Assembly: GCA_024275665.1 (NCBI GenBank)
Contig: JAJRYS010000016.1
Location: forward strand, 3,050 to 67,049
DNA length: 64,000 nt
Direction of reading: 5' to 3'
Source: an archaeon
Lineage (GTDB): Archaea > B1Sed10-29 > JAJRYS01
Part shown: piece after piece, positions 1-64,000 of the stretch
Layout: every line of letters starts with the position of its first letter
How positions within the stretch are numbered: the first letter of the stretch is position 1
Made by a program: the position numbers and the translations under genes
Notes under the pieces: generated by a model
What the model saw: only the letters and a program-made list of their open reading frames with translations
What the model was told of the DNA's origin: nothing
The model's database searches: none

Positions 1-3
1 GAA

Positions 4-216
4 GTGTTCAACGGTTCTAACTTTACGAGTGTTAACAAGAGCGTTGAGTACTGCGTTTCCCTTGAACAAGGAGAAGGAGTGTTGTTCTTGAAATATCCCT
101 CTTTCAGCAAGGATGAGGTTTGGATAAGCCCTGAAAGAGTAGTGGTAAGAGCTGAGAGCGGCAAGCACTTGTACGCTGTTACGCAAATACTCCACGAGTG
201 GATCAAACAAGCATGA
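4..216 (+). CDS. C-terminal fragment of an unknown protein; the gene starts upstream of the window
   Basis: ORF open to the window edge; no recognisable motif. Confidence 0.2.
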   Translation: MFNGSNFTSVNKSVEYCVSLEQGEGVLFLKYPSFSKDEVWISPERVVVRAESGKHLYAVTQILHEWIKQA

Positions 217-226
217 GGTTTTCTTA

Positions 227-889
227 ATGAAAGAAGTAACAGTCATAGTTCCTGCTTTCAACGAAGAAGAAAGGATTGCAAGAGTGCTTGGAAAACTGAA
301 GAAGAAAGGATTAAACACGATTGTAATAGATGATGGTTCTACTGACAAAACTGCTTTAATAGCTTCCAAGCACGCTACAGTGTTTTCTTACAAACCCAAT
401 CATGGCAAGGGCTTTGCAATGCGTTACGGAGCAAGCAAGGCCAGGACCAAGTACGTCGTGTTCTTCGAAGGAGATGACCAGTTATTCGTTGAAGACATTG
501 ACAAGATAGTTGAAAAACTCAAGCAAGGAAACGACTTGGTATGGGGCAGGAGGGACTTGTCAGTTATTCCGTGGCCTAGGAGAGTGAACAACGTCTTGAC
601 TACTCTTGCATTGTTCTTTGCTACTGGCAGGGTGATAAGAGACCCTCTCAGTGGCTTCATAGGCGCTGACAGGAAGAAGTTCCTGGCACTTGGGCTGAAG
701 GAAGACAGATTTAACATAGAATCAGAGATTCACTTCAAAGCAGTCAAGCACGGGTTGAAACAAGACACAGTGCCTATAAGAATAAAGTATCATTGTAAGA
801 AGAAGTTTTCTTTCAACAAGCTGAACTGGAAGCAAAGCGCTTTAATAATAGCTTTCTTGTTCAAACTAGTGTTGTGGCGAAGAGCATGA
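227..889 (+). CDS. Family 2 glycosyltransferase (dolichyl-phosphate sugar synthase-like)
   Basis: N-terminal VIVPAFNEEERI...IVIDDGSTDKT motif typical of the GT2 / DPM synthase fold; first gene of a co-directional overlapping operon. Confidence 0.7.
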   Translation: MKEVTVIVPAFNEEERIARVLGKLKKKGLNTIVIDDGSTDKTALIASKHATVFSYKPNHGKGFAMRYGASKARTKYVVFFEGDDQLFVEDIDKIVEKLKQGNDLVWGRRDLSVIPWPRRVNNVLTTLALFFATGRVIRDPLSGFIGADRKKFLALGLKEDRFNIESEIHFKAVKHGLKQDTVPIRIKYHCKKKFSFNKLNWKQSALIIAFLFKLVLWRRA

Positions 890-1266
890 AGCAAGTTTAC
901 TTGATAATAATAGCGTTGCTTGTGGTAAGCGTTTTCATAATGCTTGGATACCAAGTTGAGAATTATCCATTAACAAGAATGAGAATAGGCAACGTTACAA
1001 TAATGAATGATGCAACATTTTTCAGCGTTTCGATCTACTCTGAGAAAGCAAGTAATGTTACTGTTGTTGAAGAAGTGAATGGAGCAATAGTGCTTGAGAG
1101 AAGAGAAGAGTTGAATGCTTTTGAAGAAAAAACAATCTCTTTTAATGCGTCATTGCAGAAAGGAGAGAATACAGTAATGGTGATGGCTTACTACAATGAC
1201 GCTGAGTATAATGGTTATGGGTCAAAGGTTAATCCGTATTATGTTTTCTTCAAGGTGGTAGCGTGA
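874..1266 (+). CDS. Small membrane-anchored or secreted protein with several N-x-S/T sequons
   Basis: N-terminal hydrophobic helix, then NVT, NVT and NAS sequons; overlaps both neighbours by a few nt, suggesting translational coupling in the glycosylation operon. Confidence 0.4.
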   Translation: MAKSMKQVYLIIIALLVVSVFIMLGYQVENYPLTRMRIGNVTIMNDATFFSVSIYSEKASNVTVVEEVNGAIVLERREELNAFEEKTISFNASLQKGENTVMVMAYYNDAEYNGYGSKVNPYYVFFKVVA

Positions 1267-2624
1267 AAAAGCAGACAGCAGTGTTGTTGATTGCAGTTGT
1301 TTTGGCTTCGTTGTTCATCAGGCTTTATCCAGTGGTTTTGAACGATGACTTGTTGAAGTATGATTCTTATTATCACGTTAGAATAGCAGAATGGGTTAAA
1401 GAAGAGGGTACAGTCCCTATGATAGAACCTTGGCCTGTTGGAGGAAAACCCCATGTGTACCCTCCTTTGTATCACTTGCTGTTGGTGTTTTTTTCTTTCT
1501 TCATCCCGTTAATGGTTAGTATTAAACTCTTACTTCCAATCATTTCAGGATTGCTTCCATTAGCAGTGTTCTGGTTTGCGAGGAAGTACTGGAGTGAAGA
1601 GGCTTCGTTGCTTGCAGCAGCATTCGTAGCATTTAATCCTTTCTTAATCAATGCTTCTTTTGACTCCCCGCAAGCAATAAGTTTCTTGTTATTACTCCCA
1701 GTATTTTATTACGTTCTCAGAGGAAAGTATTACCTTTCTTCTGTTTTCTTGGCTTTAATGCTATTAACGAATCCGTTTTCCGGGTTCCTCTTGTCTTTGT
1801 TCTTCATTGTTTTTCTTGTTATTGAGAAAAAGGCGAGAGAACTTAACAAAGTGCTACTGCTTCCTCTTGCTGTTTTCTTAGCATGGTATGCTCCGAGAGG
1901 GGCTCTTAGTAATTTTTCAACAATGGTCGTTGGCTTCATTATCAAAGAAGTAAAGCCAGAAGCGTTCTTGAATGTGTTCTTGTTAGTACCTGCTTTCATT
2001 GTGTTGTTCTTGACAAGAGCAAGGAATTCTTTTGAAAGATTTTGGTATTTGTTTTCGTGTTTCTTCTTGTTATTGTACTTGTCAGTGTTCGTGTCACCTG
2101 CTCTGCATCCGTGGAGGCATGATGCTTTCATAATGCTAGGGGTTTCAATGCTTGCTGGAAAGCTGTTTTCAAAAGCCACTAATACTAAGAAACTATTAGC
2201 GTTGTTAGTGTTTTCTTTCTTCTTGCTAGCGCAGTTGAATGTGTTCGTTCATTCCAATGCTTTCAAGCCAATACTTTCAGAATCTGATTTTGATTCCATG
2301 AAGTACTTGAATGGTGGTGTGCTATCTGATCATGATTACTGCGCTACTGCAATCACATTGTACAACATTTCTTGTTTTACAGATGTTGCCTTTGATGTTT
2401 CCTTTGATCCTACCAGGGCTTATGAGTTTGAAGAGTTTTTCTGGGCTAGCAAGCCAAAACAAATGCAAAGAGTGATAACAGAATATTCTCCTGATGTTGT
2501 GGTGTTCGCGCGTAATGACTGGGGAGCGTTAGTATTAAATGAATTGAATGTGAATAAGACTTACGAATCATGGCAATGCATTGGTAATTTCTGTCTAAAA
2601 CCTACGAGCGTTTATGAGGTGTGA
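1263..2624 (+). CDS. STT3/AglB-like polytopic membrane protein; short paralog with a degenerate WWDYG region
   Basis: EL1-type motif D-S-Y-Y-H-V-R and YPPLYHLL shared with the downstream paralog; about 11 predicted TM helices; C-terminal SDHDY in place of WWDYG. Confidence 0.45.
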   Translation: MKKQTAVLLIAVVLASLFIRLYPVVLNDDLLKYDSYYHVRIAEWVKEEGTVPMIEPWPVGGKPHVYPPLYHLLLVFFSFFIPLMVSIKLLLPIISGLLPLAVFWFARKYWSEEASLLAAAFVAFNPFLINASFDSPQAISFLLLLPVFYYVLRGKYYLSSVFLALMLLTNPFSGFLLSLFFIVFLVIEKKARELNKVLLLPLAVFLAWYAPRGALSNFSTMVVGFIIKEVKPEAFLNVFLLVPAFIVLFLTRARNSFERFWYLFSCFFLLLYLSVFVSPALHPWRHDAFIMLGVSMLAGKLFSKATNTKKLLALLVFSFFLLAQLNVFVHSNAFKPILSESDFDSMKYLNGGVLSDHDYCATAITLYNISCFTDVAFDVSFDPTRAYEFEEFFWASKPKQMQRVITEYSPDVVVFARNDWGALVLNELNVNKTYESWQCIGNFCLKPTSVYEV

Positions 2625-4092
2625 TGATTTGAACAAGAGACTAGTGTTGCTTGCAGTGTTTTTCTTCTTACTGTTTTCAGCCCCGCAATTCTTAAGAAAT
2701 TATGTTTACGGAGGCACTATTATAGGAACTACTAGTTATTACCACGTGCGAATGGCTGAAATGATTTCAAAAAATCAGCTTTATGACCCTCTTTCTTTTG
2801 GCGGAAGATTTTACACTTACCCTCCTGGCTTCCACTTACTGCTGTCTTTCTTGCTGCCGATTAAAGACTTCTTGCTTCCTTTGTTCGGAATAGGGGGGAT
2901 TATCTTAGCTTATTATTTTGCAAGACAACTAGGATTAAGTGATGAAGAGTCTTTGTTTTCAGCAGCGTTACTCGGACTGATACCAGGATATGTTTACTTG
3001 TCAGGGCATTTGAATCCAAGACTTCCAGCAATACTGTGTTTGATTGCTTCTTATTACTTTTTGATGAGGAAAGAGCCTGAAGCAAAGTATTATGCTTCTG
3101 TCTTTTATGCATTTTCACTGATTACTCATCCTTTTGCAGCGACTGTTGGAGGCATCATGGCTTTCTTGTTGTTCTGGAGGAATAAGAAGAGAGTGCTTGT
3201 AAGCTATTCACTTTCTGCTTCCTTATTCATACTTGCTTGGTTGCTTCCGTTAGTAATGTCACACGGCCTGCCTTCAAGAGTTGATTTTTACACAGTGTAC
3301 ATTGAGTTAAAGTCAGGGATTCAGTACTTCGTATTCGAAGCAAGAGTAGTGAGTGATACTATTGGTGCTTTCACTTGGCTTATGGCGTTGTATTCTGCTT
3401 TCAAATTCAAGACAAAACAAGTTAATTTCTTAAAATTGTGGTTGTTTTTGGGAATAGTGGTTTCTCTAAGCATTGGTAACAGGCTTAATGAAATGCTTTA
3501 CTTCCCAATAGCAATGCTTGCTGCTAAGACTTTCGTAACAAGCTGGCATAAGTTTCTTGACACTCTTCACTTGACTTACTTTGTCCAAGACCTGAAGTTT
3601 TGGACTGCTTTGTTTTTCATTTACTCCTCAATCATAGGCATACTCGCAGCAGGGGCTTTACTTTATTTCCCTCCTTCCCCAGCAGAGTATCATGCAATGG
3701 AGTGGATTAAGGATAATACTCCTAAGAACGCTGTTATCATGGGCTACTGGCAGGACGGGCATTGGATCAGTGGCATTGCTGAGAGAAAGAATGTGATTGA
3801 CGCTTACGCAGAATACGGCCCTAACGTTGATGAAAGGTACCAGGACATGCTTAACGTTATGGAAGGAACAGACTTGGACAGGGCTCTTAATTCTTTAAAA
3901 AAGTACAATGTTTCTTACATTTACTATCCGTTAATAAACACAATATATTGCGATGGTTTTACTTCTCTCACCAAGTATTCTTACTTCAAGCTAGTATTCC
4001 ACGAAGACCACAAGTTCGTTTATAAAGTTGATTATTCTGGCAAGTCACAGCCATTTGACTTATGCAAGAACTACGTTAATAACACTCTTTAA
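2614..4092 (+). CDS. aglB: Short AglB/STT3-like oligosaccharyltransferase
   Basis: YYHVR loop motif, polytopic membrane core, C-terminal MGYWQDGHWI resembling the WWDYG catalytic motif, followed by YNVSYIYY. Confidence 0.55.
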   Translation: MRCDDLNKRLVLLAVFFFLLFSAPQFLRNYVYGGTIIGTTSYYHVRMAEMISKNQLYDPLSFGGRFYTYPPGFHLLLSFLLPIKDFLLPLFGIGGIILAYYFARQLGLSDEESLFSAALLGLIPGYVYLSGHLNPRLPAILCLIASYYFLMRKEPEAKYYASVFYAFSLITHPFAATVGGIMAFLLFWRNKKRVLVSYSLSASLFILAWLLPLVMSHGLPSRVDFYTVYIELKSGIQYFVFEARVVSDTIGAFTWLMALYSAFKFKTKQVNFLKLWLFLGIVVSLSIGNRLNEMLYFPIAMLAAKTFVTSWHKFLDTLHLTYFVQDLKFWTALFFIYSSIIGILAAGALLYFPPSPAEYHAMEWIKDNTPKNAVIMGYWQDGHWISGIAERKNVIDAYAEYGPNVDERYQDMLNVMEGTDLDRALNSLKKYNVSYIYYPLINTIYCDGFTSLTKYSYFKLVFHEDHKFVYKVDYSGKSQPFDLCKNYVNNTL

Positions 4093-5174
4093 TTCCCAAA
4101 CAGCCAGTCAACAACAGTCGTAGCATAACATCCTTTTGGAAGAGAAAAACGCAGCACGTAATAATGCTTACTGCATTCTTCCCCCTCCCCTATTATTTCA
4201 AAATCAGTTAATTCTATGAATAACTTTCTTCTCTTTCCTTTTGAACTTGCTTCAGGCATGCTTTTTATTCTAAAATCGCTTTGCTTTAGTCCTTCTTCTC
4301 TGAGTATTTCTTCTTCTAACTCGTTTTCAGGCTCTAACTCGTAACCGTATAATGGCCCTTCTTCTAGTTCTAATTCCTTTTCAATCACTCTTTCCAAGAA
4401 CTTGTTGAACAAGTAAGACTGGTAAGCATGGACGAACATTATTTTCAAAAACCGTGGTAGTTTCCTAAGTGCGCCTATAAAGTCATTAGGATGCTGTGAC
4501 AAGTGCGCTAGCATCATGCGCTCGAACTTTAATCCTTTTGGGAAGTATTGCAAGGCTTTTTTGAAATCCTCTTCTTCTACAAGCTTCTTCCTTGCTTGTT
4601 TTGCTTCTTCTGATTCTTTTTCAAAAACCTTGGTCAAGTAAATCATTACTGCTTCCTTGAAGTTCCCTTTCACAATCTCCTTGCCTACTAAGTGAGTTAT
4701 TGGCCTAACTCCTCCGAATCGTTGCACTCCGAAAAAATTAGGAATTCTTTTCTCTTCTCTTGGTGGTTTGTCTGAAAAGACTTTCAAAGTAAACCTATTC
4801 CCAAGCAAGTCACCTAGCTCTACTCTATCATCAGAATGATAAAGAGGCAATATTCTTGCGTCCCTTATGCTGATTTTTTCCAAGTCTTCTGGTTTTGCGT
4901 TCCAAATACTAATACGTTGAGTAGTCCATGCTTTCTTATCCTTCATACCAGCGTAGCCAATGCGTTTGCGTGAAACATGAAGCTTCTTAGCAATCTTGTT
5001 AATCAGTAACAAGTTGTCCCAGTTTTTCTTCTCAAGAAAGCATACTAAGTGCTCTCCCTTGCTTTTCTCATCAAACGCAGGACTAGAGCCGACCTCCAGG
5101 ATTTTGTCCTCTGGAGTAATCTCCTCTACTATGAAATCCTCTGCTGTTTTCTTAATAGAGTACATGACAATCAT
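4089..5174 (-). CDS. truD: tRNA pseudouridine(13) synthase TruD
   Basis: GMKDKKAWTTQ catalytic-Asp motif and FFGVQRFG motif of the TruD/Pus7 family. Confidence 0.75.
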   Translation of the reverse strand: MIVMYSIKKTAEDFIVEEITPEDKILEVGSSPAFDEKSKGEHLVCFLEKKNWDNLLLINKIAKKLHVSRKRIGYAGMKDKKAWTTQRISIWNAKPEDLEKISIRDARILPLYHSDDRVELGDLLGNRFTLKVFSDKPPREEKRIPNFFGVQRFGGVRPITHLVGKEIVKGNFKEAVMIYLTKVFEKESEEAKQARKKLVEEEDFKKALQYFPKGLKFERMMLAHLSQHPNDFIGALRKLPRFLKIMFVHAYQSYLFNKFLERVIEKELELEEGPLYGYELEPENELEEEILREEGLKQSDFRIKSMPEASSKGKRRKLFIELTDFEIIGEGEECSKHYYVLRFSLPKGCYATTVVDWLFGN

Positions 5175-5248
5175 TTACTTGTATCTGAGCATTGCGCCGA
5201 TACTCGTCGAATGCTTTCTGTTTACTTGTATCTGAGCATTGCGCCGAT
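5174..5248. repeat. Perfect 28-nt direct repeat (x2) separated by 19 nt; a 47-bp tandem duplication
   Basis: TTTACTTGTATCTGAGCATTGCGCCGAT occurs at 5174-5201 and 5221-5248; the second copy encodes the aRF1 C-terminus plus stop on the minus strand, the first copy abuts the TruD ATG. Confidence 0.85.
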
Positions 5249-6286
5249 TCCACCAAAGGCTTTGAAGAATTGTTCTCCTTCAACAGTGTCGGTTGAAATC
5301 ATTTCAATCTCAGCGTCTGTTTGTTCTGCGAGTTCTCCTAACTCTTCTATCTTCTCCTCTGGCAAGCCTTCTGACACCAGCAGGATTCTCACTTTTCCTT
5401 CTATTAATGCTTCTTTGACTTGTTTCTCCCCATAAGTAGCAAGTCCTCCTGTCACTGCTTCTTTTATGAAGTTATCAACGAGTTCTTTTTCTTTCCTAGT
5501 CTCAAGTTCTTTCACTACTTCTCCTGCTTTTTCAACAAGCTCGCGTATTCCAAACTCGTCAGTATAACTAGTGTCAACAATTGCTGCTATTTTATTCTTC
5601 ACGTTGTTAAACAAGTAGTCTTTTTTCACGAAGTCTTCTTTCGTTGGTCCTGGTCCTCCTATTATCACTGCTTTTATCTTAGAATCAGCAAAGTAATTGT
5701 TAGCAAGCTCCCCTATTCTCTTGAAAAAATCATGAGCAGCTCCTTCTATCAAACGAGTGAAACGCATTGCTGACTGTCCTCCCTTGTGGTGTTTTCCAGG
5801 AACTCCTGAAGTAATCTGCTTCAAAATAGTAGTCTTCTTGCCTTTGAGAGTAGCGAAAGTAGCTTCCCTCCTATCCATTACCAATAATCCGTATTCGTCT
5901 TTCTTCCCTATCAACTCTTCTAACGGCTCTGTGAAGAAAGTAGAGTCACACCTGTATATTGACACGTTAACATCCTCAGGAGGAGTGATAGTGAATAATT
6001 GTATCTTCCCGTCAATATTGCCACAGAAAATAGCAACACCATGTTCTGGTGGCTTGTGAACTCCTTTCAACACTCCTATTATCTTGTCAATGGCTGCTTG
6101 CACGTTTTTCCTTGTTTGTTTTGACTTGATGTTAGAAGCCTGGCCGTACTCGTCACGCAATCGTGCTGACACTTCGTTAACATTCGCGTTGGGAGGAATG
6201 TAAACACTAATCAATTCTGTCCCTTGTCCGCGTTGCTTTTTCAGGAACTTCAACTGTTTTATGAAGTCGTGTTCTTCCTTTGACAT
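5222..6286 (-). CDS. prf1: Peptide chain release factor aRF1
   Basis: GGQ motif (HKGGQSAMRF), NIKS-like decoding motif (ASNIKSK), eRF1 domain order; the true start is probably the internal MSKEEHDF rather than the longer track ORF. Confidence 0.85.
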   Translation of the reverse strand: MSKEEHDFIKQLKFLKKQRGQGTELISVYIPPNANVNEVSARLRDEYGQASNIKSKQTRKNVQAAIDKIIGVLKGVHKPPEHGVAIFCGNIDGKIQLFTITPPEDVNVSIYRCDSTFFTEPLEELIGKKDEYGLLVMDRREATFATLKGKKTTILKQITSGVPGKHHKGGQSAMRFTRLIEGAAHDFFKRIGELANNYFADSKIKAVIIGGPGPTKEDFVKKDYLFNNVKNKIAAIVDTSYTDEFGIRELVEKAGEVVKELETRKEKELVDNFIKEAVTGGLATYGEKQVKEALIEGKVRILLVSEGLPEEKIEELGELAEQTDAEIEMISTDTVEGEQFFKAFGGIGAMLRYK

Positions 6287-6289
6287 GCT

Positions 6290-6361
6290 GTGAAAACACC
6301 TTGCAAAAGCAGTAATCTTTTTAAACGCTCTTATATTAATCAATTCAAGGATATTTAAAGG
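6290..6361. promoter_or_regulatory. Bidirectional promoter region with several TATA-like boxes between aRF1 (minus) and pyrH (plus)
   Basis: TTATATTAAT and ATATTTAAA about 10-30 nt upstream of the pyrH GTG; TTTAAAAAG (minus strand) about 30 nt upstream of the aRF1 ATG; AT-rich 70-nt gap between divergent genes. Confidence 0.35.
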
Positions 6362-7048
6362 GTGTTGGTTTTGAAAGTAGTTATCTCGCTTGGAGGGAGT
6401 CTTGTTTTTAGGAAAGAAGGAATAGCAGTTGATTATTTGAAAAGGTTTTCTGAGATGATTACTTCTTTTGAAAACGCAAGCATTGCTCTGACAGTTGGAG
6501 GAGGTAGAATTGCACGTGAATATGTGGAGAAAGGAAGAATGCTGGGAGCTAATAACTTCGAGCTTGATGAGATTTCAATACAACTAGTCAAAGCCAACTC
6601 TCGTTTGGTTTGCTCTGCTATCCCTCCTGCTGTTTTCTTCGAAGACTTTGAAGAAGCTGCGAGAATGTTCTCAAAACAACCAAGCATAATAGTGCTTGGG
6701 GTGGGTACTCCTGGACAGACAAGCGACTCCACGAGCGCGTTGTTCGCAGAAGAAACAGAAGCAGACAGATGGGTTAATCTGACTAACGTTGACGGAGTTT
6801 ATGACAAAGACCCTAAGAAGTACGATGATGCCGTGAAGTTCAGTGAAATGACCCACGCAGAACTACTTGAACTTGTTGAAAAATATGACAAGAGAAAATC
6901 AGGAGAGAACTTCGTCATCGACGTGCTTGCTGCTAAAGTCCTTGCGAGAAGCAACATAGAAGCGCATGTTGTCAACGGAGATGACTTGGAACAAGCGCAC
7001 AAAGCAATCCTAGGGCTGAAGCATAATGGAACTGTTGTAAAGGATTAA
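6362..7048 (+). CDS. pyrH: Uridylate (UMP) kinase, archaeal type
   Basis: Amino-acid kinase fold, ISLGGSLV...TVGGG nucleotide-binding motifs, about 228 aa as in archaeal PyrH. Confidence 0.8.
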   Translation: MLVLKVVISLGGSLVFRKEGIAVDYLKRFSEMITSFENASIALTVGGGRIAREYVEKGRMLGANNFELDEISIQLVKANSRLVCSAIPPAVFFEDFEEAARMFSKQPSIIVLGVGTPGQTSDSTSALFAEETEADRWVNLTNVDGVYDKDPKKYDDAVKFSEMTHAELLELVEKYDKRKSGENFVIDVLAAKVLARSNIEAHVVNGDDLEQAHKAILGLKHNGTVVKD

Positions 7049-7062
7049 GGGGGGTTGGTATT

Positions 7063-7176
7063 GTGGGAGAAGATGGTTTCAAAGAAGCATTGGAAAAGGC
7101 AAAAGAACATGCTGACGGTAATTTCAAAGAAGCTATTGAAAAAGCAGAGTCTTTGCTTTCAGGAGACGAAGACTAA
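7063..7176 (+). CDS. Small acidic helical ORF (37 aa, GTG start); function unknown
   Basis: Protein-like reading (VGEDGFKEALEKAKEHADGNFKEAIEKAESLLSGDED) in a different frame from pyrH; below the track cut-off. Confidence 0.2.
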   Translation: MGEDGFKEALEKAKEHADGNFKEAIEKAESLLSGDED

Positions 7177-7210
7177 CTTTTAAAAACCTGTCTTGTTTTA
7201 TTAGAAAAGC

Positions 7211-7402
7211 ATGGGGTACGGCAGTTTTGACACAGCAATAGCAAGAAGCAAACTTTATTACGCTGAGAAATACGGCAAGGCAACAATGGAGGACTTGAGG
7301 GCTTTCCAGGAAATCCTTGGAGCTGAAATAGTAATGGCGAAAGACGGCTCAGCAGCAACCATTCACTGCAAAGGTCAGTCAATAAGCGTTAGAGTGGTGT
7401 GA
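7211..7402 (+). CDS. Hypothetical small protein (63 aa)
   Basis: ORF with balanced composition; no recognisable motif. Confidence 0.25.
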   Translation: MGYGSFDTAIARSKLYYAEKYGKATMEDLRAFQEILGAEIVMAKDGSAATIHCKGQSISVRVV

Positions 7403-7406
7403 GCTC

Positions 7407-8310
7407 GTGGCACTTTCAAATTTTCAATTAGTAGATATTTTTAATGATGAGTTAATTGAGACCAGAGTTAATAATGAATACTTGGATGAAAGGTTAAATG
7501 AAGGAATAAAAAATAAGAAAATTTCAGGAGAACAGTGGTTTAGAAATCCTCAAGATTGGTACTCGATAACAGCTTACGCCAATCCTTACAAGACTCCTTT
7601 TTCAGAGCTTAAGATTTTGTTAAAAGAACAAGAAAATCTCAAACCATTGTTAAAAAACACTCTGAAAATATTTTATGGAGTTGGTATAGGTGAGACAGAA
7701 ACAGTTCCTGTTGAATGGGATTTACAGGATAATAAGTACTCTGAAGTGATTGGAATAGATATCATTGAATTTTTTCATAAAAGGTTTTATTTACGGATTA
7801 AGAAATTTAGCTCAGGAATACCCTGATAGTAAGATTATGTTTAAAGGGATCAATGGTTTGTTTGAGGATTTAACAAGGGAAAATATTTTTCCTTCTAATT
7901 CTAAGTATGAAAAGTCTTCTCACATTTGCTTTGGCAATACTGTTGGTAATTTTGATCAAGAAGAAATATTTGGGATTTTTAATGATAATATGTTAAAGGG
8001 GGATTTGTTACTACTTGGAATACAACTTGCTTTTGATCCTGATAGAGTACTAAGACAATATGAGAGTAATAAAAGATTTGAAAAATTGCTGGTAAACTCT
8101 ATTAGTAAAAAACTGGAAATAAAGAAGATTGATTGGAAGTGGAACTCTGAGGAAGGTCAGATAGAAGCATGGGCTGGGGATATTTTAGTGTTTAGATCAA
8201 AAAAATATGATGAGGAAGAATTTGAAAATTTTGTAGAAAAACACTCATTTTTAATAGTGAAAAAATTTGTTGAAAGAGATGTTGCATTATACGTTATGAA
8301 AAAAGAGTAA
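7407..8310 (+). pseudogene. EgtD-like (Methyltransf_33) SAM-dependent methyltransferase, disrupted by a frameshift in a T6 run near 7775-7785
   Basis: Two overlapping ORFs in frames 0 and +1 join into VIGIDIIEFF|IKGFIYGLRNLAQEYP...; C-terminal GNTVGNF...DLLLLGIQLAFDPDRVL matches the EgtD motif LGSTIGNF...LLLGxD; region GC about 30%, against about 40% for its neighbours. Confidence 0.5.
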
Positions 8311-8314
8311 AGTA

Positions 8315-9229
8315 TTAATATGGTTTCTTCACTTCAACAAACTCATTAGGCAGTAGTATTGGCTTTTCGTAATTCTTCCAGTCGTCCAAGACTATTCGTG
8401 GGCAGGCAGTGATTACGAAAGCGTCGAAAGGAAGGTAGTCGATTCGTTCAGGAGTGATTTCGTTCATTATTACCAAGTAAGTGTTTTCATGTTCTTTGCA
8501 TAGCTTTTCAGCGAGTTGTAGTTGCTGTTGGCCTGGCTTCGTGCTTGCGATTACTCCGAACGTCTTAGCCTTGCTTGCTTTACTTATCCTAAGCCATTTT
8601 TCTTTCTCCCATTCCCCAGCGCTTACTTCTGTCACTTCCTCGTTGTACGGGTTTGCTTGGATTATTTTTTTCTTAGTAGTATAAGCTACCAGTAGTGGGT
8701 GGAATTTTCCAGAACCTATGAACAAAAAACAATCAACGTCGTTGGCAATGCTTGCAGCGCTTCCAGCATCACATCCCAGCACTTGCCCGTCGTACGTTGC
8801 TTTGTTCCCTTTTCTTCCTATTACTGCTCTCTTACCTTTGTTTTCTAGGAATTTTTTCACTTCATCAAGCTTGTGAATGTGCTGCACTGTGGTGACTAAT
8901 CCTACTTTTTCACAGAGAAAGTTAAGCGCTTTTTCAACTACTGTGATCACTTCCAAATCTGACCTTGTTTCTGCGTATATTACGTTCTTGTTTTCAAGCA
9001 TTTTTGAATGCCCGTAGTGCACTGTTAGGAACCCTGGGATTGTTTGAATGTCGCATGCTCCGTAACAAGGGTCTCCTGACAATGCTATTTCAGCATTTGT
9101 TTTTTCCTTTAACTCTTTCATGAGTTTTTCAGCGTACTGTTTTAAGCCTTCTGGAAGCTGAAGCAGGACTTTGCTTGCTTTTCTCTTCTTGATTTCTCCT
9201 ATTATCCTTTTTGTTTCAAAATCATACAT
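8315..9229 (-). CDS. dph2: Diphthamide biosynthesis enzyme Dph2 (2-(3-amino-3-carboxypropyl)histidine synthase)
   Basis: Colinear with Pyrococcus Dph2: KVLLQLPEGLK, YGACD, QVLGCDAGSA, FIGSGKFHP and VITACPR cysteine-containing motifs. Confidence 0.8.
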   Translation of the reverse strand: MYDFETKRIIGEIKKRKASKVLLQLPEGLKQYAEKLMKELKEKTNAEIALSGDPCYGACDIQTIPGFLTVHYGHSKMLENKNVIYAETRSDLEVITVVEKALNFLCEKVGLVTTVQHIHKLDEVKKFLENKGKRAVIGRKGNKATYDGQVLGCDAGSAASIANDVDCFLFIGSGKFHPLLVAYTTKKKIIQANPYNEEVTEVSAGEWEKEKWLRISKASKAKTFGVIASTKPGQQQLQLAEKLCKEHENTYLVIMNEITPERIDYLPFDAFVITACPRIVLDDWKNYEKPILLPNEFVEVKKPY

Positions 9230-9525
9230 TAGTCATTCACTTTTCCTATCATTGACAAGCCTAACAAGTTGAATGAGAAGAAGACTGCAAGTGCTTGCAA
9301 GTGCCATGGTCTCATACTTATCAAGTATCCTGTGTTCATTGAGTCAAAAATCCAGTACAAGACTACGAATTCCTGCAGTGCCAGGAAAGCGAATGCGATG
9401 GCAGCCCATTTGTAGAGTTTTATGTTTTTCTTTGAGTATTTTTCAACAAGCAAGACTGCTGTTGCTATGAAAATTATCATGTTCACGAAGCTTATGATGA
9501 AATAATAACCAAGCACGCCTATCAT
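9229..9525 (-). CDS. Small integral membrane protein (3 TM)
   Basis: Hydrophobic helices; start overlaps the upstream gene, stop abuts Dph2. Confidence 0.4.
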   Translation of the reverse strand: MIGVLGYYFIISFVNMIIFIATAVLLVEKYSKKNIKLYKWAAIAFAFLALQEFVVLYWIFDSMNTGYLISMRPWHLQALAVFFSFNLLGLSMIGKVND

Positions 9526-9528
9526 TTT

Positions 9529-9894
9529 TTAGCCCCTCATCCATCCTACTGCTATTGTCACGCTTAAATATCCTATTGTTATTATCATGTTTATTGATGC
9601 TTCAAGTTGAAGTGTTAAACTGTTTGTCAATGCCAATACTGCAGTGGTAGTGTAAGCAAGCGCTATTAATGCGAATCCTACTGTTCCGAATAGTATGTCT
9701 TTTTCTTTGAAGTACAAGTAAGTTCCTATTACGTAATACAGTAATGCCAAAGCGTTTAAGGCAAGCATTGTCTGAATTATTACAAGCATTAATCTATCTG
9801 TTGTGATTGTTTTTGTAAACAAAGTAGTGACTAATAAAACTCCTAATATCATGTTTCCTGCCAGCAATATTTTTCCAATGTGTTTTTCTATCAT
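9529..9894 (-). CDS. Small integral membrane protein (4 TM)
   Basis: Hydrophobic helices; 4-nt overlap with the KaiC-like ATPase gene. Confidence 0.4.
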   Translation of the reverse strand: MIEKHIGKILLAGNMILGVLLVTTLFTKTITTDRLMLVIIQTMLALNALALLYYVIGTYLYFKEKDILFGTVGFALIALAYTTTAVLALTNSLTLQLEASINMIITIGYLSVTIAVGWMRG

Positions 9895-10580
9895 TTGAAA
9901 AACTCCCTCACTCTTATCCTGGCATCAGGTGTGATGTTGAATTCTATCCAGTTCAATGGATGGTTAGTATTATGCATTCTTTCAATCTTAATAAACCTCT
10001 TGTCTTTCATTACTTCCATGTGAATAGTAGCGTCTGCCAAATAGTTTATTGTGAAGAATTGGGTTTTTTCATGGATCCCTTCTTCTAAGATTATCAAACC
10101 TATAGAATTTAGAGCGATTATTTTTCCTCTTAGCATTTGAAGGAACTTATAAACTGCTTTTTCGTTGTTGTAAAGAAGCAAGTCTGAGACAGAGTCAATG
10201 ATTACTACTCCTTTTTTGAAATTGTTTTCTTCTATTGCTTTTTTTATCAGCATGTTAAGCTCGTTAAGGTTGCTGAGGTTTTTCAAGGTGTATCCTTCCT
10301 CTTCTTTAGCATAAGAATAGCAATCTATGATTACAAGATTTTTGTCATCAGGGTTCATGCCGTATAAGCCCATTTTTTTTCTGAAAGCAAGGCTTGGCTC
10401 GTATGTCAGGATTAACAGTACTTTCTTTTTTTGTTTCAGCGTGTTGTTTATGAAGTTGAGGACAAAAGTTGATTTTCCACTTCCCGGATGGCCGTAAAGC
10501 AGGCTCATGCTTTCTTCTGGAAAGCCTCCTTGCATTAACTTGTCAAGCCCTTTTACTCCTGAACTTATTCGCATAACCAT
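9891..10580 (-). CDS. KaiC/RadA-like RecA-superfamily ATPase (single domain, about 229 aa)
   Basis: GLDKLMQGGFPE...LLYGHPGSGKST Walker A in the KaiC-like context; Walker B hydrophobic strand ending in D (VVIIDS). Confidence 0.65.
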   Translation of the reverse strand: MVMRISSGVKGLDKLMQGGFPEESMSLLYGHPGSGKSTFVLNFINNTLKQKKKVLLILTYEPSLAFRKKMGLYGMNPDDKNLVIIDCYSYAKEEEGYTLKNLSNLNELNMLIKKAIEENNFKKGVVIIDSVSDLLLYNNEKAVYKFLQMLRGKIIALNSIGLIILEEGIHEKTQFFTINYLADATIHMEVMKDKRFIKIERMHNTNHPLNWIEFNITPDARIRVREFFK

Positions 10581-10607
10581 AGTTTAGTCATGATTGTTTT
10601 AAAATCA

Positions 10608-11579
10608 TTACTCTAAAGGTTTTGCTTTTATGCTGAAGAGTTTTTCAATGATTTTTGCCAATTGTTTAGAGTACCCATGCACGGTTAACACTTTTCTCGG
10701 TTTTGCATTTTCAACATACTCAAGAATTTGGTAGAAGTCAGCATGGTCTGGTAGTTGGAAAGTTTTGTGAATTCCTGTGAAGTTGTATAAGGAAGACCAG
10801 CCAGTGAGCACTGCTGTTGAAGTTTTCCTCCCTGTCTCTGATGATAACCTTCTTGCTTCTTCTTTTATCTTGTTATGCTGAGTGACTGCTGTGAATGGGG
10901 CTTCTTTCACCTCTTCATCTTTTTCCGTCGTATAATATTCAAGATTTACCTTATTTTTCTTGTAAATATTATTGTAGTAGGCTATTTGCTCGTTTACTAA
11001 TGGTTTTTCACCTGACTCGTTTAACAGTTTAGTCACTTCTTGGGCTTTTCCAAGAGAATAAGCTCCTAGTAGTACGTTGTTCCCTTTTTGTTTTTCTCTC
11101 TCGATCCAGTCTATCAACTGGCTTTGCACTTCTCTTATTTCAGGAAATCTGAATTTCGGAAGCCCGTAAGTTGATTCTATTATGATGGTATCTGCTTCTA
11201 TTATTTCTGCTTTCCCAAGCATTGATTCCTTTAGCCTGAAATCACCTGTATAAACTATCCTTTCATCTTTCGTGTCTATTACTAATTGAGATGATCCTAA
11301 AATATGGTTTGCGTTTGCCTGTGTAACTGTCATTCCGTCGAATTCTATTTCTTCCCAGTATTTTTTCCTTACTTTTGCTTCAAAAGGCATTAAGCAAGAA
11401 GTTTCAGGAGTGCATAATACTCTTGCTTCATGTTTTCTAACGTGATCTGAGTGAGCGTGCGAAATGCTTACAAGAGTATTGTCCTTGTGCCTTACTTTTT
11501 TATTAGGGTCTAAAATCAGTTCATGCTTTCCATTGTCTTGACTAATCACTATTCCTTCTTTCATTATTACTGAAGCCAC
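10608..11579 (-). CDS. Metallo-beta-lactamase fold hydrolase, probably a beta-CASP family nuclease
   Basis: HAHSDH (HxHxDH) motif, downstream Asp/His motifs, about 323 aa. Confidence 0.5.
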   Translation of the reverse strand: MASVIMKEGIVISQDNGKHELILDPNKKVRHKDNTLVSISHAHSDHVRKHEARVLCTPETSCLMPFEAKVRKKYWEEIEFDGMTVTQANANHILGSSQLVIDTKDERIVYTGDFRLKESMLGKAEIIEADTIIIESTYGLPKFRFPEIREVQSQLIDWIEREKQKGNNVLLGAYSLGKAQEVTKLLNESGEKPLVNEQIAYYNNIYKKNKVNLEYYTTEKDEEVKEAPFTAVTQHNKIKEEARRLSSETGRKTSTAVLTGWSSLYNFTGIHKTFQLPDHADFYQILEYVENAKPRKVLTVHGYSKQLAKIIEKLFSIKAKPLE

Positions 11580-11697
11580 CGTTGCCCACCAGTGGCTTAT
11601 TATTCAAGAATAGTTTTTAAGACTTTACACTGAAGTGCAGATGTTTATGTTATAAAAGAAAAAGAGAGGTGGTGAAGAGTAATTCACCAAATGGTTT

Positions 11698-12900
11698 TTA
11701 TTGCTTCTTTTTTGCTGCTTCTTTTTTTGCTTTTTCAACAAGTTTTTCCAAGTAGTCTCTGGTTTTTTGTTCTTCTATTTTTTCCGCTTCAGCGTTCCTG
11801 CTTCTTATGTAAAGCAATGCTATTACTAGTGCTATTATTATCACTGCTCCTATTAGTGTTGATCCTCCGAAGAAGGCCATTCCTGTAGGCATTCCTATTT
11901 TGTATCCTGCGAGTACTACTTGTTCTTTTGTTATCACTGAATCATCTTTGATAAGGCTTATGTTTAATGGTGTTTCTGAAAAGCTTGTTGGGATTATTGT
12001 CAGGTTTATTGTTTTAGTCTCGTATCCTTCTATTGAGAATGGTTCGTTTCCGCTTACTTCCCATCCTTCTGGAAGTCCTTCTATTTTCCATTCAACGTTG
12101 TTAAGGTCTGAGATTCCTCTGTTCTTTATCCTGAATGATAGTTCATATCCTATTATTTTTCCTGTTTCTTCTTTTACAGGCTCCCATGGCAGTAATAGTT
12201 TCATGTCAAGCCTGTCTGTTAGGGGTTCTGCTCCTTCAATGTTCAGGATGAAGTCTGCTTGTGTTATAACGTTTCCGCTTCCTGCTTTTACTGTTAGTTC
12301 ATACTCGTCTGCTGGGAAGTATATTGGCACTGTTATTCTTATTTTTAATTCTTTTACTTCATTAGGGTCTAAATCAAATGGTTCTGGGTATTTTGGATTT
12401 AACACTTCTGGTATTGTTCCTTCTATTACTATGTTTCTGAGTCTTTCGTTTCCCTCGTTTCTTATTATGAATTTGAGGTCTTGGGTTTCTCCTTGCATTA
12501 CGCTTACTTCTTCATAAACAGAAGTCAGTTTTAAAGCATCTACTCCTTCTTGCACGTTCACGGCAAGGTTTTCAACCTGTCCATTAATATTTAATTTGAT
12601 TAAGTATACTCCTTCTCCTAAGCCGTTTGTAACCCCAAACACATGGATTGTCTTGGTCTTATTTGTGTCCAAATGGAATGATGGCTCACTTATTGAAGTG
12701 TACACATCCTTAGAGTCTGCTGTTACTAGCACGTTTTGTGCTTGGTCGTAGTTTGTTATTTGGATTTCAAAGTCTGCTACTCCTCCTTTAGGCACGGTTA
12801 CGAGAGGATTCACAGTATTTATGCTCAAAGCAAGTGCTATTCCTACTAAGAGCAGTCCAGCTATTATGTTTTTTATTCCTGTCATCTTCACCACACTCAA
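11698..12900 (-). CDS. Cell-surface protein with signal peptide, CARDB/DUF11-like beta domains and a C-terminal TM anchor with a Lys-rich tail
   Basis: N-terminal signal-like helix, repeated beta-rich segments, C-terminal hydrophobic helix followed by KKEAAKKKQ. Confidence 0.5.
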   Translation of the reverse strand: MSVVKMTGIKNIIAGLLLVGIALALSINTVNPLVTVPKGGVADFEIQITNYDQAQNVLVTADSKDVYTSISEPSFHLDTNKTKTIHVFGVTNGLGEGVYLIKLNINGQVENLAVNVQEGVDALKLTSVYEEVSVMQGETQDLKFIIRNEGNERLRNIVIEGTIPEVLNPKYPEPFDLDPNEVKELKIRITVPIYFPADEYELTVKAGSGNVITQADFILNIEGAEPLTDRLDMKLLLPWEPVKEETGKIIGYELSFRIKNRGISDLNNVEWKIEGLPEGWEVSGNEPFSIEGYETKTINLTIIPTSFSETPLNISLIKDDSVITKEQVVLAGYKIGMPTGMAFFGGSTLIGAVIIIALVIALLYIRSRNAEAEKIEEQKTRDYLEKLVEKAKKEAAKKKQ

Positions 12901-12991
12901 TTAGTTTTGTTACTATTTGTAGGGGACAACATTTAAATACTTTACGGTTTACAATAAAAGACGTGAAAAGTTTTTAAAGGCGGTATGATTT

Positions 12992-13744
12992 ATGAAAAAA
13001 CGTATGATAAAGGATCTAGGATTGTTGTCTTTATTAAAGTCAGTGGGCCTTAACGAATATGAGTCAAGAGTATTTGCAACCTTGCTCTTGCAAGGAGCCA
13101 GCACTGCAAGCGAGCTCAGTATTAATGCTAACGTGCCAAGGCCAAGAGTTTATGACATTCTTGAAAAGCTTGCAAGCAAAGGTCTTGTAACCAAGCATCC
13201 TGGGAGGCCTGTAAGATTCAAGGCTCTTGATATTGATGAGGCTTTTTCTAATTACATTGAAATAAAAAGACAGGAGCATGAGAAAAACCTGAAAGAAATA
13301 AATAGGCTTAAGGAAAAGCTTAAGAATTCATTACAGGAAAAAGTTTCAAAATCACAGGAGTTTAAGAGTGAGAAAGACATGGTATGGGTTTTGAAGAACA
13401 GGGCTAATATTTATTCAAAACTAGAGTCGCTTATAAGTAATGCTAATGAAAGCATTTTAATAGCAACTACTGAAGAAGGATTGAAAAGAAAGATAACCAA
13501 TTATGGGGAAGCCCTTAGAAAAGCAAGAAAAAGAGGAGTGGATATTAAAATAATTTCTCCTGCTGATGACGAATACGCGCGTATTGCGAGCAAATTTGCT
13601 AATTTCATTAACAAAGATCCTGCTCAGAGATTAGTTACAGTTGATGACCATGTATTGTTATTCTTGACTCCTGAGCATGATGAAGAAGTAGGAGCATGGA
13701 TCAAATCTCCTTATTTTGCAAGAAATGTTAGAAGATTATTCTAG
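12992..13744 (+). CDS. TrmB-family transcriptional regulator
   Basis: N-terminal winged HTH (YESRVFATLLLQGASTASELS...PRPRVYDILEKLASKGLV), coiled-coil linker and a C-terminal TrmB-type domain. Confidence 0.65.
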   Translation: MKKRMIKDLGLLSLLKSVGLNEYESRVFATLLLQGASTASELSINANVPRPRVYDILEKLASKGLVTKHPGRPVRFKALDIDEAFSNYIEIKRQEHEKNLKEINRLKEKLKNSLQEKVSKSQEFKSEKDMVWVLKNRANIYSKLESLISNANESILIATTEEGLKRKITNYGEALRKARKRGVDIKIISPADDEYARIASKFANFINKDPAQRLVTVDDHVLLFLTPEHDEEVGAWIKSPYFARNVRRLF

Positions 13745-13803
13745 CTATCTTTTTGTAGTAACAATTAATAAATAGCTTTTTTGATAAATAAAGAAGAAAC
13801 AAA

Positions 13804-13921
13804 GGGCCAGTAGCTTAGTCACTACGCTGGACTTTCACTTACCCTCTTTCAGCGTAGCTAAAATGGTTGGAGCACCCGACTGATAATCGGGAGGCCGAGA
13901 GTTCAAATCTCTCCTGGCCCA
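13804..13921 (+). tRNA. tRNA-Ile (anticodon GAU) with a roughly 40-nt intron at a non-canonical position in the D-arm
   Basis: Acceptor GGGCCAG/CTGGCCC plus discriminator A; intact anticodon arm CCCGA-CTGATAA-TCGGG; T-arm GAGAG-TTCAAAT-CTCTC; D-stem GCTT/GAGC interrupted by an insert that forms the helix CTACGCTG/CAGCGTAG; no encoded CCA. Confidence 0.6.
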
Positions 13922-13949
13922 TTGAACTTACTATTTGCTTTGAAAGGAG

Positions 13950-14177
13950 TTGATGGTTTTGAGAGGAAGGTCACAATTAATTGAATGTGTTTACTGCGGT
14001 AGAAAAGTACCAGTGGATAAAGCTATAAGGACAACTGTCTATAGTTTCAGTTATTATGATCCAAGAATGGGTTTGAAGCACAGGGGAGTAGGTACAACTG
14101 CTTATGTGTGTCCTTCTTGTGCAAGACACAGGCACATAGTAGATCAAAGAGGAAGAATAAGGCCAAAAAAGAGGTAA
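13950..14177 (+). CDS. rps26e: Ribosomal protein S26e (eS26)
   Basis: CVYCGRKVPVDKAI and CPSCARHRHIV align with the eS26 zinc-ribbon motifs CxxCxxxVPKDKAI and CVSCAIHSKVV. Confidence 0.7.
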   Translation: MMVLRGRSQLIECVYCGRKVPVDKAIRTTVYSFSYYDPRMGLKHRGVGTTAYVCPSCARHRHIVDQRGRIRPKKR

Positions 14178-14195
14178 CTTTCTTTTTTTGATTTT

Positions 14196-14696
14196 TTATG
14201 CTTTGTCAAGTAATAAGTGAGAAGCAAAACTCAGGAATGCGAAGAAACCTATTAATACAGCAAGCAAATAGTTTCTGAAAATGAAGAAGCTTATGATTAA
14301 TACAAACAGCCCGTATATCATTCCTGTTTTAAAAGAGTGAATCGGCCCTCTGTGTCTTGGCATTATGAAAGTAACAGTAAGAACTACTCCCAGAGTTATT
14401 AATGCAGATACTATTACACTTATCACTGCTTTTTCAAGACTGCTTGCGGTTTTTGACAAGTAGTAAAAGACTGCTGAGAATACTCCTACTGCTATGAAGA
14501 AATTCATTCTCCTAAAAGCTCTTGATTTTTTGTTATCAATGTCTGGCAGTGTTGACCCAATATAACAGAATAAGAAGCTTACGATTGTTATGAGTATTAA
14601 CTTCTCAAGGTTTGAGTAATATTTCATCACTGCATATGCTATGAAAAACAACCATATTACTACTCCCAATGCTTCATGAGCAGTATGCGAACTCAT
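14196..14696 (-). CDS. Membrane-bound metal-dependent hydrolase-like protein (DUF457/YdjM-like)
   Basis: Polytopic membrane protein with an N-terminal H...E and an LPDID motif. Confidence 0.4.
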   Translation of the reverse strand: MSSHTAHEALGVVIWLFFIAYAVMKYYSNLEKLILITIVSFLFCYIGSTLPDIDNKKSRAFRRMNFFIAVGVFSAVFYYLSKTASSLEKAVISVIVSALITLGVVLTVTFIMPRHRGPIHSFKTGMIYGLFVLIISFFIFRNYLLAVLIGFFAFLSFASHLLLDKA

Positions 14697-14736
14697 ACTT
14701 TCCTGTTAACTCTTTTCGTGTTATTAAAGCTTTAAG

Positions 14737-14748
14737 TTTAAATACTTG
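14737..14748 (+). promoter_or_regulatory. TATA-box-like element (AAGTTTAAATAC) about 25 nt upstream of the 14767 start
   Basis: Archaeal TATA consensus TTTAWATA at the expected distance from the start codon. Confidence 0.3.
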
Positions 14749-14766
14749 CATTGATTAACAATAAGT

Positions 14767-15066
14767 ATGCTTTGTAGTATTTGCAAAAAAGAAAGAAAGC
14801 CATTCAATGAATGGATAATTCAGGAACATGCTATGGATAATTCTCTCATGCGTGAGTTCAAAGTATGCGATGAATGTGGGGCTTCTCTTGTTCGTAAAAT
14901 AGTTAGTGAAATGAATCCAAAAGCAGAAATAAATGGAGAAATAGAGTTAATGAGGACAGGGGTTGTTGATCACGTGTTTCTGCTGAAGAAAGGTAATTTC
15001 AGGATTTTCATAACAATGGATTTGGCAAAGGCAAGGAAAATAGTTCTTGATGCTACTGATTCTTAA
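14767..15066 (+). CDS. Hypothetical protein with a CxxC...CxxC zinc-ribbon-like N-terminus
   Basis: CSICKK...CDECG cysteine pairs; otherwise no match. Confidence 0.35.
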   Translation: MLCSICKKERKPFNEWIIQEHAMDNSLMREFKVCDECGASLVRKIVSEMNPKAEINGEIELMRTGVVDHVFLLKKGNFRIFITMDLAKARKIVLDATDS

Positions 15067-15260
15067 GCAATCATCTTTATAAGAACACCCATTAGCAATC
15101 CAAACAACGCCATTAGCACTCCTAGTGCTATGAACAAAAGAGTTCTTGCTTCTCTTAAGTCCTTGTCAAGTTCTATTGCCTGCACATGTGTTTTTCTTAC
15201 AATTTTCTTCAAAGCTTTTATTTCTTTTTCAATCTCTTCCTTACTCTTGACCATTTGCAT
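15063..15260 (-). CDS. Small tail-anchored membrane protein (coiled-coil N-terminus, single C-terminal TM)
   Basis: 65 aa; charged helical N-terminus then LLFIALGVLMALFGLLMGVLI; stop overlaps the MetRS start region. Confidence 0.3.
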   Translation of the reverse strand: MQMVKSKEEIEKEIKALKKIVRKTHVQAIELDKDLREARTLLFIALGVLMALFGLLMGVLIKMIA

Positions 15261-17194
15261 TACCTCACTTTAGCACCTGATTTTATATCCTTATCAACAG
15301 TTAGTAAAACCACGTTGCTGCCTTCTTCTGCTGCTAATAACATTCCCTGTGATTCCACTCCTCTTAGTTTCTTAGGTTCAAGATTAACTAGTACTATTAT
15401 TTTTTTACCTTCAAGCTCTTCTGGCTTGTAATATTTAGCAAGACCTGCTGCTAGTGTTCTTTCTTCTCCTCCAATGTCAACTGTTAGTTTCAAGAGCTTG
15501 TCAGCTCCTTCCACTTTCTCAGCTTTTACTACTTCTCCTACTCTTAGATCTAGTTTTGCAAAGTCATCGTATTTTATCATGTTCTCTTCCTCCTTTTTGT
15601 TTATTTTTTCAATAACTTCTCTTATTTCAACTTTTTTGAACAACGGCTTGAATTCCTTTATAATGAATTTTTCTTCAAGAATCTTTACATCATCCCATTT
15701 TTTGTTTTCCAATCCTAAGTATTCAAGTATTTTTTCACTTGACTCAGGAATGAATGGTTTTAAGAGCACTGCAAGTGCTTTGGCGACATGCAGGCAAGTG
15801 TAAGTAACTGCCTTCTTTCTTTCTTCTTTTTTCCAAGGCTCTTCAGCTGTGATGTACTGGTTTGCTTTTCTTGCAAGACCAACAACCAATCCAAGCGCTT
15901 TCTTAAGTTCAACATTGTGCATTGCTTCTTCTACTTTTTTTACAATCTTTCCTACTTCTTTCACCATCTCTTCGTCTGCTTGTGTGAGTTCTGGTTTTTC
16001 AACGATGTTGTTGAAGAACTTCTTTGCAAAAGTAAGAGTCCTATGAATGAAGTTTCCTATTACGTCGTTTAACTCGTTCGTCTTTTCCTCAAGGAATTCC
16101 CAAGTAAAGTTATAGTCTTTGTTTTCAGGAAGAGCTGAGAGCAAAGCATACCGCCAGTAGTCAGCGGGCAAGGCTCTTACTGCGTCCAATGCTTTTATCA
16201 TTGTTCCTTTCGACTTTGACAGCTTGGACCCGCTGAACCTCAAGTACTCGTAGGCTATTACTTTGCTTGGTAGTATGAATTCTCCTTCTGCTATCAGCAT
16301 TCCAGGAAAGAACACTGTATGGAATACTATGTTGTCTTTTCCAAGGAAGTGCACTAATTGCGTGTCGTTTTCCCTCCACCAGTTCATCTTTCCAAGTTGT
16401 TTTGTGAAGGTAATATAACCTATTGGAGCATCAAACCACACGTAGAACACTAAGCCTTCAGCATCAGGAATGGGCACTCCCCATTCCATGTTCCTTGAAA
16501 TGTCTTTTTCCCTTAGTCCTTCTTTTATGAAGGAAACCGCGAAGTTCTTAGCATTAGCAGTCATTCCCTCGTGTTTTTCAACCCATCCTCTTAGTTCTTT
16601 TTCAACTCTCGGCAAGTCGAAGAATACATGTTCTTCTTTTTTCAAAACAGGTTTATCCTTGCATATCACGCAGTAAGGTTCTATCAGCTCAGTAGTAATT
16701 AATGGCTTGCCGCACTCCTCACATTGGTCCCCTCTTGCTCCTTCAGCACCACAGTAAGGGCATTTGCCTTCTATGTAACGGTCTGGCAAGAACTTCTTGC
16801 AATGCTCGCAGTAGTATTGTTCTATTTCCTTCCTAAATATGAACCCATTCTGTTTCAAGTAATAATAAAAGTCCTGTACTACTTTAGTATGTTCTGGAGT
16901 AGTGGTTCTTGAAAAAATATCCATTCTTATGTTGAATCCTTCAAGAGCCTGCTTGTGTCTTTCATGGAACTTGTCAGCAAGCTGCTTTGGTGCCAGTCCT
17001 TGTTTTTCAGCAGCCACTACTATAGGAGTGCCGTATTCGTCGTTACCGCATACGTATATTGCTTTTTCTCCTTTTGATCTCAAAAACCGAGTATAAACAT
17101 CTGCTGGCAACAAGCAGCCTACTAAGTGTCCTAAGTGAAGGTCTCCGTTCACGTAGGGAAGTGCTGATGTTACTAAGTACTTGATTTCAACCAC
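15260..17194 (-). CDS. metG: Methionyl-tRNA synthetase with a C-terminal Trbp111/EMAP-like tRNA-binding domain
   Basis: HLGH (HIGH-class), KMSKS motif, two zinc knuckles (CEHC, CPYC, CEEC) and a C-terminal FAKLDLRVGEVVKAEKV OB-fold domain. Confidence 0.9.
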   Translation of the reverse strand: MVEIKYLVTSALPYVNGDLHLGHLVGCLLPADVYTRFLRSKGEKAIYVCGNDEYGTPIVVAAEKQGLAPKQLADKFHERHKQALEGFNIRMDIFSRTTTPEHTKVVQDFYYYLKQNGFIFRKEIEQYYCEHCKKFLPDRYIEGKCPYCGAEGARGDQCEECGKPLITTELIEPYCVICKDKPVLKKEEHVFFDLPRVEKELRGWVEKHEGMTANAKNFAVSFIKEGLREKDISRNMEWGVPIPDAEGLVFYVWFDAPIGYITFTKQLGKMNWWRENDTQLVHFLGKDNIVFHTVFFPGMLIAEGEFILPSKVIAYEYLRFSGSKLSKSKGTMIKALDAVRALPADYWRYALLSALPENKDYNFTWEFLEEKTNELNDVIGNFIHRTLTFAKKFFNNIVEKPELTQADEEMVKEVGKIVKKVEEAMHNVELKKALGLVVGLARKANQYITAEEPWKKEERKKAVTYTCLHVAKALAVLLKPFIPESSEKILEYLGLENKKWDDVKILEEKFIIKEFKPLFKKVEIREVIEKINKKEEENMIKYDDFAKLDLRVGEVVKAEKVEGADKLLKLTVDIGGEERTLAAGLAKYYKPEELEGKKIIVLVNLEPKKLRGVESQGMLLAAEEGSNVVLLTVDKDIKSGAKVR

Positions 17195-17202
17195 CTTGTA
17201 TT

Positions 17203-17706
17203 TTATTCAGAATAAAGTAGCATTAATATTACGCCGAACATTGATAAGACTAACCCAAGGGCTTTCCCGATAATGCCTTGAGTTAGGAAGACTAAGTTAG
17301 CTGCAAGGAATACCATTACGAATGCTGTGAGCATCATCAAGTACCTTACTTCGTGGTGGTAGTACTTTAATGATTCAAAAGTGTAAATGTTGTTTTCAGC
17401 AAGCGTTTTCAACAAAGTAATTAGTTCCTTATTGCTAAGGTTTTCGTCATAAACTCTTCCAGAAGCATGCCAAGGAGTGCCGAACATTTCCATTATTCTC
17501 TTATTTTTTTTCTTTATTACTATGTGATTGAATTTTCTTTTTTCCTCTCTTCCTGGCTGAGGGGTTTTAAGAGTAGTTGATAAGGGTATTAATGACTCGT
17601 AGTAGTATGTTTTTGCTTTCAGTTTTTTAGCAACTGCTTCAGCTGCTTTTCTAACATTCTTCTCGTTGAAAGAACTGAATACTACGCCGAGTTGCAAGTG
17701 TTTCAT
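17203..17706 (-). CDS. Hypothetical protein with a C-terminal membrane anchor
   Basis: Soluble N-terminal region plus two C-terminal hydrophobic helices; no motif recognised. Confidence 0.35.
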   Translation of the reverse strand: MKHLQLGVVFSSFNEKNVRKAAEAVAKKLKAKTYYYESLIPLSTTLKTPQPGREEKRKFNHIVIKKKNKRIMEMFGTPWHASGRVYDENLSNKELITLLKTLAENNIYTFESLKYYHHEVRYLMMLTAFVMVFLAANLVFLTQGIIGKALGLVLSMFGVILMLLYSE

Positions 17707-17760
17707 GAAAGAAATTAAGCGAGGACTGGTTTAAAATACTTTACAGTTGAAATAATAATC

Positions 17761-18246
17761 ATGCTTGGCATTGAAACACTCCTTGCGTTAGCGTATTCTT
17801 ACTGGTACTTAGGAGTATTCGCGATTGGAGTAATAACTTCAGCAGTATTGTTTTTACCTACTCCTGCTTTTCTCGTGTTTTTCTTCCTTGCAAAGACTTT
17901 TGACCCTTTTTTGTTAGGGTTCGTAGCAGGGTTCGGGTCAGCAATAGGAGAATTAACCGGATATTTTACGGGAGTGATAAGCGAAAAAGTAGTGTTGAAA
18001 AGGTATGAGAGCAAGTTAAAGGATATTGAGAAAAAGTTTGAAAAACACCATCCTTCAATAACTATTTTCTTATTCGCTGCCCTTCCTCTTCCTTTTGACA
18101 TCGTAGGTATTTTTTGTGGTTTGATCCATTACAAGTTAAGACATTTCATGCCTCCTTTGCTTGTCGGGAAATTCGTGAAGTATTGGATAATTTCTTACGC
18201 TGGTTATTATGGGCTTACATGGGTGCAGAGTTTTGGTTTCTGGTGA
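17761..18246 (+). CDS. Small polytopic membrane protein, possibly DedA/VTT (YqaA)-like
   Basis: 4 TM helices and a GxxxG-rich GFGSAIGELTGYF segment; TATA-like GGTTTAAAATAC about 22 nt upstream. Confidence 0.35.
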   Translation: MLGIETLLALAYSYWYLGVFAIGVITSAVLFLPTPAFLVFFFLAKTFDPFLLGFVAGFGSAIGELTGYFTGVISEKVVLKRYESKLKDIEKKFEKHHPSITIFLFAALPLPFDIVGIFCGLIHYKLRHFMPPLLVGKFVKYWIISYAGYYGLTWVQSFGFW

Positions 18247-18247
18247 T

Positions 18248-20095
18248 TCAACGCAACCAGAATTTCTTTACTTCAAGGCCAGGGTTTTCTGTTATTACGA
18301 AATCCTCTCCTGAAGGCAGGCACTTCGCGTACTTCTGCCATGAGAAACGAGTGTCAAGGAAGACTACTACTCCTTTGTCTTGTTCGTTCCTAATTACTCT
18401 TCCAGCTGCTTGCACTGCTTTTGACATTGCCGGAAGCACGTATCCGTAGTCCCACCCTTTGCCAAACTTCATGTCATAGTATTTTATCAATGCTCTTGTT
18501 TCAATGTCTGGTTCTTTCAAAGGAACTCCTACTATTATCACTCCAAGCAAGTCGTTTCCAGGGAAATCAATTCCTTCTGCAAAACTTCCTCCAGAAACTC
18601 CTACTAGTATTCCTCCTTCTTCTGACAGTGATTTGAAAATATCAATGACTTCTCGTGTTTTTTCAGGAGACTGGTTTTCTTTTTGTACTATTACTTTTTT
18701 CTCAGTTTTCAGAAAAGGAAGAACTTCCCTCATCATGGAATAAGAAGGAAAGAACACTGCTGAGTTGCCTGGAATGTTGCTTGTTATCTCTCTTATCATG
18801 CTTGCTATTTTAACAAACTCTTCCATTGTCCTGTTCTCGTATTTAGTAGTTACCCCTTTTACTAACACGTTGAGCTTGTTGTGCTTTGGGAAAGGAGAAG
18901 AGTATTCTCTTATCATGGTTCTTTCCTTGTCAAGCCCTAACAGGTCCCTGTACATTTCCCCTGGTTTCAGAGTGCCGCTCATCAGGATAGTAGAGTGAGT
19001 GGCGTTTAAACGGTCTGCTGTTATTATGGAAGCATCCAAGCATTTTACAACAGCACTGTAACCCCTTTTGGTTTTCTTGAATATTCGTATGAATGCTTCT
19101 GAGTCATTAACCCAATTCTCGTAGAAGGACAGAATTTTCAAACAGTAACTCTTGTTAAGGTTAGTGGTTTCAAGCACGAACATTCCCACTTCGTACAATT
19201 CTTCGAAGAAGTCAGAAGAAAACAAAGGCAATTCTGACTTGTGCATTACTCTCTCCTGTTCTTCTTCTTTCATATTCTCTGCCATTAAGATTAGCTCTTT
19301 TTCAATCTTCTGCAAGCGTTTTTCAAGCTCTCTTGTTCCTGCTAGTATTGCTTCGTTCCTTGCTTTCCTAACCATGCTAATGTTAAGAGAAGAGCTCATC
19401 GCGTTACGCAGTCTTTCAGCAGCGTTATGCGCTTCATCTATTATTACTATGGCATCTTCAAGGTTCTTGTTAGTCTTTGACAAGAAAGAGTCTCCTATGA
19501 ATGGATTAAGCACGTGGTAATAATCGCATATGATTACGTCTGCTTTTTCTCCTATCATTAAAGAAGCTTCGTAAGGACATAATTCTTCTTTCTCACAATA
19601 GGATAAGAGTTCTTCATGCGTTCTCACGCTGCCATACCAGTCTCTTAGGGCTTCTGCGCGTATCTTAGCGCTTGCTTTTTGTTTCAACCCATATCCTCTT
19701 ATCCTGTCATAATAATAGCAAGAACGCTTCATTTTTTTCTTCTTGCATAACTCATAAAAACCGTCTGTTTCTTTTTCACGGATTTCATCAAGGCACAAGT
19801 GCTTCTTGCCTATGACGTCAAGAGTAACTGCTTTCAAGTCATATTTTTCCACAAGTCCTTTCATCACGTCAACTGCTATTCTGTGCTGTGATATTTTAGG
19901 AGTGCAGAAAAAGATGGTCTTGTCGTTCTCCAAAGCATAACCAAGCGAAGCGCTTATAGAACTGTCAGTCTTACCAAGACCAGTGGGAGCATGAGCTATC
20001 AGGTGGTTGCCTTGAGAAACAGCAGTGATTATGTCCTGCATTAATTCCTTCTGCCCTTTTCTAATACTCTCATGTCTGAAGAAAACAGAGACCAT
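18248..20095 (-). CDS. xpd: XPD/Rad3-family 5'-3' DNA helicase with an FeS domain
   Basis: Walker A AHAPTGLGKT, DEAH box IVIIDEAHNA, four Cys (CLDE, LCKKKK, SCYYYD, LCPYE) in the HD1 insertion as in the XPD 4Fe-4S domain, helicase C-terminal motifs. Confidence 0.75.
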   Translation of the reverse strand: MVSVFFRHESIRKGQKELMQDIITAVSQGNHLIAHAPTGLGKTDSSISASLGYALENDKTIFFCTPKISQHRIAVDVMKGLVEKYDLKAVTLDVIGKKHLCLDEIREKETDGFYELCKKKKMKRSCYYYDRIRGYGLKQKASAKIRAEALRDWYGSVRTHEELLSYCEKEELCPYEASLMIGEKADVIICDYYHVLNPFIGDSFLSKTNKNLEDAIVIIDEAHNAAERLRNAMSSSLNISMVRKARNEAILAGTRELEKRLQKIEKELILMAENMKEEEQERVMHKSELPLFSSDFFEELYEVGMFVLETTNLNKSYCLKILSFYENWVNDSEAFIRIFKKTKRGYSAVVKCLDASIITADRLNATHSTILMSGTLKPGEMYRDLLGLDKERTMIREYSSPFPKHNKLNVLVKGVTTKYENRTMEEFVKIASMIREITSNIPGNSAVFFPSYSMMREVLPFLKTEKKVIVQKENQSPEKTREVIDIFKSLSEEGGILVGVSGGSFAEGIDFPGNDLLGVIIVGVPLKEPDIETRALIKYYDMKFGKGWDYGYVLPAMSKAVQAAGRVIRNEQDKGVVVFLDTRFSWQKYAKCLPSGEDFVITENPGLEVKKFWLR

Positions 20096-20121
20096 GCTTA
20101 TTAATTACTCTTTCCAGTGTT

Positions 20122-20280
20122 TTATAGTATTACCCTGCTTGCTTTTCTGATCAACGCGTTAGGGTCTATGTTTTTGTCAACGCATGCTTTCTTAAAATCT
20201 TCAAGCAGTTGTTTCTCTGCCTCTGTCAGGTTGTTTCCTGGTTTTTCTTCCCTGTGAACTCCGAACTTATGCAATCCCAT
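20122..20280 (-). CDS. Small hypothetical protein (52 aa), below the track cut-off
   Basis: ATG...TAA ORF MGLHKFGVHREEKPGNNLTEAEKQLLEDFKKACVDKNIDPNALIRKASRVIL between the XPD gene and the small Zn protein, same strand. Confidence 0.25.
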   Translation of the reverse strand: MGLHKFGVHREEKPGNNLTEAEKQLLEDFKKACVDKNIDPNALIRKASRVIL

Positions 20281-20301
20281 TTCAAAACCAACTCTCACTT
20301 T

Positions 20302-20484
20302 TTACCATGCTTCTGTTTTTTCCAAGAACCCTTCCTTGTTCGGTTTGAACTTGTGCTGCGGATTCTTAGGGCATACGAGTATTCCTCTGTCATTCTCTTC
20401 TAATACTATACTGTAACCAGTTTCTGCAAAGCAAGTAGGGCAAATCTTGTTAATTTTAACAGTTGGCTCTTTAACCATGACCAA
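20302..20484 (-). CDS. Small putative zinc-binding protein (60 aa) immediately downstream of RuBisCO
   Basis: CPTC...CPKNPQH ligand pattern; 8-nt spacing after the rbcL stop on the same strand. Confidence 0.4.
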   Translation of the reverse strand: MVMVKEPTVKINKICPTCFAETGYSIVLEENDRGILVCPKNPQHKFKPNKEGFLEKTEAW

Positions 20485-20492
20485 TCACCTTC

Positions 20493-21767
20493 TTATTTTT
20501 TATAAACCCATTTTTCAAGAGCTCTCCTAAGTTCTCTGTGGTCCACAGCGTATTTTTTTAAGCTGATTCCTTGCATTGTTGCTTCAAGAGCTTGCCTTGC
20601 TGCTACTGCTCCTTCTGTAGTCCCGTCAGGGTGTCCGTGGATTCCTCCTCCCATTTGTATTATAATGTCAGTGCCAAGAGTTTTTACAAGTTTTGGCACG
20701 TGTCCTGGGTGAAGTCCTCCAGAAGCCACTGGGAACACTGGTTTTATGTTCTCCCATTTCTCAGCAAGCTTGTGTTCTCCTGGTTTTATTATCATTTCTC
20801 TTATCTCTCTGTCAATGGTGGTGACTTCTTTTTTGCTTCCATGCATTTTACCGAAAATAGTTCCAATGTGTATCTGGTCAACTCCTATGAGTCTGGCGAA
20901 GTCAGCAATAGCAAGCATGCTAATGCCATGCTTCTTGTTTCTTGTCAGAGCAGCGTGCATTGCCCTATGCGCGTGGATTATCAGTCTTCCGCTGTTTTCC
21001 CTTAGAGTCTGCAAGGCAGACCATCCTGTAGTTATTATGTCAACCATCACGTACTTCCCGCCTTGCGAGCGCACGAAGTCAACGCGTTCAAGCATTTCAA
21101 TAGTTTCAGCAGTAACATTAGCCATGTAAGCTTTCCTTTCTCCTGTTTCTTCTTCTGCCTTGTCCCTTGCTTCAAGAGTCTTAATCACTCTTTCTTCGAA
21201 AGGATTGAACTTCTGGCTGGTGAGGTTTTCATCGTCTTTCACTATGTCACATCCTCCGATCCAAGCGTTGTAAGCTACTTGCGCGTGTTCTGAGGCATGA
21301 AGTCCTAGTTTTGGTTTTACAATAGTGCCAAGAAGAGGTCTTTTCTTAACACGCATTATTTTCCTGACTCCTTGAATGCCGTGTTTTGGTCCTTTGAAAC
21401 GCTTCAAAATGACTTTCGGAAAGTCGTTGTCAACAAGACGAAGGTTTTCAACTTCTTTCATTCCAAAAATATTGCCAGCTACTGAGCTCAAAATTTCAGG
21501 AACGTTGTCCATTTCGAACAACTCTGCTGGATAAGCTATTTTAACATAGTGGCCTTTTATGTCAAACACTTTGGCACTCATCTTCATTATTCTCTTTTTC
21601 ATCGTAGTGACTTCTGTCCAAGTACCAGTAGAGGATTCTGCAGCAACAGCTGCTGCTGCTTCTTTCATGCTGACTCCCTTAGCAGGTTCTACGTAGAACA
21701 AGCATATCATGTCATCTTTTCTTGGCTTGTAATTCAAGTCGATGTAATGCGCGTACGATTCCTTCAC
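20493..21767 (-). CDS. rbcL: Ribulose-1,5-bisphosphate carboxylase/oxygenase large subunit, archaeal form III
   Basis: GGCDIVKDDENL (carbamylated Lys motif), GLHASEHAQ, HAHRAMHA, GGGIHGHPDG; about 424 aa, typical of form III. Confidence 0.9.
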   Translation of the reverse strand: MKESYAHYIDLNYKPRKDDMICLFYVEPAKGVSMKEAAAAVAAESSTGTWTEVTTMKKRIMKMSAKVFDIKGHYVKIAYPAELFEMDNVPEILSSVAGNIFGMKEVENLRLVDNDFPKVILKRFKGPKHGIQGVRKIMRVKKRPLLGTIVKPKLGLHASEHAQVAYNAWIGGCDIVKDDENLTSQKFNPFEERVIKTLEARDKAEEETGERKAYMANVTAETIEMLERVDFVRSQGGKYVMVDIITTGWSALQTLRENSGRLIIHAHRAMHAALTRNKKHGISMLAIADFARLIGVDQIHIGTIFGKMHGSKKEVTTIDREIREMIIKPGEHKLAEKWENIKPVFPVASGGLHPGHVPKLVKTLGTDIIIQMGGGIHGHPDGTTEGAVAARQALEATMQGISLKKYAVDHRELRRALEKWVYKK

Positions 21768-22036
21768 ACAAACCCTCCTTTGTTTTTTTCAATTAATTCG
21801 TACGAAGAATAAGTTTATAAACTTGCCTTGGTTATACCTAATTAAGGAGAAGAAGAGGAAAGAGAAGAGAATTGAATTCATTACGTGACAAAAAGAGGTG
21901 TTTTCAAGATGGATCCAGATGTTGAAAGAGGCGAAGAGCCAAAACCTTTATGAAAAAAAGGAGAAGTGTTTTTAATGATGGGTGAAAGAGAAGGAAACTA
22001 AAATTTTTTTGAAAATTTTTCCAAAGTGATGAGATT

Positions 22037-22744
22037 ATGGCGCGTGTTCCTACAGGCATTCCAGGACTTGATGAACTGATTCAAGGAGGCTTCTTAGAAG
22101 GAGCAACAATCCTAGTAAGCGGAGGAGCTGGTACTGGTAAGACCATACTCGCTACTCAGTACATTTACAACGGAGCAGCGCAGTACGGAGAGCCAGGCAT
22201 TTACATCACCATGGAAGAAGGAGCCACTAACTTATGGTGGAACATGAAAAGCTTTAAATGGAATCTCACTAAGTACGAGCAGGATAATTTGATAAAAATT
22301 TACAAAGTAGGCATGATTGAACCAGCTGAGTTTGCTAAGAAGTTCTCAGAAGAAATTGACAGAATAAAGTCAATGGTAGAGAAAATGGATGCAAAGCGCC
22401 TAGTGATTGACTCTACTACTGCTTTTGGAATGTGGATGGGTTCAGAGTCACAGATAAGGTACTCTTTGTTCAAGCTTGCTGAAGAACTCAAGGAAATGAA
22501 ATGCACTACTATAATGACTGCTGAGACACTTGGAGGAAGAGACCAATTCTCCCGTTTCGGAGTAGAAGAATTCATAGCAGACGGAGTAATAGTCTTGTAC
22601 TTCATGCCTCCTCAGAGAGCATTGTTCGTTAGGAAGATGAGGGGAACAAAACACGACCAAAAAGTACACCCTTATGTCATAGGGCCTAAGGGGATTGAAA
22701 TAAATGCTAAAGAAGAAGTATTATGGGAAAGTTTGAAGAGATGA
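22037..22744 (+). CDS. KaiC/RadA-like RecA-superfamily ATPase (single domain, about 235 aa)
   Basis: GIPGLDELIQGGF...LVSGGAGTGKT Walker A; Walker B LVIDS. Confidence 0.65.
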   Translation: MARVPTGIPGLDELIQGGFLEGATILVSGGAGTGKTILATQYIYNGAAQYGEPGIYITMEEGATNLWWNMKSFKWNLTKYEQDNLIKIYKVGMIEPAEFAKKFSEEIDRIKSMVEKMDAKRLVIDSTTAFGMWMGSESQIRYSLFKLAEELKEMKCTTIMTAETLGGRDQFSRFGVEEFIADGVIVLYFMPPQRALFVRKMRGTKHDQKVHPYVIGPKGIEINAKEEVLWESLKR

Positions 22745-22753
22745 AAATTATTC

Positions 22754-22969
22754 CTAGTCCTCGTTTCCCCAGTCCATTGCTCCTTCTATCTCCACTTCTT
22801 CAACTAGGATTTTTAAAGGCTTCACGTCTAAGTGCCTTCTTTTCTTAATTACTTCCAACTCAGAACCGCAGTAACGGCATTTTACTACGTCAGCGTCTTC
22901 AGCGTGTTTTGGAAGATTGAAATCTTTCCCGCATACAGCGCATCTTACCAGTTGCCCTTTGGAAACCAT
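22754..22969 (-). CDS. LysW/ArgW-like zinc-ribbon amino-group carrier protein
   Basis: CxxC...CxxCGSELEV followed by a C-terminal acidic MDWGNED tail, resembling LysW CGAELEV...EDWGE. Confidence 0.45.
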   Translation of the reverse strand: MVSKGQLVRCAVCGKDFNLPKHAEDADVVKCRYCGSELEVIKKRRHLDVKPLKILVEEVEIEGAMDWGNED

Positions 22970-23048
22970 GGCTTTATTTTTCAGTCGTCATTATTTTTAA
23001 AGTTATGTTTTTTATATTCTCAAAGAGTAAATCAATTGGTGACGCGCC

Positions 23049-23750
23049 TTGGAAAAACCGAAAATAGACTTAGTTGAGTTAGCTTCTCAGCCTGAATGGA
23101 AGGAAATGCTTTTCAACATTGTGAAAAAAGAAGGAATGGACCCATGGGACATTGACATTTCACTACTTACTTCTAAATTCGTTGAGCATGTTAATTCTTT
23201 GAAGAGAATGGATTTCAGAATACCTGCTAATGCAGTGCTTGCTTCAAGCATTCTTTTGAGGTATAAGTCTAATAACTGGAAGCTTTCCGAAGAAAGAGAA
23301 GAATATCCTCTCATATTCATTCCTGATGAAATAATACCAGAACCAGTGCCAATAGAGTTAGAGCCAGTGACTAGGATTACTAAGAGGAAAGTCACTCTCG
23401 AGGAATTGATCAATGCTATTGAGGACGTGATGAAAAAAGAGAAAAAAGCAGCTCAGAAGCACAAGCCTAAAAAACCTGAGATACCAACATCTATTCTCAA
23501 ACTCGTGAACGTTGATGAAGAAGATTTTGAAAGAGTGGAAGAAGAAGTCCTTCAGCGTATTATGAAAACCCTTGACAAGACCAGAATGACAGTATTTTCC
23601 AACATACTAAAAAGTAATACAACAGAAGAGGTCATATCAACTCTTGTTCCAGTGCTCCATCTTGCGCATAAGGGAAAGATAGTAATATGGCAAGAGGAAG
23701 TGTTTGGAGAGATATTCATACAATTAAACAGTGATGAGAATGCAAGCTAA
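23049..23750 (+). CDS. scpA: Segregation and condensation protein A (ScpA kleisin)
   Basis: N-terminal DPWDIDISLL motif characteristic of ScpA; 20-nt overlap with scpB. Confidence 0.7.
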   Translation: MEKPKIDLVELASQPEWKEMLFNIVKKEGMDPWDIDISLLTSKFVEHVNSLKRMDFRIPANAVLASSILLRYKSNNWKLSEEREEYPLIFIPDEIIPEPVPIELEPVTRITKRKVTLEELINAIEDVMKKEKKAAQKHKPKKPEIPTSILKLVNVDEEDFERVEEEVLQRIMKTLDKTRMTVFSNILKSNTTEEVISTLVPVLHLAHKGKIVIWQEEVFGEIFIQLNSDENAS

Positions 23751-24243
23751 GAAAATAGCAGAAGCAGCATTGTTCATGTCGCCAGAGCCTCTTACTGTTA
23801 ATGAAATAGTGAAAGTGACAGGAGTTGAGTCTGTACCAGTTGCTTTAAAATTAATAGAAGATTTAGTGAAAGAGTTCAACTCTAGAGATTCTGCTCTTGA
23901 AATAGTAAATGATAACGGGAAATATTTGATGAGAGTCAAGTAAGAGTACTTGAAGCACGTGTCGCACTTAGCAGTTTCCCCTGAATTCTCAAAAGCAGTA
24001 CTAAGAACGCTTGGATTGATTGCTTTGAAACAGCCGGTAAAGCAGTCAATAATAGTAAGCATAGTAGGCAACAAGGCATATGATTACGTGAACGAGCTTG
24101 TTTCAAAAGGATTTATCAAAGCGAAAAAACAGGGCAACACCAAGATATTAATGACCACTCCTAAGTTTGAGTCTTACTTCGGGAAGAAAACAAACGAGAT
24201 AAAGAAAATGAGCAAAGCTTCTTACCAAAGTACTTTACTTTGA
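23731..24243 (+). pseudogene. scpB: Segregation and condensation protein B (ScpB) interrupted by an in-frame TAA at 23941-23943
   Basis: Two same-frame ORFs (70 aa and 97 aa) correspond to ScpB winged-helix 1 (AEAALFMSPEPLTVNEI) and winged-helix 2 (LSPEFSKAVLRTLGLIALKQPVKQS...KILMTTPKF). Confidence 0.55.
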
Positions 24244-25425
24244 GTTATAATATTCTGTGATTACTTCTAACACGTCTTTGAAGCTAACCACTCCATTGGA
24301 AAGCATTTCTTCTAGAATGTTTTGTTTTTTCTTAATCTCCTTGTTAATGTCAGCCCTGCTCTTGCCGCATAGTTTTGCAAGTTCTTCAATCTTGCCGCTT
24401 GGGATGTTCGTGCTTTCCACTTTGTCAGTCTTGGCATTGTAAACAAACAACTCGCTGAAAGAAATACCAATCTCAGAACGTTGCACTTCAACTATTGAAC
24501 TCACTCTTCTTTTCAATCCTTCAGGAGACCTGATTTTTTTGCATACTATTATGAAATCCATTAAGCCAAGCATGTTCTTAGGAACGTTCATAGGAGGATT
24601 AGTCAAACGGGAAATGCACTCAGCAGGAGAATTAGCGTGAAGAGTTCCCATGGCAGAGTGCCCTACGTTCATGGCGTTGAACAAAGTCTCTGCTTCCGGC
24701 CCTCTCACCTCTCCTACTATTAGCCTGTCAGGTCTCATTCTCAAAGCATTAATGAGCAAGTCATTCATAGTAATGGCACGTGTGTTAGCAACAGCGTGCT
24801 TGCTTTCCATCCTCACGACGTTCTTTCTTCCGAAGAAATTCAATTCAAGAGTGTCTTCTATTACTACTATGCGCTCGTCTTTTGGGATGAAAGAAGTAAG
24901 AATGTTCAATAATGTCGTCTTACCAGCTCCTGCTCCTCCAATAACCAGAATGTTGAAAGGATAATTCCTCTCTCCTTCCACTGCTTCCCATAAGAAAGCA
25001 GCAGCCTCTGAAGACAATGTGCTGTTCTGAATGAGACTAACGATTGACAACGGGTTCTGCTTGAACTTCCTAATAGTAATAGTAGGACTGTTAGGAGTAG
25101 CAGGAGGAATAGTAGCGTTCAAACGAGAGCCGTCAGGCAAGCGAGCATCAAGGAAAGGCTTTTCCTCATTAATCACGTCACCTGCTTCCAAGGCAGCGTT
25201 GTTAATCCATTCTATTATCTCTCTTTCACTCATCACAAGGTTAGTTTCGCACATGCCATGCTTAGCATGATAAACAAATACAGGTTCTCCTGCTCTGTTA
25301 ACCATTATTTCTTCAAGCTCAGGGTCTTTCAAAAACTTTTCAATAGAAGGGTTCTTAACCTCATACTTGTAAAACCCTCTCTTCTTAGTAATCGTTGCCA
25401 TGCCTTTCATTACAATCCAATCCAA
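24235..25425 (-). CDS. VirB11/TadA/GspE-family secretion ATPase (type IV pilus or archaellum-type, short form)
   Basis: Walker A VIGGAGAGKTTLLN, Asp-box and His-box of secretion NTPases, about 396 aa. Confidence 0.7.
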   Translation of the reverse strand: MDWIVMKGMATITKKRGFYKYEVKNPSIEKFLKDPELEEIMVNRAGEPVFVYHAKHGMCETNLVMSEREIIEWINNAALEAGDVINEEKPFLDARLPDGSRLNATIPPATPNSPTITIRKFKQNPLSIVSLIQNSTLSSEAAAFLWEAVEGERNYPFNILVIGGAGAGKTTLLNILTSFIPKDERIVVIEDTLELNFFGRKNVVRMESKHAVANTRAITMNDLLINALRMRPDRLIVGEVRGPEAETLFNAMNVGHSAMGTLHANSPAECISRLTNPPMNVPKNMLGLMDFIIVCKKIRSPEGLKRRVSSIVEVQRSEIGISFSELFVYNAKTDKVESTNIPSGKIEELAKLCGKSRADINKEIKKKQNILEEMLSNGVVSFKDVLEVITEYYNSK

Positions 25426-25499
25426 TAAAAAGCTTTTGCAGGACTAATTGCTGAGTTTAAAGTTTTAAATATGTTGCAGGGTATAAGAAATTGATTGAA

Positions 25500-27305
25500 A
25501 TGGTTCGCAAGCCTAAGCATATTAGAATAAGTAGAGAATGGATGGAGTTACAAGCTCTTAGAGAAAGAGAGAAAGAAGAGGAGAATAAGAAAAAGATTCA
25601 AAGAGCATTGCAAGCTATTAAAAAAGCAAAAGAAATTGAGAAGCAATATTACAAGAAAAGAGGGATGGAAGAAATTGAAAAACTTCCAAGAGCGTTGCGC
25701 AGCGGCAGGAATTTGAAAAAAGTCCTTGAGCAGAAAGCAGAGCAACTGCTTGAGGAAGCCAGACGCAAGGAAGAAATGCTTGGGAAAGGAGCTTCTTTTG
25801 TTAATGCTTTCTTCGAGCCAAAAGGACCGATAGAAGTGCAAATTGGAAGACTGAAAAGGTTGAATGAAATTCTTGACAATGCTCTTAAAGAAGAAAGAGT
25901 AATGAAACAAGAGAGGAGGTTGGTTGAAAAGCACAGGAAGAAATCTTTGAGAATGATAAGTGGACTTGAAAAAGAGAATGAGAAATATTTTAAGATAATG
26001 CCAGAATTAAAAGAAAAAGTAGAAGAATTGAATAGGAAAGTGCTTACAGGAGAGATGAATCCAAGGAAAGTTGAGAAAGAACTTGAAGAAATTAGAAGGC
26101 TTCAAGAAGAAGCAAAAGAAAAAGCAGAACTAATTTTGGAAATTGATAAAAGAATTGTGAAAGCAGGAGGAGTTGGGATAAGACCCCCTGCAATAATAGG
26201 CAACAAAGATCTCACCAGACTGAATTTAGAAGAACTTAGAGGTTTGTTAGAATCTGCTGACAAGAAGATTAGGGAAAAACAGCTTGAAAAGCAACGCAAA
26301 GAAGAGGAAAGAGAGGAAAGAAGAAAACTAGCTAACAAGTTTAGAAAGTTGAAGGGGGATTATGAAAAGATCACTGGTAAAGAACCAGGCATAAGGATAA
26401 TAAGAGGGATTAGTTTAAAGGAATACAAGAGGATAGTTGAAGAGTTTGAAGCAAGAGTGGAAAAGGAAAAAGAGCTAGCTGAAGCGAGGAAAGCAAGAGA
26501 GGAGAAAATAAGGAAAATCAAAAAATTAAATGAAGAAATCAAGAAGTATGGAGGAGAGCAGTTAAAAATCACAATTCCCTCTGAGAAACTCTCACTCAAT
26601 GCTTTGGAACAAATAGAAGGAACAGCAAGGGAAAGATTGGAAGAAGCTAAAAAGATGAAAGAGAAAGAGGAAGAGATACAAAAAATAAAAGAAACTTTTG
26701 AAGAGATTAGAAAAATCGACGAGCACTTCAGAATAGGAAATCTCTTTGATGCTTCAAAACCTCTTTCAGAACAGTTGGAAATGCTAAGAAAAAAGAGAAA
26801 AGAACTGGAAGAAGAACTTAAAATACTGAAAAAAGAAAAAAGAGAAGAAATCAAGATGCTTATAAATGAAGGAAAAGTCCCGGAAATAAATGATACAGAG
26901 AGGAGTGCCAGGAGATTAGAAAAAGAGTTGTACCTTCCTGAAGAATTTTCTTTACCTGAAAACAAGAAAATGGAGAGAAGCAGGATTGAAGAAGAAGCAA
27001 TAGAAGAAAAACCAAAGGAAATTAAAAAAACAAAACAGGAAGAAAAATTAGAAATATTCAAGGCAGAGCATTCTCAAATAATAGGTGACTTGTTGTTCGG
27101 AGGAGGGAGGCTCTTTCAGGAGTTTGAAGAAATAGAAAATAGAGTAGCGAGAGGAGATATCTCTCCTAAAGAACTTGAAAAAAGATTAAAAGAATGGCTT
27201 AATAAAGTTGAAAAAAGAAAGAAGGGGAATAAGAAAAAATCAAAGAAAAAGAAATCTGGGAAGAAAGGGAAAAGAAAATCTTCAGGGAGAAAAAAGAGTT
27301 CCTAA
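25500..27305 (+). CDS. Very Lys/Glu-rich predicted coiled-coil protein (about 600 aa) with a poly-Lys C-terminal tail
   Basis: Uninterrupted 1.8-kb purine-rich ORF with heptad-like EEL/KKL periodicity; C-terminal KKGNKKKSKKKKSGKKGKRKSSGRKKSS; TATA-like TTTTAAATA about 30 nt upstream of the ATG at 25500. Confidence 0.5.
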   Translation: MVRKPKHIRISREWMELQALREREKEEENKKKIQRALQAIKKAKEIEKQYYKKRGMEEIEKLPRALRSGRNLKKVLEQKAEQLLEEARRKEEMLGKGASFVNAFFEPKGPIEVQIGRLKRLNEILDNALKEERVMKQERRLVEKHRKKSLRMISGLEKENEKYFKIMPELKEKVEELNRKVLTGEMNPRKVEKELEEIRRLQEEAKEKAELILEIDKRIVKAGGVGIRPPAIIGNKDLTRLNLEELRGLLESADKKIREKQLEKQRKEEEREERRKLANKFRKLKGDYEKITGKEPGIRIIRGISLKEYKRIVEEFEARVEKEKELAEARKAREEKIRKIKKLNEEIKKYGGEQLKITIPSEKLSLNALEQIEGTARERLEEAKKMKEKEEEIQKIKETFEEIRKIDEHFRIGNLFDASKPLSEQLEMLRKKRKELEEELKILKKEKREEIKMLINEGKVPEINDTERSARRLEKELYLPEEFSLPENKKMERSRIEEEAIEEKPKEIKKTKQEEKLEIFKAEHSQIIGDLLFGGGRLFQEFEEIENRVARGDISPKELEKRLKEWLNKVEKRKKGNKKKSKKKKSGKKGKRKSSGRKKSS

Positions 27306-27346
27306 GGTTTTTAAACAAAAAACTTCATATTTAATGTAACTGTATA

Positions 27347-28696
27347 ATGATAACGGCGGTGATTGTGGTGGGAGTGAGGGATTATCTTAAGAAGAAAAAA
27401 AAGTTGAAAAGAGAGACAGTAGGGATTGGTAAGATTTCTGCTGTTGGTATGAGAATGTCCAAACTTAAAGCATTAAAAACAGCAAAAGAGTTGGGCATTG
27501 ACATAAGCAAATATGGCAGGTTTGCTACTGTTACTGATATTAAAAAAGATATAACTTCTAAGATTAGAGAAAATGAGAAGAAAGTGCAAGAAGGTAAAAT
27601 GAGGAAAGCAAGAAAAATTGCTAGGGAAATGAAAGAAGAAGAGGAGTTGTTTGAAAAAATTGTGCAAAAGGCTGTTAAAGAAGGAGAAGAGAAAGTAAAA
27701 AGAAAGTATGGTGAAAGGGAAAGAGAGATAATAAGAGAAAAAGAAGAGATGGCTAAAGAATTTGAGAAAATAAAAGCAAAAGCCAAGAATGGTAAAAAAC
27801 TCACTAGGGAAGAACTTAACTTCTTCAGGAAGTATTATTCAAGAATGGCTGGAACTCCTTCTGAAAAGAAATCATTAGAAAGGAGAGTTAAGAACATAGA
27901 AAAAAGGATTAATAAGCTTATTAGTGAGGAAAAGAATAAAGGAGTTAAAGGAGATATATTTGCCCAACTCTTAAAACAAGGCAAGATAAGCGAAGAGGAA
28001 ATCAACCTGCTCAATGAGTACTATCAACAAGCTGGAGGAGCTAAGTTCATAACAAGAGTAAATGTTGCTCCTGAGTTGAAGGATATGATTTATAGTGGAA
28101 AAGCCGCGAAGATTACTGGAAGAGTACCAGAAGTTAACATTGAGGACTTTGAAATAAGAAAAGGAGAGAGAATAATATTCCATCCAATGCAACAGCCAAT
28201 GATGGCTAAATTAAAAAACCTTGTAGAGAAAAGAGACTCTCTTAAAGAAAGAAAACAAGCTCTGAAGGAGCAGATTAAGAAGTTAGAAGAGTTTGGAAGA
28301 TACTCTGACCTTGAAATTGCGAAAAAGAAATTAGATGAAGTTGAAGCAAGAATAGATGAAATGAAAGAAGAAATAAAATATTATCATAAATTAGCAGAGG
28401 AGGAAGAGAAAGAGTTTGAAAGAAGAAAAAAAGAGGAATTAAGAAAAGAAAAAGAAAAGCTTAAGAAAGAACGTGAGAAAGAGCTTCAGAGACAGGCAAT
28501 GCTTAGAAAGAAACAACAGATAAAGGAGACTAATGAAAAAATTAAGAAAATAAAGGAAGAGTTGAAAGTTCTCAGAAGCCCTAGAAAGAGAATTGAAATG
28601 AGGATCAAGGAAGGAGATATAAATCAGAGAATAAGAGAACTTGAGAATAAACTCAGAGAAGAGAAGAAGATATTAGAAGAATTACAAAAAGCATAA
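27347..28696 (+). CDS. Lys/Glu-rich predicted coiled-coil protein (449 aa)
   Basis: Long uninterrupted ORF with a short N-terminal hydrophobic segment (ITAVIVVGV) then charged helical repeats. Confidence 0.5.
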   Translation: MITAVIVVGVRDYLKKKKKLKRETVGIGKISAVGMRMSKLKALKTAKELGIDISKYGRFATVTDIKKDITSKIRENEKKVQEGKMRKARKIAREMKEEEELFEKIVQKAVKEGEEKVKRKYGEREREIIREKEEMAKEFEKIKAKAKNGKKLTREELNFFRKYYSRMAGTPSEKKSLERRVKNIEKRINKLISEEKNKGVKGDIFAQLLKQGKISEEEINLLNEYYQQAGGAKFITRVNVAPELKDMIYSGKAAKITGRVPEVNIEDFEIRKGERIIFHPMQQPMMAKLKNLVEKRDSLKERKQALKEQIKKLEEFGRYSDLEIAKKKLDEVEARIDEMKEEIKYYHKLAEEEEKEFERRKKEELRKEKEKLKKEREKELQRQAMLRKKQQIKETNEKIKKIKEELKVLRSPRKRIEMRIKEGDINQRIRELENKLREEKKILEELQKA

Positions 28697-28743
28697 ACCT
28701 TTCCCTTCCTTACTTTCTTTACCCTTTCATTGGTGTTAAATAG

Positions 28744-28959
28744 TTGTTGATCATGTTGAAGGAGAGAAGAAAACTCAAGGAAAAAGCAAGAAAAATAGAA
28801 TCTCCTTACAAACCTTATTGGACTAAAGAAAGAATAAGAACAGAGATTAATTTAGTTGAAGCAGCAAGAGAACTCAAGAAAAGTATTGAAGAACTTCCTG
28901 AAAATGAAAGGAAAAAAATTTTAGAAAAACAGAACATTAATCTATCAGTTCTAGAATAA
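28744..28959 (+). CDS. Small Lys/Glu-rich helical protein (71 aa); may continue through the TAA into a TM tail
   Basis: Charged helical ORF; the same frame continues after the TAA as ...KKKKIFLAGGGGGASVPSVSAEGLEVIIRIALIGLAVLVVLYFLSSLF to 29157. Confidence 0.3.
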   Translation: MLIMLKERRKLKEKARKIESPYKPYWTKERIRTEINLVEAARELKKSIEELPENERKKILEKQNINLSVLE

Positions 28960-29164
28960 ATAAGCAAGCAACAAGAAATTAATGAAGAAGCACTAAAAAA
29001 GAAAGAAAAAAAGAAGAAAATCTTCCTCGCAGGTGGAGGCGGAGGAGCAAGCGTTCCTTCAGTGAGTGCAGAGGGCTTGGAAGTGATTATCAGGATTGCT
29101 TTGATAGGCCTGGCAGTGCTTGTAGTGTTATACTTCTTATCCTCCTTGTTCTAATGAATTGAAT

Positions 29165-30238
29165 TTAGTCAGCGAACACTGCTTTTACTACTTCTTCGTA
29201 AGGAGCATTCGTGCGTATCCCTTGTCCTGTGAAGTGAGTGCGAGTAGCCTTGAAACCCTTTTCCTTCAACGTTTTCAGAATTTCTTCTCTTTTCCTGACC
29301 TTCTTCTTGTACTTCTTGGCAAGAGAAGGCAGGTCGTAGTAAGGAGTTGTTATTGAGTAATCCTCTTCTGTTAGTGGATTAAATTCTCCTAGCCTGCCAA
29401 TCCAAGTAGGCCCGAGGATGACTGCTTTTTTCCCACACTCGCATCCAGTGCTAACATCTGAATTAATTGGAATGAGTTCTCTTCTCTCACAAGCAGGACA
29501 GTACTTCACGAACCCTATTTCTTTCAGTTTTCTGTTTGCTGTTTTTCTCCCTCCCTTGATTTCTACGAATGCGCGGTAGTAGTGAATATGAGAGTAAGCG
29601 AACACAGGACGCGTGAAGTAATCATGCTTTCCAGCTTCTCTCATTATTACGTAAAGCAGGTTTCTTAACCCAAGCTCGTGGAGGAAGCTGGTTCTTGTTG
29701 CTTTCAAAGCATACCTGCGAGCGCATGCAGTGAAGTAAACTCCTGAAAGAGTGCCAGTATCAGTAGCAGTAACAGCTAACAATGATCCATTGGGGTTCAA
29801 GGCAGTGACAGCGTTTGCAAGGAAGCGTATTGGAGAGCCGAAGGGATCGATGTCTACCAAGTCGAATTTCTCTCTCTTGTTATCCACTAGAAACTTGTTG
29901 GCTTCTTCGTTGCTCGTTCTGATTTTCACGTTGTTAAGTTCAGCGTTTTTCTCCACAAGTCTCACAGCGCTTGGCTGCACGTCGTTAGCCCATACTTCCA
30001 CGTTTTCAAGCTCGTTAGCATATCTGACTGCTCTTGCTCCCACTCCACTAAGCAAGTCAAGTATTTTCGGTTTTTCTTTCCCGTCTTTTCTGAAGTAATA
30101 CTCAGCAATGGTTATTGAAATGCTTCTGTTTTTCTCCATTGCAGGGTTGAAGAACACTGCGCCTTGGCTTGGTTTTTCCAAGCACTCTGCAGGCACTAGT
30201 AACTTTGTTTTGCCTTCAGTGATTTCTTTTAGTTCCAT
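29165..30238 (-). CDS. trm1: tRNA (guanine26-N2)-dimethyltransferase Trm1
   Basis: Trm1 family signature (LDLLSGVGARAVRYANE, DIDPFGSP) and a C-terminal Cys-rich zinc-binding domain. Confidence 0.85.
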   Translation of the reverse strand: MELKEITEGKTKLLVPAECLEKPSQGAVFFNPAMEKNRSISITIAEYYFRKDGKEKPKILDLLSGVGARAVRYANELENVEVWANDVQPSAVRLVEKNAELNNVKIRTSNEEANKFLVDNKREKFDLVDIDPFGSPIRFLANAVTALNPNGSLLAVTATDTGTLSGVYFTACARRYALKATRTSFLHELGLRNLLYVIMREAGKHDYFTRPVFAYSHIHYYRAFVEIKGGRKTANRKLKEIGFVKYCPACERRELIPINSDVSTGCECGKKAVILGPTWIGRLGEFNPLTEEDYSITTPYYDLPSLAKKYKKKVRKREEILKTLKEKGFKATRTHFTGQGIRTNAPYEEVVKAVFAD

Positions 30239-30278
30239 GATATGTGTTTATATTGTTAGTGGTTTTTAATATCTTGTC

Positions 30279-30935
30279 ATGTTAGTGCTTGGAATTGATG
30301 AAGCTGGGAGGGGCCCAGTAATCGGCCCAATGGTAATAGCAGGAGTTCTTCTTGATGAAGAAGCAGAAGAAGAGTTTAATCTCTTGGGAGTGCGTGATTC
30401 CAAGCTCTTAAGCCCTAAGAAGCGTGAACGCTTGGCGAAGGAGATTAAGAAGAAAGCAGTAGAAGTTCAAGTGATTAGTGTTCCTGCTGCTGAGATTGAC
30501 AAAGCCCGTAAAAGGATGAGTTTGAACGAGATAGAAGCTGCTAAAATGGCCTTATTGCTTAAGAAGTTCAAAAACAAGCCTGAAAAGATAATCATCGATT
30601 TGCCAGACCCTACTGGTTTTGCTTTAATCAAACGCATTTCAAAGTATGTTGACTTGAAAGCAGAAGTAATAGCAGAGCACAAAGCTGATTCCAAGTACGT
30701 TGCGGTTGCTGCTGCTTCTATTATTGCAAAGACTGAAAGGGACAAGGCTGTTGAGAGAATTTCAAAAGAACATGGTGAAGTGGGAAGTGGTTACCCTTCA
30801 GACCCGAGAACTGTTAAGTTTTTAGAAAAGCACAAGGAAGAAGAGATGAAGTTCGTGCGTTACAGCTGGAGCACTGCCCGCAGGATTCTTGGCAAAAAAA
30901 AGGAAAAGAAGCAAGCAAAATTATTTGACTTTTGA
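30279..30935 (+). CDS. rnhB: Ribonuclease HII
   Basis: LGIDEAGRGPVIGPMV catalytic DEDD-fold motif, archaeal RNase HII length. Confidence 0.85.
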   Translation: MLVLGIDEAGRGPVIGPMVIAGVLLDEEAEEEFNLLGVRDSKLLSPKKRERLAKEIKKKAVEVQVISVPAAEIDKARKRMSLNEIEAAKMALLLKKFKNKPEKIIIDLPDPTGFALIKRISKYVDLKAEVIAEHKADSKYVAVAAASIIAKTERDKAVERISKEHGEVGSGYPSDPRTVKFLEKHKEEEMKFVRYSWSTARRILGKKKEKKQAKLFDF

Positions 30936-30940
30936 GCAGT

Positions 30941-31306
30941 TCATTCTTCTGGTTCTACTCCGTACACTGTTTTTATGAACTGCTTTGCTGCTTCTTCTAC
31001 TAATGGCTTTCCTTCTTCATCGTTGTAGAAGATTGCTTTGAATACTTGCTTGCCGGTGTTGGCTTCCATGTTTGCTAATGCGAATAAGAACGCTTCGTTT
31101 TCTTCTTTTTCCTCTATGTCCAGTTCTACTATTAGCATTGTTTCATCTGTTTTTTCAAGCATTTGCCTAGTGAATGCGAGAGTGTCGAACAAATCGTTTG
31201 TCTTTTTCTTTTTGAAGCTTATTTGTTCTACTCTGTTGAACAAGTATTCTTCGAAGAAAGGAGCAAGATTTTCAGAACTCTTTTCAACTATTCCCACTGT
31301 TACCAT
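30941..31306 (-). CDS. Hypothetical acidic protein (121 aa)
   Basis: ORF only; no motif recognised. Confidence 0.3.
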   Translation of the reverse strand: MVTVGIVEKSSENLAPFFEEYLFNRVEQISFKKKKTNDLFDTLAFTRQMLEKTDETMLIVELDIEEKEENEAFLFALANMEANTGKQVFKAIFYNDEEGKPLVEEAAKQFIKTVYGVEPEE

Positions 31307-31362
31307 GAGTAGAATTAGAGGGTTTGGTTGAATAAAAAAGTAAGGGTTTAAGGGAAGGGCTT

Positions 31363-32997
31363 TTACATTCCGCCCATTCCTTCCATTCCCTGTGGTCCTT
31401 GTGATGGTTCTTTCATTCTAGAAGCAGCTATTATGTCATCTATTTTTAGTATCATTTCCGCTGCTTCTGCTGCTGATGCTAGTGCTTGTCTTTTTACTTT
31501 GGTTGGTTCTATCACGTCGTATTTTAACATGTCTTCTACTTTTGCGTTGAACACGTGTACTCCTACGTTCTTTTCTCCGTTTGAATGAGAAGACCTTAAC
31601 TGCACTAAGGTGTCTATTGGATCCATTCCAGCGCTTTCTGCAAGGGTTCTTGGTATTATCTCTAGTGCTGATGCGAAGGCTTCTATTGCTAGTTGTTCAC
31701 GGCCTCCTATTTGCGTGGCATATTCTCTTAGTCTTACTGCGAGTTCTGTTTCTATTGCTCCTCCTCCTGTTACTATTTTACCCATTTCAATGGCTGATAC
31801 TACTGCTACTATCCCGTCTTCCACTGCTCTTTCTGCTTCGTTTACCACGTGTTCTGTTCCTCCTCTTATGAGAACAGTTACTGCTTTAGGATCTTTGCAT
31901 CCTTCCACGAATGTCATTGCTTCTCCTGAAACTTTTCTTTCTTCTACCACTTCAGCGAACCCAAGGTCTTTTTCAGTTAGTTCTTTCAGGTTTGTTATTA
32001 TTGTTGCTCCTGTTGCTTTTGCGAGTTTCTCCATGTCTGACTTTTTAACTCTTCTTACTGCGAATATTCCTGCCTTGGCTAGAAAGTGCTGCGCCATGTC
32101 ATCTATTCCCTTTTGACAGAACACTACGTTGGCGTTTGCTTGTTTTATTTTTTCAACCATTTCTCTTAGCATTTTTTCTTCTTGGTCAAGGAATGCTTCT
32201 AGTTGTTCTGGTGATGTTATCCTTATCTCAGCATCTGTTTCTGTTTCTTTTATTTCAAGAGCTGAGTCTATGAGTGCTATTTTAGCATTTTCTATTTTTC
32301 TAGGCATTCCTGAGTGCACTCTTTCCTTGTCTATTACTACTCCTTTTATGAGAGTGGATTCGTCTACGTCTCCTCCTTCTTTTTTCTCTACTTTTATGTA
32401 ATCCTTGTTGATTACTATTTTTCCATCTGTGTTTTCTGCTACTTGTTTCACTGCTTCTACTATGATGTTTGATAGTTTTTCTTTTGACTTTCCAACTGCT
32501 CCTTTTGAACTCATGGTGGTAATGCATACTTTCTTTAGTATGTCTTCATTGTCAATCGTTACTGGTTCTGATACTTGGTCAAGGATTTCAATGGCTTTTT
32601 CTTCAGCCATTTTGTATCCTTTGATTATTATGCTTGGATGTATTTCTTGGTCTAAGAGTTCTTCTGCTTTCTTCAACAGTTCTCCTGCTATTACTACTGC
32701 TGTTGTTGTTCCGTCTCCTGTCTCACTGTCCTGTGTTTTTGCTACTTCTACGAGCATTTTCCCTGCCGGGTGTTCTATGCTCATTTCTTTGAGAATGGTT
32801 GCTCCGTCGTTTGTTATCGTGATGTCTCCTATTTCGTCCACGAGCATTTTGTCCATTCCTTTTGGTCCAAGCGTTGACCTTACTGCATTTGCTACTGCTT
32901 TTCCTACGAGGATGTTTATTCTTTGAGCGTCTCTTCCAAGTATTCTTTTTGATCCTTCAGGAAGCACTAATACTTGCTGGTCTCCCAGTTGAGCCAT
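31363..32997 (-). CDS. ths: Thermosome subunit (group II chaperonin)
   Basis: [28 protein letters not shown]-binding motifs, helical-protrusion apical domain, C-terminal GGM-rich tail (MEGMGGM). Confidence 0.9.
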
Positions 32998-33090
32998 AAT
33001 TAGTTCACCTCTCTTTTCATTAGATTAAAATCAGCATTAACTGTTCTCATTATTATGCTGTTAAGTCTTTAAAAGATTAACGCTGTTGCC

Positions 33091-35403
33091 TTATTTCAAG
33101 TTATGCATTCTTATCAAGTCTTCTTCCAGGGGTTTGAGTTCTACTGGGATTTGTATGCCAGTGATTTCGTTGTTTAGAGGAAGCCTTGCTTCTTTCTTCT
33201 TCTTCCACACTTCTGAGTTGAATTCTATTATCTTGTTAGTGAGTTTTTTGAAAGAACTGTCCCATCCAGCGTTTTCTTCAGGCAGTTTCTTCGAATGAAC
33301 TGTTTCCCCATACACGTCCCTGTAAATCTTGTCAGTGATGAAAGGAGTAATAGGAGCGAGTAGTTTTAATACTGTTCTCATGACAGTGTGAAGAGTGGAC
33401 AATGCAGCCTTATCCCCCTCGTAAGCACGTGGCTTTACCATTTCAATGTAATGAGATGCGAAAACGTTCCACACAAATTCTCTTGTCTTGACTGCTGGTA
33501 TGAAGAAATTATAATCATCGTAGGCTTTCCTGCTTTCCTTAACTAGTTCGTTGAGTTCTGCAAGTATCCATCTGTCAGAGTTTTTCAACTCTCCAGGGTC
33601 TTCAGGGTTGTCGAACGAGGAAATGAATCTAGCAACATTCCATAGTTTTGTTAAGAACTTGGAAGCTCCTTTGATTCTGTCTTCTGATATTCTGAAATCT
33701 TCTCCTATGCTTGCTTCGCTTGCAGCCCATAACCTGTAAGCATCAGCCCCGTACTTGCTTAGCATTTCTTCTGGGGATATAAAGTTTCCTTTGCTCTTGC
33801 TCATCTTCCTGCCGTGCTCGTCCAAGCCCATGCCATGAATCATGACGTGTTTGAATCCTGGCTTTCCAGTAAGCTGGTAACTTCTTAGAAGAGTGTAAAA
33901 CAGCCATGTTCTTACAATGTCCCTTCCTTGCGGTCGCATGCTGCAAGGGAAGGCTTTCTTGAAAAGCTCTTCATCACGCTTGTATCCTGTCACGTATAGG
34001 TTGCTTATGCTTGAATCCATCCAAGTATCAAATACTCTTGTCTCTCCTATGAATTCAGTGGAACCGCATTCGCATTTGCTTCCTTCAGGCGGGTCTTCTT
34101 TCCAAGGCTGGTAATATCTCCCAGGAGGAGGCACGAACGGTTCTACGCATTCCTTGCAATACCATAATGGGATTTCAGTAGCGTAATATCTTCTCCTGCT
34201 GATAGGCCAGTCTATTGTGATGCTGTTAACCCAGTCAAGTAGTATTTGCTTGTGTTTTTCAGGATGGAAGGTTATTTCGTCAGCAATTTTCTTAATATCT
34301 TCCAAGAAGTCTAATTGTTTCAAATACCATTCCTTCATTGAAATGATCTCGATAGGAGCACCGCACCTGTCACAATGAGGAGCTCTGTGAGGCACTTGTT
34401 CTTGTTTCAAAAGCAGCCCTTCTTTCTTAAGGTCTTCTATTATTTTTTCCCTTGCTTCTAAGACATCCAAGCCAGCGTACTTGCCTGCTGCTTCTGTCAT
34501 TTTCCTGTCCTTGTCAATTGCTTTGATTGGTTCTAGTCTGAGTTCTCTGAAAATCTGTACGTCAGTAGAGTCCCCGTAGGAGCATACCATCACGAGTCCA
34601 GAACCATAATTAGGGTCTGCTGAGTGGTGTTGTCTTATTGGCACTTCTCTTCCGTATAGTGGTATTACAGCGTGTTTTCCTTCAAGCTTCTGATATCTTT
34701 CGTCTTCAGGATTGAATAACACTACCTGGCAAGCGCATAACAATTCAGATCTTGTAGTAGCTATTATTATCTTTTCTCCTGTTTCTTTTACTTTGAAGAC
34801 CAAGTGATTCAAAGTAGTTGTTCCTTCTTTATATTCTATCTCAGCGTCTGCTATAGTAGTCTTGCATCCAGTGCACCAGTTGTTAGGCTTTTCATCTTCG
34901 TAGATGAGCCCCTTGTTCCACAGTTCTATGAAAGTAGCTTGCGTCAGTGCTCTGTACTCTTCCATGTCAGTGTAGTAGTAGTCGTCGAAGTCCGCTGATA
35001 AGCCAATCATTTTGTAAACGTTGTAAATCTCGTCACCATATTCTCTTATAAGCTTTTTGCATAGTGATAAGAATTCTTCTCTTTCCATTTCATAAGCTTT
35101 CTTGCCGTATTTTTTTTCCACTGCTGTTTCAATAGGAAGCCCGTTATTATCCAAGCAGAACGGGAAGCGTACTTCTTTTCCTTTCATTCTTTCAGAACGA
35201 GCGATCATGTCAATGTAAGAATAAGCTGCTACTGCTCCTGGATGCCAATGACCAGAAGGATAAACGGGTGGATTGTCAATCACGAATATTTCCTTGCCAG
35301 AGTCCTTGTTAAACTTGAATAATTTTTCTTCCTCCCATTTTGAATACAGTTCTTTCTCGAACTCAGTGTTCCATCTTTTTTCTTTCAACTTCGCTTCCAT
35401 CAT
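33091..35403 (-). CDS. Class Ia aminoacyl-tRNA synthetase, most consistent with leucyl-tRNA synthetase (possibly isoleucyl); short, with a non-canonical HIGH region
   Basis: PPVYPSG plus GLPIE and KMSKSKGN resemble LeuRS (PYPSG, GLPAE, KMSKSKGN); editing-domain ATTRSELL (TTRPET-like); NWCTGCKT zinc motif; the HIGH position reads HWHPGA. Confidence 0.55.
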   Translation of the reverse strand: MMEAKLKEKRWNTEFEKELYSKWEEEKLFKFNKDSGKEIFVIDNPPVYPSGHWHPGAVAAYSYIDMIARSERMKGKEVRFPFCLDNNGLPIETAVEKKYGKKAYEMEREEFLSLCKKLIREYGDEIYNVYKMIGLSADFDDYYYTDMEEYRALTQATFIELWNKGLIYEDEKPNNWCTGCKTTIADAEIEYKEGTTTLNHLVFKVKETGEKIIIATTRSELLCACQVVLFNPEDERYQKLEGKHAVIPLYGREVPIRQHHSADPNYGSGLVMVCSYGDSTDVQIFRELRLEPIKAIDKDRKMTEAAGKYAGLDVLEAREKIIEDLKKEGLLLKQEQVPHRAPHCDRCGAPIEIISMKEWYLKQLDFLEDIKKIADEITFHPEKHKQILLDWVNSITIDWPISRRRYYATEIPLWYCKECVEPFVPPPGRYYQPWKEDPPEGSKCECGSTEFIGETRVFDTWMDSSISNLYVTGYKRDEELFKKAFPCSMRPQGRDIVRTWLFYTLLRSYQLTGKPGFKHVMIHGMGLDEHGRKMSKSKGNFISPEEMLSKYGADAYRLWAASEASIGEDFRISEDRIKGASKFLTKLWNVARFISSFDNPEDPGELKNSDRWILAELNELVKESRKAYDDYNFFIPAVKTREFVWNVFASHYIEMVKPRAYEGDKAALSTLHTVMRTVLKLLAPITPFITDKIYRDVYGETVHSKKLPEENAGWDSSFKKLTNKIIEFNSEVWKKKKEARLPLNNEITGIQIPVELKPLEEDLIRMHNLK

Positions 35404-35448
35404 CTCTCACTTCTTATTGTCTTTTTAGAATTATTGTTATTTAAAACT

Positions 35449-36912
35449 TCAGTACTCTTTCGCTACGTAGACGTATTCTTTTGCTGGTTTTCCGCACACG
35501 ATGCATCCCTCTCCTTCTGCTGGTTTTTCATCAGCTCCGTGCAGTTTTCCTCTTACTTTCCCACCTGTTTCCTTGCTTACTACTCCTCCGCATTCTTCTC
35601 CGTCAAGCTCTACTGAGCAGAAAGGCACTCGCACGAATCCTCCTTTCTCCAGTTTTTCTTTCAACTCTTCAAGAGAACTTGCTTCATGGAGTACGTTTTC
35701 AAAGTTCTTGTCAGCCTTTTCTCTTAGGTTTTTCAAAATTTCCCCAGGAACTCTTTCCAAATACTCTTTCAACTCTTCGTCTTTTATCCTTTCCTTCTCA
35801 CCAGTGTCCCTGCGTGCTACTGTGACAAAGCCTTCTGCTGCTTCTTTTGCTCCTACTTCGAAACGCAGACAAACTCCTTTTAATTCCCAGTAGTAATACT
35901 TTGCTCCTGGTCTTTTCTCAGAATCATCAAGAACTACTCTCACTTTCATTGCTTTGAGCTTTTCCTCTAACTCTTTGCACTTGTTCATTATTGCTTCTGT
36001 GTCTGCTTCTTTCTTAAGCACTGGAACGATTACTACTTGGTAAGGCGCTATGCTCCAGGGGAACACTAGTCCTTTGTCGTCGCCATGCATCATTATCAAG
36101 CTAGCCAGGATCCTTGAAACAGCCGGACCATAGCATGTCTGCCAAACATGCTTCTCGTTTCCTTCCTCGTCAGTGAATTTTATGTCATAAGCTTTTGAGA
36201 AATGCTGTCCGAGGAAGTGAGTAGAAGGTTGTTGTATTACTACTCCGTTCGGCATGACGCAGTCAGCTGCGAAAGTGTACTCAGATCCTTTGAACTTGTC
36301 CCATGCAGGCCTTTTGAAAAACAAGAAAGGCAAGCCAAGTTGTTCGTGGAGTACTTTCTCCGTAGTATCCATGTCTTCAAGTACTTGTTTTTCTGCTTCT
36401 TCACGCGTGGCAAACACGTCATGAGCTTCTATCCAGTAAAACTCCCTGTCTCTTAACAAAGGTCTTGTGTGTTTCGTTTCATAACGCCATACTTGGCATT
36501 CTTGGTATACTTTGAACGGCAGGTCTCTCCATGAACGGATCCACTGCGAGTACATCCAATACATTGCTGCTTCGCTCGTAGGCCTTAAACCCATTCTCTC
36601 AGGCAGTTCATCGGTTCCTGCTTTTTCAACCCAGAACACTTCAGGAGTGAATCCTTGAATGTGTTCTATTTCTTTCGCGAACACGCTTTCAGGAATCAAC
36701 GCTGGGAAACGCATTAACTTATGTCCTTTCTTTTCAAGCTCTTCTTCGAACAACTTGTATATTTGCCTTTCAGCAAAAGCAGCTATTGGCTTGTGAACAA
36801 GGAATCCCTTGACAGGATAACGTTGATCTACTACATCTGCTTTTTTCAGCAACTCGAAGAACCATTCGCTGAAGTTCTCTGACTTCTTCGTCTGCATTTC
36901 CTCTTCTTCCAT
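35449..36912 (-). CDS. proS: Prolyl-tRNA synthetase, archaeal/eukaryotic type
   Basis: Class II motifs (RPTSEAAMY, FKVYQECQVWRYE), C-terminal zinc-binding domain ending in Tyr, as in archaeal-type ProRS. Confidence 0.85.
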   Translation of the reverse strand: MEEEEMQTKKSENFSEWFFELLKKADVVDQRYPVKGFLVHKPIAAFAERQIYKLFEEELEKKGHKLMRFPALIPESVFAKEIEHIQGFTPEVFWVEKAGTDELPERMGLRPTSEAAMYWMYSQWIRSWRDLPFKVYQECQVWRYETKHTRPLLRDREFYWIEAHDVFATREEAEKQVLEDMDTTEKVLHEQLGLPFLFFKRPAWDKFKGSEYTFAADCVMPNGVVIQQPSTHFLGQHFSKAYDIKFTDEEGNEKHVWQTCYGPAVSRILASLIMMHGDDKGLVFPWSIAPYQVVIVPVLKKEADTEAIMNKCKELEEKLKAMKVRVVLDDSEKRPGAKYYYWELKGVCLRFEVGAKEAAEGFVTVARRDTGEKERIKDEELKEYLERVPGEILKNLREKADKNFENVLHEASSLEELKEKLEKGGFVRVPFCSVELDGEECGGVVSKETGGKVRGKLHGADEKPAEGEGCIVCGKPAKEYVYVAKEY

Positions 36913-36966
36913 GAGCTTTTATTATCACGTGAAAGGTTTAAATACGTTTACAGTCAAAAACCATTT

Positions 36967-37392
36967 ATGCGCAAGGCATCTTATTGGCTTAAGAGAGTTA
37001 GGAGAAACGCTCAGAAAGTTAATCCTCTTGGCACAAAGCCAAGCAAGTTTGTTCCAAGCAAGACTCCCGTTGTAAGGGATAAGAGTACTGGAATGCTTTT
37101 AGTAGGAGGAGAGAAAGCAGTTGAGAAGATTAAAGTAATGCCTAAGGGTTTCAGAAAGCTTTTCTTGGTTGACCCTGCTACTGGGAGGGAAATTGGGAAT
37201 ATTTTGTTCAGGGAGACAAGCAACCGTCTCATCATTACTAATGTTTCTGCTAATCCTGAAGTTAAAGGAGCACAAGAAGCAGTTGGTTTGGTTGCTCGTG
37301 AGATAATAAGAGAAGGCAATAAAAATAAGGAAGAAGTGTTTGTATTTTCAAAAATACCAAGAGCCCCTGAATGGTATTACAGGAAGCGTTAG
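36967..37392 (+). CDS. Hypothetical protein (141 aa)
   Basis: ORF only. Confidence 0.3.
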   Translation: MRKASYWLKRVRRNAQKVNPLGTKPSKFVPSKTPVVRDKSTGMLLVGGEKAVEKIKVMPKGFRKLFLVDPATGREIGNILFRETSNRLIITNVSANPEVKGAQEAVGLVAREIIREGNKNKEEVFVFSKIPRAPEWYYRKR

Positions 37393-37787
37393 AGTCTTTT
37401 AGCCATTTGCACTCTTAATGGTTTGTTCCTTATTTCTGGTTTTTTCCCTTTTCTCACCATTTTCATTATTTCTTCTTCAGGGATGTTTGTCCTTGATGAT
37501 AATTCTCTTACCAGCAGCTTTAATCTCTTTCCGCTTTCCTCGCTTATTATGCTTCCTTTTTTCTCAGCATATTCTATTCCTTTTAATCCTTTCATTTTCT
37601 CAGCTGTTCTCAGCTCTGACCATTCTTTTTTAATCATTTCCCACAGTCTCTTATTACTAGGTGGTAGAATTCCTTTTACTCTTTTTTCTATTTTACTTGT
37701 TCTTTTTTCTTGTTTTTTTCTTACTGTCTCGTAAAAGCTCTTCTTATTGAGGGGATTGGTAAATTTTTTGAAAAACCTTGAATGCAT
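37389..37787 (-). CDS. Hypothetical highly basic protein (132 aa)
   Basis: ORF only; Lys/Arg-rich. Confidence 0.3.
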   Translation of the reverse strand: MHSRFFKKFTNPLNKKSFYETVRKKQEKRTSKIEKRVKGILPPSNKRLWEMIKKEWSELRTAEKMKGLKGIEYAEKKGSIISEESGKRLKLLVRELSSRTNIPEEEIMKMVRKGKKPEIRNKPLRVQMAKRL

Positions 37788-37832
37788 GGTTTATGTTGTG
37801 AATTAGTAGTAATAAAAACCTAACGAATGCTT

Positions 37833-38360
37833 TCATAGATCTTCTGTTATGAAACGCCATTCCAAGTCAGTTGCTTTTGAAATTCCCATTCTTTTCGTTT
37901 TTTTGATTCTTGGCTTCAGGCCAATATCATATACTTTCACTTTCTCTCCTATTCGTGTTCCGTTGAGCGTTTTATCAATTCCCATTGCTTGACATAGCTT
38001 TCCAGGCCCGTTTGCCAAGTCTTTCTCTCTCGTGACTCTTCTCTTTTTCATCATTATCTTTATCCCTCTCACTGGTTTTACTGCTCTTATCAGCACTGCT
38101 CCTGGTTTTCCTTTCTCGCAGGTAAAGTTCAAACAGTAATGATTGCCGTAAACGAAGTACACATACACTCTGCCGTGAGTAGAGTACATTAATTCTGATC
38201 TTGGAGTGCGTTTAAAGGCATGAGAAGCAGGGTCGTCTTTGTAAGCTTCTGTCTCAGTGATCACTCCTGCTGTTCTCCCAACTACTAACAGCTTGCCTAC
38301 TAATTCTCTTGCCACTGTGATGGTGTCTCGTGCGAAGAATTCTTCCCTAAGTTCTTTCAT
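37833..38360 (-). CDS. mpg: 3-methyladenine DNA glycosylase (Mpg/AAG family)
   Basis: FFARDTITVARELVGKLL...GVITETEAY...GNHYCLN conserved core of the AAG/Mpg family. Confidence 0.7.
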   Translation of the reverse strand: MKELREEFFARDTITVARELVGKLLVVGRTAGVITETEAYKDDPASHAFKRTPRSELMYSTHGRVYVYFVYGNHYCLNFTCEKGKPGAVLIRAVKPVRGIKIMMKKRRVTREKDLANGPGKLCQAMGIDKTLNGTRIGEKVKVYDIGLKPRIKKTKRMGISKATDLEWRFITEDL

Positions 38361-38520
38361 AACGCGGATTATTCAATTTTTGAAAGGATAAAAAGCTTTC
38401 TCAGGGCTTTTCTCAATGAATAAACCTCTTTCAGAGCTTCTTTTCCAAAAAACTCTGCTCTCAGAGGAATACTGGAAGTAAGGGGGCATGGGGGGTTTGT
38501 TCCAGTATTCTAAACGGGTT

Positions 38521-38922
38521 TCAGCTTTTCTTCACTCTCGTGATCATCTTCTTTCCCATCACGTCTTGTAATTCTACTTCTTGCCCTGACTCAAGTTCAG
38601 CGTATTGTGGTTCAACTTCTAATTCATAAGTTTCGTAGGTTTCCAAATCCATTAACTGTAGCCTGTTCCCACCAAGGTTTGCTACTACTTGAGCAGTTTT
38701 ACGTAGGATTACTGGGATTTCGCAAGTAGCGTCCACGCTTTTCAACAGTGTTTTCTTGCTTCCTGTGAATAATGAAATGCCTTCTACTCTTGCTTTTGCT
38801 GCTCCATGTTTTCCTGGTTTTGACTTTTGAATAGAGACTATTTTGCATGGTTCTCCGTCAATGACTACGTACTTGCCTTCTTTCAAGTCTTTTACTTGCG
38901 CAAGGTTGACTTCTCCATCCAT
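38521..38922 (-). CDS. Translation initiation factor 5A (aIF5A)
   Basis: Hypusine-loop motif KPGKHGAAK, SH3-like N-domain plus OB C-domain, about 133 aa. Confidence 0.85.
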   Translation of the reverse strand: MDGEVNLAQVKDLKEGKYVVIDGEPCKIVSIQKSKPGKHGAAKARVEGISLFTGSKKTLLKSVDATCEIPVILRKTAQVVANLGGNRLQLMDLETYETYELEVEPQYAELESGQEVELQDVMGKKMITRVKKS

Positions 38923-38925
38923 TTC

Positions 38926-39969
38926 TTATTCTCCTCCTTTGCTGTTTTCATAATGCTGGATTCCAAGATAATAAGCTATTATCAAGCCGATTACAGTAAA
39001 AACCCAGAAGCATATAAACCTATCTATGAGAGTGCCTACTCCTGCTGTCACCAACCCCACTCCTGCTGCTGAATATACTATTATCATTGCTGACTCCATT
39101 ACTCCCAATCCTCCTGGTACAAAAGGAGTAGCTCCCGCGAGTGCGGATATTACTATCATGCTTAGTATGAAAACCAATCCCATGTTAGCTCCTAAGGCGT
39201 AGAACACTAAATACACTCTTGTTATTTCAAAAACCCACGAAAGCAAAGTATAGGAAATTCCTATAACCCATAACTTTCTATGTTTCATGAATTTCTTCAC
39301 ATTTGAGGAATACTGCAAAGCGTCTTTTGACACTCTTTTCTCAAGAGAATCATAGTCAGTAAATCTTGCTATTATTTTCTTGAATTTTCGCAGGAAGAAT
39401 CTTGTAAGTTTTAATCCTGCTTTCTTGTTTACTGACACGAATACTAGAAGAGCTGTCAAACCAAGGGAAATCATTAAGGATATGATTATTGCTGTTATAA
39501 TCCAAAATGGAAGATGATAATACACAGCCAAAATAATTACTGCTATGTTCATTAAAGAAAAACCCACTATGTCAAATACTCTTTCGGCAACAATGGTAGC
39601 GAAGCTGTCCCTTGTGCTGGTTTTTGCCTCTTTGTTAAGTAAATAAGCTCTTACAGGTTCTCCTCCCATCCTAGAACCAGGAGTAAGATTGCTGAAAGCA
39701 ATCCCAGAGAGGCTTATTAATAAAAGTCTTGTTCCGTTCACTTTCAAACCAGCTTCTCTTACTACAGTCATCCAGCGCTGATTAATACATAGTATTGAAA
39801 GCCAATTGAAAAAGAAAGCAATAAGGAGGAAAAAATAATTTGCTTGTTGAAGTGCTCTTATTGTCTTATCGAGACCTATTGTCATTCCAACTGCCAGCGC
39901 TACGATTATTCCAATGCTTGCTGCCATTACTACTAACTTTTTGACATTCATGTTTAGTTTTAAAACCAT
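38926..39969 (-). CDS. Flippase-like membrane protein (UPF0104 / lysylphosphatidylglycerol-synthase TM-region family)
   Basis: About 8 TM helices, N-terminal signature resembling TIGR00374-type proteins; 4-nt gap to aIF5A. Confidence 0.5.
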   Translation of the reverse strand: MVLKLNMNVKKLVVMAASIGIIVALAVGMTIGLDKTIRALQQANYFFLLIAFFFNWLSILCINQRWMTVVREAGLKVNGTRLLLISLSGIAFSNLTPGSRMGGEPVRAYLLNKEAKTSTRDSFATIVAERVFDIVGFSLMNIAVIILAVYYHLPFWIITAIIISLMISLGLTALLVFVSVNKKAGLKLTRFFLRKFKKIIARFTDYDSLEKRVSKDALQYSSNVKKFMKHRKLWVIGISYTLLSWVFEITRVYLVFYALGANMGLVFILSMIVISALAGATPFVPGGLGVMESAMIIVYSAAGVGLVTAGVGTLIDRFICFWVFTVIGLIIAYYLGIQHYENSKGGE

Positions 39970-40013
39970 TTTAATTATAAAAACAAATGTCTTAGAATAA
40001 TTCCTGATGCTTT

Positions 40014-40754
40014 ATGATAGATTCTCACGCTCACTTGGATGATAAGGCTTTTAACAAAGACCTGGAAGAAGTTGTTAAACGTTGCAAGGAAAGGCTTAAA
40101 GTAGTAATAGACCCTGCTACTAGTCTTGCTGCTAATGAGAAGATAAAAAGCATAAGCGTAAAATACTCTGGTTTTGTGTTCCCTGCTTTTGGATTAGATC
40201 CAATGCATTCTCATGAAGACATTGAAAAAGCGACAGAATTTATTATTGAAAATCAGAAACAATCAATAGCAATAGGAGAAGTAGGTTTGGATTACTATTG
40301 GCTTAAAGAAAAAGAAGAGCAAGCGCAAGTATTCAAGCATTTCATACAACTTGCTAACGAACTTGGAAAACCTCTAATAATCCATGCCAGGAATTCTGAA
40401 GAAGATGTTATAAAAATGCTTGAAAAACACGCAGGAACTACTGTGATAATGCATCACTTTGCAGGATCAGTGGATCAGATGTTCAGATGTGTGGATAATG
40501 GTTTCCTCATATCCCTTGCTACTAACTTGTGTTATGCTAAATCAAAAGATTTAATTAGAAGAACGCCGTTAGAAAACTTGTTAATGGAAACAGACTCCCC
40601 CTATAATCACCCTGAAAGAAAAGGAAGAAACGAGCCTTTGAACGTGTTCAAACTGCTCTCTATCACAGCTAATGAAAGAGAAATAAACAAAAAGGAATTA
40701 GAAGAAGTCGTTGACAAGAACGCGTTTAAAGTGTTTAAGTTTAAGGTGGTATGA
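40014..40754 (+). CDS. tatD: TatD-family metal-dependent hydrolase/DNase
   Basis: IDSHAHLD at the N-terminus, conserved His/Glu/Asp positions of the TatD TIM barrel. Confidence 0.8.
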   Translation: MIDSHAHLDDKAFNKDLEEVVKRCKERLKVVIDPATSLAANEKIKSISVKYSGFVFPAFGLDPMHSHEDIEKATEFIIENQKQSIAIGEVGLDYYWLKEKEEQAQVFKHFIQLANELGKPLIIHARNSEEDVIKMLEKHAGTTVIMHHFAGSVDQMFRCVDNGFLISLATNLCYAKSKDLIRRTPLENLLMETDSPYNHPERKGRNEPLNVFKLLSITANEREINKKELEEVVDKNAFKVFKFKVV

Positions 40755-41213
40755 GTGTTTAGAAGTCTTACTAAGAAAATGCATAAAGAAAAAAGAATAG
40801 CTTTCTTCGCAGACGGTCCTAACATGCTGCGCAAAGAGTATGATTTTGACTTATCCAAAGTCAAAAAGCAATTAGAACAATTTGGTATCATTGCAATTGG
40901 TAAAGTGTTTTTGAACCAGTTCGCCCCTGACAAACTCATAGAAGCAATAGTAAACCAAGGATTCCAACCAGTTATTGTTACTTCTGATGACGTGGATGCT
41001 CCAATGGCAGCAGAAGCAATGGAAGCAGTGTTCAATCCCAACATTGATGTAATAGCATTAATGACTCGTGACGCTGACTTCCAAACAGTTTTAAGCAAGG
41101 CAAAAAAATACGGCAAGCTTACAGTAGTTGTTGGAAGCGAGCCATTCGCCGCTGCTTTGAAAAACACAGCAGACCACATAGTTATGGTTGGGAAGAGAGG
41201 TAGTTCAAAGTGA
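40755..41213 (+). CDS. NYN/LabA-like (DUF88) domain protein
   Basis: IAFFADGPN...VIVTSD...MTRDADF pattern of NYN/PIN-like LabA domains. Confidence 0.55.
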   Translation: MFRSLTKKMHKEKRIAFFADGPNMLRKEYDFDLSKVKKQLEQFGIIAIGKVFLNQFAPDKLIEAIVNQGFQPVIVTSDDVDAPMAAEAMEAVFNPNIDVIALMTRDADFQTVLSKAKKYGKLTVVVGSEPFAAALKNTADHIVMVGKRGSSK

Positions 41214-41815
41214 GAATAGCAGCAGGAACGCCAGTTGAAAGAGGAAGAGAATTAACAGCATTAAATGCTGAAGAATATTTGAAAAAATTAATGAAAGAAT
41301 CGTTCACTGGATACGTGTGCGTAGCTATTAATGACAAACACGGGATGGAAGAAGGAATATTACTATTCAAAGAAGGGAACATAGTAGCGTCTTCGTATGC
41401 TTATTTCGCTTTTGACAAAGAATACAAAGCAGAACAAGCATTAGAGAGGGCTTTGAATGCTTTCAAAGCTGTTTCCGGAATAGTGGACTGTTTTTCTCTC
41501 TCCAACTCACAAGCAGAGCTCGTGCTGACTCTTAATGATGAGTTCGTGTTAAAAGAAGTAGTTACTGCAGAAAATCTTTCAATGCCAGCAGTGTTTTCAG
41601 AAGACTTTGAAAACAAAGAAGCGGAACAAGCAGGGGCAAGCATGTCAAAAGAAGACTTGTTCAAGAAGCTTGGCATAAGTAGAAAGACTGGGGAAAGAAC
41701 AACGAAGAAAACTCTTGTGGAGAAAGCAAAACAAGAGGAGAAGAAAACAGAGGAAGCAAGGCCTGAAATCACGGAAGACAGGCTTGAAAAACTAAGAAAG
41801 TTGTTGAAAAGGTGA
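41210..41815 (+). CDS. DUF4388-like domain protein with a charged C-terminal tail
   Basis: FTGYVCVAI...EGILLFKEGNIVASSY matches the DUF4388 core (TG.L.v...g..g.iyf.dG.iv.A). Confidence 0.4.
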   Translation: MRIAAGTPVERGRELTALNAEEYLKKLMKESFTGYVCVAINDKHGMEEGILLFKEGNIVASSYAYFAFDKEYKAEQALERALNAFKAVSGIVDCFSLSNSQAELVLTLNDEFVLKEVVTAENLSMPAVFSEDFENKEAEQAGASMSKEDLFKKLGISRKTGERTTKKTLVEKAKQEEKKTEEARPEITEDRLEKLRKLLKR

Positions 41816-42261
41816 TGTTAGTGCCTTTTTTCAAAAGGGTTGTTTACAAGATTCTCAACAAGAAAACAGAAGAAGAAAAACTAAGAATGAAGATAAGAAT
41901 ACTGAAAGAATTGTTAGAGGAAATGGAAAAAGAAGAGCCGAAAACAACCCAAGAACATGCTGAGAGAATAGCAGAACAATTTTATGTTGATTCTGTTGTA
42001 GTATCAAAGCACGATGGGAGCGTGGTTATAGGAAGGGAAGAGGCTTTTGAGAAAATGGTAAAAGCGTCTTCTTTGTACGAATACATTAATTCAGAGTTTC
42101 CGGGAACACGAATGCTTTTAATAAAAGACAGGGATAAATACAATATTATTTACGCTGAAAATGACTTGCTTTACTTCTTCAAAACAAGCGGGGAAATATC
42201 ATCCATAGAAGCAAAGAGAATGGCTGAGAGGATAAGAGAAAAAATAAAGGTGGCACCATGA
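41812..42261 (+). CDS. Roadblock/LC7 (MglB-like) domain protein with an N-terminal coiled coil
   Basis: VDSVVVSKHDGSVVIG...MLLIKDRDKYNIIYAENDLLYFFKTSG resembles the Roadblock/LC7 alpha-beta fold signature. Confidence 0.35.
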   Translation: MMLVPFFKRVVYKILNKKTEEEKLRMKIRILKELLEEMEKEEPKTTQEHAERIAEQFYVDSVVVSKHDGSVVIGREEAFEKMVKASSLYEYINSEFPGTRMLLIKDRDKYNIIYAENDLLYFFKTSGEISSIEAKRMAERIREKIKVAP

Positions 42262-43031
42262 CAAAAGCAGTAGCAATAGCAAGTGGAAAAGGAGGAGTAG
42301 GAAAAACAACCATAGTAGCAAACCTGGGGCTTGCAATAGCAAAACTAGGCAAGAAAGTTATAATGGTGGATGCTGACCTTGACATGGCTAATCTTGAACT
42401 AGTGCTTGGAATGGAAGGAAGGCCAATAACCCTGCAAGATGTTTTGAAGGGAGAAGCAGGAATAAATGACGCAATTTATGAAGTAAGTGAGAATGCTTTC
42501 TTCATACCAGCAGGAATTTCTCCTTCAAAATTCAGGAGAGTTGACCCTGAAAAATTCGCTGACATTATAAAAACGCTTGAAGGAATGGCAGACTTTGTAT
42601 TATTAGATTGTCCTGCTGGCATTGGTAAGGATACTATTGCTTGTTTTTCAGCATGCAAGGAGACAATATTAGTAATGACCCCTGACCCTTTAAGCATTAC
42701 TGATGCTTATAAGACCAGTATTGCCGCTGCGAAGATGGGAGCAGAGTTAACAGGAATAATACTAAACATGATTAAGAATACTAAAGGAGAATTAAAAGAA
42801 AAAGAGATAACAAGCCTTCTTAATGTTCCAATCCTTGCGAGAATAAATTATAACCCTGCTGTTGCTGAAAGCGTTTTCAAAGGAAAGCCATTGGTTACCC
42901 AGGATTCTTCAAATGACTTCACCGTGGAAGTAATGAAGCTTGCTTCGAAACTAACAGGTGTGCCTTATATACCAGAACAACCTAAAAAGTCATTGTTTTC
43001 AAAGCTTTTTAGTTTTTTGAAAAAGAGGTGA
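42258..43031 (+). CDS. minD: MinD/ParA-family P-loop ATPase
   Basis: Deviant Walker A SGKGGVGKTT, MinD-like switch regions, about 257 aa; translationally coupled to upstream genes (ATGA overlap). Confidence 0.75.
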   Translation: MTKAVAIASGKGGVGKTTIVANLGLAIAKLGKKVIMVDADLDMANLELVLGMEGRPITLQDVLKGEAGINDAIYEVSENAFFIPAGISPSKFRRVDPEKFADIIKTLEGMADFVLLDCPAGIGKDTIACFSACKETILVMTPDPLSITDAYKTSIAAAKMGAELTGIILNMIKNTKGELKEKEITSLLNVPILARINYNPAVAESVFKGKPLVTQDSSNDFTVEVMKLASKLTGVPYIPEQPKKSLFSKLFSFLKKR

Positions 43032-43038
43032 AATAAAA

Positions 43039-43260
43039 GTGGAAATCACAAGACCATTTGACTTGTTGAACAGTGTGATGAACCAACCAGTACTAGTAAG
43101 ACTCAAGGGAAACAAGCAGCTCAGAGGAATACTGAAAGCATTCGACCAGCACATGAACTTAGTGCTTGACGAAGCAGACGAACTGGAAAACGATGAAGTG
43201 AAAACAAAACTAGGCAAGGTCATTGTACGAGGAGACAATATACTATACGTGAGTCCTTGA
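43039..43260 (+). CDS. Sm-like archaeal protein (LSm/SmAP)
   Basis: Sm1/Sm2 motifs (VLVRLKGNKQLRGILKAFDQHMNLVL...VIVRGDNILYV). Confidence 0.8.
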   Translation: MEITRPFDLLNSVMNQPVLVRLKGNKQLRGILKAFDQHMNLVLDEADELENDEVKTKLGKVIVRGDNILYVSP

Positions 43261-43340
43261 AAACCATTAATTTTAAAAACAGAAGAGTTGATAAACTACT
43301 CACTTGTTTTAAGCTTAAAAACTAACGAAGGTGTTTTCTA

Positions 43341-43918
43341 GTGGCTTTAAGACCAGCGCGAACTGTGAGAAAACCTAAAAGACCATGGACTAGGACTGCA
43401 AGAAGGAAAGTCAAAAAAGCACTCGTGAGAGGAGTTCCTGATACCAGGATAAGAGCTTTTGACATGGGTTTCCTTATCCTGCCAAAGCAGAATTGCAGTT
43501 TGATGTCGTGATGGGAGAGAATGTTCAAATCAGAGACAATGCTCTTGAATCAGCCAGAGTAATGGCTAATAAAATATTTGAAAAGAAAATAACTAAAGAT
43601 TTTTACTTTTTCAAAGTAAGAAAATACCCTCACCAAGTACTAAGAGAACATGCCATCCTGACAGGAGCAGGAGCAGACAGGCTTTCTTCAGGGATGAGGA
43701 AGGCATTCGGAAAGCCTAAAGGAAGAGCAGTGAGGACTAAGAAGGAAGAAGTGCTCATGTCATTATTTACTCTTAAGAAATACGAGCATGCTGCCAAAGA
43801 AGGATTGAAAAGAGCTGTTTTGAAACTCCCGGGCAATGCAAAAGTAAAAATGACAGACCTTACAAAAGAAAAACTTAAGAAAGTAATACCTCCTAAGAAG
43901 AAAAAAGAAAAAAAATAA
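43341..43918 (+). CDS. rpl10e: Ribosomal protein L10e (uL16) with an apparent -1 frameshift at the GGGTTT run near 43466-43471
   Basis: N-terminus VALRPARTVRKPKRPWTR...RAFDMG in frame 0; remainder FPYPAKAELQFDVVMGENVQIRDNALESAR...AGADRLSSGMRKAFGKP in frame +2; one missing base in the G3T3 run restores a continuous L10e. Confidence 0.7.
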
Positions 43919-43988
43919 TGAATAAAGATTATTTTAACAAGGATGTGGGGTTGCAGCACCTTTAAGGTGTTGTCCTGAACAAAAAGAG

Positions 43989-44522
43989 GTGTTTTTAATG
44001 CCAGCGTTTGAAAGAATAAGGGAAGCTTTTCAAAAATCATACAAAGGAGAAAAAGAATTCAAAGAATTCCAAAAAGAAAGGCTTATAAAATGGAGAAGAG
44101 AGCCGACCATAGTAAGGGTTGAAAAGCCAACTAATCCTGTGAGAGCAAGAGAGATTGGTTACAAGGCAAAGAAAGGGTTTATAGTAGTCAGAGTAAGAGT
44201 GAAGAGAAGCAGTGGAAAACACAAGAGACCAAGAGGAGGCAGAAGACCAAGTCGCATGGGGGTTCTTAAGAAGAAAAGAGCAAAATCACTGCAATTAATA
44301 GCAGAAGAAAGAGCAGCAAAAAAGTTCCCTAACTTGGAAGTGCTTAACTCTTACTGGGTAGGAGAAGACGGGCAGCACAAGTGGTTTGAAGTAATATTCA
44401 TAAACCCTACAAGCAGGAACATTCTCAAAGACGAACAGTACAAGGGAGTGGCTTTGGATACTCGCAGAGTTTTCAGAGGAAAAACCAGTGCTGGGAAGAA
44501 AATGAGAGGCCTTGTTAGATAA
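43989..44522 (+). CDS. rpl15e: Ribosomal protein L15e
   Basis: IGYKAKKGFIVVRVRVKRSSGKHKRPRGGR matches the L15e core ([24 protein letters not shown]). Confidence 0.8.
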   Translation: MFLMPAFERIREAFQKSYKGEKEFKEFQKERLIKWRREPTIVRVEKPTNPVRAREIGYKAKKGFIVVRVRVKRSSGKHKRPRGGRRPSRMGVLKKKRAKSLQLIAEERAAKKFPNLEVLNSYWVGEDGQHKWFEVIFINPTSRNILKDEQYKGVALDTRRVFRGKTSAGKKMRGLVR

Positions 44523-44527
44523 AACTA

Positions 44528-44962
44528 ATGATCATGAAGAAAATATTGTTAATCACTGGAGAAGCGTTTGAATACTCTTCAGAAGACCCAGACAAAGTGA
44601 AGCAAGCGATTGACTTTGTTTTCCCAGTGGAGAAAAAACTAAGGAAAGAGAGAATAGAATCTTATCACAAGGTGCCTTTCTACAAAATAATAATAGAAGT
44701 TAAAAAACAACAAGAAATTAAGAAACTGTTAAAACACTGGAAAGGATTGCTTTCAGAAGAAGACAAGGAAAAGATAAAGAAAACAGTAAGAGACAGAGTT
44801 AGTGATGAAGGAGTTTTGTTTGTTCGTTTTGACAAACAAGCAGCATTTGACAAGGTTCTCAGAGTTTCTTATTCAGGAGACGTGATACGAGTTACTATTA
44901 AGCTTACGTCTTATCCTTTCTCATTAGATAAAATAATGGAAACAGCGGTGAGTTTGTTTTGA
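44528..44962 (+). CDS. UPF0201/DUF54-like protein at the head of the exosome superoperon
   Basis: About 144 aa; conserved position upstream of Rpp30 in the archaeal exosome superoperon; sequence-level assignment is weak. Confidence 0.35.
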   Translation: MIMKKILLITGEAFEYSSEDPDKVKQAIDFVFPVEKKLRKERIESYHKVPFYKIIIEVKKQQEIKKLLKHWKGLLSEEDKEKIKKTVRDRVSDEGVLFVRFDKQAAFDKVLRVSYSGDVIRVTIKLTSYPFSLDKIMETAVSLF

Positions 44963-45438
44963 GAAAGTATTATGATATAGTCCAATGCGAAGAAGCGAGA
45001 AAGCATGAGAAAAAGCTTGGCTTTGAGAAGATGCTTTTAGCTTCTGAGTTGCGTTTGAAGAAAGGAGGAAGTCTTGAAGCAAACCGCAAAGCAGTAAGAA
45101 CCAAGACAGACGTACTCCTGGATCCTGTTTCTCCTACTGGGTTGTTCTTTGACACTGCAGTGGCTCAAGTGGCTAAGGATAATAACGTGGTCATTGCTTT
45201 CTCTCTTAACTCTTTGCTTTCGTTGAAAGGAGTTCAACGCGTTAAAATGCTTGCCAATATGCAAAAAGCTTTAGGGATTTGTTTGAAGATGAAGAACGAA
45301 GTGATGGTAATTTCACACGCTGAAGACGAGTACGGCGCCAGAGATGCATTATCCTTGGTTGGTCTTGGAGTGCTTTTAGGGTTGTCAAAACCACAAGCTT
45401 TATGGGTTGTTAGTAATGTTTACGAGGGATTAGTATGA
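44959..45438 (+). CDS. rnp3: RNase P protein subunit Rpp30 (RNP3)-like
   Basis: Position immediately upstream of Pop5 in the conserved operon; short (159 aa) TIM-barrel-like sequence. Confidence 0.5.
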   Translation: MRKYYDIVQCEEARKHEKKLGFEKMLLASELRLKKGGSLEANRKAVRTKTDVLLDPVSPTGLFFDTAVAQVAKDNNVVIAFSLNSLLSLKGVQRVKMLANMQKALGICLKMKNEVMVISHAEDEYGARDALSLVGLGVLLGLSKPQALWVVSNVYEGLV

Positions 45439-45770
45439 AGCCATTTCCGCAGACGATGAAAGAAAACAGGAGATACTTGGTGTTTGAAGTAATAGGAGAG
45501 CAAAAATTCTCAAAAGAAGAAGTGTCAAAAGCGTTGTGGAAGACAATGTTTTCAATGATTGGAACAACAGGAGCAGCTGCTTCTGGTTTCTGGATAATTG
45601 ATTTCAAAGAGGAAGAACAAAAAGGCATGCTGAGATGCAATTCAGAATGGCTTGAATTTATCAGAGGTGTTTTGTGTTTTCTCACAGAAGTTAATAATAA
45701 AAAGGCGTTTATTCATATTATTAGAACGAGTGGAACGATTAAGAAAGCTAGGGAGAAAACAGGCTTGTGA
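45435..45770 (+). CDS. rnp2: RNase P protein subunit Pop5 (RNP2)
   Basis: RYLVFEV...FSKEEVSKALWKTMFSMIGTTGAAASGFWIIDF...AFIHIIRTSGT matches the Pop5 signature. Confidence 0.7.
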   Translation: MKPFPQTMKENRRYLVFEVIGEQKFSKEEVSKALWKTMFSMIGTTGAAASGFWIIDFKEEEQKGMLRCNSEWLEFIRGVLCFLTEVNNKKAFIHIIRTSGTIKKAREKTGL

Positions 45771-45842
45771 GTTAATGCCTGTACTAACTCTTATAAACTG
45801 AAAAGGAGTGTTTATTATTCAAAAATTTAATGGAGGTAATGC

Positions 45843-46577
45843 TTGATGTATCCTGCTTCTCCGTCAGCTTATGACAGGGCCATAACTGTTTTCAGTCCTG
45901 AAGGGCGTTTGTTTCAAGTAGAATACGCAAGAGAAGCTGTTAAGAGAGGAACCACTGCTCTTGGAATTGTCTTTAAAGATGGTGTACTGCTTGCGATTGA
46001 TAAGAATATTACTTCAAAGCTTTTAAAAGCAGAATCTTTGGAGAAGATATTCAAAATAGACGAGCACATTGCAGTAGCAACCTCTGGCCTTGTAGCAGAT
46101 GCAAGAAGACTAATTGACTATGCTCGCGTAACAGCACAAGAAGAAAGGCTTGTTTACAATGCTCCTATTGATGTTGAAGTTCTCACGAAAGAATTATGCG
46201 ACTTGAAGCAGAGTTACACTCAGTGGGGAGGAGTGCGTCCTTTCGGAGCCTCTTTGCTCATAGTAGGGGTTGATGACACTGGAAAACACTTGTTCGAAAC
46301 AGATCCTTCAGGAGCTTTCCATGAACTGCTTGCAACAGCAATAGGATCTGGTAAGGAAGAAGTTGAAAAGTTTTTTGAAAAAGAATATTCTGAAAGCCTT
46401 GACTTTGAGGAAGCAGTAATGCTTGCTTTAAGAGCGCTTACAAAAGTAGGTGACAGGAAGATAAGCAAAGAAACAGTTGATGTATGTTTCATAAAAGCAG
46501 AAGACAGGAAGTTTAAGAGAATGGAGAAAAATGAGATTGAAAAATTCATTGCAAAAGTGCACTCAAAAAGAAAGTAA
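45843..46577 (+). CDS. psmA: Proteasome alpha subunit
   Basis: YDRAITVFSPEGRLFQVEYAREAV N-terminal signature, Ntn-hydrolase fold. Confidence 0.9.
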   Translation: MMYPASPSAYDRAITVFSPEGRLFQVEYAREAVKRGTTALGIVFKDGVLLAIDKNITSKLLKAESLEKIFKIDEHIAVATSGLVADARRLIDYARVTAQEERLVYNAPIDVEVLTKELCDLKQSYTQWGGVRPFGASLLIVGVDDTGKHLFETDPSGAFHELLATAIGSGKEEVEKFFEKEYSESLDFEEAVMLALRALTKVGDRKISKETVDVCFIKAEDRKFKRMEKNEIEKFIAKVHSKRK

Positions 46578-46598
46578 AATAATTAGGAAGGATGGTTC

Positions 46599-47294
46599 AT
46601 GATTGATGTTGATAAAGCAGTAATTGCCAGAATAACAAGAGCAGGGACTCGTTTTGAAATATTAGTAGATCCAGAGAAAGCTCATGAGTTCAAAGAAGGA
46701 GAAATTCCCCTTGATGATGTGGTAGCTGTTTTTGAAGTTTTCAAAGATGCTAGTAAGAGTGAGAAGCCTTCAGAAGAAGAATTGAAAAAAGCTTTTGGAA
46801 CTACAAAGTTTGAAGAAATAGCAAAGATAATACTTAAAAAAGGAGAAGTGCAGTTGACAACAGAACAAAAGAGGAAGATAAAAGAAGCAAAAGAAAACAA
46901 ATTAGTCTTTATGATTTCAAAGAATGCCGTAGACCCGCGCACTCATGCTCCTCATCCTCCTCAGAGGATTAAAAAAGCATTAGAAGAAGCAAAGTTTCAC
47001 ATTGATGTTTCAAGAAGTGTTGAAGAACAGTTGGAAAAAGCAGTGCAAGCAATAAGAAAAGTTCTTCCGTTAAAGTTTGAGACAGATAGGATAGCAGTAA
47101 AAGTTCCACCGCAGCATGCAGGTCCTGTTGCTGGTTTTCTTAAAAAGTATAAAGTTATGAAAGAAAACTGGGGGGAGGATGGGAGCTTGCTTGCGGTAAT
47201 TGAACTCCCAGCAGGATTGCAGGAAGAATTTTTCGGAAAAATAGGAAAAATTACTCATGGTTCTGCTGAGACAAAAGTAATTGAAAGAATCTGA
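46599..47294 (+). CDS. sdo1: Ribosome maturation protein SBDS/Sdo1
   Basis: FYSH N-domain (ARITRAGTRFEILVDPEKA), central and C-terminal SBDS domains; conserved superoperon position. Confidence 0.85.
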   Translation: MIDVDKAVIARITRAGTRFEILVDPEKAHEFKEGEIPLDDVVAVFEVFKDASKSEKPSEEELKKAFGTTKFEEIAKIILKKGEVQLTTEQKRKIKEAKENKLVFMISKNAVDPRTHAPHPPQRIKKALEEAKFHIDVSRSVEEQLEKAVQAIRKVLPLKFETDRIAVKVPPQHAGPVAGFLKKYKVMKENWGEDGSLLAVIELPAGLQEEFFGKIGKITHGSAETKVIERI

Positions 47295-47324
47295 ATTTTT
47301 TAGAAAAACAAAAAAGGAGTTGTT

Positions 47325-47915
47325 TTGAAGATGAAACAAATAATAACACCAGGTGAAAAAATACAAGGAAAAGTCAATAATTATGTTTACAGAAAAGGAG
47401 AAGAGCAATATGCAACCATTTATGGGTTGCTTTCTGAAAGAGAAGGATTTAACAAAATAGTTCCTTTGAAAGGCAAATACACTCCAGTAGAAGGGGACAT
47501 AGTGATAGGAATAATTACAGAAGTAAAGCACAACGGTTATTTTGTTGATATAAATTCTCCTTATTCTGGTTTTCTCATGAGCCAAAAGGAGTATAATCAT
47601 GGAGAGGTTGTGCTGGCTAAGATAATAAGAGTTGATGAAGTCAAAAGAGTGCTTTTAGGAGAAGACAGAAAACTAGTAGGAGGGAATATCATTGAAATTC
47701 TTCCAGTTAAGATTCCAAGAGTTATTGGAAAGAAAAATTCAATGCTTAACCTCATAAGAGAAAAAACAGGAAGCGAGATACTCGTAGGGAGGAATGGCAG
47801 AGTATGGATTAAAGGAGGAGATATTGCGAAGGCAGAAGAAGCAATATTCAGGATTGAAAGAGAAGCTCATACTACTGGACTTACTGAAAGAATTACTAAA
47901 ATGCTTGAAGAATGA
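47325..47915 (+). CDS. rrp4: Exosome RNA-binding cap subunit (Rrp4-like; S1 plus KH)
   Basis: S1 domain ([23 protein letters not shown]) followed by KH ([10 protein letters not shown]); short N-terminal domain, so Csl4 is not fully excluded. Confidence 0.6.
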
Positions 47916-48679
47916 AAAAAGAAGGTGAAAAGAAAATGGGAATGAAATCAGACGTGCAATTAATAAAGGATGGTAAAAGAATTGATGGAAGAAATTTTGA
48001 TGAGTTGAGGCCTTTGAAAATAGAAGCAGGAGTGCTTCATAGGGCTGACGGCTCATGCTATCTTGAATGGGGAGGAAACAAAGTAATAGCAGCTGTTTAC
48101 GGGCCGCGTGAATGCTTTCCAAGGCATGAGCAAGACCCATTGAAAGCAAGACTAACCTACAGGTATAATATGGCTCCTTTTTCAGTGGAAGACAGAAAAA
48201 GGCCAGGCCCAGACAGGCGTTCTATTGAAATATCCAAAGTATCAAGGCAAGCATTGGAAAGAGTAGTGTTCCTTGAATACTTCCCAAGAACAAGTATTGA
48301 CGTATTCGTGGAAATACTGCAAGCAGATGCTGGCACTAGGATTGCTGGAATAACAGCAGCATCAGTGGCACTCGCAGATGCTGGAATCCCGATGAGAGGT
48401 CTTGTTGCCGGTTGTGCTGCTGGAAAAGTAGATGATACAGTAGTGCTTGATCTTGGAAAAGAAGAAGACAACTATGGACAAGCAGACATGCCAGTAGCAA
48501 TGCTTGCAGGAACAGATGAAGTAGTGTTAATGCAAATGGATGGAGACTTTTCAAAAGAAGAGTTTGACCAAGCATTCGAACTAATAAGGAAGGGGATAAA
48601 ACAAGTATATGAAGAACAGAAAAGGGCATTGAAGGAAAAATATGAGAAAGGAATAGAAGGTGATATTAATGACCAATGA
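47912..48679 (+). CDS. rrp41: Exosome catalytic subunit Rrp41 (RNase PH fold)
   Basis: [26 protein letters not shown]...[16 protein letters not shown] RNase PH motifs. Confidence 0.85.
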
Positions 48680-49457
48680 AGACATCATATGGGAGATCAA
48701 GAAGAATCCTATAAAAGCGCTTGTCGAGTCAGGAAAAAGAGTTGATGGCAGGGCATTTGACGAGCATAGGGAAATAGAAATAATAAGAGACTTTTCCAAA
48801 AAAGCAGAAGGAAGTTGTTTAGTAAAACTTGGCAACACTCAAGTACTAGCAGGAGTTAAGTTAAGCATTGGAATTCCTTATCCTGATACTCCTGCAGAAG
48901 GAGCATTAAGCGTGGGAGCAGAACTTGTGCCAATAGCAGCTCCGATCTTCTACTCAGGCCCACCTAATGAAAATGCAATAGAATTAGCAAGAGTAGTTGA
49001 CAGAGGCATAAGGGAATCAAAAATGATTGAAATGGATAAGTTAGTCATAGAAGAAGGGGAAAAAGTATGGATGGTTTCAGTAGACCTCCACGTGTTAGAC
49101 TATGATGGAAACTTATTCGACGCATCCAACATAGCAGCAGTGAATGCTTTATTAAACACTTTTGTCCCAAAATACGAAGATGACAAGATAATAAGAGAAA
49201 AGCAAATGGATTTGCCAGTAAGAGAAAAGCCATTGTCATTCACTTTCGTTAAGATAGGAGCTAAAAACCTCTTAGACCCCTCATTAGTGGAGGAAAAAAT
49301 AAAAGATGCTGAAATGACGATAACGCTAACAGAAGACAACCACTTGTGCGCCATGCAGAAAGGAGGAACATACCCTTACTATAAAGAAGACCTTGACGAA
49401 ATGATAGACACAGCTATCAGAGTCTCAAAAAACTTGAGAAAGAAAGTATTTGAATGA
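48660..49457 (+). CDS. rrp42: Exosome subunit Rrp42 (RNase PH-like, non-catalytic)
   Basis: [15 protein letters not shown]...[16 protein letters not shown]; overlaps rrp41 by 20 nt. Confidence 0.8.
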
Positions 49458-49473
49458 AAAAAGGTGAGTTTTA

Positions 49474-49785
49474 ATGGCTAAGACTAAACTCGGTTCAGCA
49501 AGCAGGTATGGGGCAAGATACAGTACTCCTTTAAAGCAAATAGTAAGAGACATAGAAGAAATCCAGAAAAAGAAACAAGTATGCCCTGTCTGCGGTAGAA
49601 AATCACTTAAAAGGAAAGGAAACAGCATATGGGAGTGCTCTAAATGCGGGGCAGTAATAGCAGGAGGAGCCTACGAGCCTACTACCAAAGTAGGAGAAGC
49701 AGTTAGGAAGATAGTATCAAGACAGAAACCAGTAACATTAGAAGAAGTTGAAAAAGTAGAAGAGTTGGAAGAAGAGGCGGTTTGA
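49474..49785 (+). CDS. rpl37ae: Ribosomal protein L37ae (eL43)
   Basis: [10 protein letters not shown]...CPVCGRK...WECSKCG zinc ribbon. Confidence 0.85.
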
Positions 49786-49786
49786 A

Positions 49787-49915
49787 ATGGCTTGGAAATG
49801 CTTCAGTTGTGGTAAAACAGTAGATGATATTAAAACAGTAAGATGTCCTTATTGCGGTTACAGGATTCTCATAAAAGAAAGACCACCAATAGTGAGGAGA
49901 GTAAAAACTGATTAA
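49787..49915 (+). CDS. rpoP: DNA-directed RNA polymerase subunit P (Rpo12/RpoP), 42 aa, below the track cut-off
   Basis: [10 protein letters not shown]...[10 protein letters not shown] zinc ribbon, 1 nt after the L37ae stop; conserved superoperon position. Confidence 0.7.
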
Positions 49916-49917
49916 TC

Positions 49918-50361
49918 ATGTTGCTCATAACAACTTCAAGAAAACCAAGCAGAAACACAAGAGCTTTTGCTAGGACTCTTGCTAACCTTATCCCTCATTC
50001 CCAGTACCTGACCAGAGGAAATAAAAACATACAATCCTTAATAGAAGAAGCGAGAGTAAGAGGATTTGAAAAAATACTAATAATACATGACAAGAACGGA
50101 AATCCCTCAGCTCTTTCTTTCATAAGAGTTACAAGAAAAGACTGGGAATGGGAAGAGGAAATAGTTTTAAAAGGAATCTTCTTTGAAAGAACCAAAAAGA
50201 AATTCACACAAGCAGATGCTGACGAGTTCACTTCAAAACTGTTCAACATACTACCAGAAGAATCAGAATTGTTAATAAAAAAAGAAGATAATGTGATAAT
50301 AATAAAAAATGATGAAAAAAAGCTTATGAAAATGAAGATAAAAGAGGAGGGGAAAAAATGA
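49918..50361 (+). CDS. Brix-domain (Imp4-like) ribosome biogenesis protein
   Basis: MLLITTSRKPSRNTRAFARTLANLIP Brix N-terminal signature. Confidence 0.75.
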   Translation: MLLITTSRKPSRNTRAFARTLANLIPHSQYLTRGNKNIQSLIEEARVRGFEKILIIHDKNGNPSALSFIRVTRKDWEWEEEIVLKGIFFERTKKKFTQADADEFTSKLFNILPEESELLIKKEDNVIIIKNDEKKLMKMKIKEEGKK

Positions 50362-50678
50362 ATGAAGGAGAAAAACTAGCCCAACAGCTTGAAAACCTGA
50401 ATGCTCAAACCCAGATGCTTGCAATGGAAAAACAAAGGTTTGAATTCGAAATAGAGCAAATGAAGCACGCTTTAGAACATCTTGAAAAAACAAACGGAAA
50501 AGCATTCAAAGCAGTAGGAGCATTCCTGCTGGAAGCAAAACCAGAGGATTTGAAAAAAGAGATAAAAGAAAAGCTTGAAAAATTCGAAGAAAGAATAAAA
50601 ACACTTGAAAAACAAGAGCAAAGAATCAACTCCAAGAAAGAAGAAATTCAGAAAAAACTAAAAGAAATGACAAGCTGA
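50358..50678 (+). CDS. pfdB: Prefoldin beta subunit
   Basis: Two coiled-coil helices around a beta hairpin, about 106 aa; conserved superoperon position. Confidence 0.75.
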   Translation: MNEGEKLAQQLENLNAQTQMLAMEKQRFEFEIEQMKHALEHLEKTNGKAFKAVGAFLLEAKPEDLKKEIKEKLEKFEERIKTLEKQEQRINSKKEEIQKKLKEMTS

Positions 50679-50697
50679 ACACAGGAGGCTTGTTCTT

Positions 50698-51597
50698 TTG
50701 GAAACCCTTATAGTCACTCATGGGTCTCCTGATGTTGATGCAGTGGCCTCAGCAGCAGGAGCCAAAGAGTTATACGGTGGGAAGATATGCATTCCCAATG
50801 GCTTGAACCAGAAAACTGAAAAAATAGCCAAGTTATTAGACTTAGAACCGCTTGGGTATTATGAGGGGAAGATAGAAAAGTTAGTAGTAGTGGACACTAC
50901 TGACTTGTCATGGGTTGAAAACTTCTTGAAAAACGCTGAAGAAAAAATACTAATAGACCACCACGCGTTCAACCCAGAGTACGCTGCATTGTTCGACGAA
51001 GTAATAGTAAGAGAAAAGAGCTCTTGTTCTGAAATAATATATGGGTTAATGAAAGAGAAAAGAGTTAAAGTAAGCAAGGAACTTGCTCTTGCGTTTGCAG
51101 CAGCTATTTTCACTGATTCTGCTGGCTTTAAAACAGCAGACGCTAGCACTTTCAAAACACTAAGCGAGCTGCTGGAACTGTCTGGTAAGAAGTTCAGCAA
51201 CGTCCTCGAATTAGTTAGTGTTGAAAAAGAACAATCCTTGAGAATAGCAGTGTTGAAAGCAGCGCAAAGACTTGAGATAAACAAGGTGAATGATTACCTC
51301 GTGATAGTCACGCGCGTTAGCGCTTTCGAATCAGCAGTAGCAAACGCTTTGATGGCTCTTGGAGCAGATGTGGTAATAGTAGTGAACGAAGAAGAGAAGA
51401 GGATAGAAGCACGCGCGAGAATGAGTTTGGTGGATAAGGGGTTTAATCTTGGATTGATAATGCAAGAAATCCAAGACAATGGCTGTAACGGAGGAGGGCA
51501 TGCTGGAGCAGCTGGAATCAACTGCGAAGACGGAGTAAAACAAATTGAAGAAAGAGTGCTTGAAAAAATAAAGGGAAAATTAGCAACCATGCGTTAG
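50698..51597 (+). CDS. DHH/DHHA1-family phosphoesterase (NrnA-like)
   Basis: HGSPDVDAVAS (motif I), DHH (IDHHAF), C-terminal GGGHAGAAG DHHA1 motif. Confidence 0.7.
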   Translation: METLIVTHGSPDVDAVASAAGAKELYGGKICIPNGLNQKTEKIAKLLDLEPLGYYEGKIEKLVVVDTTDLSWVENFLKNAEEKILIDHHAFNPEYAALFDEVIVREKSSCSEIIYGLMKEKRVKVSKELALAFAAAIFTDSAGFKTADASTFKTLSELLELSGKKFSNVLELVSVEKEQSLRIAVLKAAQRLEINKVNDYLVIVTRVSAFESAVANALMALGADVVIVVNEEEKRIEARARMSLVDKGFNLGLIMQEIQDNGCNGGGHAGAAGINCEDGVKQIEERVLEKIKGKLATMR

Positions 51598-51637
51598 TTT
51601 TAAAAACAATTCCCGTGTTATTATTTTCAAAGGAGGT

Positions 51638-51880
51638 ATGTTCATGCACAAACTGAGTGACATTTACGGTAGGAAGATTTACGATAAGGATAGTGGTTTT
51701 AAGGGCGTTGCTCACGACGTCTTAATAGACCCAGTTGATGGGAGGATAAAGTTCTTGCTCAAGGAAGAAGCTACTTCCATTCTTGGAAGAGACAGAACTG
51801 CTGCTAAGAAGTTCATAAAAGAAAACTTCATTCCTTTTGAGAGAGTAAAGGCAATTGGTGACATTATACTAGTGGGGTGA
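51638..51880 (+). CDS. PRC-barrel domain protein
   Basis: About 80 aa; G-rich beta-barrel pattern (GRKIYDKDSGFKGVAHDVLID...DGRIKFLLK). Confidence 0.5.
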   Translation: MFMHKLSDIYGRKIYDKDSGFKGVAHDVLIDPVDGRIKFLLKEEATSILGRDRTAAKKFIKENFIPFERVKAIGDIILVG

Positions 51881-51886
51881 ATTAAA

Positions 51887-52129
51887 GTGAAACCTGTTCT
51901 TGGAAAAAACTTAAGAGGAAAAAAGGCTGTGTCCACTACTGGAGTGGAATTAGGAGAGGTTATTGACGCTTACTTCGAGTTAGGCGGTTCCCTGATTTCT
52001 TTGGTGATAAAACCAGAGGAAGGAGTAAAAGAAGTGAGAGACTACCTTGATTCTAATGGCTTGCTTAATATTCCGTTCGAAGATGTGAAAGCAATAAGCA
52101 AGTATGTGGTCGTGAACTTCCCAAAGTGA
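51887..52129 (+). CDS. PRC-barrel domain protein (tandem paralog)
   Basis: LGKNLRGKKAVSTTGVELGEVIDAYFEL...LVIK pattern. Confidence 0.5.
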   Translation: MKPVLGKNLRGKKAVSTTGVELGEVIDAYFELGGSLISLVIKPEEGVKEVRDYLDSNGLLNIPFEDVKAISKYVVVNFPK

Positions 52130-52217
52130 AGTTCACTGGTTTTTTATGTTCCTTATTTCCAATAACTTGTTTTTGTTTTTTTTCCTCATGCTTATTTTCA
52201 AAAAATAGTAATGGTGT

Positions 52218-52283
52218 GAAGGGAGATGGAAGAGACGCTTCATCTTCCCTTTTGGCTGGGTGAGCCTGTCTCTCATCCCCTTC
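52218..52283 (+). repeat. Structured element copy A; conserved core CCTTTTGGCTGGGTGAGCCTGTC enclosed by a long imperfect stem
   Basis: GAAGGGAGATGGAAGAGAC pairs with GTCTCTCATCCCCTTC around the core; a second copy lies downstream of lrp. Confidence 0.45.
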
Positions 52284-52394
52284 AGCTCTTAACGGGGTTG
52301 TTCAGTTTTACCACATCCACCCCCTGCTTATTAGTAAACCCTAACAAATATAAAAGCCTGCTGGCATAAAATAATAAAAAATATTCTTTACAAG

Positions 52395-52898
52395 GTGTCG
52401 TTCTTGAATAAGAAAAACTTACAATTGGATGATATCGACAAGACTATTATTAAAACACTGTCCAGTGATTCCCGTAAGTCTTCAAGGCAGCTTGCTTCAG
52501 AACTCGGTGTGTCTCATCAGACTGTTCTCTCGCGTATAAGACAGCTTGAAAAAGCAGGAGTGATAAAACAATACACTCTCGTAGTTGATTTTGACAAGGT
52601 TGGTTTTCCAGTGAAGACAATGACTCTCATAGAAGCAGGAAAGCTTGGTGATACTGGTTTTAGGAAAATAGAAGAATACTTGAAGTCAGAGCCGTGTTTC
52701 ATTTCAGCTTCTCAGCTTGACGGCACTTTTGACTTATACGTAGTAGGAGTTTTCAGGGACCAGAAGGAGGCCAAGGAAAAGCTCTTAGAACTTAGGAACG
52801 TATTAAGCAAGCATGTTGATTTGAAATCTTTTAAAAATCATGCTATTTGGCAGACCATAAAGCACACGCACAGTGTCAATATTTCCTTAGACGAATGA
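52395..52898 (+). CDS. lrp: Lrp/AsnC-family transcriptional regulator
   Basis: N-terminal HTH (LDDIDKTIIKTLSSDSRKSSRQLASELGVSHQTVLSRIRQLEKAGVI) plus a C-terminal RAM domain. Confidence 0.75.
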   Translation: MSFLNKKNLQLDDIDKTIIKTLSSDSRKSSRQLASELGVSHQTVLSRIRQLEKAGVIKQYTLVVDFDKVGFPVKTMTLIEAGKLGDTGFRKIEEYLKSEPCFISASQLDGTFDLYVVGVFRDQKEAKEKLLELRNVLSKHVDLKSFKNHAIWQTIKHTHSVNISLDE

Positions 52899-52954
52899 CG
52901 ATAAAGCGAAAGGTTTATATATTCGTTTTTAATAAATGTTTAATTGCGCTTTCT

Positions 52955-53029
52955 AGGAGAGGATTCGCATTTCCCTCTTTCTAGGGTAGGATGCTCTTTT
53001 GGCTGGGTGAGCTTGTCCTTATCCTCTCC
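52955..53029 (+). repeat. Structured element copy B; core CTCTTTTGGCTGGGTGAGCTTGTCC enclosed by the stem AGGAGAGGAT / ATCCTCTCC
   Basis: About 80% identity to the core of copy A; closing helix differs in sequence but remains self-complementary. Confidence 0.45.
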
Positions 53030-53132
53030 GCCCATTTTTCACTGAAAACAACAGCCTTAAGGCTATTCAACTTATTTTAACAAAAACTCTTTTCGTCTAA
53101 CGTCAAACTCTAATACGTTAATTATTTAAACG

Positions 53133-53834
53133 TTGATTGTGGTAAAAATAAGCATGGACAAACTGGCTTTAAGCATTGCAGGAGAAATAACACTAAGCGA
53201 GAATCCAGGATCTTCTCTGAAGAAATGGCGTGAAATATTCGGAATCACGCAAACAGAACTAGCAGAGTATTTGAACGTTACTCCTTCAACAATATCAGAC
53301 TACGAGGCAAGCAGGAGGAAAAGCCCTGGAATCAGCGTGATCAAAAGATTTGTTAATGCGATAATAGAAATTGACAGACAAAAAGGAGGATGGGTTGCTA
53401 AGAAATTCAGGACACAGACAGAAACAGAAGCTTATCAAATAATAGACTTGCCAAAACACATGACTGCTTATGAGTTCTGCAAGAGGATAGAAGCAAACAT
53501 AGTTACTAATAAAGACATTGCTAAGAAAGCAAGAGTATATTCTGCTACTATAGTGGATTCTATGAAAGCAATACTAGAACTGCCTGCAAGCGAGTTCATA
53601 AAGATTTATGGTTCCACTACTGAACGTGCTTTGATATTCACTGATGTAACAATGGGCAGGAGTCCAATGGTTGCAATAAGAGTGACAGAGTTAAAACCTT
53701 CAGTGGTAATACTTCATAATGTGGCAGAAGTCGACAAGATTGCAAGAAAAATTTCAGAAGTTGAGAAAGTGCCGATAGCAACCACTTTACTCCCACTGGA
53801 TGAAGTGAAGAAGAGAATAATAAGCAAGGCTTAA
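53133..53834 (+). CDS. XRE-family helix-turn-helix transcriptional regulator with a C-terminal domain of unknown function
   Basis: LKKWREIFGITQTELAEYLNVTPSTISDYEASRRKSP is a canonical HTH_XRE; the true start may be the internal MDKLAL (53155). Confidence 0.5.
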   Translation: MIVVKISMDKLALSIAGEITLSENPGSSLKKWREIFGITQTELAEYLNVTPSTISDYEASRRKSPGISVIKRFVNAIIEIDRQKGGWVAKKFRTQTETEAYQIIDLPKHMTAYEFCKRIEANIVTNKDIAKKARVYSATIVDSMKAILELPASEFIKIYGSTTERALIFTDVTMGRSPMVAIRVTELKPSVVILHNVAEVDKIARKISEVEKVPIATTLLPLDEVKKRIISKA

Positions 53835-54454
53835 ATTAGTTCAAATGCTTTTTCTTTTAATTTTCCCTTATTAATGCCGAGGTTTTCTACTATTACAACA
53901 CCAACTGGCAGGTTTGCTTTCACTGCTTCAGGCAAGTATTCTTTGGAAACAACAAGCATTTTCTTAGGGCTGAGGAAAAAGAAAGCTTGCTTCAATTCTA
54001 CTAAATCACTTGGCTTGAATTCATCCCTGGCAAAAACAAGCAAATGAATATTGTTCTTCCTGCTAAGCAAGCGAGTGCTTAACTCATTTGCAGTTCGGCT
54101 TGTTAGAAATTCATAAGTGCTCATCATCTTCTCAGTTGTTTTATCAATATTATAAAGAGAATTTTTTCCCCTGATTATTACGATTTCAGGAATAAGAGTT
54201 TTTAGCCCTTCAGAATAATAGTAGAAAACAGGCCTCAGCCAAACAGAGTATTTCTCATCTTTTTCAAAAACAACATCAGGTGGCTTTATAGTTGGGTTGA
54301 ATTTATTTTCATCAACTATCCTCACTGTCTCTTCAGCACTTATTACTATGTTCTTAGCATTAGCTCCTTTAATCAAAATCATCAAGCACTCTAATGCAAA
54401 GTCCTTGTTCCTTTTCTTAGGTTTTTCAAATTCAAGCATGTTTATTACTAACAC
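53831..54454 (-). CDS. Hypothetical protein (207 aa)
   Basis: ORF only; 4-nt overlap with the convergent XRE gene. Confidence 0.3.
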   Translation of the reverse strand: MLVINMLEFEKPKKRNKDFALECLMILIKGANAKNIVISAEETVRIVDENKFNPTIKPPDVVFEKDEKYSVWLRPVFYYYSEGLKTLIPEIVIIRGKNSLYNIDKTTEKMMSTYEFLTSRTANELSTRLLSRKNNIHLLVFARDEFKPSDLVELKQAFFFLSPKKMLVVSKEYLPEAVKANLPVGVVIVENLGINKGKLKEKAFELI

Positions 54455-54481
54455 TGTTGTTGAATAAAAAACAAAAGGAAA

Positions 54482-54517
54482 GCCTCCTGCTATTAATGAA
54501 TGCTGAAGGCAGGAGGC
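54482..54517. other. Perfect 9-bp stem hairpin (GCCTCCTGC...GCAGGAGGC) with an 18-nt loop in the 280-nt intergenic region
   Basis: Inverted repeat visible directly in the sequence. Confidence 0.5.
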
Positions 54518-54566
54518 AATAAAAGCATGGCTGTAAAAACGAAGAGAAATAGTTTAACAAGAACAA

Positions 54567-54633
54567 GGCTCTGAGCTCAGGCGTGAGAAGCTTTTCTCTT
54601 CTCAGCTTACCCCCTTTCGGTCTCAGAGAGCCC
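54567..54633. ncRNA. Candidate small structured RNA or regulatory element
   Basis: GGCTCTGAG...CTCAGAGAGCC outer helix enclosing the inner hairpin TGAGAAG-CTTTTCT-CTTCTCA and a C-rich loop; lies in an otherwise AT-rich intergenic region. Confidence 0.25.
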
Positions 54634-54734
54634 TACTAAGGAGGCCTAAGTTTCTCGCCTGTTCAAGTCATATCTCTTTTAGCCAAAGACATATTTAAAA
54701 CTTTTCTGCAAAAACTTTTCCTTGCCATTTGTAA

Positions 54735-55340
54735 TTAATTCCTCTCCTTATAACGTTCTTCTTCTTCCTTCATAATGCTGTTTTCCAGGTAATAATCAAT
54801 GAACTCTTCGAACTTTTCCTTGCGAACAAAGAACACTCCTTTGTGAAAAGCCCAGTCAACAGGCTTGTTATTCAAAAGAATCTCATAATCTACTACTGCT
54901 ACTGGAACAGGCTCGTGGTTTTCCCCTTTTAGTCTTAAGAAAGCTTTTGAAAGCAACCCTTCTCCTTTGCACTGCAACAGCAACTGCCTGCCAGAATCCT
55001 TGAATACTTTTATGCCGTCAGCAAACACTGCTTCCAGTCTTATGCCATCCTCGCTGATGCTTAACTGTTTCTTAACACCATTAGATGCTTTTTCTTCTAT
55101 TGCAAAAGCAGCTCTGTCAGTCCAAGCCAGTAAGTCCACTTGTCTTGTCAAATGTTCTCTTGGAAGCATCCTGTTTTCCTGCAGCAACTTAATTGCTTCC
55201 TTCTGATTCCTGGGATCAGTTCTTGTTAGAAAATCAGTAATCCTTTGTTGCTCGAGCTTGTGGATGCATTCAAACCCTTTCTTCTTAACAATCCTGTAAA
55301 GTTCTAGTTCTCCTTCCAAACCCAGAAGCGTCACCCTCAA
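54735..55340 (-). CDS. Hjc-like PD-(D/E)xK nuclease-fold protein with a roughly 40-aa insertion and C-terminal extension
   Basis: N-terminus GLEGELELYRIVKKKGFECI resembles Hjc [26 protein letters not shown]...FAIEEK resembles Hjc VDLVAG...LCIEVK (D...ExK catalytic motif). Confidence 0.4.
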   Translation of the reverse strand: MRVTLLGLEGELELYRIVKKKGFECIHKLEQQRITDFLTRTDPRNQKEAIKLLQENRMLPREHLTRQVDLLAWTDRAAFAIEEKASNGVKKQLSISEDGIRLEAVFADGIKVFKDSGRQLLLQCKGEGLLSKAFLRLKGENHEPVPVAVVDYEILLNNKPVDWAFHKGVFFVRKEKFEEFIDYYLENSIMKEEEERYKERN

Positions 55341-55381
55341 GCATAAAAAAGCAATACGAGTTTTTAAAAGTTGCTTAATGT

Positions 55382-57007
55382 TTATCTAATTCCTGCTTTT
55401 ATTAAACCATAAAACAAAGGATTTGGTTTCCCAGGCCATGAAGTGAATTCTGGATGAGCTTGTGTTGCTACGAAAAAATTATGACCAGGAATTTCAATAA
55501 ACTCTACTAGTCTTCCATTAGGTGAAACTCCTGATATTACTAATCCTTTTTCTTGTAATAATTCATGATATTTTGGATTCACTTCATACCTATGTCTGTG
55601 CCTTTCTTGTGCTATTCCTTCTTTCATCCTTCCAAATTTTTCATACAACTCTCTTACTAGTGTTCCTTTTTTCAATACTGCTGGATAAGTACCTAACCTC
55701 ATTGTTCCTCCTTTTTCTATGATTTGCTTTTGTTCTGATAAAATATCTATTACATTATAATGAGTTCTTGGGTTTATTTCAGTACTGTTAGCATTTTTCA
55801 AACCGCATACGTTTCTTGCATATTCAACTACTGCTAATTGTAAACCATAACAGATCCCCAAGAATGGTTTGTTCTTTTCTCTGCAGTATTGTATCGCTTT
55901 TATTTTTCCCTCTGCTCCTGTTTTCCCAAAACCTCCTGGTATTATCACACAATCCAAATAATCTAAGATTCTCATTAAGTTTTTGTCTTTTTCAAACATT
56001 TCTGAGTTAATCCATTCAATGTTATCCTGCACTCCAAGTTCTGCGCATGCGTGTTTTACTGCTTCTCTTACTGACACGTAAGAATCTGATAATTGCCAGT
56101 CTCCTGTGTTTAAGTATTTTCCAATTATGCCTATTCTTACTTCCTTTCCTTTGTTTTTCATTTTCTCAACCACTTTTCTCCAGTAATCGAGTTTATCCTC
56201 TCTTGGTTTTAAATTCATCAATTTCAGAAGCATGTCTCCAAAACCTTGTTCTTCAAGTACTAATGGAAGCTCGTATATTATTTCAAGGTCAGGGTTAGAA
56301 ATTACTCTTTTCTCTTTTATGTTGCAAAATAATGCCAGCTTTTTTTTCCTAACACTATCCACTGGTTTTTTACTCCTGCATACTATAAAGTCTGGTTGTA
56401 TTCCAACTTCTTGCAATGCTTTCACAGAATGTTGTGTTGGTTTTGTTTTCGCTTCTCCAAGGAAATTAGGAACTGGTATGAAAGAAATGTGAATAAATAT
56501 CACTTTATCTTTGCCTAGTTTTAATCTCATTTGTCTTGCTGCTTCAAGAAAAGGAATATTCTCATAATCCCCTACAGTCCCCCCGATTTCTATTAATAGA
56601 ATTTCTTCGTTCTTTCCTCTTTCAATTATTTTCTTCTGTATTTCGTCTGTCAGATGAGGAATTATCTGTACGGTCTTTCCAAGAAAATCCCCTCTTCTCT
56701 CTTTCTCTATTATTGTTTTGTAAACTTTTCCAGTAGTAAGATTATGTTCTTTTGAAAGGTTTTTGTGAAGAAAACGTTCGTAATTACCCAAATCTTGATC
56801 TACTTCACCGCCGTCTTGTGTCACAAACACTTCCCCATGCTCAGTAGGTCTCATTGTTCCCGCATCAATGTTGATGTAAGGATCTATTTTCATTGCGGAA
56901 ACTTTGAATCCTTTGCTAATGAGAAGCCTGCCTATGGAAGAAGTAGTAATGCCCTTGCCAAGCCCACTCATTACTCCGCCTGTTATGAAAATGAATTTTG
57001 TTTGCAC
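55382..57007 (-). CDS. pyrG: CTP synthase
   Basis: N-terminal FITGGVMSGLGKG synthetase motif, C-terminal class I glutamine amidotransferase with the GICYGLQ catalytic Cys. Confidence 0.9.
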   Translation of the reverse strand: MQTKFIFITGGVMSGLGKGITTSSIGRLLISKGFKVSAMKIDPYINIDAGTMRPTEHGEVFVTQDGGEVDQDLGNYERFLHKNLSKEHNLTTGKVYKTIIEKERRGDFLGKTVQIIPHLTDEIQKKIIERGKNEEILLIEIGGTVGDYENIPFLEAARQMRLKLGKDKVIFIHISFIPVPNFLGEAKTKPTQHSVKALQEVGIQPDFIVCRSKKPVDSVRKKKLALFCNIKEKRVISNPDLEIIYELPLVLEEQGFGDMLLKLMNLKPREDKLDYWRKVVEKMKNKGKEVRIGIIGKYLNTGDWQLSDSYVSVREAVKHACAELGVQDNIEWINSEMFEKDKNLMRILDYLDCVIIPGGFGKTGAEGKIKAIQYCREKNKPFLGICYGLQLAVVEYARNVCGLKNANSTEINPRTHYNVIDILSEQKQIIEKGGTMRLGTYPAVLKKGTLVRELYEKFGRMKEGIAQERHRHRYEVNPKYHELLQEKGLVISGVSPNGRLVEFIEIPGHNFFVATQAHPEFTSWPGKPNPLFYGLIKAGIR

Positions 57008-57029
57008 ATAGTATTAAAACCAATGTTGT

Positions 57030-57422
57030 TTAAAAAGTTTGTCTTTTCTTCTTCTTGTATTCCTTGTGGAGTTTGTTAACGCTTTTAGCACCAACCACTC
57101 GTTTTCCAAAGCATTTGTGCGGCACTAATGCTCCTGTGAATTTTTTTGGGATGTGCAGGAGTTCATGGATGATTATCTTTTCTTTTTCTTCTTCTGGTAA
57201 TGGGTCAAAGTTATGTGATAAGACTTCTATTACGTAATGAGGTTCGAGGTTCAAAGTCATTTGCCACACTCTTGGTAGTTCCCAGATGCGCGCGTAAGCA
57301 TTAGCTTTTGACCCATAGCTGCGCATGTAAAAAATCCTGGAAGAATCAATGTAATCAAGTTCAAGAGTTTTTATGATGTCATTAGCTTTTTCCTGCACGT
57401 CAGGAGCGAATTGGAACTTCAT
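57030..57422 (-). CDS. Putative zinc metallopeptidase (HExxH; SprT/DUF45-like)
   Basis: IIHELLHIP HExxH motif with a downstream His; about 130 aa. Confidence 0.4.
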   Translation of the reverse strand: MKFQFAPDVQEKANDIIKTLELDYIDSSRIFYMRSYGSKANAYARIWELPRVWQMTLNLEPHYVIEVLSHNFDPLPEEEKEKIIIHELLHIPKKFTGALVPHKCFGKRVVGAKSVNKLHKEYKKKKRQTF

Positions 57423-57607
57423 ACGATCCCTATTACTCAGTGAGCGTTTTTAATAATCGCGCAAAACAAGAGGAGGGAACGTTAAAGTTCCCTCGAAGGC
57501 AACGGTGACGCATTCTGGAAAAAAGGTCTGTTCGTAAGATTATACCATGTGGAAGTATTTAAAACATTAACCATTTATAAAGGGTTTATAAATGGAGTTT
57601 AAAAGTT

Positions 57608-58036
57608 TTACGTTACTACTATGAAGTCAATAACAAAGCTTATCAGCAATGCAGCTGTTATGAAAACACTGCTTATTTTTAAAGACTCCCTGAAGTTTCC
57701 TTTCTCAGCAAGGTCTGATAATAATGCCAAGCCCATTTTCACGCTTGCGAAGCTCATGAACAACACTGATAGTGAAGAGAATATTATGAACGCGCTTAGC
57801 ACTCCGCTTGCTTTGAACAACCATCCTAAAAATACCCCTGTGAGAAATAGAACTAATGGGCTTAGGAATCCGAAGAATAGGAAGCTAAGTGAGAATACTA
57901 CTACTGTTAGTACTAGTGAGGAAATGCTTAACGGGAAAACCACTAGCCATGAAGGGATTGTTAGAAAGAAACTGCCGAGAAATCCTGTTGCGAAAGCTAT
58001 TATGTTCCCTGTTTCAAGTATCTTCTCCATGTTCAT
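57608..58036 (-). CDS. Small polytopic membrane protein (hypothetical)
   Basis: 4 hydrophobic helices; overlaps the next gene by 4 nt. Confidence 0.35.
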   Translation of the reverse strand: MNMEKILETGNIIAFATGFLGSFFLTIPSWLVVFPLSISSLVLTVVVFSLSFLFFGFLSPLVLFLTGVFLGWLFKASGVLSAFIIFSSLSVLFMSFASVKMGLALLSDLAEKGNFRESLKISSVFITAALLISFVIDFIVVT

Positions 58037-58914
58037 TGCTTTATCCTCCTTGCGAGCCTTGTTTTGAAAGCGTGAGCTTTAGTGTCTATTTTTCTATGAA
58101 AATCATAAACTGCTCTTGAAGTGATTATGAACTGATACGCAAGAGCAAATGATATTCCAAGCATTGACAAACCCCATTTTGCATAGGGCACTATTTCTTT
58201 GCTTAATACTGATAAAGGGAACATGAATATTAAAAGCAGCCCTATTGGAGCTGTTATTGCTACCCCCATGCATAAGAGGTAAAGAGTTACTAGCCCTCTT
58301 AGGTTGAATCTCATGAATTCTGAGGCTTGGTAAAAACTCTCGCCAGTGGAGTCTCCTGCTGCTGCATGGGGAATTGCAAGAGCAAAGATTACTCCAAAGT
58401 TAAGCAATAAGACTAACTGAAATCCTTGCATTGAGAAAGAAGAGATAACTACTACTGTTAGTGCTGCAAGAATTGAAAGAAGCAATGTTGAAGAGTTTAT
58501 CCCTTTTGTTCCTATCCTATTAATACCGTTTTTCATGTTGAACACTGTTCTTGAAACCACTGCGAAAGCAAGGTATTGCAGCACTAAGGCAATTAATACT
58601 ATGATGATTTTGGTTTTTTCAATGCCGTTGATAATCCCTTGCTGGAGGTTTACTGTTTTGGTTATTCCTCCAAACCTCATTATTGGTATGAGACCATCTG
58701 CTCCTATCTCGTCGTACTTTGCAGGGTCTGTTCCTGATAATTCAATACTGCCACCGAACAGTTCATCTGTTGCTTTCCCAACACTGTGAAGGGAGTAACT
58801 TCCTTGAATCCAGCAAAAGGAAAGTATTACGAAAGCTATTGCTATGAAAGGAATGATAAGCAATGATATTTTTTTCTTCATTGCCATGAATGGGTAAATG
58901 CTTAAGTCAACCAT
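58033..58914 (-). CDS. Polytopic membrane protein (hypothetical, 293 aa)
   Basis: About 7 TM helices; operon-coupled to neighbours (overlaps). Confidence 0.35.
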   Translation of the reverse strand: MVDLSIYPFMAMKKKISLLIIPFIAIAFVILSFCWIQGSYSLHSVGKATDELFGGSIELSGTDPAKYDEIGADGLIPIMRFGGITKTVNLQQGIINGIEKTKIIIVLIALVLQYLAFAVVSRTVFNMKNGINRIGTKGINSSTLLLSILAALTVVVISSFSMQGFQLVLLLNFGVIFALAIPHAAAGDSTGESFYQASEFMRFNLRGLVTLYLLCMGVAITAPIGLLLIFMFPLSVLSKEIVPYAKWGLSMLGISFALAYQFIITSRAVYDFHRKIDTKAHAFKTRLARRIKQ

Positions 58915-60661
58915 GCTTGAAACCTCTTTTTAATATTGTCAATTTACTTCCCAATCTTTTATTATTCTTTCCCATCATGCGTTTTATCCTTTCCAAATGC
59001 CTTGCTTTGAAGTTTCTTAAAACGTTTTTGTCTGATTCAAGCAGTTTTATGTAATGAGCTACTCTTTCTCCTGCTACTGTTTCTGGTAGGATTACCGCGT
59101 CTGCTCCTTTCTTGTAAAGTCTTAGTGCTTCGTCAGCAAAGGTTGCTCTTACTATTATTGGAATCCTCTTGTTTTCTTTTCTTATTCTTTCTATTGCTGT
59201 TATTGCTGCTTCTTCGTCAGGAATTGTTATTACTACCATTCTGGCATTTTTAATACCAAGCTTTTCATATACTGCTTCATTGAACAGGTCTCCGTATACG
59301 TAAGGTATTTTCCTTTCTTGCAGCATTTTAATGACTTCAGGATCATAATCCACTACCAGCACTTTGTCTCTTATCTCATTTATTATTTCTCCTCCCATCC
59401 TGTGGCATCCTAATATTATTATATGATTTTTCATTTTCTTACTTGCTTCTCGCCATTGTTTTGGCAGTCTTCTTGTGAAGAACTTTCTTTTGAACAGGGA
59501 GAATATCTTACTTGTTTCTGAGAAGAATAAATATATTTTTTTATCAACCCCAAATAAGTAAGGGGTTAGCAGAAGAGTTATGATTATTACTATTGTTACT
59601 GCTGAAAACAAGGTTGAATTCAACACTCCTGACATTAGACCATAGGTTGCTATTATGAATGAAAACTCGCTTATTTGCGCAAGCCCAAGCCCTGTTGAAA
59701 TCGCAGTTCTCCCACCGTATCCTTGTAAAGCATATAATAGGGTTATTATTACTGGTTTTATTACAACAACTAAGAATAACATTGCTCCTATGAATATAAG
59801 AAAAGAAGGGTTGATGTTAGTAGTTATTTGCATTCCGAGCGATACGAAGAAAATGGTTGCAAAGAAGTCTTTAAGGGATCTTATCTTCCCAGCTATTTCA
59901 GCGTCATAATCAAATGCTGATAATGCCAAGCCCCCTATGAGTGCTCCTATTGCTATTGAAAAACCAAGACCGTAAGCAAACCCCATGAAAGCAAAACAAG
60001 TTGATATTGAAGTAAGGAATAAGAGTTCCTGTGATTTTGAAGCAAACTTTAACAAGTAAGGGAACAAGAATTTGTTAGCAACGATTGCTATTGAGAACAA
60101 GCCAAGCCCGTTTATTACTATGTTGGATACTGTTTCAAGGTTTAAAGGTTGCCCAATGTTGCTTAAAAATGAAAGTGCTATGATTGCAAGCAAATCCTGC
60201 ACTATCAAAATTCCCATCATTAATCTACCATGGAGAGAGCTTAGAGCATGGTTGTCTGTTAGCAGTTTCAACACTACCATGGTGCTGCTGAACGAAATGA
60301 TTAATCCCATGTATATTGACTGCGTCTGGTTTAATCCAAAATAAGAAGAAGCAATTATTCCAATTACTATCGTGAGAAGAACTTGCATCAAGCCATTCAC
60401 GAAAGAAACAAACCCTATTCCTTTCAGTTTGTTGAAATTAACTTCAACTCCTGCTCCAAACAATAGGAAAGCAATTCCAAGCTCTGATAGGATTATAATC
60501 TCATTAGTGTTTGAAATTATTCCAATTCCAAGAGGGCCGACGAATACTCCTGCAAGAATATATGCTAAAAGCAGTGGCTGCCTGAAGAGTTTTATAACGT
60601 AAGAGAACAAAGTAGCTATTATAATTATTAAGCCAATATCCAATAGTAGAGAATAATCCAT
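58907..60661 (-). CDS. Monovalent cation:proton antiporter (CPA2/KefB-like) with a C-terminal TrkA-N (RCK) domain
   Basis: Na_H exchanger membrane core (about 12 TM, GPLGIGIISN), C-terminal Rossmann-like IIILGCHRMGGEI...VVDYDPE. Confidence 0.75.
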   Translation of the reverse strand: MDYSLLLDIGLIIIIATLFSYVIKLFRQPLLLAYILAGVFVGPLGIGIISNTNEIIILSELGIAFLLFGAGVEVNFNKLKGIGFVSFVNGLMQVLLTIVIGIIASSYFGLNQTQSIYMGLIISFSSTMVVLKLLTDNHALSSLHGRLMMGILIVQDLLAIIALSFLSNIGQPLNLETVSNIVINGLGLFSIAIVANKFLFPYLLKFASKSQELLFLTSISTCFAFMGFAYGLGFSIAIGALIGGLALSAFDYDAEIAGKIRSLKDFFATIFFVSLGMQITTNINPSFLIFIGAMLFLVVVIKPVIITLLYALQGYGGRTAISTGLGLAQISEFSFIIATYGLMSGVLNSTLFSAVTIVIIITLLLTPYLFGVDKKIYLFFSETSKIFSLFKRKFFTRRLPKQWREASKKMKNHIIILGCHRMGGEIINEIRDKVLVVDYDPEVIKMLQERKIPYVYGDLFNEAVYEKLGIKNARMVVITIPDEEAAITAIERIRKENKRIPIIVRATFADEALRLYKKGADAVILPETVAGERVAHYIKLLESDKNVLRNFKARHLERIKRMMGKNNKRLGSKLTILKRGFKHG

Positions 60662-60672
60662 GACAGTAATTA

Positions 60673-61260
60673 CTATTTAATTATTTTTAAACTCTTTGCT
60701 GTTTTATCAATTACTTTTTCTTCTACAACGTACCAGTATACTACAAGACCAATAGAAGAGCCTATCAGTACATCTGACAAGTAATGAAGTTGTAAGTAAA
60801 CCCTTGAAAAACTAACTAGCAAAGCTGTTGTGAAGAAAACCAATGGTTTTGAATAGTAATATTCCAGAGTGCTCATTAATGAGAAAGCGAAGGCAGCGTG
60901 GCCAGAAGGAAAGGAAGATAAAAACTTTTCAGTGCCAAAGCCAGTTACCCCTCCATCAGGTCTGTTTCTATTAACAACCAGTTTTATCACAAACACTACT
61001 ATTATGTTTATTATTATTACAAGAATCATTCTCCAAGCTATTTCTTTTTTCCTTTTCTTTTCAAACATTAACACCAGTAAAACCAATAAAGGCAATCCTG
61101 TTGTCATGCTTCCAATATTAGTGATTGCTATCATTGCAATATCAAGCAAAGGATTTCTAAAAGAGCTCATTAAAACGCTTACTTGTTTGTCTATTGCAAG
61201 AGAAGCTATTCCAGCAAGTAAGAACAACCATGCTGCTGCGAGTAAAATCTTCTTATTCAT
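60673..61260 (-). CDS. PAP2-family (type 2 phosphatidic acid phosphatase) membrane protein
   Basis: KxxxxxxRP-like (NRNRPDGG), PSGH (SFPSGHAAFAF) and SRxxxxxHxxxD-like (YLQLHYLSD) motifs. Confidence 0.7.
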   Translation of the reverse strand: MNKKILLAAAWLFLLAGIASLAIDKQVSVLMSSFRNPLLDIAMIAITNIGSMTTGLPLLVLLVLMFEKKRKKEIAWRMILVIIINIIVVFVIKLVVNRNRPDGGVTGFGTEKFLSSFPSGHAAFAFSLMSTLEYYYSKPLVFFTTALLVSFSRVYLQLHYLSDVLIGSSIGLVVYWYVVEEKVIDKTAKSLKIIK

Positions 61261-62249
61261 ACTCTCATCTCTTCGTTCATTTTAGTAAGATTTTTCACAC
61301 TCTTGTTTATAACCAGAGTGTTTTCAAGCCTGAATCCTCCGATATTTTGAACATGTAACCCTGGTTCTAATGCTATTACCATGTTGTTTTTGAATGTTTG
61401 TTTTGATTTCAAACTTATGACTGGTTCTTCGTGAACTCTTAAACCAATGCCATGTCCTAACGAGTACTTCCAATACTGTAACACTCCTTTTTCTTTAAAG
61501 AAGCTTTGTACTGCAATCACTGCTTCGTTGCACTTTTTTCCAGGTTTTATTTTTCCTAATGCTATCTTGTATGCTTTTTTTATTATCTCCCATTTTTCTT
61601 CTTTCTCTTTTGAAGGATTGATGCAAAAAGTTCTCGTCATATCAGAGCAATAGTTGTTGACTACGAAACCTAAATCAACTATTATTGTTTCGTCTTCTTT
61701 TATTTTTTTGTCAGTTGGTTTGGAATGAATTCTTAAACTGTTCTTTCCAGAAGAGATTATGAAGTTGAAAGCAATCCCTTCACTTTCTGTTATTGATTCG
61801 CATAACGCTGTTTTATATATTTCTTTTTCAGTAACCCCTTTTTTTATGCTCTCTTTTACTGCTTTCATTGCTCTTACTGATAACCTGCTTGCTTTTTCAA
61901 TGCATTTAATCTCTTTTTTTGTCTTAATGCTTCTTATTTTATCTACTTTATCCTCAGCGTCGTACAATCTTACTTTCTTGCTTAGTGTTGAAAACATTTT
62001 GAAAGGCATTGAATCAACACAAGCAAATGCTTTCTTGATGCGTAATTTTTTAAATAGTTCAAACAAGTCCTTATAATAATCCTTGCTCTCGATTATCACT
62101 GCATTTGCTTTTACATAAGAATCAGCTGTTATCAAATACTTCTTATTCTTAGTGATTAACAAGAAGCCAGAAGTATCAGCATTTGAAAAATACTCTACGT
62201 CCTCTTCTCTATGTAATAGTAAAGGAAGGAGTTTTTCTAATTTTCTCAT
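61257..62249 (-). CDS. M24-family metallopeptidase (Xaa-Pro aminopeptidase/prolidase-like)
   Basis: Pita-bread fold motifs: metal-binding D/D, HGIGLRVHEEP, E...E. Confidence 0.7.
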   Translation of the reverse strand: MRKLEKLLPLLLHREEDVEYFSNADTSGFLLITKNKKYLITADSYVKANAVIIESKDYYKDLFELFKKLRIKKAFACVDSMPFKMFSTLSKKVRLYDAEDKVDKIRSIKTKKEIKCIEKASRLSVRAMKAVKESIKKGVTEKEIYKTALCESITESEGIAFNFIISSGKNSLRIHSKPTDKKIKEDETIIVDLGFVVNNYCSDMTRTFCINPSKEKEEKWEIIKKAYKIALGKIKPGKKCNEAVIAVQSFFKEKGVLQYWKYSLGHGIGLRVHEEPVISLKSKQTFKNNMVIALEPGLHVQNIGGFRLENTLVINKSVKNLTKMNEEMRV

Positions 62250-63226
62250 ACAATCAATTCCCCTGAATCCATTATCTTTTCATCATCAAACCATATTGTA
62301 GGCTTTAATAGTATGGCATCCCAGTGAATTTCGGACCTTACTCTTCCTCCAAAATCAAAGTTAGACCCGAAAGCAATGTGGCAGGTTCCCAGCACTTTTT
62401 CCTCTTCAAGTATTCTTCCTGATAGTATTGCTTTTGGATTCATTCCAACACCAAACTCTGCGATGTTCCTAGCGTTTTTCAACTTCCACATTTTCTTGCT
62501 GAAAGCATTATCCCCTATTACTTCCTGCACTAACCCTTTCCTTACAAGTACTTTTGTTTTCGGCTTGCAGATTCCTTCCATTTCGTCTATTACTATTATT
62601 CCTGCTCCTGTTTTTTCTTTAGGAGCTACAAATACTTCTCCTGCTGGCAGGTTTCCGAAACTCCCTTTCTTTGAATATATGCCTGTATCATTATCCACTA
62701 CTCTTTCTCCTATGTTTTCAAACTGAAAGTTAGTGCCAGAAATAGTAATAATCTTTACTTTGCTTGTTTTTCTAAGCAGTCCAGCTACTTTCTTAATGTT
62801 CTTCTCCATTTTCTTATAATCAACATTAACAGCTCTTGTGAACATTTCCATTGTTATCCCAGGTAGGGTTGCTATCCTCACTCCTTTCTTGGTAGCGTTT
62901 TTCCTTGCTTTCGTGCGTGAAAGGGAGTAATAAGTAGGAGCCAATACTATATCATGCTCAAGCATTGCCTTTGCAACTATTTTAGGAGGTTCTCTTCCAT
63001 GCTCTCCTGTTGGTTTGATTTTTACAAGCATTGCTTGTGTTGTTTTCTCAGCAGCATTGAAAAGAGATTCTCCTACTTCAGAAGTCATGGTGTCTGTTAT
63101 TACAAGTACTTTTTCCCCTTTCTTTACTCCCATGCATTGTTTGATTACTCTTTCAGCAGTTTCTTCTGCTTTGTTCACTTTAATCACTCCAGGAAGCCCC
63201 TTCAAGGAATGCTTTCGTCCTGTCAT
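62246..63226 (-). CDS. Aminopeptidase, M29 (AmpS/PepS)-like
   Basis: CHIAFGSN...GGRVRSEIHWDAI resembles the M29 HIALG...S.vHwD signature; length shorter than typical. Confidence 0.45.
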   Translation of the reverse strand: MTGRKHSLKGLPGVIKVNKAEETAERVIKQCMGVKKGEKVLVITDTMTSEVGESLFNAAEKTTQAMLVKIKPTGEHGREPPKIVAKAMLEHDIVLAPTYYSLSRTKARKNATKKGVRIATLPGITMEMFTRAVNVDYKKMEKNIKKVAGLLRKTSKVKIITISGTNFQFENIGERVVDNDTGIYSKKGSFGNLPAGEVFVAPKEKTGAGIIVIDEMEGICKPKTKVLVRKGLVQEVIGDNAFSKKMWKLKNARNIAEFGVGMNPKAILSGRILEEEKVLGTCHIAFGSNFDFGGRVRSEIHWDAILLKPTIWFDDEKIMDSGELIV

Positions 63227-64000
63227 TAGTGCTTGGGTAGTGCCTGCTTATCTTCATTATTACGCTGTTCCCACTTTTTCTAACTTCTCTTATTGTTGCT
63301 ATTACTCCTAAGTGTTTCAGATTCTCTACGAAATGCATTCCTGTTTCCTCGTCAGGAACTTCTATTTCAAAGTCCTCTGTTACTTCCTCTCCCCTAGCTA
63401 TTTTTCTTATTGTTTCCACCATTGGTATTAAAATGCTTTTACCAAGCGCGCTTGCTTCTTTTTCAAGCTCTTCTCCTTCCAAGCCAAGCTCGTATGCTTG
63501 GAAAGCTTCCCTGACAAGCCTTCTGTACATGAAAGCCAATCCGTAATCGTTGTAAAAAGTGAAAGCATACTGCAGGTCTTTGTTAGTGCTTTGATTAGCA
63601 GTGTATTTCAACATTTTTCCTTCTTCTGTTTTTAGTACCACTCCTTCTCTTCCTTCTGCGCCTATCTTCCTAACAAGGTTTAAAATATCTTTTCCGTTGT
63701 TGAATTCTCCGAACACTCGCACACCTTTCAAACCGTATTCTTCCAGCATTCTTATTTTTTCACTGTGCTTTAATGGTTTGTTAGTGGTCCTGTTGCGGAT
63801 GTCGAATATGAAGTAACCGAAGTCCCTAGCTTCTGGGTAACTCTTTTCTTGATAAGGATTCTGCATTCCTACTACTTCACCACAAAGCATTAACTCAGGA
63901 TAGTCTTTGAAAAATTTTTCATTAATAGTTTTCTTTATCCTGCTTGTGGTGTACTCACATACCAGTCCACCGCGTGTTAATGAGATTATTTTTCCTTCTA
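63180..64000 (-). CDS. Hypothetical protein, possibly an RNA-ligase-like nucleotidyltransferase; N-terminus beyond the window edge
   Basis: ORF continues to the window end on the minus strand; weak resemblance to the archaeal Rnl3/Pab1020-type ligase C-terminal region. Confidence 0.25.
   Translation of the reverse strand, partial: EGKIISLTRGGLVCEYTTSRIKKTINEKFFKDYPELMLCGEVVGMQNPYQEKSYPEARDFGYFIFDIRNRTTNKPLKHSEKIRMLEEYGLKGVRVFGEFNNGKDILNLVRKIGAEGREGVVLKTEEGKMLKYTANQSTNKDLQYAFTFYNDYGLAFMYRRLVREAFQAYELGLEGEELEKEASALGKSILIPMVETIRKIARGEEVTEDFEIEVPDEETGMHFVENLKHLGVIATIREVRKSGNSVIMKISRHYPSTNDRTKAFLEGASWSD

Follow-up and report, generated by a model that had tools for sequence, protein, structure and literature searches.

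Two compact STT3-related proteins in a conserved Micrarchaeota operon beside an S-layer gene

Introduction

Near the start of the window, the whole 64-kb stretch of archaeal DNA analysed here, two adjacent genes encode membrane proteins that resemble the oligosaccharyltransferase AglB/STT3 but are far shorter. The locus raises the question of which transfer reactions such proteins could serve, and whether protein asparagine is among their acceptors. An initial annotation had described four overlapping, co-directional genes, and their lengths and quoted motifs are all found again (Table 1).

Operon organization

The open reading frames overlap in order by 16, 4 and 11 nt, and the view of them as a co-directional, translationally coupled glycosylation operon holds. 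They form the 3' end of an operon that is conserved in Micrarchaeota (DPANN archaea) and lies beside an S-layer gene. In relatives, the gene order is S-layer protein, p185, an MprF-type flippase-like protein (LPG_synthase_TM), a GT2 glycosyltransferase, a small anchored protein, a D-type STT3-like protein and a T-type STT3-like protein. This synteny with the S-layer gene covers the window and nine other loci (L001, L002 and L004-L010), where the stop codon of one gene and the start codon of the next overlap or are a few nucleotides apart. The window opens inside p185, which in relatives separates the S-layer gene from the glycosylation genes. The p185 protein of locus L001 matches this partial frame in phmmer (E 9.9e-8), another homolog lies at 653-964 of L007, and a Pfam search with p185 returns no family. 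The flippase-like gene is present in most relatives and absent from the window and from L008, and no canonical AglB lies within the 64-kb window. A D-type gene stands next to a T-type gene, tightly coupled with it, in the window and in 29 other loci (L001-L016, L021, L029, L030, L032-L039, L041 and L042).

The first complete gene had been likened to Dol-P-Man synthase, in agreement with its matches to Pfam PF00535 (E 5e-23) and to the P. furiosus Dol-P-Man synthase 5mlz, its closest solved relative (E 1.6e-8), with ArnC and GtrB next. The top NCBIfam match is AglJ (TIGR04182, 1.3e-28), but far below the family cutoff. A GT2 of this type is the most constant neighbour of the STT3-like genes, so the locus is read as a surface glycosylation module fed by dolichyl-phosphate sugar. 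Such a GT2 also adjoins T-type genes without a D-type partner (L022 and L025) and is found at Aenigmatarchaeota-like loci. With only one GT2, the operon points to a monosaccharide donor. Donors of this kind are typical of GT-C enzymes that decorate glycans or lipids, such as AglS, ArnT and GtrC, not of oligosaccharyltransferases.

Table 1. Features of the locus, numbered from the first letter of the window.
Feature	Positions	Strand	Remarks
p185, 3' end	1..216	+	gene of about 185 aa in relatives; 5' part cut by window start
GT2 polyprenyl-phosphate sugar synthase (Dol-P-Man-synthase, AglJ, GtrB, ArnC-like)	227..889	+	220 aa; Pfam, NCBIfam and PDB matches; VIDDGSTD at 323-346, EGDDQ at 467-481; C-terminal membrane helix at 836-877 (hydropathy)
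Small N-terminally anchored extracytoplasmic protein	874..1266	+	130 aa; hydropathy, orthologs; single hydrophobic segment aa 3-29, TM at about 895-951; sequons N40 (991-999), N61 (1054-1062), N91 (1144-1152); conserved C-terminal GxGSKxxPYYxFFxVxV at 1213-1260
P3, D-type compact STT3-like GT-C glycosyltransferase	1263..2624	+	453 aa
P3 EL1 motif DSYYHVR	1362..1382	+	aa 34-40; D34 aligned to catalytic EL1 Asp of STT3 (DPYFNYR), STT3A alignment
P3 EL2 motif SFDSPQ	1656..1673	+	D134 aligned to first Asp of STT3 GSYDNE
P3 SDHDYC at WWDYG position	2325..2342	+	aa 355-360; family consensus xHDxC
P4, T-type compact STT3-like GT-C protein	2614..4092	+	492 aa; YWQDGHWI aa 378-385, YNVSYIYY aa 431-438
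P4 EL1 motif TSYYHVR	2731..2751	+	aa 40-46; T40 at catalytic EL1 Asp position, STT3A alignment
P4 EL2 segment GHLNPR, where STT3 has DxE	3004..3021	+	acid absent; H132, N134, R136 clade-invariant
P4 EL5-like loop YIELKSGIQYFVFE	3298..3339	+	E231, E242 clade-invariant
P4 segment YWQDGHWISGIAERKNVID	3745..3801	+	aligned to WWDYG(Y/H)xIxxxAxRxxxxD of STT3 and AglB

Two compact relatives of STT3

Family profiles and predicted fold identify P3 and P4 as true relatives of STT3/AglB, as first proposed. The P4 family profile matches STT3A at E 2.5e-11 and AglB at 1.7e-7, and the P3 profile matches STT3A at E 2.7e-5. STT3, AglB and PglB are the first matches of both AlphaFold models. For the P4 model (AF2; pLDDT 89.6, pTM 0.87), the top 19 Foldseek matches all belong to these three (1e-13 to 3e-7, TM 0.57-0.71), with DPY19, ArnT and PMT ranking behind. 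The predicted fold is thus GT-C, and the YYHVR motif does not trace to an unrelated membrane family. In Pfam, P3 barely reaches STT3, and P4 matches PMT_2 alone (27.6 bits against a cutoff of 26.1) without reaching STT3. The two are also full-length paralogs of each other, as had been suggested, with an alignment likeness far beyond chance: hhalign of the family profiles gives a probability of 99.95% (E 5.5e-37, 425 columns), and BLASTP gives E 4e-17 across the N-terminal 200 aa.

Like AglB, STT3 and PglB (CAZy GT66), both proteins combine a GT-C membrane domain with an alpha/beta C-terminal domain, which resembles the AglB central core and spans about 120 aa in P3 and about 135 aa in P4. The short Archaeoglobus fulgidus paralogs AfAglB-S1/S2 are a known precedent for a C-terminal domain limited to the central-core unit. 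The solved full-length chains of STT3, PglB and AfAglB-L run to 700-870 residues, and STT3-type enzymes have 13 membrane helices, compared with about 11 predicted in P3 and in P4; two helices seem to have been lost between EL3 and EL5. The lengths had been called unusual, and both proteins are indeed shorter than any characterised AglB, but this size is the norm across a large, uncharacterised family: a profile search at E<=1e-30 collects 761 cluster representatives, nearly all of 440-520 aa.

Roughly complementary losses in the active-site motifs

Residue equivalences with solved oligosaccharyltransferases were drawn from sequence and profile alignments. Shared with the AglB/STT3/PglB group are the EL1 motif (D)xYYHxR followed by DxLSxGGRxxxxPP, and a conserved G-H-W...R...D past the WWDYG position. 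P3 carries the EL1 motif in its STT3-type form, DxYYHxR, with D34 invariant in 13 family members, and further on YPPLYHLL; P4 carries YPPGFHLL, and its T40 is invariant in 10 close homologs. Asp or Glu stands at the T40 position, or one residue earlier, in 120 of the 144 family representatives. In EL2, most family members have Asp or Glu at the D134 position of P3, with Gly or Asn in L008, L011 and L012; the third position is an invariant Pro in place of Asp, Glu or His. An EL5 Glu is not conserved in P3. Neither a DK nor an MI motif was recognised in P3 or P4.

The sequon-reading motif WWDYG is absent as such from P3, P4 and 120 of the 144 representatives; it corresponds to xHDxC in P3 and xWxxGHW in P4. 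The most conserved stretch of the family's C-terminal domain is this same region. P3 retains the Asp of WWD but neither Trp nor the Gly, in a register set by hhalign of P3 with P4 and of P4 with STT3; direct alignment is non-significant and gives the same register. The earlier equation of MGYWQDGHWI in P4 with WWDYG(H/Y)WI agrees with the alignments to STT3 and AglB. P4 has Gln at the Asp position, and its G382, R391, K392 and D396 show little or no variation family-wide. Its EL5-like loop, like EL5 of STT3, is disordered, with a model pLDDT <50 at residues 234-245, and the WQNIP motif that the broad family has there aligns with NNIP of STT3A EL5. The clade-invariant polar residues of P4 in EL2, this loop and the WWDYG-equivalent segment argue for a working site.

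The initial annotation had taken P3 for the degenerate copy. This is rejected: P3 keeps D34, D134 and the WWD Asp, where P4 has T40, GHLNPR and Gln. With YWQDGHW, P4 bears the closer likeness to WWDYG, but the EL1 and EL2 acids are lost in it. Judged from these motifs, both proteins are degenerate, in roughly complementary ways. Asn-directed activity of P3 is plausible on the same grounds. The description of the pair as minimal oligosaccharyltransferases stands for STT3 homology and for length; their oligosaccharyltransferase activity is putative. WWDYG is unconserved, and in L017 a canonical STT3 of 1026 aa lies at a distance of about 10 kb from a distant T-like member, P0020. The family need not be the organism's oligosaccharyltransferase.

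The small protein and the acceptor

Pfam and PDB searches with the 130-aa protein return no match. Its membrane anchor and three sequons, which had made it a candidate substrate, are confirmed, and its sequon density of 23 per 1000 aa, from three sites only, is the highest among 69 crude window genes (mean 3.5). The substrate role is disfavoured. Sequon positions are not kept among orthologs, with one sequon in each L005 ortholog. Orthologs lie directly upstream of every P3-type gene in six loci (L001, L004, L005, L008, L009 and L010), and in L005 the small protein is duplicated along with the P3-type gene. It is a conserved operon partner of that gene. A more natural substrate is the S-layer protein, whose gene lies just upstream in relatives and which has 9-16 sequons per 1000 aa there, compared with 3.5 across window genes.

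Proposed role and alternatives

From homology, predicted fold, motif states, gene order and family size we derive a model to which we give about an even chance: GT2-fed glycosylation of the S-layer or surface by two compact STT3-superfamily enzymes with distinct roles. By its homology to Dol-P-Man synthase, AglJ, GtrB and ArnC, the GT2 would load a sugar onto dolichyl phosphate at the cytoplasmic side of the membrane. The lipid-linked sugar would then be flipped, with the relatives' flippase-like gene as a candidate; this genome would need another gene. Outside the membrane, P3 and P4 would transfer the sugar onto S-layer or other surface proteins. With its EL1/EL2 carboxylates and WWD Asp, P3 would be the likelier protein (Asn)-directed transferase, possibly with the small membrane protein as accessory. 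P4, whose site appears re-wired (T40, H132/R136, E231/E242, N289-R290/E293, WxxGHW), would most likely perform a second, distinct transfer step. Counted against the model were the missing WWDYG, the lack of a conserved EL5 Glu in P3 and the EL1/EL2 acids absent from P4, as well as the single GT2 and the proximity of P0020 to a canonical STT3.

A cultured Micrarchaeon, Ca. Micrarchaeum harzensis A_DKE, offers a parallel: its S-layer protein is a PAS-positive glycoprotein, and four gene numbers separate its slp, Micr_00292, from Micr_00288, which is annotated as an oligosaccharyltransferase with TIGR04154 at E 9.5e-23 (Gfrerer et al., bioRxiv 10.1101/2021.04.28.441871). This spacing matches the S-layer to STT3-like synteny of the locus. 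Micr_00288, known by annotation, gene number and E-value, may by its position be orthologous to P3 or P4; paired, compact or motif-deficient paralogs are not described in that paper.

It is possible, if rather doubtful, that neither protein glycosylates Asn and that both are Dol-P-monosaccharide-dependent GT-C enzymes on an STT3-like scaffold, decorating glycan, Ser/Thr or lipid. Three-component polyprenyl-phosphate-monosaccharide modules of this kind include GtrB/GtrA/GtrC, ArnC/ArnEF/ArnT and Haloferax AglD/AglR/AglS, whose third component would be the counterpart. The operon logic of GT2 synthase, flippase-like protein (in most relatives) and GT-C is shared, all in one operon beside a surface-structure gene, and the unconserved WWD motif and the family member beside a canonical long STT3 fit as well. 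Pfam assigns PMT_2 rather than STT3 to P4 and to 22 of 58 family representatives, and C-terminal DUF2334/polysaccharide-deacetylase fusions in some P3-type and P4-type proteins recall amino-sugar pathways, for example ArnD. Unlike these modules, however, the locus has a pair of paralogous GT-Cs, adds a small anchored protein and, like L008, lacks the flippase-like gene. Its GT-Cs are of STT3 type, not GT39, GT83 or GtrC type: profile and fold comparisons consistently rank STT3/AglB/PglB first, with matches that include the oligosaccharyltransferase-specific central-core domain, conservation in that domain peaks exactly at the WWDYG-equivalent region, and the EL1 of P3 is of STT3 type.

Rather than two enzymes with distinct roles, P3 and P4 might form an obligate heteromer, perhaps together with the small protein, in which the D-type supplies the catalytic carboxylates and the T-type serves as a GT-C scaffold, binding acceptor or lipid without catalysis. 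An inactive partner in a dimer of the Pmt1-Pmt2 kind, or PIGU, would be a precedent for such a subunit. This is improbable, even with the complementary motif losses, the tight gene coupling in many loci and the recurrence of the D/T dichotomy in distantly related Aenigmatarchaeota-like pairs. Pmt1-Pmt2 and EmbA-EmbB, precedents for paired GT-C paralogs, and PIGU/GAB1 of the GPI transamidase, pseudoenzymes with a GT-C fold and no transferase chemistry, are all structural neighbours of the models, but belong to other GT-C subfamilies. Against a heteromer, L022, L025 and L028 have a T-type gene and a GT2 but no D-type gene next to the T-type, the T-type is rich in invariant polar residues within the loops that make up the active site in STT3, and that site lies within one protomer, so trans complementation would need a domain swap.

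The original reading, of two minimal oligosaccharyltransferases with P3 possibly non-catalytic for want of WWDYG and the 130-aa protein as dedicated substrate, is very unlikely: STT3 homology, the alignment of YWQDGHW in P4 with WWDYGH and the high sequon density favour it, but the acids are kept in P3 and lost in P4, the small protein has shifting sequons and behaves as a partner, and the S-layer gene upstream in relatives provides an evident surface substrate.

Gene Organization of the Locus

Near its start the stretch carries four co-directional, overlapping genes, which encode a GT2 glycosyltransferase, a small membrane-anchored protein, and two compact STT3-like GT-C paralogs, P3 (D-type) and P4 (T-type). 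In related loci (L001, L002, L004-L010), the order runs from an S-layer gene (PF05124) through p185, a conserved gene of about 185 aa, and an LPG_synthase_TM gene (PF03706) to the GT2, small-protein, P3-type and P4-type genes. The window, whose start cuts p185, keeps this order minus LPG_synthase_TM. In the window and all these relatives, convergent TruD and aRF1 genes come after the P4-type gene, and the operon junctions are mostly overlaps or gaps of a few nucleotides.

Coordinates of the features discussed (window positions unless a locus is named)
Feature	Location	Strand	Description
GT2	227-889	+	220 aa
Small anchored protein	874-1266	+	130 aa; 16-nt overlap with GT2
P3	1263-2624	+	453 aa; 4-nt overlap with the small-protein gene
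P4	2614-4092	+	492 aa; 11-nt overlap with P3
NPCBM_assoc/NEW3 protein	11698-12900	-	400 aa; 7.5 sequons per 1000 aa
tRNA-Ile(GAU)-like gene	13804-13921	+	Rfam covers only model positions 7 to 64
5' acceptor strand of this gene	13804-13810		GGGCCAG
RuBisCO large-subunit homolog	20493-21767	-	424 aa; both Pfam domains
T2SSE-family ATPase	24235-25425	-	secretion/pilus ATPase
Lys/Glu/Arg-rich protein	25491-27305	+	604 aa
Lys/Glu/Arg-rich protein	27347-28696	+	449 aa
Purine skew	26-28 kb		GC skew 0.435, AT skew 0.418
DUF2334 fusion	L001 7422-9494		C-terminal domain
Three STT3-like genes	L005/L006 4121-9328		one Micrarchaeota lineage
LPG_synthase_TM	L007 952-1830		compared with the p185-GT2 gap of the window
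Long STT3	L017 21393-21479 onward		ENA ERZ27280223, 797-kb contig; PF02516 plus PpiC-type rotamase domains
Tandem distant family members	L019 2-1441 and 1509-2918		479-aa protein without EL1 acid (LWSVYYERQ), then P0019 (GVDAYYHFR)

The LPG_synthase_TM gene (E 1.2e-17) occupies the gap between p185 and GT2 in L001, L002, L004-L007, L009 and L010. L008 and the window have no such gene there; in the window, the GT2 start follows the p185 stop after just 10 nt, and a phmmer search of the whole 64 kb turns up no homolog. Its product is flippase-like and may act as the flippase of a three-component module of synthase, flippase and GT-C transferase, which most relatives would encode in full; the window has no such putative flippase gene.

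The genes flanking the glycosylation genes are archaeal, namely TruD, aRF1, UMP kinase and Dph2, and beyond Dph2 lie MetRS, an XPD-type helicase, a RuBisCO large-subunit homolog, the thermosome and CTP synthase, with two further class I/II aminoacyl-tRNA synthetases also among them. GC content is about 38%. The nearest related loci are annotated as Candidatus Micrarchaeota, and Aenigmatarchaeota appear among the more distant ones. In the cultured Candidatus Micrarchaeum harzensis, where STT3-like genes have already been noted, Micr_00292, the S-layer protein, is a glycoprotein positive for PAS; Micr_00288, one of two OST-annotated genes, stands four gene numbers away (bioRxiv 10.1101/2021.04.28.441871).

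The GT2 Enzyme and the Small Protein

GT2 matches PF00535 (E 5e-23), and its nearest solved relatives are the Pyrococcus Dol-P-Man synthase (5mlz, 1.6e-8), ArnC (9hwj, 8e-6) and GtrB (5ekp, 4e-5). Because it also carries VIDDGSTD and EGDDQ motifs of the DxD type and a C-terminal hydrophobic helix (aa 202-220), a predicted membrane anchor on a GT-A domain, it is assigned as a polyprenyl-phosphate sugar synthase. Against the NCBIfam AglJ equivalog model (TIGR04182), it scores 100.3 bits, short of the cutoff of 325; judged by sequence, it is AglJ-like, yet no AglJ equivalog. A Dol-P-Man-synthase-like GT2 recurs in most loci examined.

The small protein has a single, N-terminal membrane segment, and neither Pfam nor PDB offers a relative at any useful E-value. 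The initial annotation had proposed it as a substrate marked by its sequons. This role is rejected, as its orthologs carry one to four sequons each at positions that are not conserved. L005 holds a second module of small-protein and P3-type genes, so in its behaviour the small protein is a partner to the P3-type enzyme. One idea is that it might supply in trans the peripheral unit that is missing relative to AglB.

The L005/L006 arrangement comprises small-protein, P3-type and P4-type genes, followed by the convergent second small-protein and P3-type module, which is joined to the GT2, LPG_synthase_TM, p185 and S-layer genes. The 64-kb window holds no third STT3-like gene.

P3 and P4 as Compact STT3 Relatives

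Profile and structural comparisons establish that P3 and P4 are STT3 relatives, as first proposed from the sequence. In the Pfam search suggested at that time, P3 barely passes the STT3 model (PF02516; 25.7 bits, gathering cutoff 24.5), and P4 has no STT3 match, passing only PMT_2 (27.6 bits, cutoff 26.1). Beyond this, P4 shows a sub-threshold AglB_core-like match at residues 375-409 (E 0.018). A profile of P4 homologs matches STT3A (2.5e-11), AfAglB-L (1.7e-7) and yeast Stt3 (4e-6), with alignments that span the membrane region at the N-terminus as well as the WWDYG region; the P3-family profile matches STT3A at 2.7e-5. Aligned with each other by hhalign, the two family profiles give a probability of 99.95% (E 5.5e-37, 425 columns), which marks P3 and P4 as full-length paralogs.

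AlphaFold models both proteins with good confidence (P4, pLDDT 89.6 and pTM 0.87; P3, pLDDT 79.7 and pTM 0.80). The predicted fold is GT-C, with OST catalytic subunits as the closest structural relatives: each of the top 19 Foldseek matches of the P4 model is STT3, AglB or PglB, with DPY19, ArnT and PMT ranking below them. A C-terminal extracytoplasmic domain with a central-core unit is also found. Judging from a Kyte-Doolittle scan and from DSSP of the models, the membrane helices seem to number about 11, against 13 in OST, and a single helix, in place of three, would lie between EL3 and EL5.

In canonical enzymes, the WWDYG motif serves to read the Ser/Thr at +2 of the sequon, and the Asp of external loop 1 (EL1), in a DPYFNYR-type motif, is catalytic. 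The register of these sites in P3 and P4 was set by chained sequence and profile alignments among P3, P4, STT3 and AglB, which are mutually consistent, and every motif quoted in the initial annotation lies at the position given there.

Motif states of P3 and P4 at the sites of canonical STT3
Site	Canonical STT3	P3	P4
EL1	DPYFNYR	D34-SYYHVR, D34 invariant	T40-SYYHVR, T40 clade-invariant
EL2	GSYDNE	SFD134SPQ	GHLNPR (H132, N134, R136 invariant)
EL5	Glu of SVSE/TIxE	no conserved acid	E231 and E242, both invariant in the clade; loop disordered
Arg after EL5 (P3/P4 correspondence only, not placed on STT3)		R285 (HPWR)	R290 (GNRxNE)
WWDYG site	WWDYG	DHDYC (family xHDxC)	YWQDG, then HW

D34 of P3 aligns with the EL1 Asp of STT3A, which P4 lacks. 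In EL2, P3 keeps the first Asp and has an invariant Pro at the third position, and P4 has no acid; the second acidic motif (DxD/DxE/DxH) is missing from both, and the broad family reads TNxxSxY. Neither protein has a WWDYG motif: P3 retains just its Asp, and P4 the second Trp and the Gly, with Gln for Asp. The family motif WQNIP aligns with NNIP just ahead of SVSE in STT3A in an uncertain register, and in the sequence alignments no DxxK/MxxI is recognisable at the place expected downstream of YNVSYIYY. With these motif states, both proteins are non-canonical. P3 had been singled out as the degenerate paralog; instead, it keeps the carboxylates that the WWDYG-like P4 has lost. Because neither the WWDYG motif nor the second EL2 motif was found, P3 and P4 are filed as GT-C members of the STT3/AglB superfamily and not as bona fide AglB.

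A Large Family with Two Subtypes

The P4-family profile, run with HMMER against the full set of 1.84 billion cluster representatives (50% identity), returned 11,055 matches at E<=1e-3, 2,430 at <=1e-10 and 761 at <=1e-30. Nearly all of the best 150 of the 11,055 are full-length proteins of 440-520 aa, so the short length, at first thought unusual, is the family norm. The broad-family profile matches STT3A (4.8e-13), AglB (1.7e-10) and AfAglB-S2's C-terminal domain (1.6e-7). Among 58 representatives, Pfam labels 22 as PMT_2 and one as STT3, and the others carry DUF6541, DUF6798 or no label. With most members unannotated or labelled PMT_2, surveys of DPANN N-glycosylation probably misclassify the family.

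Two subtypes emerge from 144 representatives. The EL1 acid occurs with xxEEGH(L)I and no Trp in 120; the remaining 24 lack the acid, and 15 of these form a clean T-type subfamily with the motifs IG(T/F)(T/P)TYxHxR, SH(L/I)(S/N)xR and DWxxGHWI. Loss of the EL1 acid correlates almost perfectly with the presence of both Trp residues, and the EL2 DxD is absent from both subtypes. Residues D58, S61, G64, R65, P71, P124, G382, R391, K392 and D396 vary little or not at all.

A DUF2334/polysaccharide-deacetylase domain is fused at the extracytoplasmic C-terminus of one P4-type protein and of some P3-type ones (a gene in L001 and the homologs P0013, P0033, P0034, P0036 and P0037), a hint that the sugar passed on is N-acetylated and loses its acetyl group outside the cell.

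Distant members occur in other settings. After the tandem pair in L019 come a GT2, a CDP-alcohol phosphatidyltransferase and a DedA-like protein with a VTT domain. In L017, the short member P0020, which has Gln at the EL1 site, belongs to a surface-glycan island with an S-layer gene, a deacetylase-GT2-TPR fusion, a PMT_2 GT-C, UbiA and PAP2. A canonical 1026-aa STT3 stands about 10 kb from P0020. Its fusion of STT3 to a rotamase is in itself unusual.

Pairing of D-Type and T-Type Genes

In every Micrarchaeota locus, the D-type gene lies directly upstream of the T-type gene. The Aenigmatarchaeota-like loci L013-L016 contain paralog pairs that are transcribed divergently; in L013 and L015, where the motifs were read, the pair again splits into D and T. 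A metagenome scan with the T-type alignment revealed further D/T pairs in L021, L029, L030, L032-L039, L041 and L042. In L022, L025 and L028, the T-type gene has no D-type gene within 2.7-4 kb upstream, which rules out a universal rule that T-type always stands beside D-type; pairing is therefore frequent, not obligatory. Directly upstream of the T-type gene in L022 and L025 is a divergent Dol-P-Man-synthase-like GT2.

Functional Interpretation

The reading we favour, at about an even chance of being right, is a Dol-P-sugar-fed operon for S-layer or surface glycosylation with two compact STT3-superfamily transferases, in which P3 would be the likelier Asn-directed enzyme, assisted by the small protein, and P4 a second, re-wired one. 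Donor, acceptor, catalytic competence and any complex at the locus are what we infer.

A somewhat unlikely alternative is that both enzymes decorate glycans, Ser/Thr or lipids, in the manner of AglS, ArnT and GtrC; it has to be weighed with the PMT_2 labels on one side and the OST-first structural ranking on the other. Two further readings join the paralogs physically, and both are improbable. P3 and P4 could be an obligate heteromer in which the T-type subunit is non-catalytic, a view that meets frequent pairing together with unpaired T-type genes. With comparably small probability, P3, P4 and the small protein could form a split multi-subunit OST, the only enzyme for N-glycosylation in these reduced genomes, in which the catalytic carboxylates would sit on P3 and the Trp-containing, acceptor-reading motif on P4, on separate polypeptides. 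Such an enzyme would be a minimal prokaryotic counterpart of the multi-subunit OST. The initial proposal of two minimal OSTs, the first possibly non-catalytic, with the 130-aa protein as substrate, correctly recognised the STT3 kinship and is very improbable given the carboxylates of P3 and the shifting sequons.

The fixed linkage to the S-layer gene offers a concrete candidate for the pathway by which Micrarchaeota glycosylate their S-layer, and within it a candidate flippase, a component listed as unknown by Krause et al. Literature searches returned no description of the compact family, its D/T subtypes, their pairing or the S-layer-gene linkage, nor of short paired STT3 paralogs in DPANN or a link between PF03706 and glycosyltransferases. 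Should P3 or P4 be active as a protein glycosyltransferase, its size would lie far below that of the solved full-length OST chains, and it would work at about 450-490 aa with about 11 helices, a central-core domain only and no canonical WWDYG. This would bear on which OST parts are essential and make the family attractive for structural work and glycoengineering. The D/T dichotomy, recurring in two DPANN lineages, is a natural experiment: with catalytic acids on one paralog and the Trp motif on the other, the role of each motif can be tested directly.

Other Features in the Window

ARAGORN reports no tRNA in the 64 kb and so misses the tRNA-Ile(GAU)-like gene, whose 5' acceptor strand pairs perfectly with the 3' strand CTGGCCC. 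About 43-45 nt lie between acceptor strand and D-arm, with GTAGCT at both junctions, and the gene looks as if it carries a non-canonical intron near the junction from position 7/8 to the D-arm. Non-canonical introns of this kind occur in some archaeal tRNAs. RuBisCO genes in DPANN archaea, such as the homolog found here, are usually of the nucleotide-salvage (form III-like) type. The two tandem Lys/Glu/Arg-rich genes, whose products are extremely rich in these residues and coiled-coil-like, account for the strong local purine skew. The NPCBM_assoc/NEW3 protein, a possible surface protein, and the T2SSE-family ATPase may represent further cell-surface genes.

Follow-up and report, generated by a model that had tools for sequence, protein, structure and literature searches.

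The locus described here raises three questions: which enzyme it encodes, whether its gene is truly interrupted, and how the gene came to lie where it does. It belongs to a 64-kb stretch of archaeal DNA (64,000 nucleotides, called the window throughout), and a first, sequence-only reading had taken it for an EgtD-like gene of the histidine-betaine type, split by a frameshift and, from its base composition, horizontally acquired. We conclude, with a probability of roughly 0.7, that it is a horizontally acquired, interrupted gene for an EgtD-fold amino-acid alpha-N-methyltransferase acting on a substrate other than histidine, which in this DPANN-type archaeon is flanked by a 63-aa gene on one side and by dph2 on the other.

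A methyltransferase gene split between two reading frames

The segment had been described as an AT-rich island, and its composition bears this out. It has 29.9% GC, compared to 38.5% in the rest of the window, which is the lowest value of all 904-bp intervals along the window (mean 0.383, sd 0.026) and about 3 sd below their mean; the DNA on either side reaches 42% (positions 7001-7400) and 45% (8401-8800). The comparison of GC content and codon usage that had been suggested as a check gave the same picture: the methyltransferase gene is the lowest of the window in GC and, among 65 genes, in GC2 and GC3 (the latter two each 0.246, z = -2.2 and -2.3), and its codon usage is the fourth most atypical.

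As sequenced, the gene consists of two plus-strand ORFs that overlap by 62 nt and whose frames differ by one. The overlap contains, within GAATTTTTTCAT, a run of six T residues, and taking one T out of this run yields a single ORF of 300 aa, as had been proposed from the sequence alone. The repaired protein has the length of its homologues: 96-98% of it aligns with most of 23 intact homologues, which are about 290-310 aa long, and the best of these are 57-60% identical to it. At the repaired junction EFFIKGF agrees with the family consensus xxFIEGF, in which F123 is invariant, and the longer stretch ...GIDIIEF-FIKGFIYGLRNL matches the consensus ID(V/A)IxxFI(E/K)GF. Three intact homologues (L001, L003 and L005) carry a run of five T residues, GTTTTTAT, at the same codons, which indicates that the lesion is the gain of one T in an ancestral T5 run. 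The lid encoded by ORF 1 carries GEQWFR and NPY, and past codon 123 this ORF is out of frame up to its stop. Because the extra T interrupts the gene, the enzyme cannot be made from the gene as sequenced.

Table. Features of the methyltransferase locus (positions in the window; EgtD equivalents in brackets)
Feature	Position	Strand	Basis
Conserved 63-aa gene, left border of the insertion, 67% identical to the L020 orthologue	7211..7402	+	
Insertion of 912 bp, the size of a gene, by comparison with the syntenic loci L019 and L020	7403..8314		synteny, GC
Methyltransf_33 gene (EgtD fold), 300 aa after removal of one T, two ORFs as sequenced	7407..8310	+	ORFs, Pfam, model
ORF 1, 139 aa: N-terminal lid, SAM motif I and ribose-binding acid	7407..7826	+	
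SAM motif I in ORF 1, G91-x-G93-x-G95	7677..7691		
Ribose-binding acid D118 in ORF 1	7758..7760		
ORF 2, 181 aa, from a mechanical TTG start; encodes the last two thirds of the enzyme	7765..8310	+	
T6 homopolymer, sole site where a one-base indel reconciles both frames	7770..7775	+	
G176-N-T-V-G-N181 in ORF 2 (Gly161...Asn166)	7933..7950		
Y218 in ORF 2 (Tyr206)	8059..8061		
A254 in ORF 2 (Met252)	8167..8169		
F262 in ORF 2 (probably Glu282)	8191..8193		
S264 in ORF 2 (Ser284)	8197..8199		
K266 in ORF 2	8203..8205		
dph2 (PF01866, 244.5 bits; diphthamide synthesis), convergent gene bordering the insertion on the right	8315..9229	-	

Searched against PF10017 (Methyltransf_33), the check that the sequence-only reading had asked for, the frame-corrected protein scored 44.1 bits (E = 1.8e-11), well above the gathering cut-off of 23, and the C-terminal ORF 2 alone also exceeded this cut-off with 37.9 bits. 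The motifs by which the family had been recognised lie where they were said to lie: HMMER pairs GNTVGNF, LLLLG and the following Y with GSTIGN, LLLGTD and AY of EgtD. The family alignment yielded a confident AlphaFold2 model (pLDDT 91, pTM 0.91) that shows the two-domain EgtD-type architecture, a Rossmann methyltransferase domain with a substrate-binding domain. When the model was compared with the PDB by Foldseek, the 15 top matches were all EgtD (TM 0.69-0.75, E about 1e-13, 16-19% identity), followed only by generic class I methyltransferases with TM scores of at most 0.55. Membership in the Methyltransf_33 family and the EgtD fold are established. Chance resemblance was considered as well and is implausible, given the PF10017 E-value and homologue scores that reach E = 1e-112.

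The substrate pocket compared with that of EgtD

For the comparison of active sites we used the M. smegmatis EgtD sequence, confirmed against PDB entry 4pim, and aligned it to a profile of the subfamily by hhalign in both local and global modes. In EgtD, Gly161 and Asn166 hold the alpha-amine of the substrate and govern its sequential methylation (PMC9103826, PMC8593015), while Tyr206 and Ser284 bind the carboxylate (PMC8593015). All four anchors are kept. In the hhalign alignment G176 and N181 correspond to Gly161 and Asn166 and Y218 to Tyr206, S264 corresponds to Ser284 in the global alignment, and each of these residues is shared by 32-35 of the 35 subfamily members compared. Of the four EgtD residues that hold the backbone of the amino acid, three (Asn166, Tyr206 and Ser284) are conserved; the fourth position, that of Tyr56, is variably Y, F, H or L, and because of this variation carboxylate binding may differ from that in EgtD. 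The SAM-binding set is present (GxGxG at residues 91-95, D118 and F152).

The residues that face the side chain of the substrate are replaced. Met252 of EgtD corresponds to A254, as read directly from the hhalign alignment (Ala in 32 of 35 members), and the position of Glu282 is most probably occupied by F262, an equivalence that we infer from its location two residues before S264 on the same predicted strand; 33 of the 35 members have Phe at this position. Thr213, which in EgtD positions a water molecule in contact with the imidazole (PMC8593015), lies in a loop from which four residues are deleted across the subfamily. The EgtD hairpin at about 254-280 (22 aa) is missing, the position of Tyr39 is Lys or Gly, and the N-terminal lid has a 5-aa insertion relative to EgtD.

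The engineered EgtD variant M252V/E282A was crystallised with tryptophan bound (PDB 4pip), which indicates that positions 252 and 282 set side-chain specificity. The subfamily is naturally small or hydrophobic at these same two positions (A254 and F262); it differs from the variant in having Phe, not Ala, at the Glu282 position and in its loop deletions. Taken together, F262, A254 and the deletion of the Thr213 loop would give a hydrophobic pocket larger than that of EgtD, to which histidine would be an unlikely substrate and a hydrophobic or aromatic amino acid the most likely one. Tryptophan would be only one candidate among others. Natural aromatic amino-acid betaine synthases in the same family as EgtD were reportedly described by Vit et al. 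in 2015.

The corrected protein shares with EgtD (4pim, 4pio, 4uy6 and 7scf) and EanA the fold, the Pfam family, the SAM motifs, the GxTxGN amine anchor and the carboxylate anchors, and the most direct interpretation of the Methyltransf_33 match, with EgtD as the best structural hit and most amino-acid anchoring residues conserved, would be a genuine histidine N-alpha-methyltransferase that makes hercynine for ergothioneine. Two of the homologues are indeed named 'L-histidine N(alpha)-methyltransferase' by NCBI, and EgtD and EanA homologues are known from archaea (PMC7278568, PMC9103826). However, we consider this interpretation improbable. The corrected protein scores only 39.9 bits with the EgtD equivalog model TIGR03438, for which the cut-off is 290.9, and its identity to EgtD is as low as noted above. 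The pocket changes are subfamily-wide, and two of them fall at the positions altered in the tryptophan-bound variant. The expected partners were not seen in the DNA covered either. The eanA gene normally adjoins eanB (PMC9103826). None of EgtB, EanB, OvoA, EgtC, EgtE and rhodanese was found among the 51 ORFs of the 64-kb window scanned against Pfam, and when partners were sought within 4 kb of about 36-40 distinct homologue loci, none of EgtB, EanB, OvoA, EgtC, EgtE, rhodanese and sulfoxide synthase recurred. The corrected protein is not EgtD proper, as judged by the equivalog score, the imidazole pocket and the sulfur-transfer partner alike, and the gene is no evidence of an ergothioneine pathway in this archaeon. 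The histidine-betaine function that the sequence-only reading had named is therefore not supported. The name carried by the two homologues is likely an over-annotation, corrected here, since it wrongly suggests that DPANN archaea synthesise hercynine or ergothioneine.

A further, weak match covers the same core. With TIGR03439, the EasF/FgaMT model (dimethylallyltryptophan N-methyltransferase of ergot alkaloids, same Pfam family), the protein reaches 32 bits (residues 140-234), far short of the cut-off, 205.55. The EasF proteins are enzymes of fungal secondary metabolism, and no prenyltransferase or alkaloid genes lie near the present gene.

The non-histidine reading can be put in terms of a mechanism. 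The Rossmann half would bind SAM through the GxGxG motif, D118 and F152. As in EgtD, a free alpha-amino acid would be held through its carboxylate by Y218 and S264 and through its alpha-amine by N181 and the backbone of G176, and the amine would then be methylated, presumably one to three times. The substrate class suggested by the residue substitutions, a hydrophobic or aromatic amino acid, would also suit the genes found next to homologues, which are described below. The enzyme is best classed as a putative amino-acid N-methyltransferase of the EgtD fold whose specificity pocket is altered, and the subfamily is defined by a pocket signature in which N181, Y218 and S264 are kept and A254 and F262 are changed.

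Homologues and their gene neighbourhoods

When 1.84 billion representative proteins were searched with the subfamily profile, 79 clusters reached E<=1e-30, and relaxing the threshold to E<=1e-3 brought the total to only 415. By these counts the subfamily is small (about 80-100 clusters) and well separated from mainstream EgtD. Its distribution is patchy; most hosts are DPANN archaea (Aenigmarchaeota, Diapherotrites, Woesearchaeota and 'Nanobdellati'), joined by a few Chloroflexota MAGs. The sequence-only reading had called such an enzyme unexpected in this kind of archaeon, which is only partly right, the subfamily being centred on DPANN archaea. We found no paper on the subfamily or on 'Methyltransf_33', and no viral relative of the methyltransferase among IMG/VR contigs.

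Nearly all of the homologue loci carry an intact methyltransferase, the exceptions being contig-end fragments and one copy from a Chloroflexia MAG (L014) that is frameshifted near codon 100. The most frequent neighbour is an HTH_10 regulator of 215-222 aa, encoded directly upstream in 11 of about 36 loci and oriented divergently in one of these 11. In three clusters (P0028, P0045 and P0394) the methyltransferase itself is fused to the N-domain of this regulator (~130 aa), for which modelling gives a tandem ferredoxin/ACT-like fold. Another protein, P0021, carries an N-terminal HTH_17 fusion, and an Lrp/AsnC-like neighbour with borderline Pfam scores was seen in three loci. Four loci have the gene within a complete ABC transporter operon of the Liv type, for branched-chain amino acids, with Peripla_BP_6, two permeases (BPD_transp_2) and two ATPases, and in one of these (L050) the stop codon of the methyltransferase lies 3 nt ahead of the first permease gene. 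The members found in Liv operons form the most distant branch of the subfamily, at 30-34% identity. The remaining neighbours differ from genome to genome, as would fit an accessory, mobile gene. The neighbourhoods are consistent with amino-acid chemistry under ligand-responsive control, and none of them point to ergothioneine.

A broader proposal, which we put forward only tentatively, is that the subfamily may constitute a new class of amino-acid alpha-N-methyltransferases, possibly betaine synthases, with a substrate other than histidine and probably hydrophobic or aromatic, under the control of ACT-like HTH_10 or Lrp regulators and coupled to Liv transport in some bacteria. If this were so, DPANN archaea, which are biosynthetically poor, would produce or alter a methylated amino acid that might serve as an osmolyte or be exchanged with a host, by means of a gene spread among them by horizontal transfer. 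Together with the pocket signature, the recurring partners (the HTH_10 regulator, the fusions of its N-domain and the Liv transporter) make the question of the substrate testable.

The insertion beside dph2 and the origin of the frameshift

In gene content the window is an ordinary housekeeping region of the DPANN type. It encodes TruD, aRF1, PyrH, Dph2, MetRS, form III RuBisCO and the thermosome, as well as a ValRS-type synthetase, ProRS, exosome, proteasome and CTP synthase. The best matches to its Dph2 are 61% identical and come from MAGs, followed by Micrarchaeota and Diapherotrites at 53-58%; it is from these Dph2 hits that the host's taxon is judged. The closest Dph2 genes are found in two syntenic relatives, L019 and L020, both without the methyltransferase (tblastn E>3). 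In L020 all 11 flanking genes are kept in the same order (TruD, aRF1, PyrH, 63-aa, Dph2, 98-aa, 121-aa, KaiC-like, RMMBL, 400-aa, TrmB) at 42-76% identity; in L019 six of the 11 are kept at 51-61% identity, and the TrmB/400-aa pair has the opposite orientation to that in the window. As a separate observation, the relatives vary in what this interval contains, with an acetyltransferase in L020 and a P-type ATPase in L019.

In both relatives the 63-aa gene and dph2 stand tail to tail, with their stop codons meeting or overlapping. In the window the stop codon of the 63-aa gene lies 4 nt ahead of the GTG start of the methyltransferase, the insertion consists of the methyltransferase gene plus 4 nt on each side, and the drop in GC coincides with its borders. 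Since L019 and L020 keep the gene order and yet have the flanking genes directly abutting, the gene is a lineage-specific insertion here. No convincing direct or inverted repeats flank the borders of the insertion, no tRNA lies next to it, and no integrase was found among the window ORFs scanned against Pfam.

The nearest homologues have 27-30% GC in hosts of 29-35%, and the present gene, at 29.9%, equals them. Part of the GC dip is intrinsic to the gene, because in most low-GC hosts the subfamily gene lies 2-5 GC points below its flanks; in Dehalococcoidia and Chloroflexia it lies 10 GC points below the host. The horizontal acquisition that had been proposed from composition is thus supported from several sides: the absence of the gene in the syntenic relatives, a GC content like that of homologues, the patchy distribution, and the 10-point deficit in Dehalococcoidia and Chloroflexia all point to horizontal gain. 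Formally, a loss of the gene from each of the two relatives is still an alternative to its gain in this lineage.

The position of the insertion could suggest another role, in which the methyltransferase would be a partner of the neighbouring Dph2 and might, for instance, take the place of Dph5 in trimethylating the diphthamide precursor on EF2. Diphthamide synthesis and EgtD-type reactions both involve exhaustive methylation of an alpha-amino group on a carboxyl-bearing carbon, the methyltransferase gene ends 4 nt from the dph2 stop codon, and the Pfam scan of 51 window ORFs gave no Dph5 (TP_methylase). Such a role is nonetheless scarcely credible: L019 and L020 have dph2 without the methyltransferase, dph2 is not a neighbour in any of about 40 homologue loci, and the conserved carboxylate and amine anchors suit a free amino acid. 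The two genes are convergent and so are not co-transcribed. We rejected a functional tie to dph2 on the grounds of this convergent arrangement, the absence of the methyltransferase from the syntenic relatives and the lack of any such pairing elsewhere.

Returning to the interrupted amino-acid methyltransferase gene, we asked how its extra T is to be understood. On balance, a recent and real inactivating mutation seems the somewhat more probable explanation. The window is 94% coding, and the methyltransferase pair is the only same-strand ORF overlap of more than 47 nt among 84 ORFs. It is also quite possible, and compatible with the rest of our reading, that the gene is intact in the organism and that the T was introduced as a homopolymer error during sequencing or assembly. 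Only one base, within a homopolymer, is affected, and no further lesions are present in the gene. All 51 of the 51 family-conserved columns (at least 87% conserved) are retained in this copy, which also means that any decay must be recent. The frameshifted Chloroflexia copy shows a similar isolated lesion in a MAG, perhaps one from a long-read assembly, as its MFD isolate label leads us to suspect. However, the window contains 199 homopolymer runs (A/T of at least 6, G/C of at least 5), among them 39 A/T runs of 7-8, and, taking split genes as a gauge of assembly error, we found no other among the 84 ORFs, whereas an error-prone assembly should give more frameshifts and preferentially in the longer runs. 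Moreover, tblastn detected no homologue of the HTH_10 partner anywhere in the 64 kb, and an inserted accessory gene without the regulator that usually accompanies it is of a type that is readily lost. It is because the assembly otherwise looks clean, and the import is accessory and without this regulator, that we lean towards a real mutation.

A programmed frameshift, by which a ribosomal +1 slip on TTT-TTT-C or transcriptional slippage would yield the full-length enzyme, is highly improbable. After a +1 slip within TTTTTT, tRNA-Phe could re-pair perfectly, and the 0-frame stays open for only 17 codons past the T run; but neither a stop nor an obviously slow codon follows the slip site, and in about 40 homologue loci there is no shift at this site and the junction is read in a single frame. 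A T6 run is, in addition, short for transcriptional slippage.

With the real mutation as the preferred reading, the locus offers a clean case in which one gene has entered between two housekeeping genes that otherwise abut, and is seen apparently soon after its inactivation, one that is useful for the study of gene flux in reduced archaeal genomes and holds no major surprise. As a side observation on the other homologue loci, tyrosine recombinases, which look Xer-type, are encoded within 4 kb of the gene in three of them.

Neighbours and fusion partners of the methyltransferase homologues

At 11 loci the methyltransferase gene is immediately preceded on its 5′ side by a gene for an HTH_10 regulator, a DPANN-wide protein of ~220 aa that begins MWxxKxRxKHDCxIGxRCKKF. 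The N-domain of this regulator has no match in Pfam and is predicted to have a tandem ferredoxin/ACT-like architecture. In three protein clusters of the subfamily (P0028, P0045 and P0394) the same N-domain is fused to the methyltransferase. The regulator family, with 146+ matches, is far commoner than the methyltransferase. In the subfamily's most distant branch, the methyltransferase is found within an operon for a Liv-type ABC transporter of branched-chain amino acids, with genes for a binding protein, two permeases and two ATPases.

Coordinates of neighbouring genes and operons
Feature	Sequence	Position	Strand
HTH_10 regulator	L001	7226-7888	
HTH_10 regulator	L003	7281-7949	
HTH_10 regulator	L008	7233-7898	-
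HTH_10 regulator	L013	1332-1997	
HTH_10 regulator	L022	2140-2796	
HTH_10 regulator	L032	348-995	
HTH_10 regulator	L038	942-1583	
HTH_10 regulator	L039	5228-5878	
Liv-type operon with methyltransferase	L045	3667-10491	
Liv-type operon with methyltransferase	L047	128-6794	
Liv-type operon with methyltransferase	L050	3067-11529	
Liv-type operon with methyltransferase	L051	56-3946	
T2SSE/FlaI-type ATPase gene	window	24235-25425	-

Possibly boundary-crossing homologues and a frameshifted homologue

One of the closest homologues of the window methyltransferase, P0001 (57% identical), is carried on the contig L018/L021, which also encodes a protein matching EFP_N and Elong-fact-P_C (1950-2519, minus strand). 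This is a bacterial-type EF-P architecture, and its presence on the contig of P0001 suggests that the boundary between archaea and bacteria is crossed even among the window methyltransferase's nearest relatives. The homologue at L014 7959-9033, from the Chloroflexia MAG MFD02416.bin.1.78, is likewise split by a frameshift, which lies near nt 8296-8300 (~codon 100), a different site from that in the window. We suspect that the L014 frameshift is a long-read assembly error.

Gene turnover and low-GC patches in the window

The interval between pyrH and the 63-aa gene bordering the methyltransferase insertion on the left is a gene turnover hot spot, since the syntenic relatives L020 and L019, which lack the methyltransferase, carry different genes there (an acetyltransferase or a P-type ATPase). 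In the window this interval holds a small ORF (7063-7175, plus strand; VGEDGFKEALEKAKEHADGNFKEAIEKAESLLSGDED). Within the ORF, positions 7077-7101 and 7122-7146 form a 45-nt direct repeat (84% identical).

Downstream of the T2SSE/FlaI-type ATPase gene, two large ORFs of 604 and 449 aa, both without a Pfam match, occupy positions 25491-28696 (plus strand). At ~31.5-33% GC, the part of the window in which they lie ranks second lowest, and it may represent a further block that was imported or is specific to the lineage. GC also drops to ~32% in a third patch (61251-61551), where the PAP2 phosphatase gene (60673-61260) meets the M24 peptidase gene (61257-62249).

A possible tRNA gene and a RuBisCO gene

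ARAGORN detected no tRNA over the whole 64 kb; an Rfam match of 46.7 bits at 13854-13914 (plus strand), covering model positions 7-64 only, may mark a tRNA gene that is atypical, truncated or interrupted by an intron. A RuBisCO large-subunit gene is found at 20493-21767 (minus strand), with matches to RuBisCO_large (313 bits) and to the N-terminal domain. The nucleotide-salvage pathway of DPANN archaea typically has form III RuBisCO, and because the host belongs to DPANN we take this gene to encode a putative form III enzyme.

Follow-up and report, generated by a model that had tools for sequence, protein, structure and literature searches.

Two species-restricted, Lys/Glu-rich orphan proteins of predicted helical structure in a variable chromosomal slot of a DPANN archaeon

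DPANN archaea have tiny genomes with many unannotated genes. In a 64,000-nucleotide stretch of DNA from one such organism (the window), three consecutive reading frames of extreme Lys and Glu content raise the question of whether they are genes at all and, if so, what kind of protein they encode and what these proteins might do. The host was judged to be a DPANN archaeon from its relatives, the nearest of which are labelled Micrarchaeota or Iainarchaeum. The features of the locus are as follows.

24235..25410, minus strand: PilB/FlaI-type secretion ATPase (T2SSE, PilB3_C), divergent from ORF1, left boundary of the slot
25464..25471, plus strand: TATA-box-like TTTAAATA, candidate ORF1 promoter by consensus match only, 28 nt 5' of ATG 25500
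25500..27305, plus strand: ORF1, 601 aa from the NCBI-annotated ATG 25500 (604 aa from TTG 25491)
27213..27302, plus strand: KRKKGNKKKSKKKKSGKKGKRKSSGRKKSS, 30-residue poly-Lys/Ser/Gly tail at the ORF1 C-terminus
27310..27317, plus strand: TATA-box-like TTTAAACA, candidate ORF2 promoter, 29 nt 5' of ATG 27347
27347..28696, plus strand: ORF2, 449 aa from ATG 27347
28753..28959, plus strand: ORF3, 68 aa from the annotated ATG 28753 (71 aa from TTG 28744)
28960..29154, plus strand: ISKQQEINEEALKKKEKKKKIFLAGGGGGASVPSVSAEGLEVIIRIALIGLAVLVVLYFLSSLF, same-frame continuation of ORF3, 64 codons, then a stop at 29152-29154
29165..30238, minus strand: trm1 (tRNA guanine-N2 dimethyltransferase), convergent with ORF3, right boundary of the slot
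30279-30935: rnhB, next to trm1

Coding status of the three reading frames

All three ORFs are present in the NCBI annotation, and the extreme composition that first drew attention to them is real: Lys and Glu together make up 37.6, 36.1 and 35.2% of ORF1, ORF2 and ORF3, rising to 47.4, 44.8 and 45.1% when Arg is included, compared with 10.1% Lys, 10.5% Glu and 4.9% Arg in 11 neighbouring conserved genes. The predicted dominance of GAA, AAA, AAG and GAG was likewise borne out, as these codons and AGA account for 454 of 1055. The reading frames of ORF1 and ORF2 contain no internal stop, whereas the other plus-strand frames contain 51 and 59 stops over ORF1 and 44 and 54 over ORF2; a stop thus occurs every ~8–12 codons in the alternative frames, while those of ORF1 and ORF2 stay open for 601 and 449 codons. 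The longest plus-strand ORF, at 604 codons, compares with 77 ± 16 codons (maximum 154) in 500 dinucleotide shuffles. Period-3 power, the codon-periodicity check that the original prediction proposed, is 8.4 for ORF1 and 7.8 for ORF2 against 0.7 ± 0.4 in shuffles, comparable to that of the neighbouring ATPase (9.0) and Trm1 (5.2), and synonymous codon use in both ORFs is that of the neighbouring housekeeping genes of the host.

Frame-specific stop avoidance and the strong period-3 signal rule out a purine-rich non-coding tract or tandem repeat. TRF and repeat searches returned trivial low-complexity matches only, no significant internal repeats were found at the protein or DNA level, and the antisense strand carries only the Ser/Phe/Leu-rich shadow ORFs described earlier. 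ORF1 and ORF2 are genuine protein-coding genes of the core chromosome of an archaeon. The candidate promoter TTTAAATA agrees with TTTAWATA at every position and lies at the canonical distance from the start codon; if it is the promoter, the ORF1 mRNA may have a short leader or none. These results also indicate that even very low-complexity Lys/Glu-rich ORFs can be called as coding with confidence from sequence statistics alone.

Sequence relationships and predicted architecture of ORF1 and ORF2

Whole-protein Pfam scans assigned neither ORF1 nor ORF2 to a family at E <= 0.01, with ESCRT-III/CdvB, CdvA, PspA and trichohyalin included; the proposed remote-homology comparison with trichohyalin and CdvA, run through Pfam profiles, therefore yielded no family match. 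Relaxing the Pfam threshold to E 10 gave nothing for ORF1 and two noise matches far under the cut-offs for ORF2, and scans of ten sub-segments against Pfam, NCBIfam and PHROGs gave sub-threshold noise only. NCBIfam held no family match: ORF2 residues 288–448 have weak, composition-driven similarity to NF045487 (19.6 bits, cut-off 300) and TIGR02168 (15.9 bits, cut-off 567). The best PHROGs E-values were 0.015–0.08. A PDB sequence search found no relatives of either protein, and Foldseek comparison of both AlphaFold2 models with the PDB returned non-significant generic long helices (best E 0.06 and 0.44). No viral, phage or plasmid relatives were found in IMG/VR, INPHARED or PLSDB. Used as query against 5.8 billion clusters in a word-indexed search, ORF2 recovered only itself, and an exhaustive phmmer search of 1.84 billion cluster representatives with both proteins recovered only ORF2. 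The 90% cluster containing ORF1 was rejected as a clustering artefact whose head sequences are unrelated 39–54-aa fragments. A literature search found nothing on such proteins in DPANN. On this sequence evidence, ORF1 and ORF2 are species-restricted orphans, strongly basic polyampholytes of no known family.

The single-sequence AlphaFold2 models (pTM 0.27–0.33, no confident global fold) are almost entirely helical, with a pLDDT of 75 for ORF2 and 67 for ORF1. ORF1 is predicted to contain ~13 helices, the longest at residues 110–183; the ORF2 model has helices at 62–147, 282–316, 319–410 and 422–448 and a low-confidence segment at 233–281. Short linkers containing Gly or Pro interrupt the helices every 25–90 residues, and some are followed by a capping-box-like helix start, G-[DEK]-[IM]-[STN]-x-x-E, which occurs twice per protein. 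Each protein is thus predicted to consist of long amphipathic alpha-helices, 25–90 residues in length, strung one after another. The original claim of coiled coils with heptad-like periodicity survives in part. Heptad-like 28-residue windows make up 11–14% of ORF1 and ORF2 compared with 1% in shuffles, forming segments of 30–77 residues (ORF1 153–204, 267–307, 340–370, 386–452 and 539–575; ORF2 157–194, 283–359 and 382–449), but there is no continuous register, and global 3.5-residue periodicity is not significant, being equalled in 27 of 200 and 20 of 200 shuffles. The motifs described as repeated, KKLNEEIKK and LEEAKKMKEKEEEIQKIKE, proved to have one occurrence each.

Very high Glu/Lys/Arg content and predicted long helices are shared with charged single alpha-helix (SAH, ER/K motif) domains such as those of myosin-6/10 and caldesmon, which, according to PMC5812594, serve as rigid connectors or spacers. 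An SAH comprises at least ~30–40 residues that are almost purely Glu, Lys and Arg; hydrophobic residues are scarce, and Glu and Lys are paired i to i+4. ORF1 and ORF2 each contain one ~30-residue SAH-like stretch (residues 254–283 and 350–379, respectively), and their enrichment of Glu to Lys/Arg at i+4 is weak (0.075 vs 0.059 ± 0.007; 0.062 vs 0.054 ± 0.008). Because core hydrophobic residues make up 27–29% of most helices, these are likely amphipathic rather than SAH; moreover, in contrast to SAH proteins, neither ORF1 nor ORF2 has functional domains on either side that a spacer could join.

With pI values of 9.7 and 9.8 and net charges of +40 and +41, respectively, ORF1 and ORF2 contain acidic residues nearly as numerous as basic ones. 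The predicted poly-Lys tail of ORF1 is present (KRKKGNKKKSKKKKSGKKGKRKSSGRKKSS), and its last residues fall in low-confidence segments of the model (pLDDT < 50). These last 30 residues, Lys/Ser/Gly-rich and partly of low confidence, resemble linker-histone tails, but ORF1 lacks a globular winged-helix domain, and they account for only 5% of the protein. ORF2 begins, as originally noted, with the hydrophobic MITAVIVVGV, a 10-residue stretch (27350-27376) followed by KKKKK that is too short for a transmembrane (TM) helix. By hydropathy neither protein has a TM segment (KD19 maximum 0.72 for ORF1 and 0.71 for ORF2), and so neither has a tail anchor, which would be one TM helix in about the last 30 residues; inspection revealed no signal-peptide-like hydrophobic N-terminus in any of the three proteins. 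The weak match of ORF2 288–448 is to coiled-coil arms of the type found in SMC, Rad50 and the archaea-specific SMC-related protein (ASRP); however, ORF1 and ORF2 lack a hinge and an ATPase head, and neither yielded a Walker A or B motif in a regex scan, in agreement with the earlier view that they are not SMC-like.

ORF3 and the slot between the ATPase and trm1

The original description of three ORFs of about 600, 449 and 71 aa is accurate in coordinates and coding character, but the 71-aa ORF represents only part of a gene. It is stopped by an in-frame TAA (28957-28959), beyond which the same frame (ISKQQEINEEALKKKEKKKKIFLAGGGGGASVPSVSAEGLEVIIRIALIGLAVLVVLYFLSSLF) runs on to encode, in its final 23 residues (~29083-29151), a TM helix with a KD19 maximum of 2.84 that ends 10 nt short of the trm1 stop codon. 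ORF3 is the charged N-terminal part of the gene for a small (~135 aa) tail-anchored protein, cut by a single TAA; only if this TAA is ignored does it have a tail anchor. ORF3 plus tail matches, in architecture and position, the uninterrupted gene for a 134-aa tail-anchored protein that directly adjoins trm1 in the related loci L001 and L020. Only the TM tails of ORF3 plus tail and the L001 protein align (full-length Z 3.9, soluble parts ~0), so their orthology is argued from position and architecture alone, and the L001 protein (L001_134) was itself an orphan in homology searches. The conserved scpB nearby likewise contains an in-frame TAA. Reassignment of TAA was ruled out, as 26 of 52 long ORFs end in this codon, and the in-frame stops are a reason to treat the quality of this metagenome-assembled genome with care.

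For comparison we used 47 loci from scans of genomes and metagenomes with the adjacent ATPase as seed, with identities of at most 73%. A tblastn search with ORF1, ORF2 and ORF3 found no match in any of the 47. Conservation in relatives, one of the two tests attached to the original prediction, is therefore not seen at the sequence level for ORF1–3, but the codon signal, the other, is strong. In the closest relative (73% ATPase identity) ORF1 and ORF2 are both without a counterpart, so they are dispensable there.

The flanks of the slot, KaiC-ScpA-ScpB-ATPase and trm1-rnhB, are kept in L001/L020, L004/L022, L006 and L023. Between the ATPase and trm1-rnhB, five to six related species carry one to six Lys/Glu/Arg-rich genes on the same strand as ORF1–3: a single gene (134 aa, with a TM tail) in L001, two or three in L004 and L006, where the B genes have a TM tail, and six in L023, two of them with TM tails. 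In L003, L021, L026 and L005 the slot holds an A gene plus a TM tail, and most related species have at least one tail-anchored slot gene. The B proteins (L004_B, L006_B and L023_B) match one another at E 2e-27 to 5e-24 and consist of a ~70-residue conserved N-terminal domain (…RYEEIF..T.QLI.QG….KQAAEAL.KVTDYS…APEDIKRKL), a Lys/Glu linker and a C-terminal TM helix. Their domain does not occur in the window (tblastn of B against the whole window, best E 0.68), and a profile of it found no PDB match. The A family (L021_A, L004_A) has a conserved C-terminal end, GFFR..KK.IFG.

All-against-all BLASTP and shuffle Z-scores revealed no convincing link between ORF1 or ORF2 and the relatives' slot genes; against A-family proteins there was no BLASTP match at E <= 0.05, and shuffle Z was 0.5–2.2. 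The motif G-[DE]-I-[ST]-x-x-E, defined post hoc, occurs twice each in ORF1, ORF2 and L021_A and looks like a generic capping box. A SHOCT/GvpG-like reading of this 'GEIS..E' motif was considered and set aside: the relatives' A proteins match the C-terminus of GvpG at a sub-threshold E of ~1e-3, and no segment from the window matches it, so the motif was taken as generic helix-capping. Common descent of ORF1/ORF2 and the relatives' slot genes is assumed on the basis of position and composition alone. As the slot genes share composition and, in most species, a C-terminal anchor but show no similarity to ORF1 or ORF2, the ATPase–trm1 slot is a fast-evolving 'charged-protein' locus. A chromosomal slot can thus keep its type of product (charged, helical, often tail-anchored) despite lost similarity.

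Proposed role and competing explanations

At somewhat less than an even chance, we infer that ORF1 and ORF2 are fast-evolving, lineage-specific charged helical proteins of a hypervariable locus that probably act at the inner face of the membrane. They would be cytoplasmic helical spacers or scaffolds, held at the membrane by a tail-anchored partner of the ORF3 type, and their basic surfaces, including the ORF1 poly-Lys tail and the hydrophobic-then-KKKKK start of ORF2, may contact anionic lipids or nucleic acid electrostatically. What selection preserves would be charge, helicity and length, not the exact sequence, and this would account for the rapid loss of similarity. ORF1 and ORF2 have no anchor of their own, and the sole gene in the window that encodes one is broken by a stop, both of which speak against this role. 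Of the original suggestion of surface tethers, the tether part gains some support, as the third gene and most syntenic genes of relatives encode a C-terminal anchor, but a surface location is unlikely given the absence of a signal-peptide-like N-terminus by inspection and of a membrane-spanning segment in ORF1 and ORF2; relative to the anchor, the charged parts are on what is expected to be the cytoplasmic side. Eukaryotic tail-anchored long helical tethers, a general class treated in PMC4707255 and PMC3581476, offer a comparison: golgins and plant PICC/PICL combine a charged, largely helical cytoplasmic body with one C-terminal TM anchor, as do ORF3 plus tail and the relatives' syntenic proteins. 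However, there is no sequence relationship, the host archaeon has no endomembranes, ORF1 and ORF2 are anchorless, and the anchored gene of the window encodes only ~135 aa and is stop-interrupted.

An unlikely but substantial alternative is that these basic helical proteins coat or bridge DNA or RNA in the nucleoid, possibly linked to the neighbouring genes for ScpA/ScpB, which serve in chromosome condensation. The net charge and pI, the H1-like Lys/Ser/Gly tail of ORF1 and the presence of scpA-scpB 1.3 kb from the ORF genes would fit, as would the relatives' B proteins with their conserved N-domain, charged linker and TM anchor. Yet profile scans recognised no DNA- or RNA-binding domain, acidic residues almost match basic ones in number, the scp genes lie beyond the ATPase in opposite orientation, some syntenic proteins are acidic (L023_290, pI 5.2; L006_A2, pI 4.8), and the B domain is neither in the window nor matched in the PDB. 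A further reading, for which we see rather little probability, treats the slot as a junkyard of tolerated, fast-turnover charged ORFs in which ORF1 and ORF2 are young or eroding. The searches that found no homologue, the closest relative lacking both genes, the in-frame TAAs in ORF3 and scpB and the variation in slot gene number from one to six are consistent with decay; the 601- and 449-codon open frames among frequent stops elsewhere, period-3 and codon use like those of essential genes, amphipathic helix design well above shuffles and correctly spaced promoter-like boxes argue against it.

The original prediction also raised cytoskeletal and chromatin roles, for which we found no evidence. 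Bacterial CCRPs (crescentin, FilP, Scy, Ccrp) and archaeal CdvA are helical, of low complexity and confined to particular lineages, and homology searches detect them poorly; ORF1 and ORF2 resemble them in these respects. That the two proteins form classical coiled-coil filaments of this kind is nevertheless improbable: despite the predicted long helices and heptad-like segments of 30–77 residues, they lack the continuous a/d register over hundreds of residues that characterises crescentin-like proteins, with heptads in 11–14% of windows and no significant global period, their helices are broken by Gly/Pro linkers, and neither Pfam and NCBIfam nor Foldseek gave a significant match. We give hardly any credence to the idea that a mobile element or virus brought in these genes at a hot spot next to a tRNA. 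In eight relatives tRNA-Ile(GAU) lies between the ATPase and the variable genes, the L001/L020 slot also contains a CopG/RelE-like toxin-antitoxin pair, and slot content is variable. In the window, however, the tRNA is absent from this position; the slot holds no ORF of at least 50 aa besides ORF1–3 and antisense shadows, leaving no room for an integrase gene; no flanking direct repeats were found; codon use is the host's; and there are no PHROG, phage, plasmid or viral-contig relatives.

As it stands, the locus offers well-characterised orphans, a curiosity rather than a breakthrough or discovery; if their products do build a charged layer or tether close to the membrane, it would bear on how cytoplasm and envelope are organised in ultra-small cells. 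A very doubtful extension is that the slot is a dedicated locus of this DPANN clade, diversifying rapidly, for charged helical rods that C-terminal TM tails anchor in the membrane and whose tail is deliberately uncoupled from the body by recoding. In the window an in-frame UAA separates body from TM tail. In two relatives the frame-0 body terminates (…GFFR..KK.IFG*), and a conserved UUU-UUU-CGN marks the entry to the +1 frame, which continues into the TM tail. If such frameshifting or readthrough were programmed, every gene would have two products, one soluble and one anchored in the membrane, as isoforms of a tether that would join the membrane to partner cells or the nucleoid.

Genomic setting and coding status of the charged ORFs

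The window is archaeal core chromosome, and the three consecutive Lys/Glu-rich ORFs lie in it among genes for a type III RuBisCO, a KaiC-like ATPase, ScpA and ScpB, rnhB, a thermosome subunit, and several aminoacyl-tRNA synthetases. Immediately flanking them are a secretion ATPase gene and trm1, which delimit an interval referred to here as the slot:

24235-25410, minus strand: PilB/FlaI-type secretion ATPase
25491/25500-27305, plus strand: ORF1, between ATPase and trm1
27347-28696, plus strand: ORF2, between ATPase and trm1
28744/28753-28959, plus strand: ORF3, between ATPase and trm1
29165-30238, minus strand: trm1

In the NCBI annotation of a 75,404-bp contig, ORF1, ORF2, and ORF3 are given lengths of 601, 449, and 68 aa. 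Because the nearest relatives of the secretion ATPase (57–73% identity) come from MAGs labelled Candidatus Micrarchaeota or Candidatus Iainarchaeum, the host is probably a DPANN archaeon.

Several statistics show that ORF1 and ORF2 are genuine genes, and the original observation was largely right. Neither reading frame contains an internal stop, compared with 51 and 59 stops in the other two plus-strand frames of ORF1 and 44 and 54 in those of ORF2, and the longest open frame reaches 604 codons versus 77±16 (maximum 154) in 500 dinucleotide-preserving shuffles. The proposed comparison of codon periodicity against shuffled sequence likewise bore out the coding claim: period-3 power is 8.4 for ORF1 and 7.8 for ORF2 (shuffles, 0.7±0.4), on par with the ATPase (9.0) and trm1 (5.2) genes. 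Codon position 1 is poor in T (0.10–0.11 versus 0.20–0.26 at positions 2 and 3), and the synonymous codon preferences for K, E, R, L, I, and G match those of neighbouring conserved genes. The ORF region contains no tandem or dispersed DNA repeats beyond trivial purine runs. TATA-like boxes, identified by consensus match only, lie 28 nt (TTTAAATA) and 29 nt (TTTAAACA) upstream of the ATG codons at 25500 and 27347, respectively, a distance typical of short-leader transcripts in archaea.

Orphan proteins with a basic, predicted helical character

ORF1 (E 19.5%, K 18.0%, R 9.8%; net charge +40; pI 9.7) and ORF2 (K 19.6%, E 16.5%, R 8.7%; net charge +41; pI 9.8) far exceed the mean of eleven conserved window genes (K 10.1%, E 10.5%, R 4.9%), and core hydrophobics make up ~27–29% of their residues. 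No membrane-spanning segment was found in either protein (maximum 19-residue Kyte-Doolittle mean, 0.7); the MITAVIVVGV start of ORF2 is only ten residues long. Single-sequence AlphaFold2 models of both are helical nearly throughout. The ORF2 model (mean pLDDT 75, pTM 0.27) contains helices at residues 62-147, 282-316, 319-410, and 422-448 and a low-confidence region at 233-281, while the ORF1 model (mean pLDDT 67, pTM 0.33) contains 13 helices of at most 74 residues joined by linkers of 7–16 residues. Taken together, the composition and the models show ORF1 and ORF2 to be predicted helical, basic, soluble proteins.

The label of coiled coil was overstated. A heptad-like a/d pattern does occur in 11–14% of 28-residue windows versus 1% in shuffles, but it is confined to separate segments of 30–77 residues, and global 3.5-residue periodicity is not significant in either protein. 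Each also has only one stretch, ~30 residues long, resembling a charged single alpha-helix (SAH). The reported repetition of KKLNEEIKK and a second motif did not hold, as each occurs once and no internal repeat rises above shuffles; the reported lack of Walker motifs was correct for both proteins. A helix-start motif defined post hoc, G-[DEK]-[IM]-[STN]-x-x-E, is present in two copies in each of ORF1 and ORF2 and resembles a generic capping box.

Homology searches show that ORF1 and ORF2 are orphans. Neither matches Pfam, NCBIfam, PHROGs, or PDB sequences above noise, the sole NCBIfam rows being composition-driven scores of 16–20 bits for ORF2 against SMC-type coiled-coil arms (cut-offs 300–567). 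A word-indexed search of 5.8 billion clusters returned ORF2 itself and no other match, and exhaustive phmmer with both proteins against 1.84 billion cluster representatives again returned ORF2 only, ORF1's own entry being masked from representative-based searches by a clustering artefact. The 90%-identity cluster that contains the 601-aa ORF1 protein (cluster of P0003) otherwise consists, its representative included, of unrelated fragments of 39–54 aa (MALG.D.VTIT…). Foldseek of the two models against the PDB gave only non-significant long-helix matches (best E 0.06 and 0.44; TM scores ≤0.2). ORF1 and ORF2 are not detectably paralogous to each other, and neither has a paralogue elsewhere in the window.

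The slot in related genomes and possible roles of its proteins

ATPase-seeded genome and metagenome scans yielded 47 loci. The KaiC-ScpA-ScpB-ATPase block is kept in about ten species, with trm1-rnhB across the slot, the arrangement found in the window, at L001/L020 (the closest relative), L004/L022, L006, and L023. Every such gap contains K/E/R-rich genes on the same strand as ORF1-3, including two charged protein types, A and B:

L001: one gene (134 aa, tail-anchored) and a CopG/RelE-like pair
L004, L006: two or three genes (A protein, transmembrane (TM) tail, B protein)
L023: six genes (107, 158, 175, 143, 290, and 239 aa), including two pairs of local paralogues; the 290- and 239-aa proteins are tail-anchored
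L003, L021, L026, L005: A gene and TM tail (contigs truncated)
L004 3103-3942, L006 7962-8726, L023 5450-6169, all minus strand: B genes

The B family, which the window lacks and which matches nothing in Pfam or PDB, has a conserved ~70-residue N-domain (…RYEEIF..T.QLI.QG…KQAAEAL.KVTDYS…APEDIKRKL) followed by a long linker rich in K/E and then a TM helix at the C-terminus. No relatives or annotations were found for the B domain or the 134-aa protein of L001. The closest relative has no ORF1 or ORF2 counterpart, and similarity of the relatives' slot proteins to either protein is undetectable. Conservation thus extends to the slot, its strand, the composition of its genes and, for most species, an anchor at the C-terminus, but not to sequence. 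These comparisons show that ORF1 and ORF2 belong to a hypervariable charged-protein slot.

Described originally as a 71-aa ORF, ORF3 proved to be a fragment of a broken tail-anchored gene. Past its TAA (28957-28959) the frame is open for 64 further codons, reading ISKQQEINEEALKKKEKKKKIFLAGGGGGASVPSVSAEGLEVIIRIALIGLAVLVVLYFLSSLF, to a stop at 29152-29154, 10 nt before the trm1 end, and its final 23 residues make up a clear TM helix (19-residue Kyte-Doolittle mean 2.84); the NCBI annotation covers the 68-aa front part alone. In L001/L020 precisely the same position against trm1 is occupied by the intact 134-aa gene, whose product has a charged N-terminal region and a TM helix at its C-terminus. 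Only the TM tails of the two proteins align significantly, so their correspondence is positional and architectural.

We tentatively favour, at somewhat under an even chance, the reading that ORF1 and ORF2 serve as helical scaffolds or spacers on the cytoplasmic side of the membrane. Recruitment would proceed via an ORF3-type tail-anchored partner and via electrostatic contacts of the ORF1 poly-Lys tail and the hydrophobic-then-KKKKK start of ORF2. The target of selection would then be not the sequence itself but charge, helicity, and length, which would explain the rapid divergence. In their working the proteins would be likest to charged helical spacer/tether proteins, namely SAH/ER-K domains (PMC5812594) and tail-anchored helical tethers such as golgins and plant PICC (PMC4707255 and PMC3581476), although they belong to no such family: of the family-defining features examined, none was clearly present in them. 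They thus constitute an unplaced new example of a familiar protein kind in an orphan-rich lineage.

Other roles appear less probable. Basic proteins encoded near scpAB might bind the nucleoid or nucleic acids, which we consider unlikely. That these are tolerated, decaying lineage-specific ORFs is less likely again, given their long clean frames and gene-like statistics, and true coiled-coil filament formation is improbable, since the heptads are only segmental. Mobile-element cargo is scarcely credible: codon use is host-like, no integrase gene accompanies the ORFs, and no match to ORF1 or ORF2 turned up among viral contigs, phage genomes, or plasmids.

Interrupted frames and neighbouring features

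Among genuine stops of the window TAA is the most frequent, terminating 26 of 52 long ORFs, which rules out its reassignment; the TAA in ORF3 is therefore either a point lesion or an error of the consensus. A lesion of this kind also occurs 5 kb away in the conserved scpB (23725-24243), where an in-frame TAA at 23941-23943 ('YLMRVK*EYLKHV') replaces a Lys of the closest relative, all relative matches examined being continuous across the site. Two A-to-T-type nonsense lesions within 5 kb suggest either that the genome is eroding or that the consensus of this MAG contains errors.

In some relatives, the first charged gene (A) ends in …GFFR..KK.IFG*, and the +1 frame runs on into a K-rich segment and TM tail:

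L021 ~320-345, L004 ~4224-4260, minus strand: A-gene junction (also in L003 and L022)

TTT-TTT-CG(T/A) is kept at the junction in both species (L021, L004), and CGN Arg codons are rare in the window's own genes. The junction could be a +1 frameshift site, with a UUU-to-UUC slip before the CGN codon; alternatively, the tail could be a separately translated small TM peptide, and in L021 a TTG start overlaps the A-gene stop. Programmed uncoupling of charged body from membrane tail, by +1 frameshift in relatives and by stop codon in the window, has a low probability.

Other features were noted around the slot. In L001/L020 the interval from tRNA-Ile to the ATPase has an inserted CopG-like/RelE-like toxin-antitoxin pair (9464-9949), in the same variable region as the window's ORF1-3. 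L023 carries tandem paralogues of 158 and 175 aa (7934-9132, minus strand), extremely K/T/E-rich and sharing a terminal …KQRVKDTP.EIERKKKRKS..VERDSPWW motif, which shows local duplication inside the slot. In eight relatives tRNA-Ile(GAU) lies directly upstream of the ATPase, beside the slot; in the window it is 11.5 kb off, implying rearrangement at the ATPase/ORF1 junction. In the window copy (13804-13921), tRNA positions 17 and 18 are separated by a 43-nt insert (13821-13863), which is not a canonical site for an intron; this tRNA was not detected by ARAGORN, and its Rfam match is limited to 13854-13914. Neither a pilin nor a platform gene was seen beside the window's ATPase. In L007, a gene at 4170-4598, immediately upstream of the ATPase orthologue, has an archaeal type IV pilin-like N-terminus (MRKGISPVVAVVLLIAIAVIAAVAV…), which hints that this ATPase family may serve a pilus-like system.
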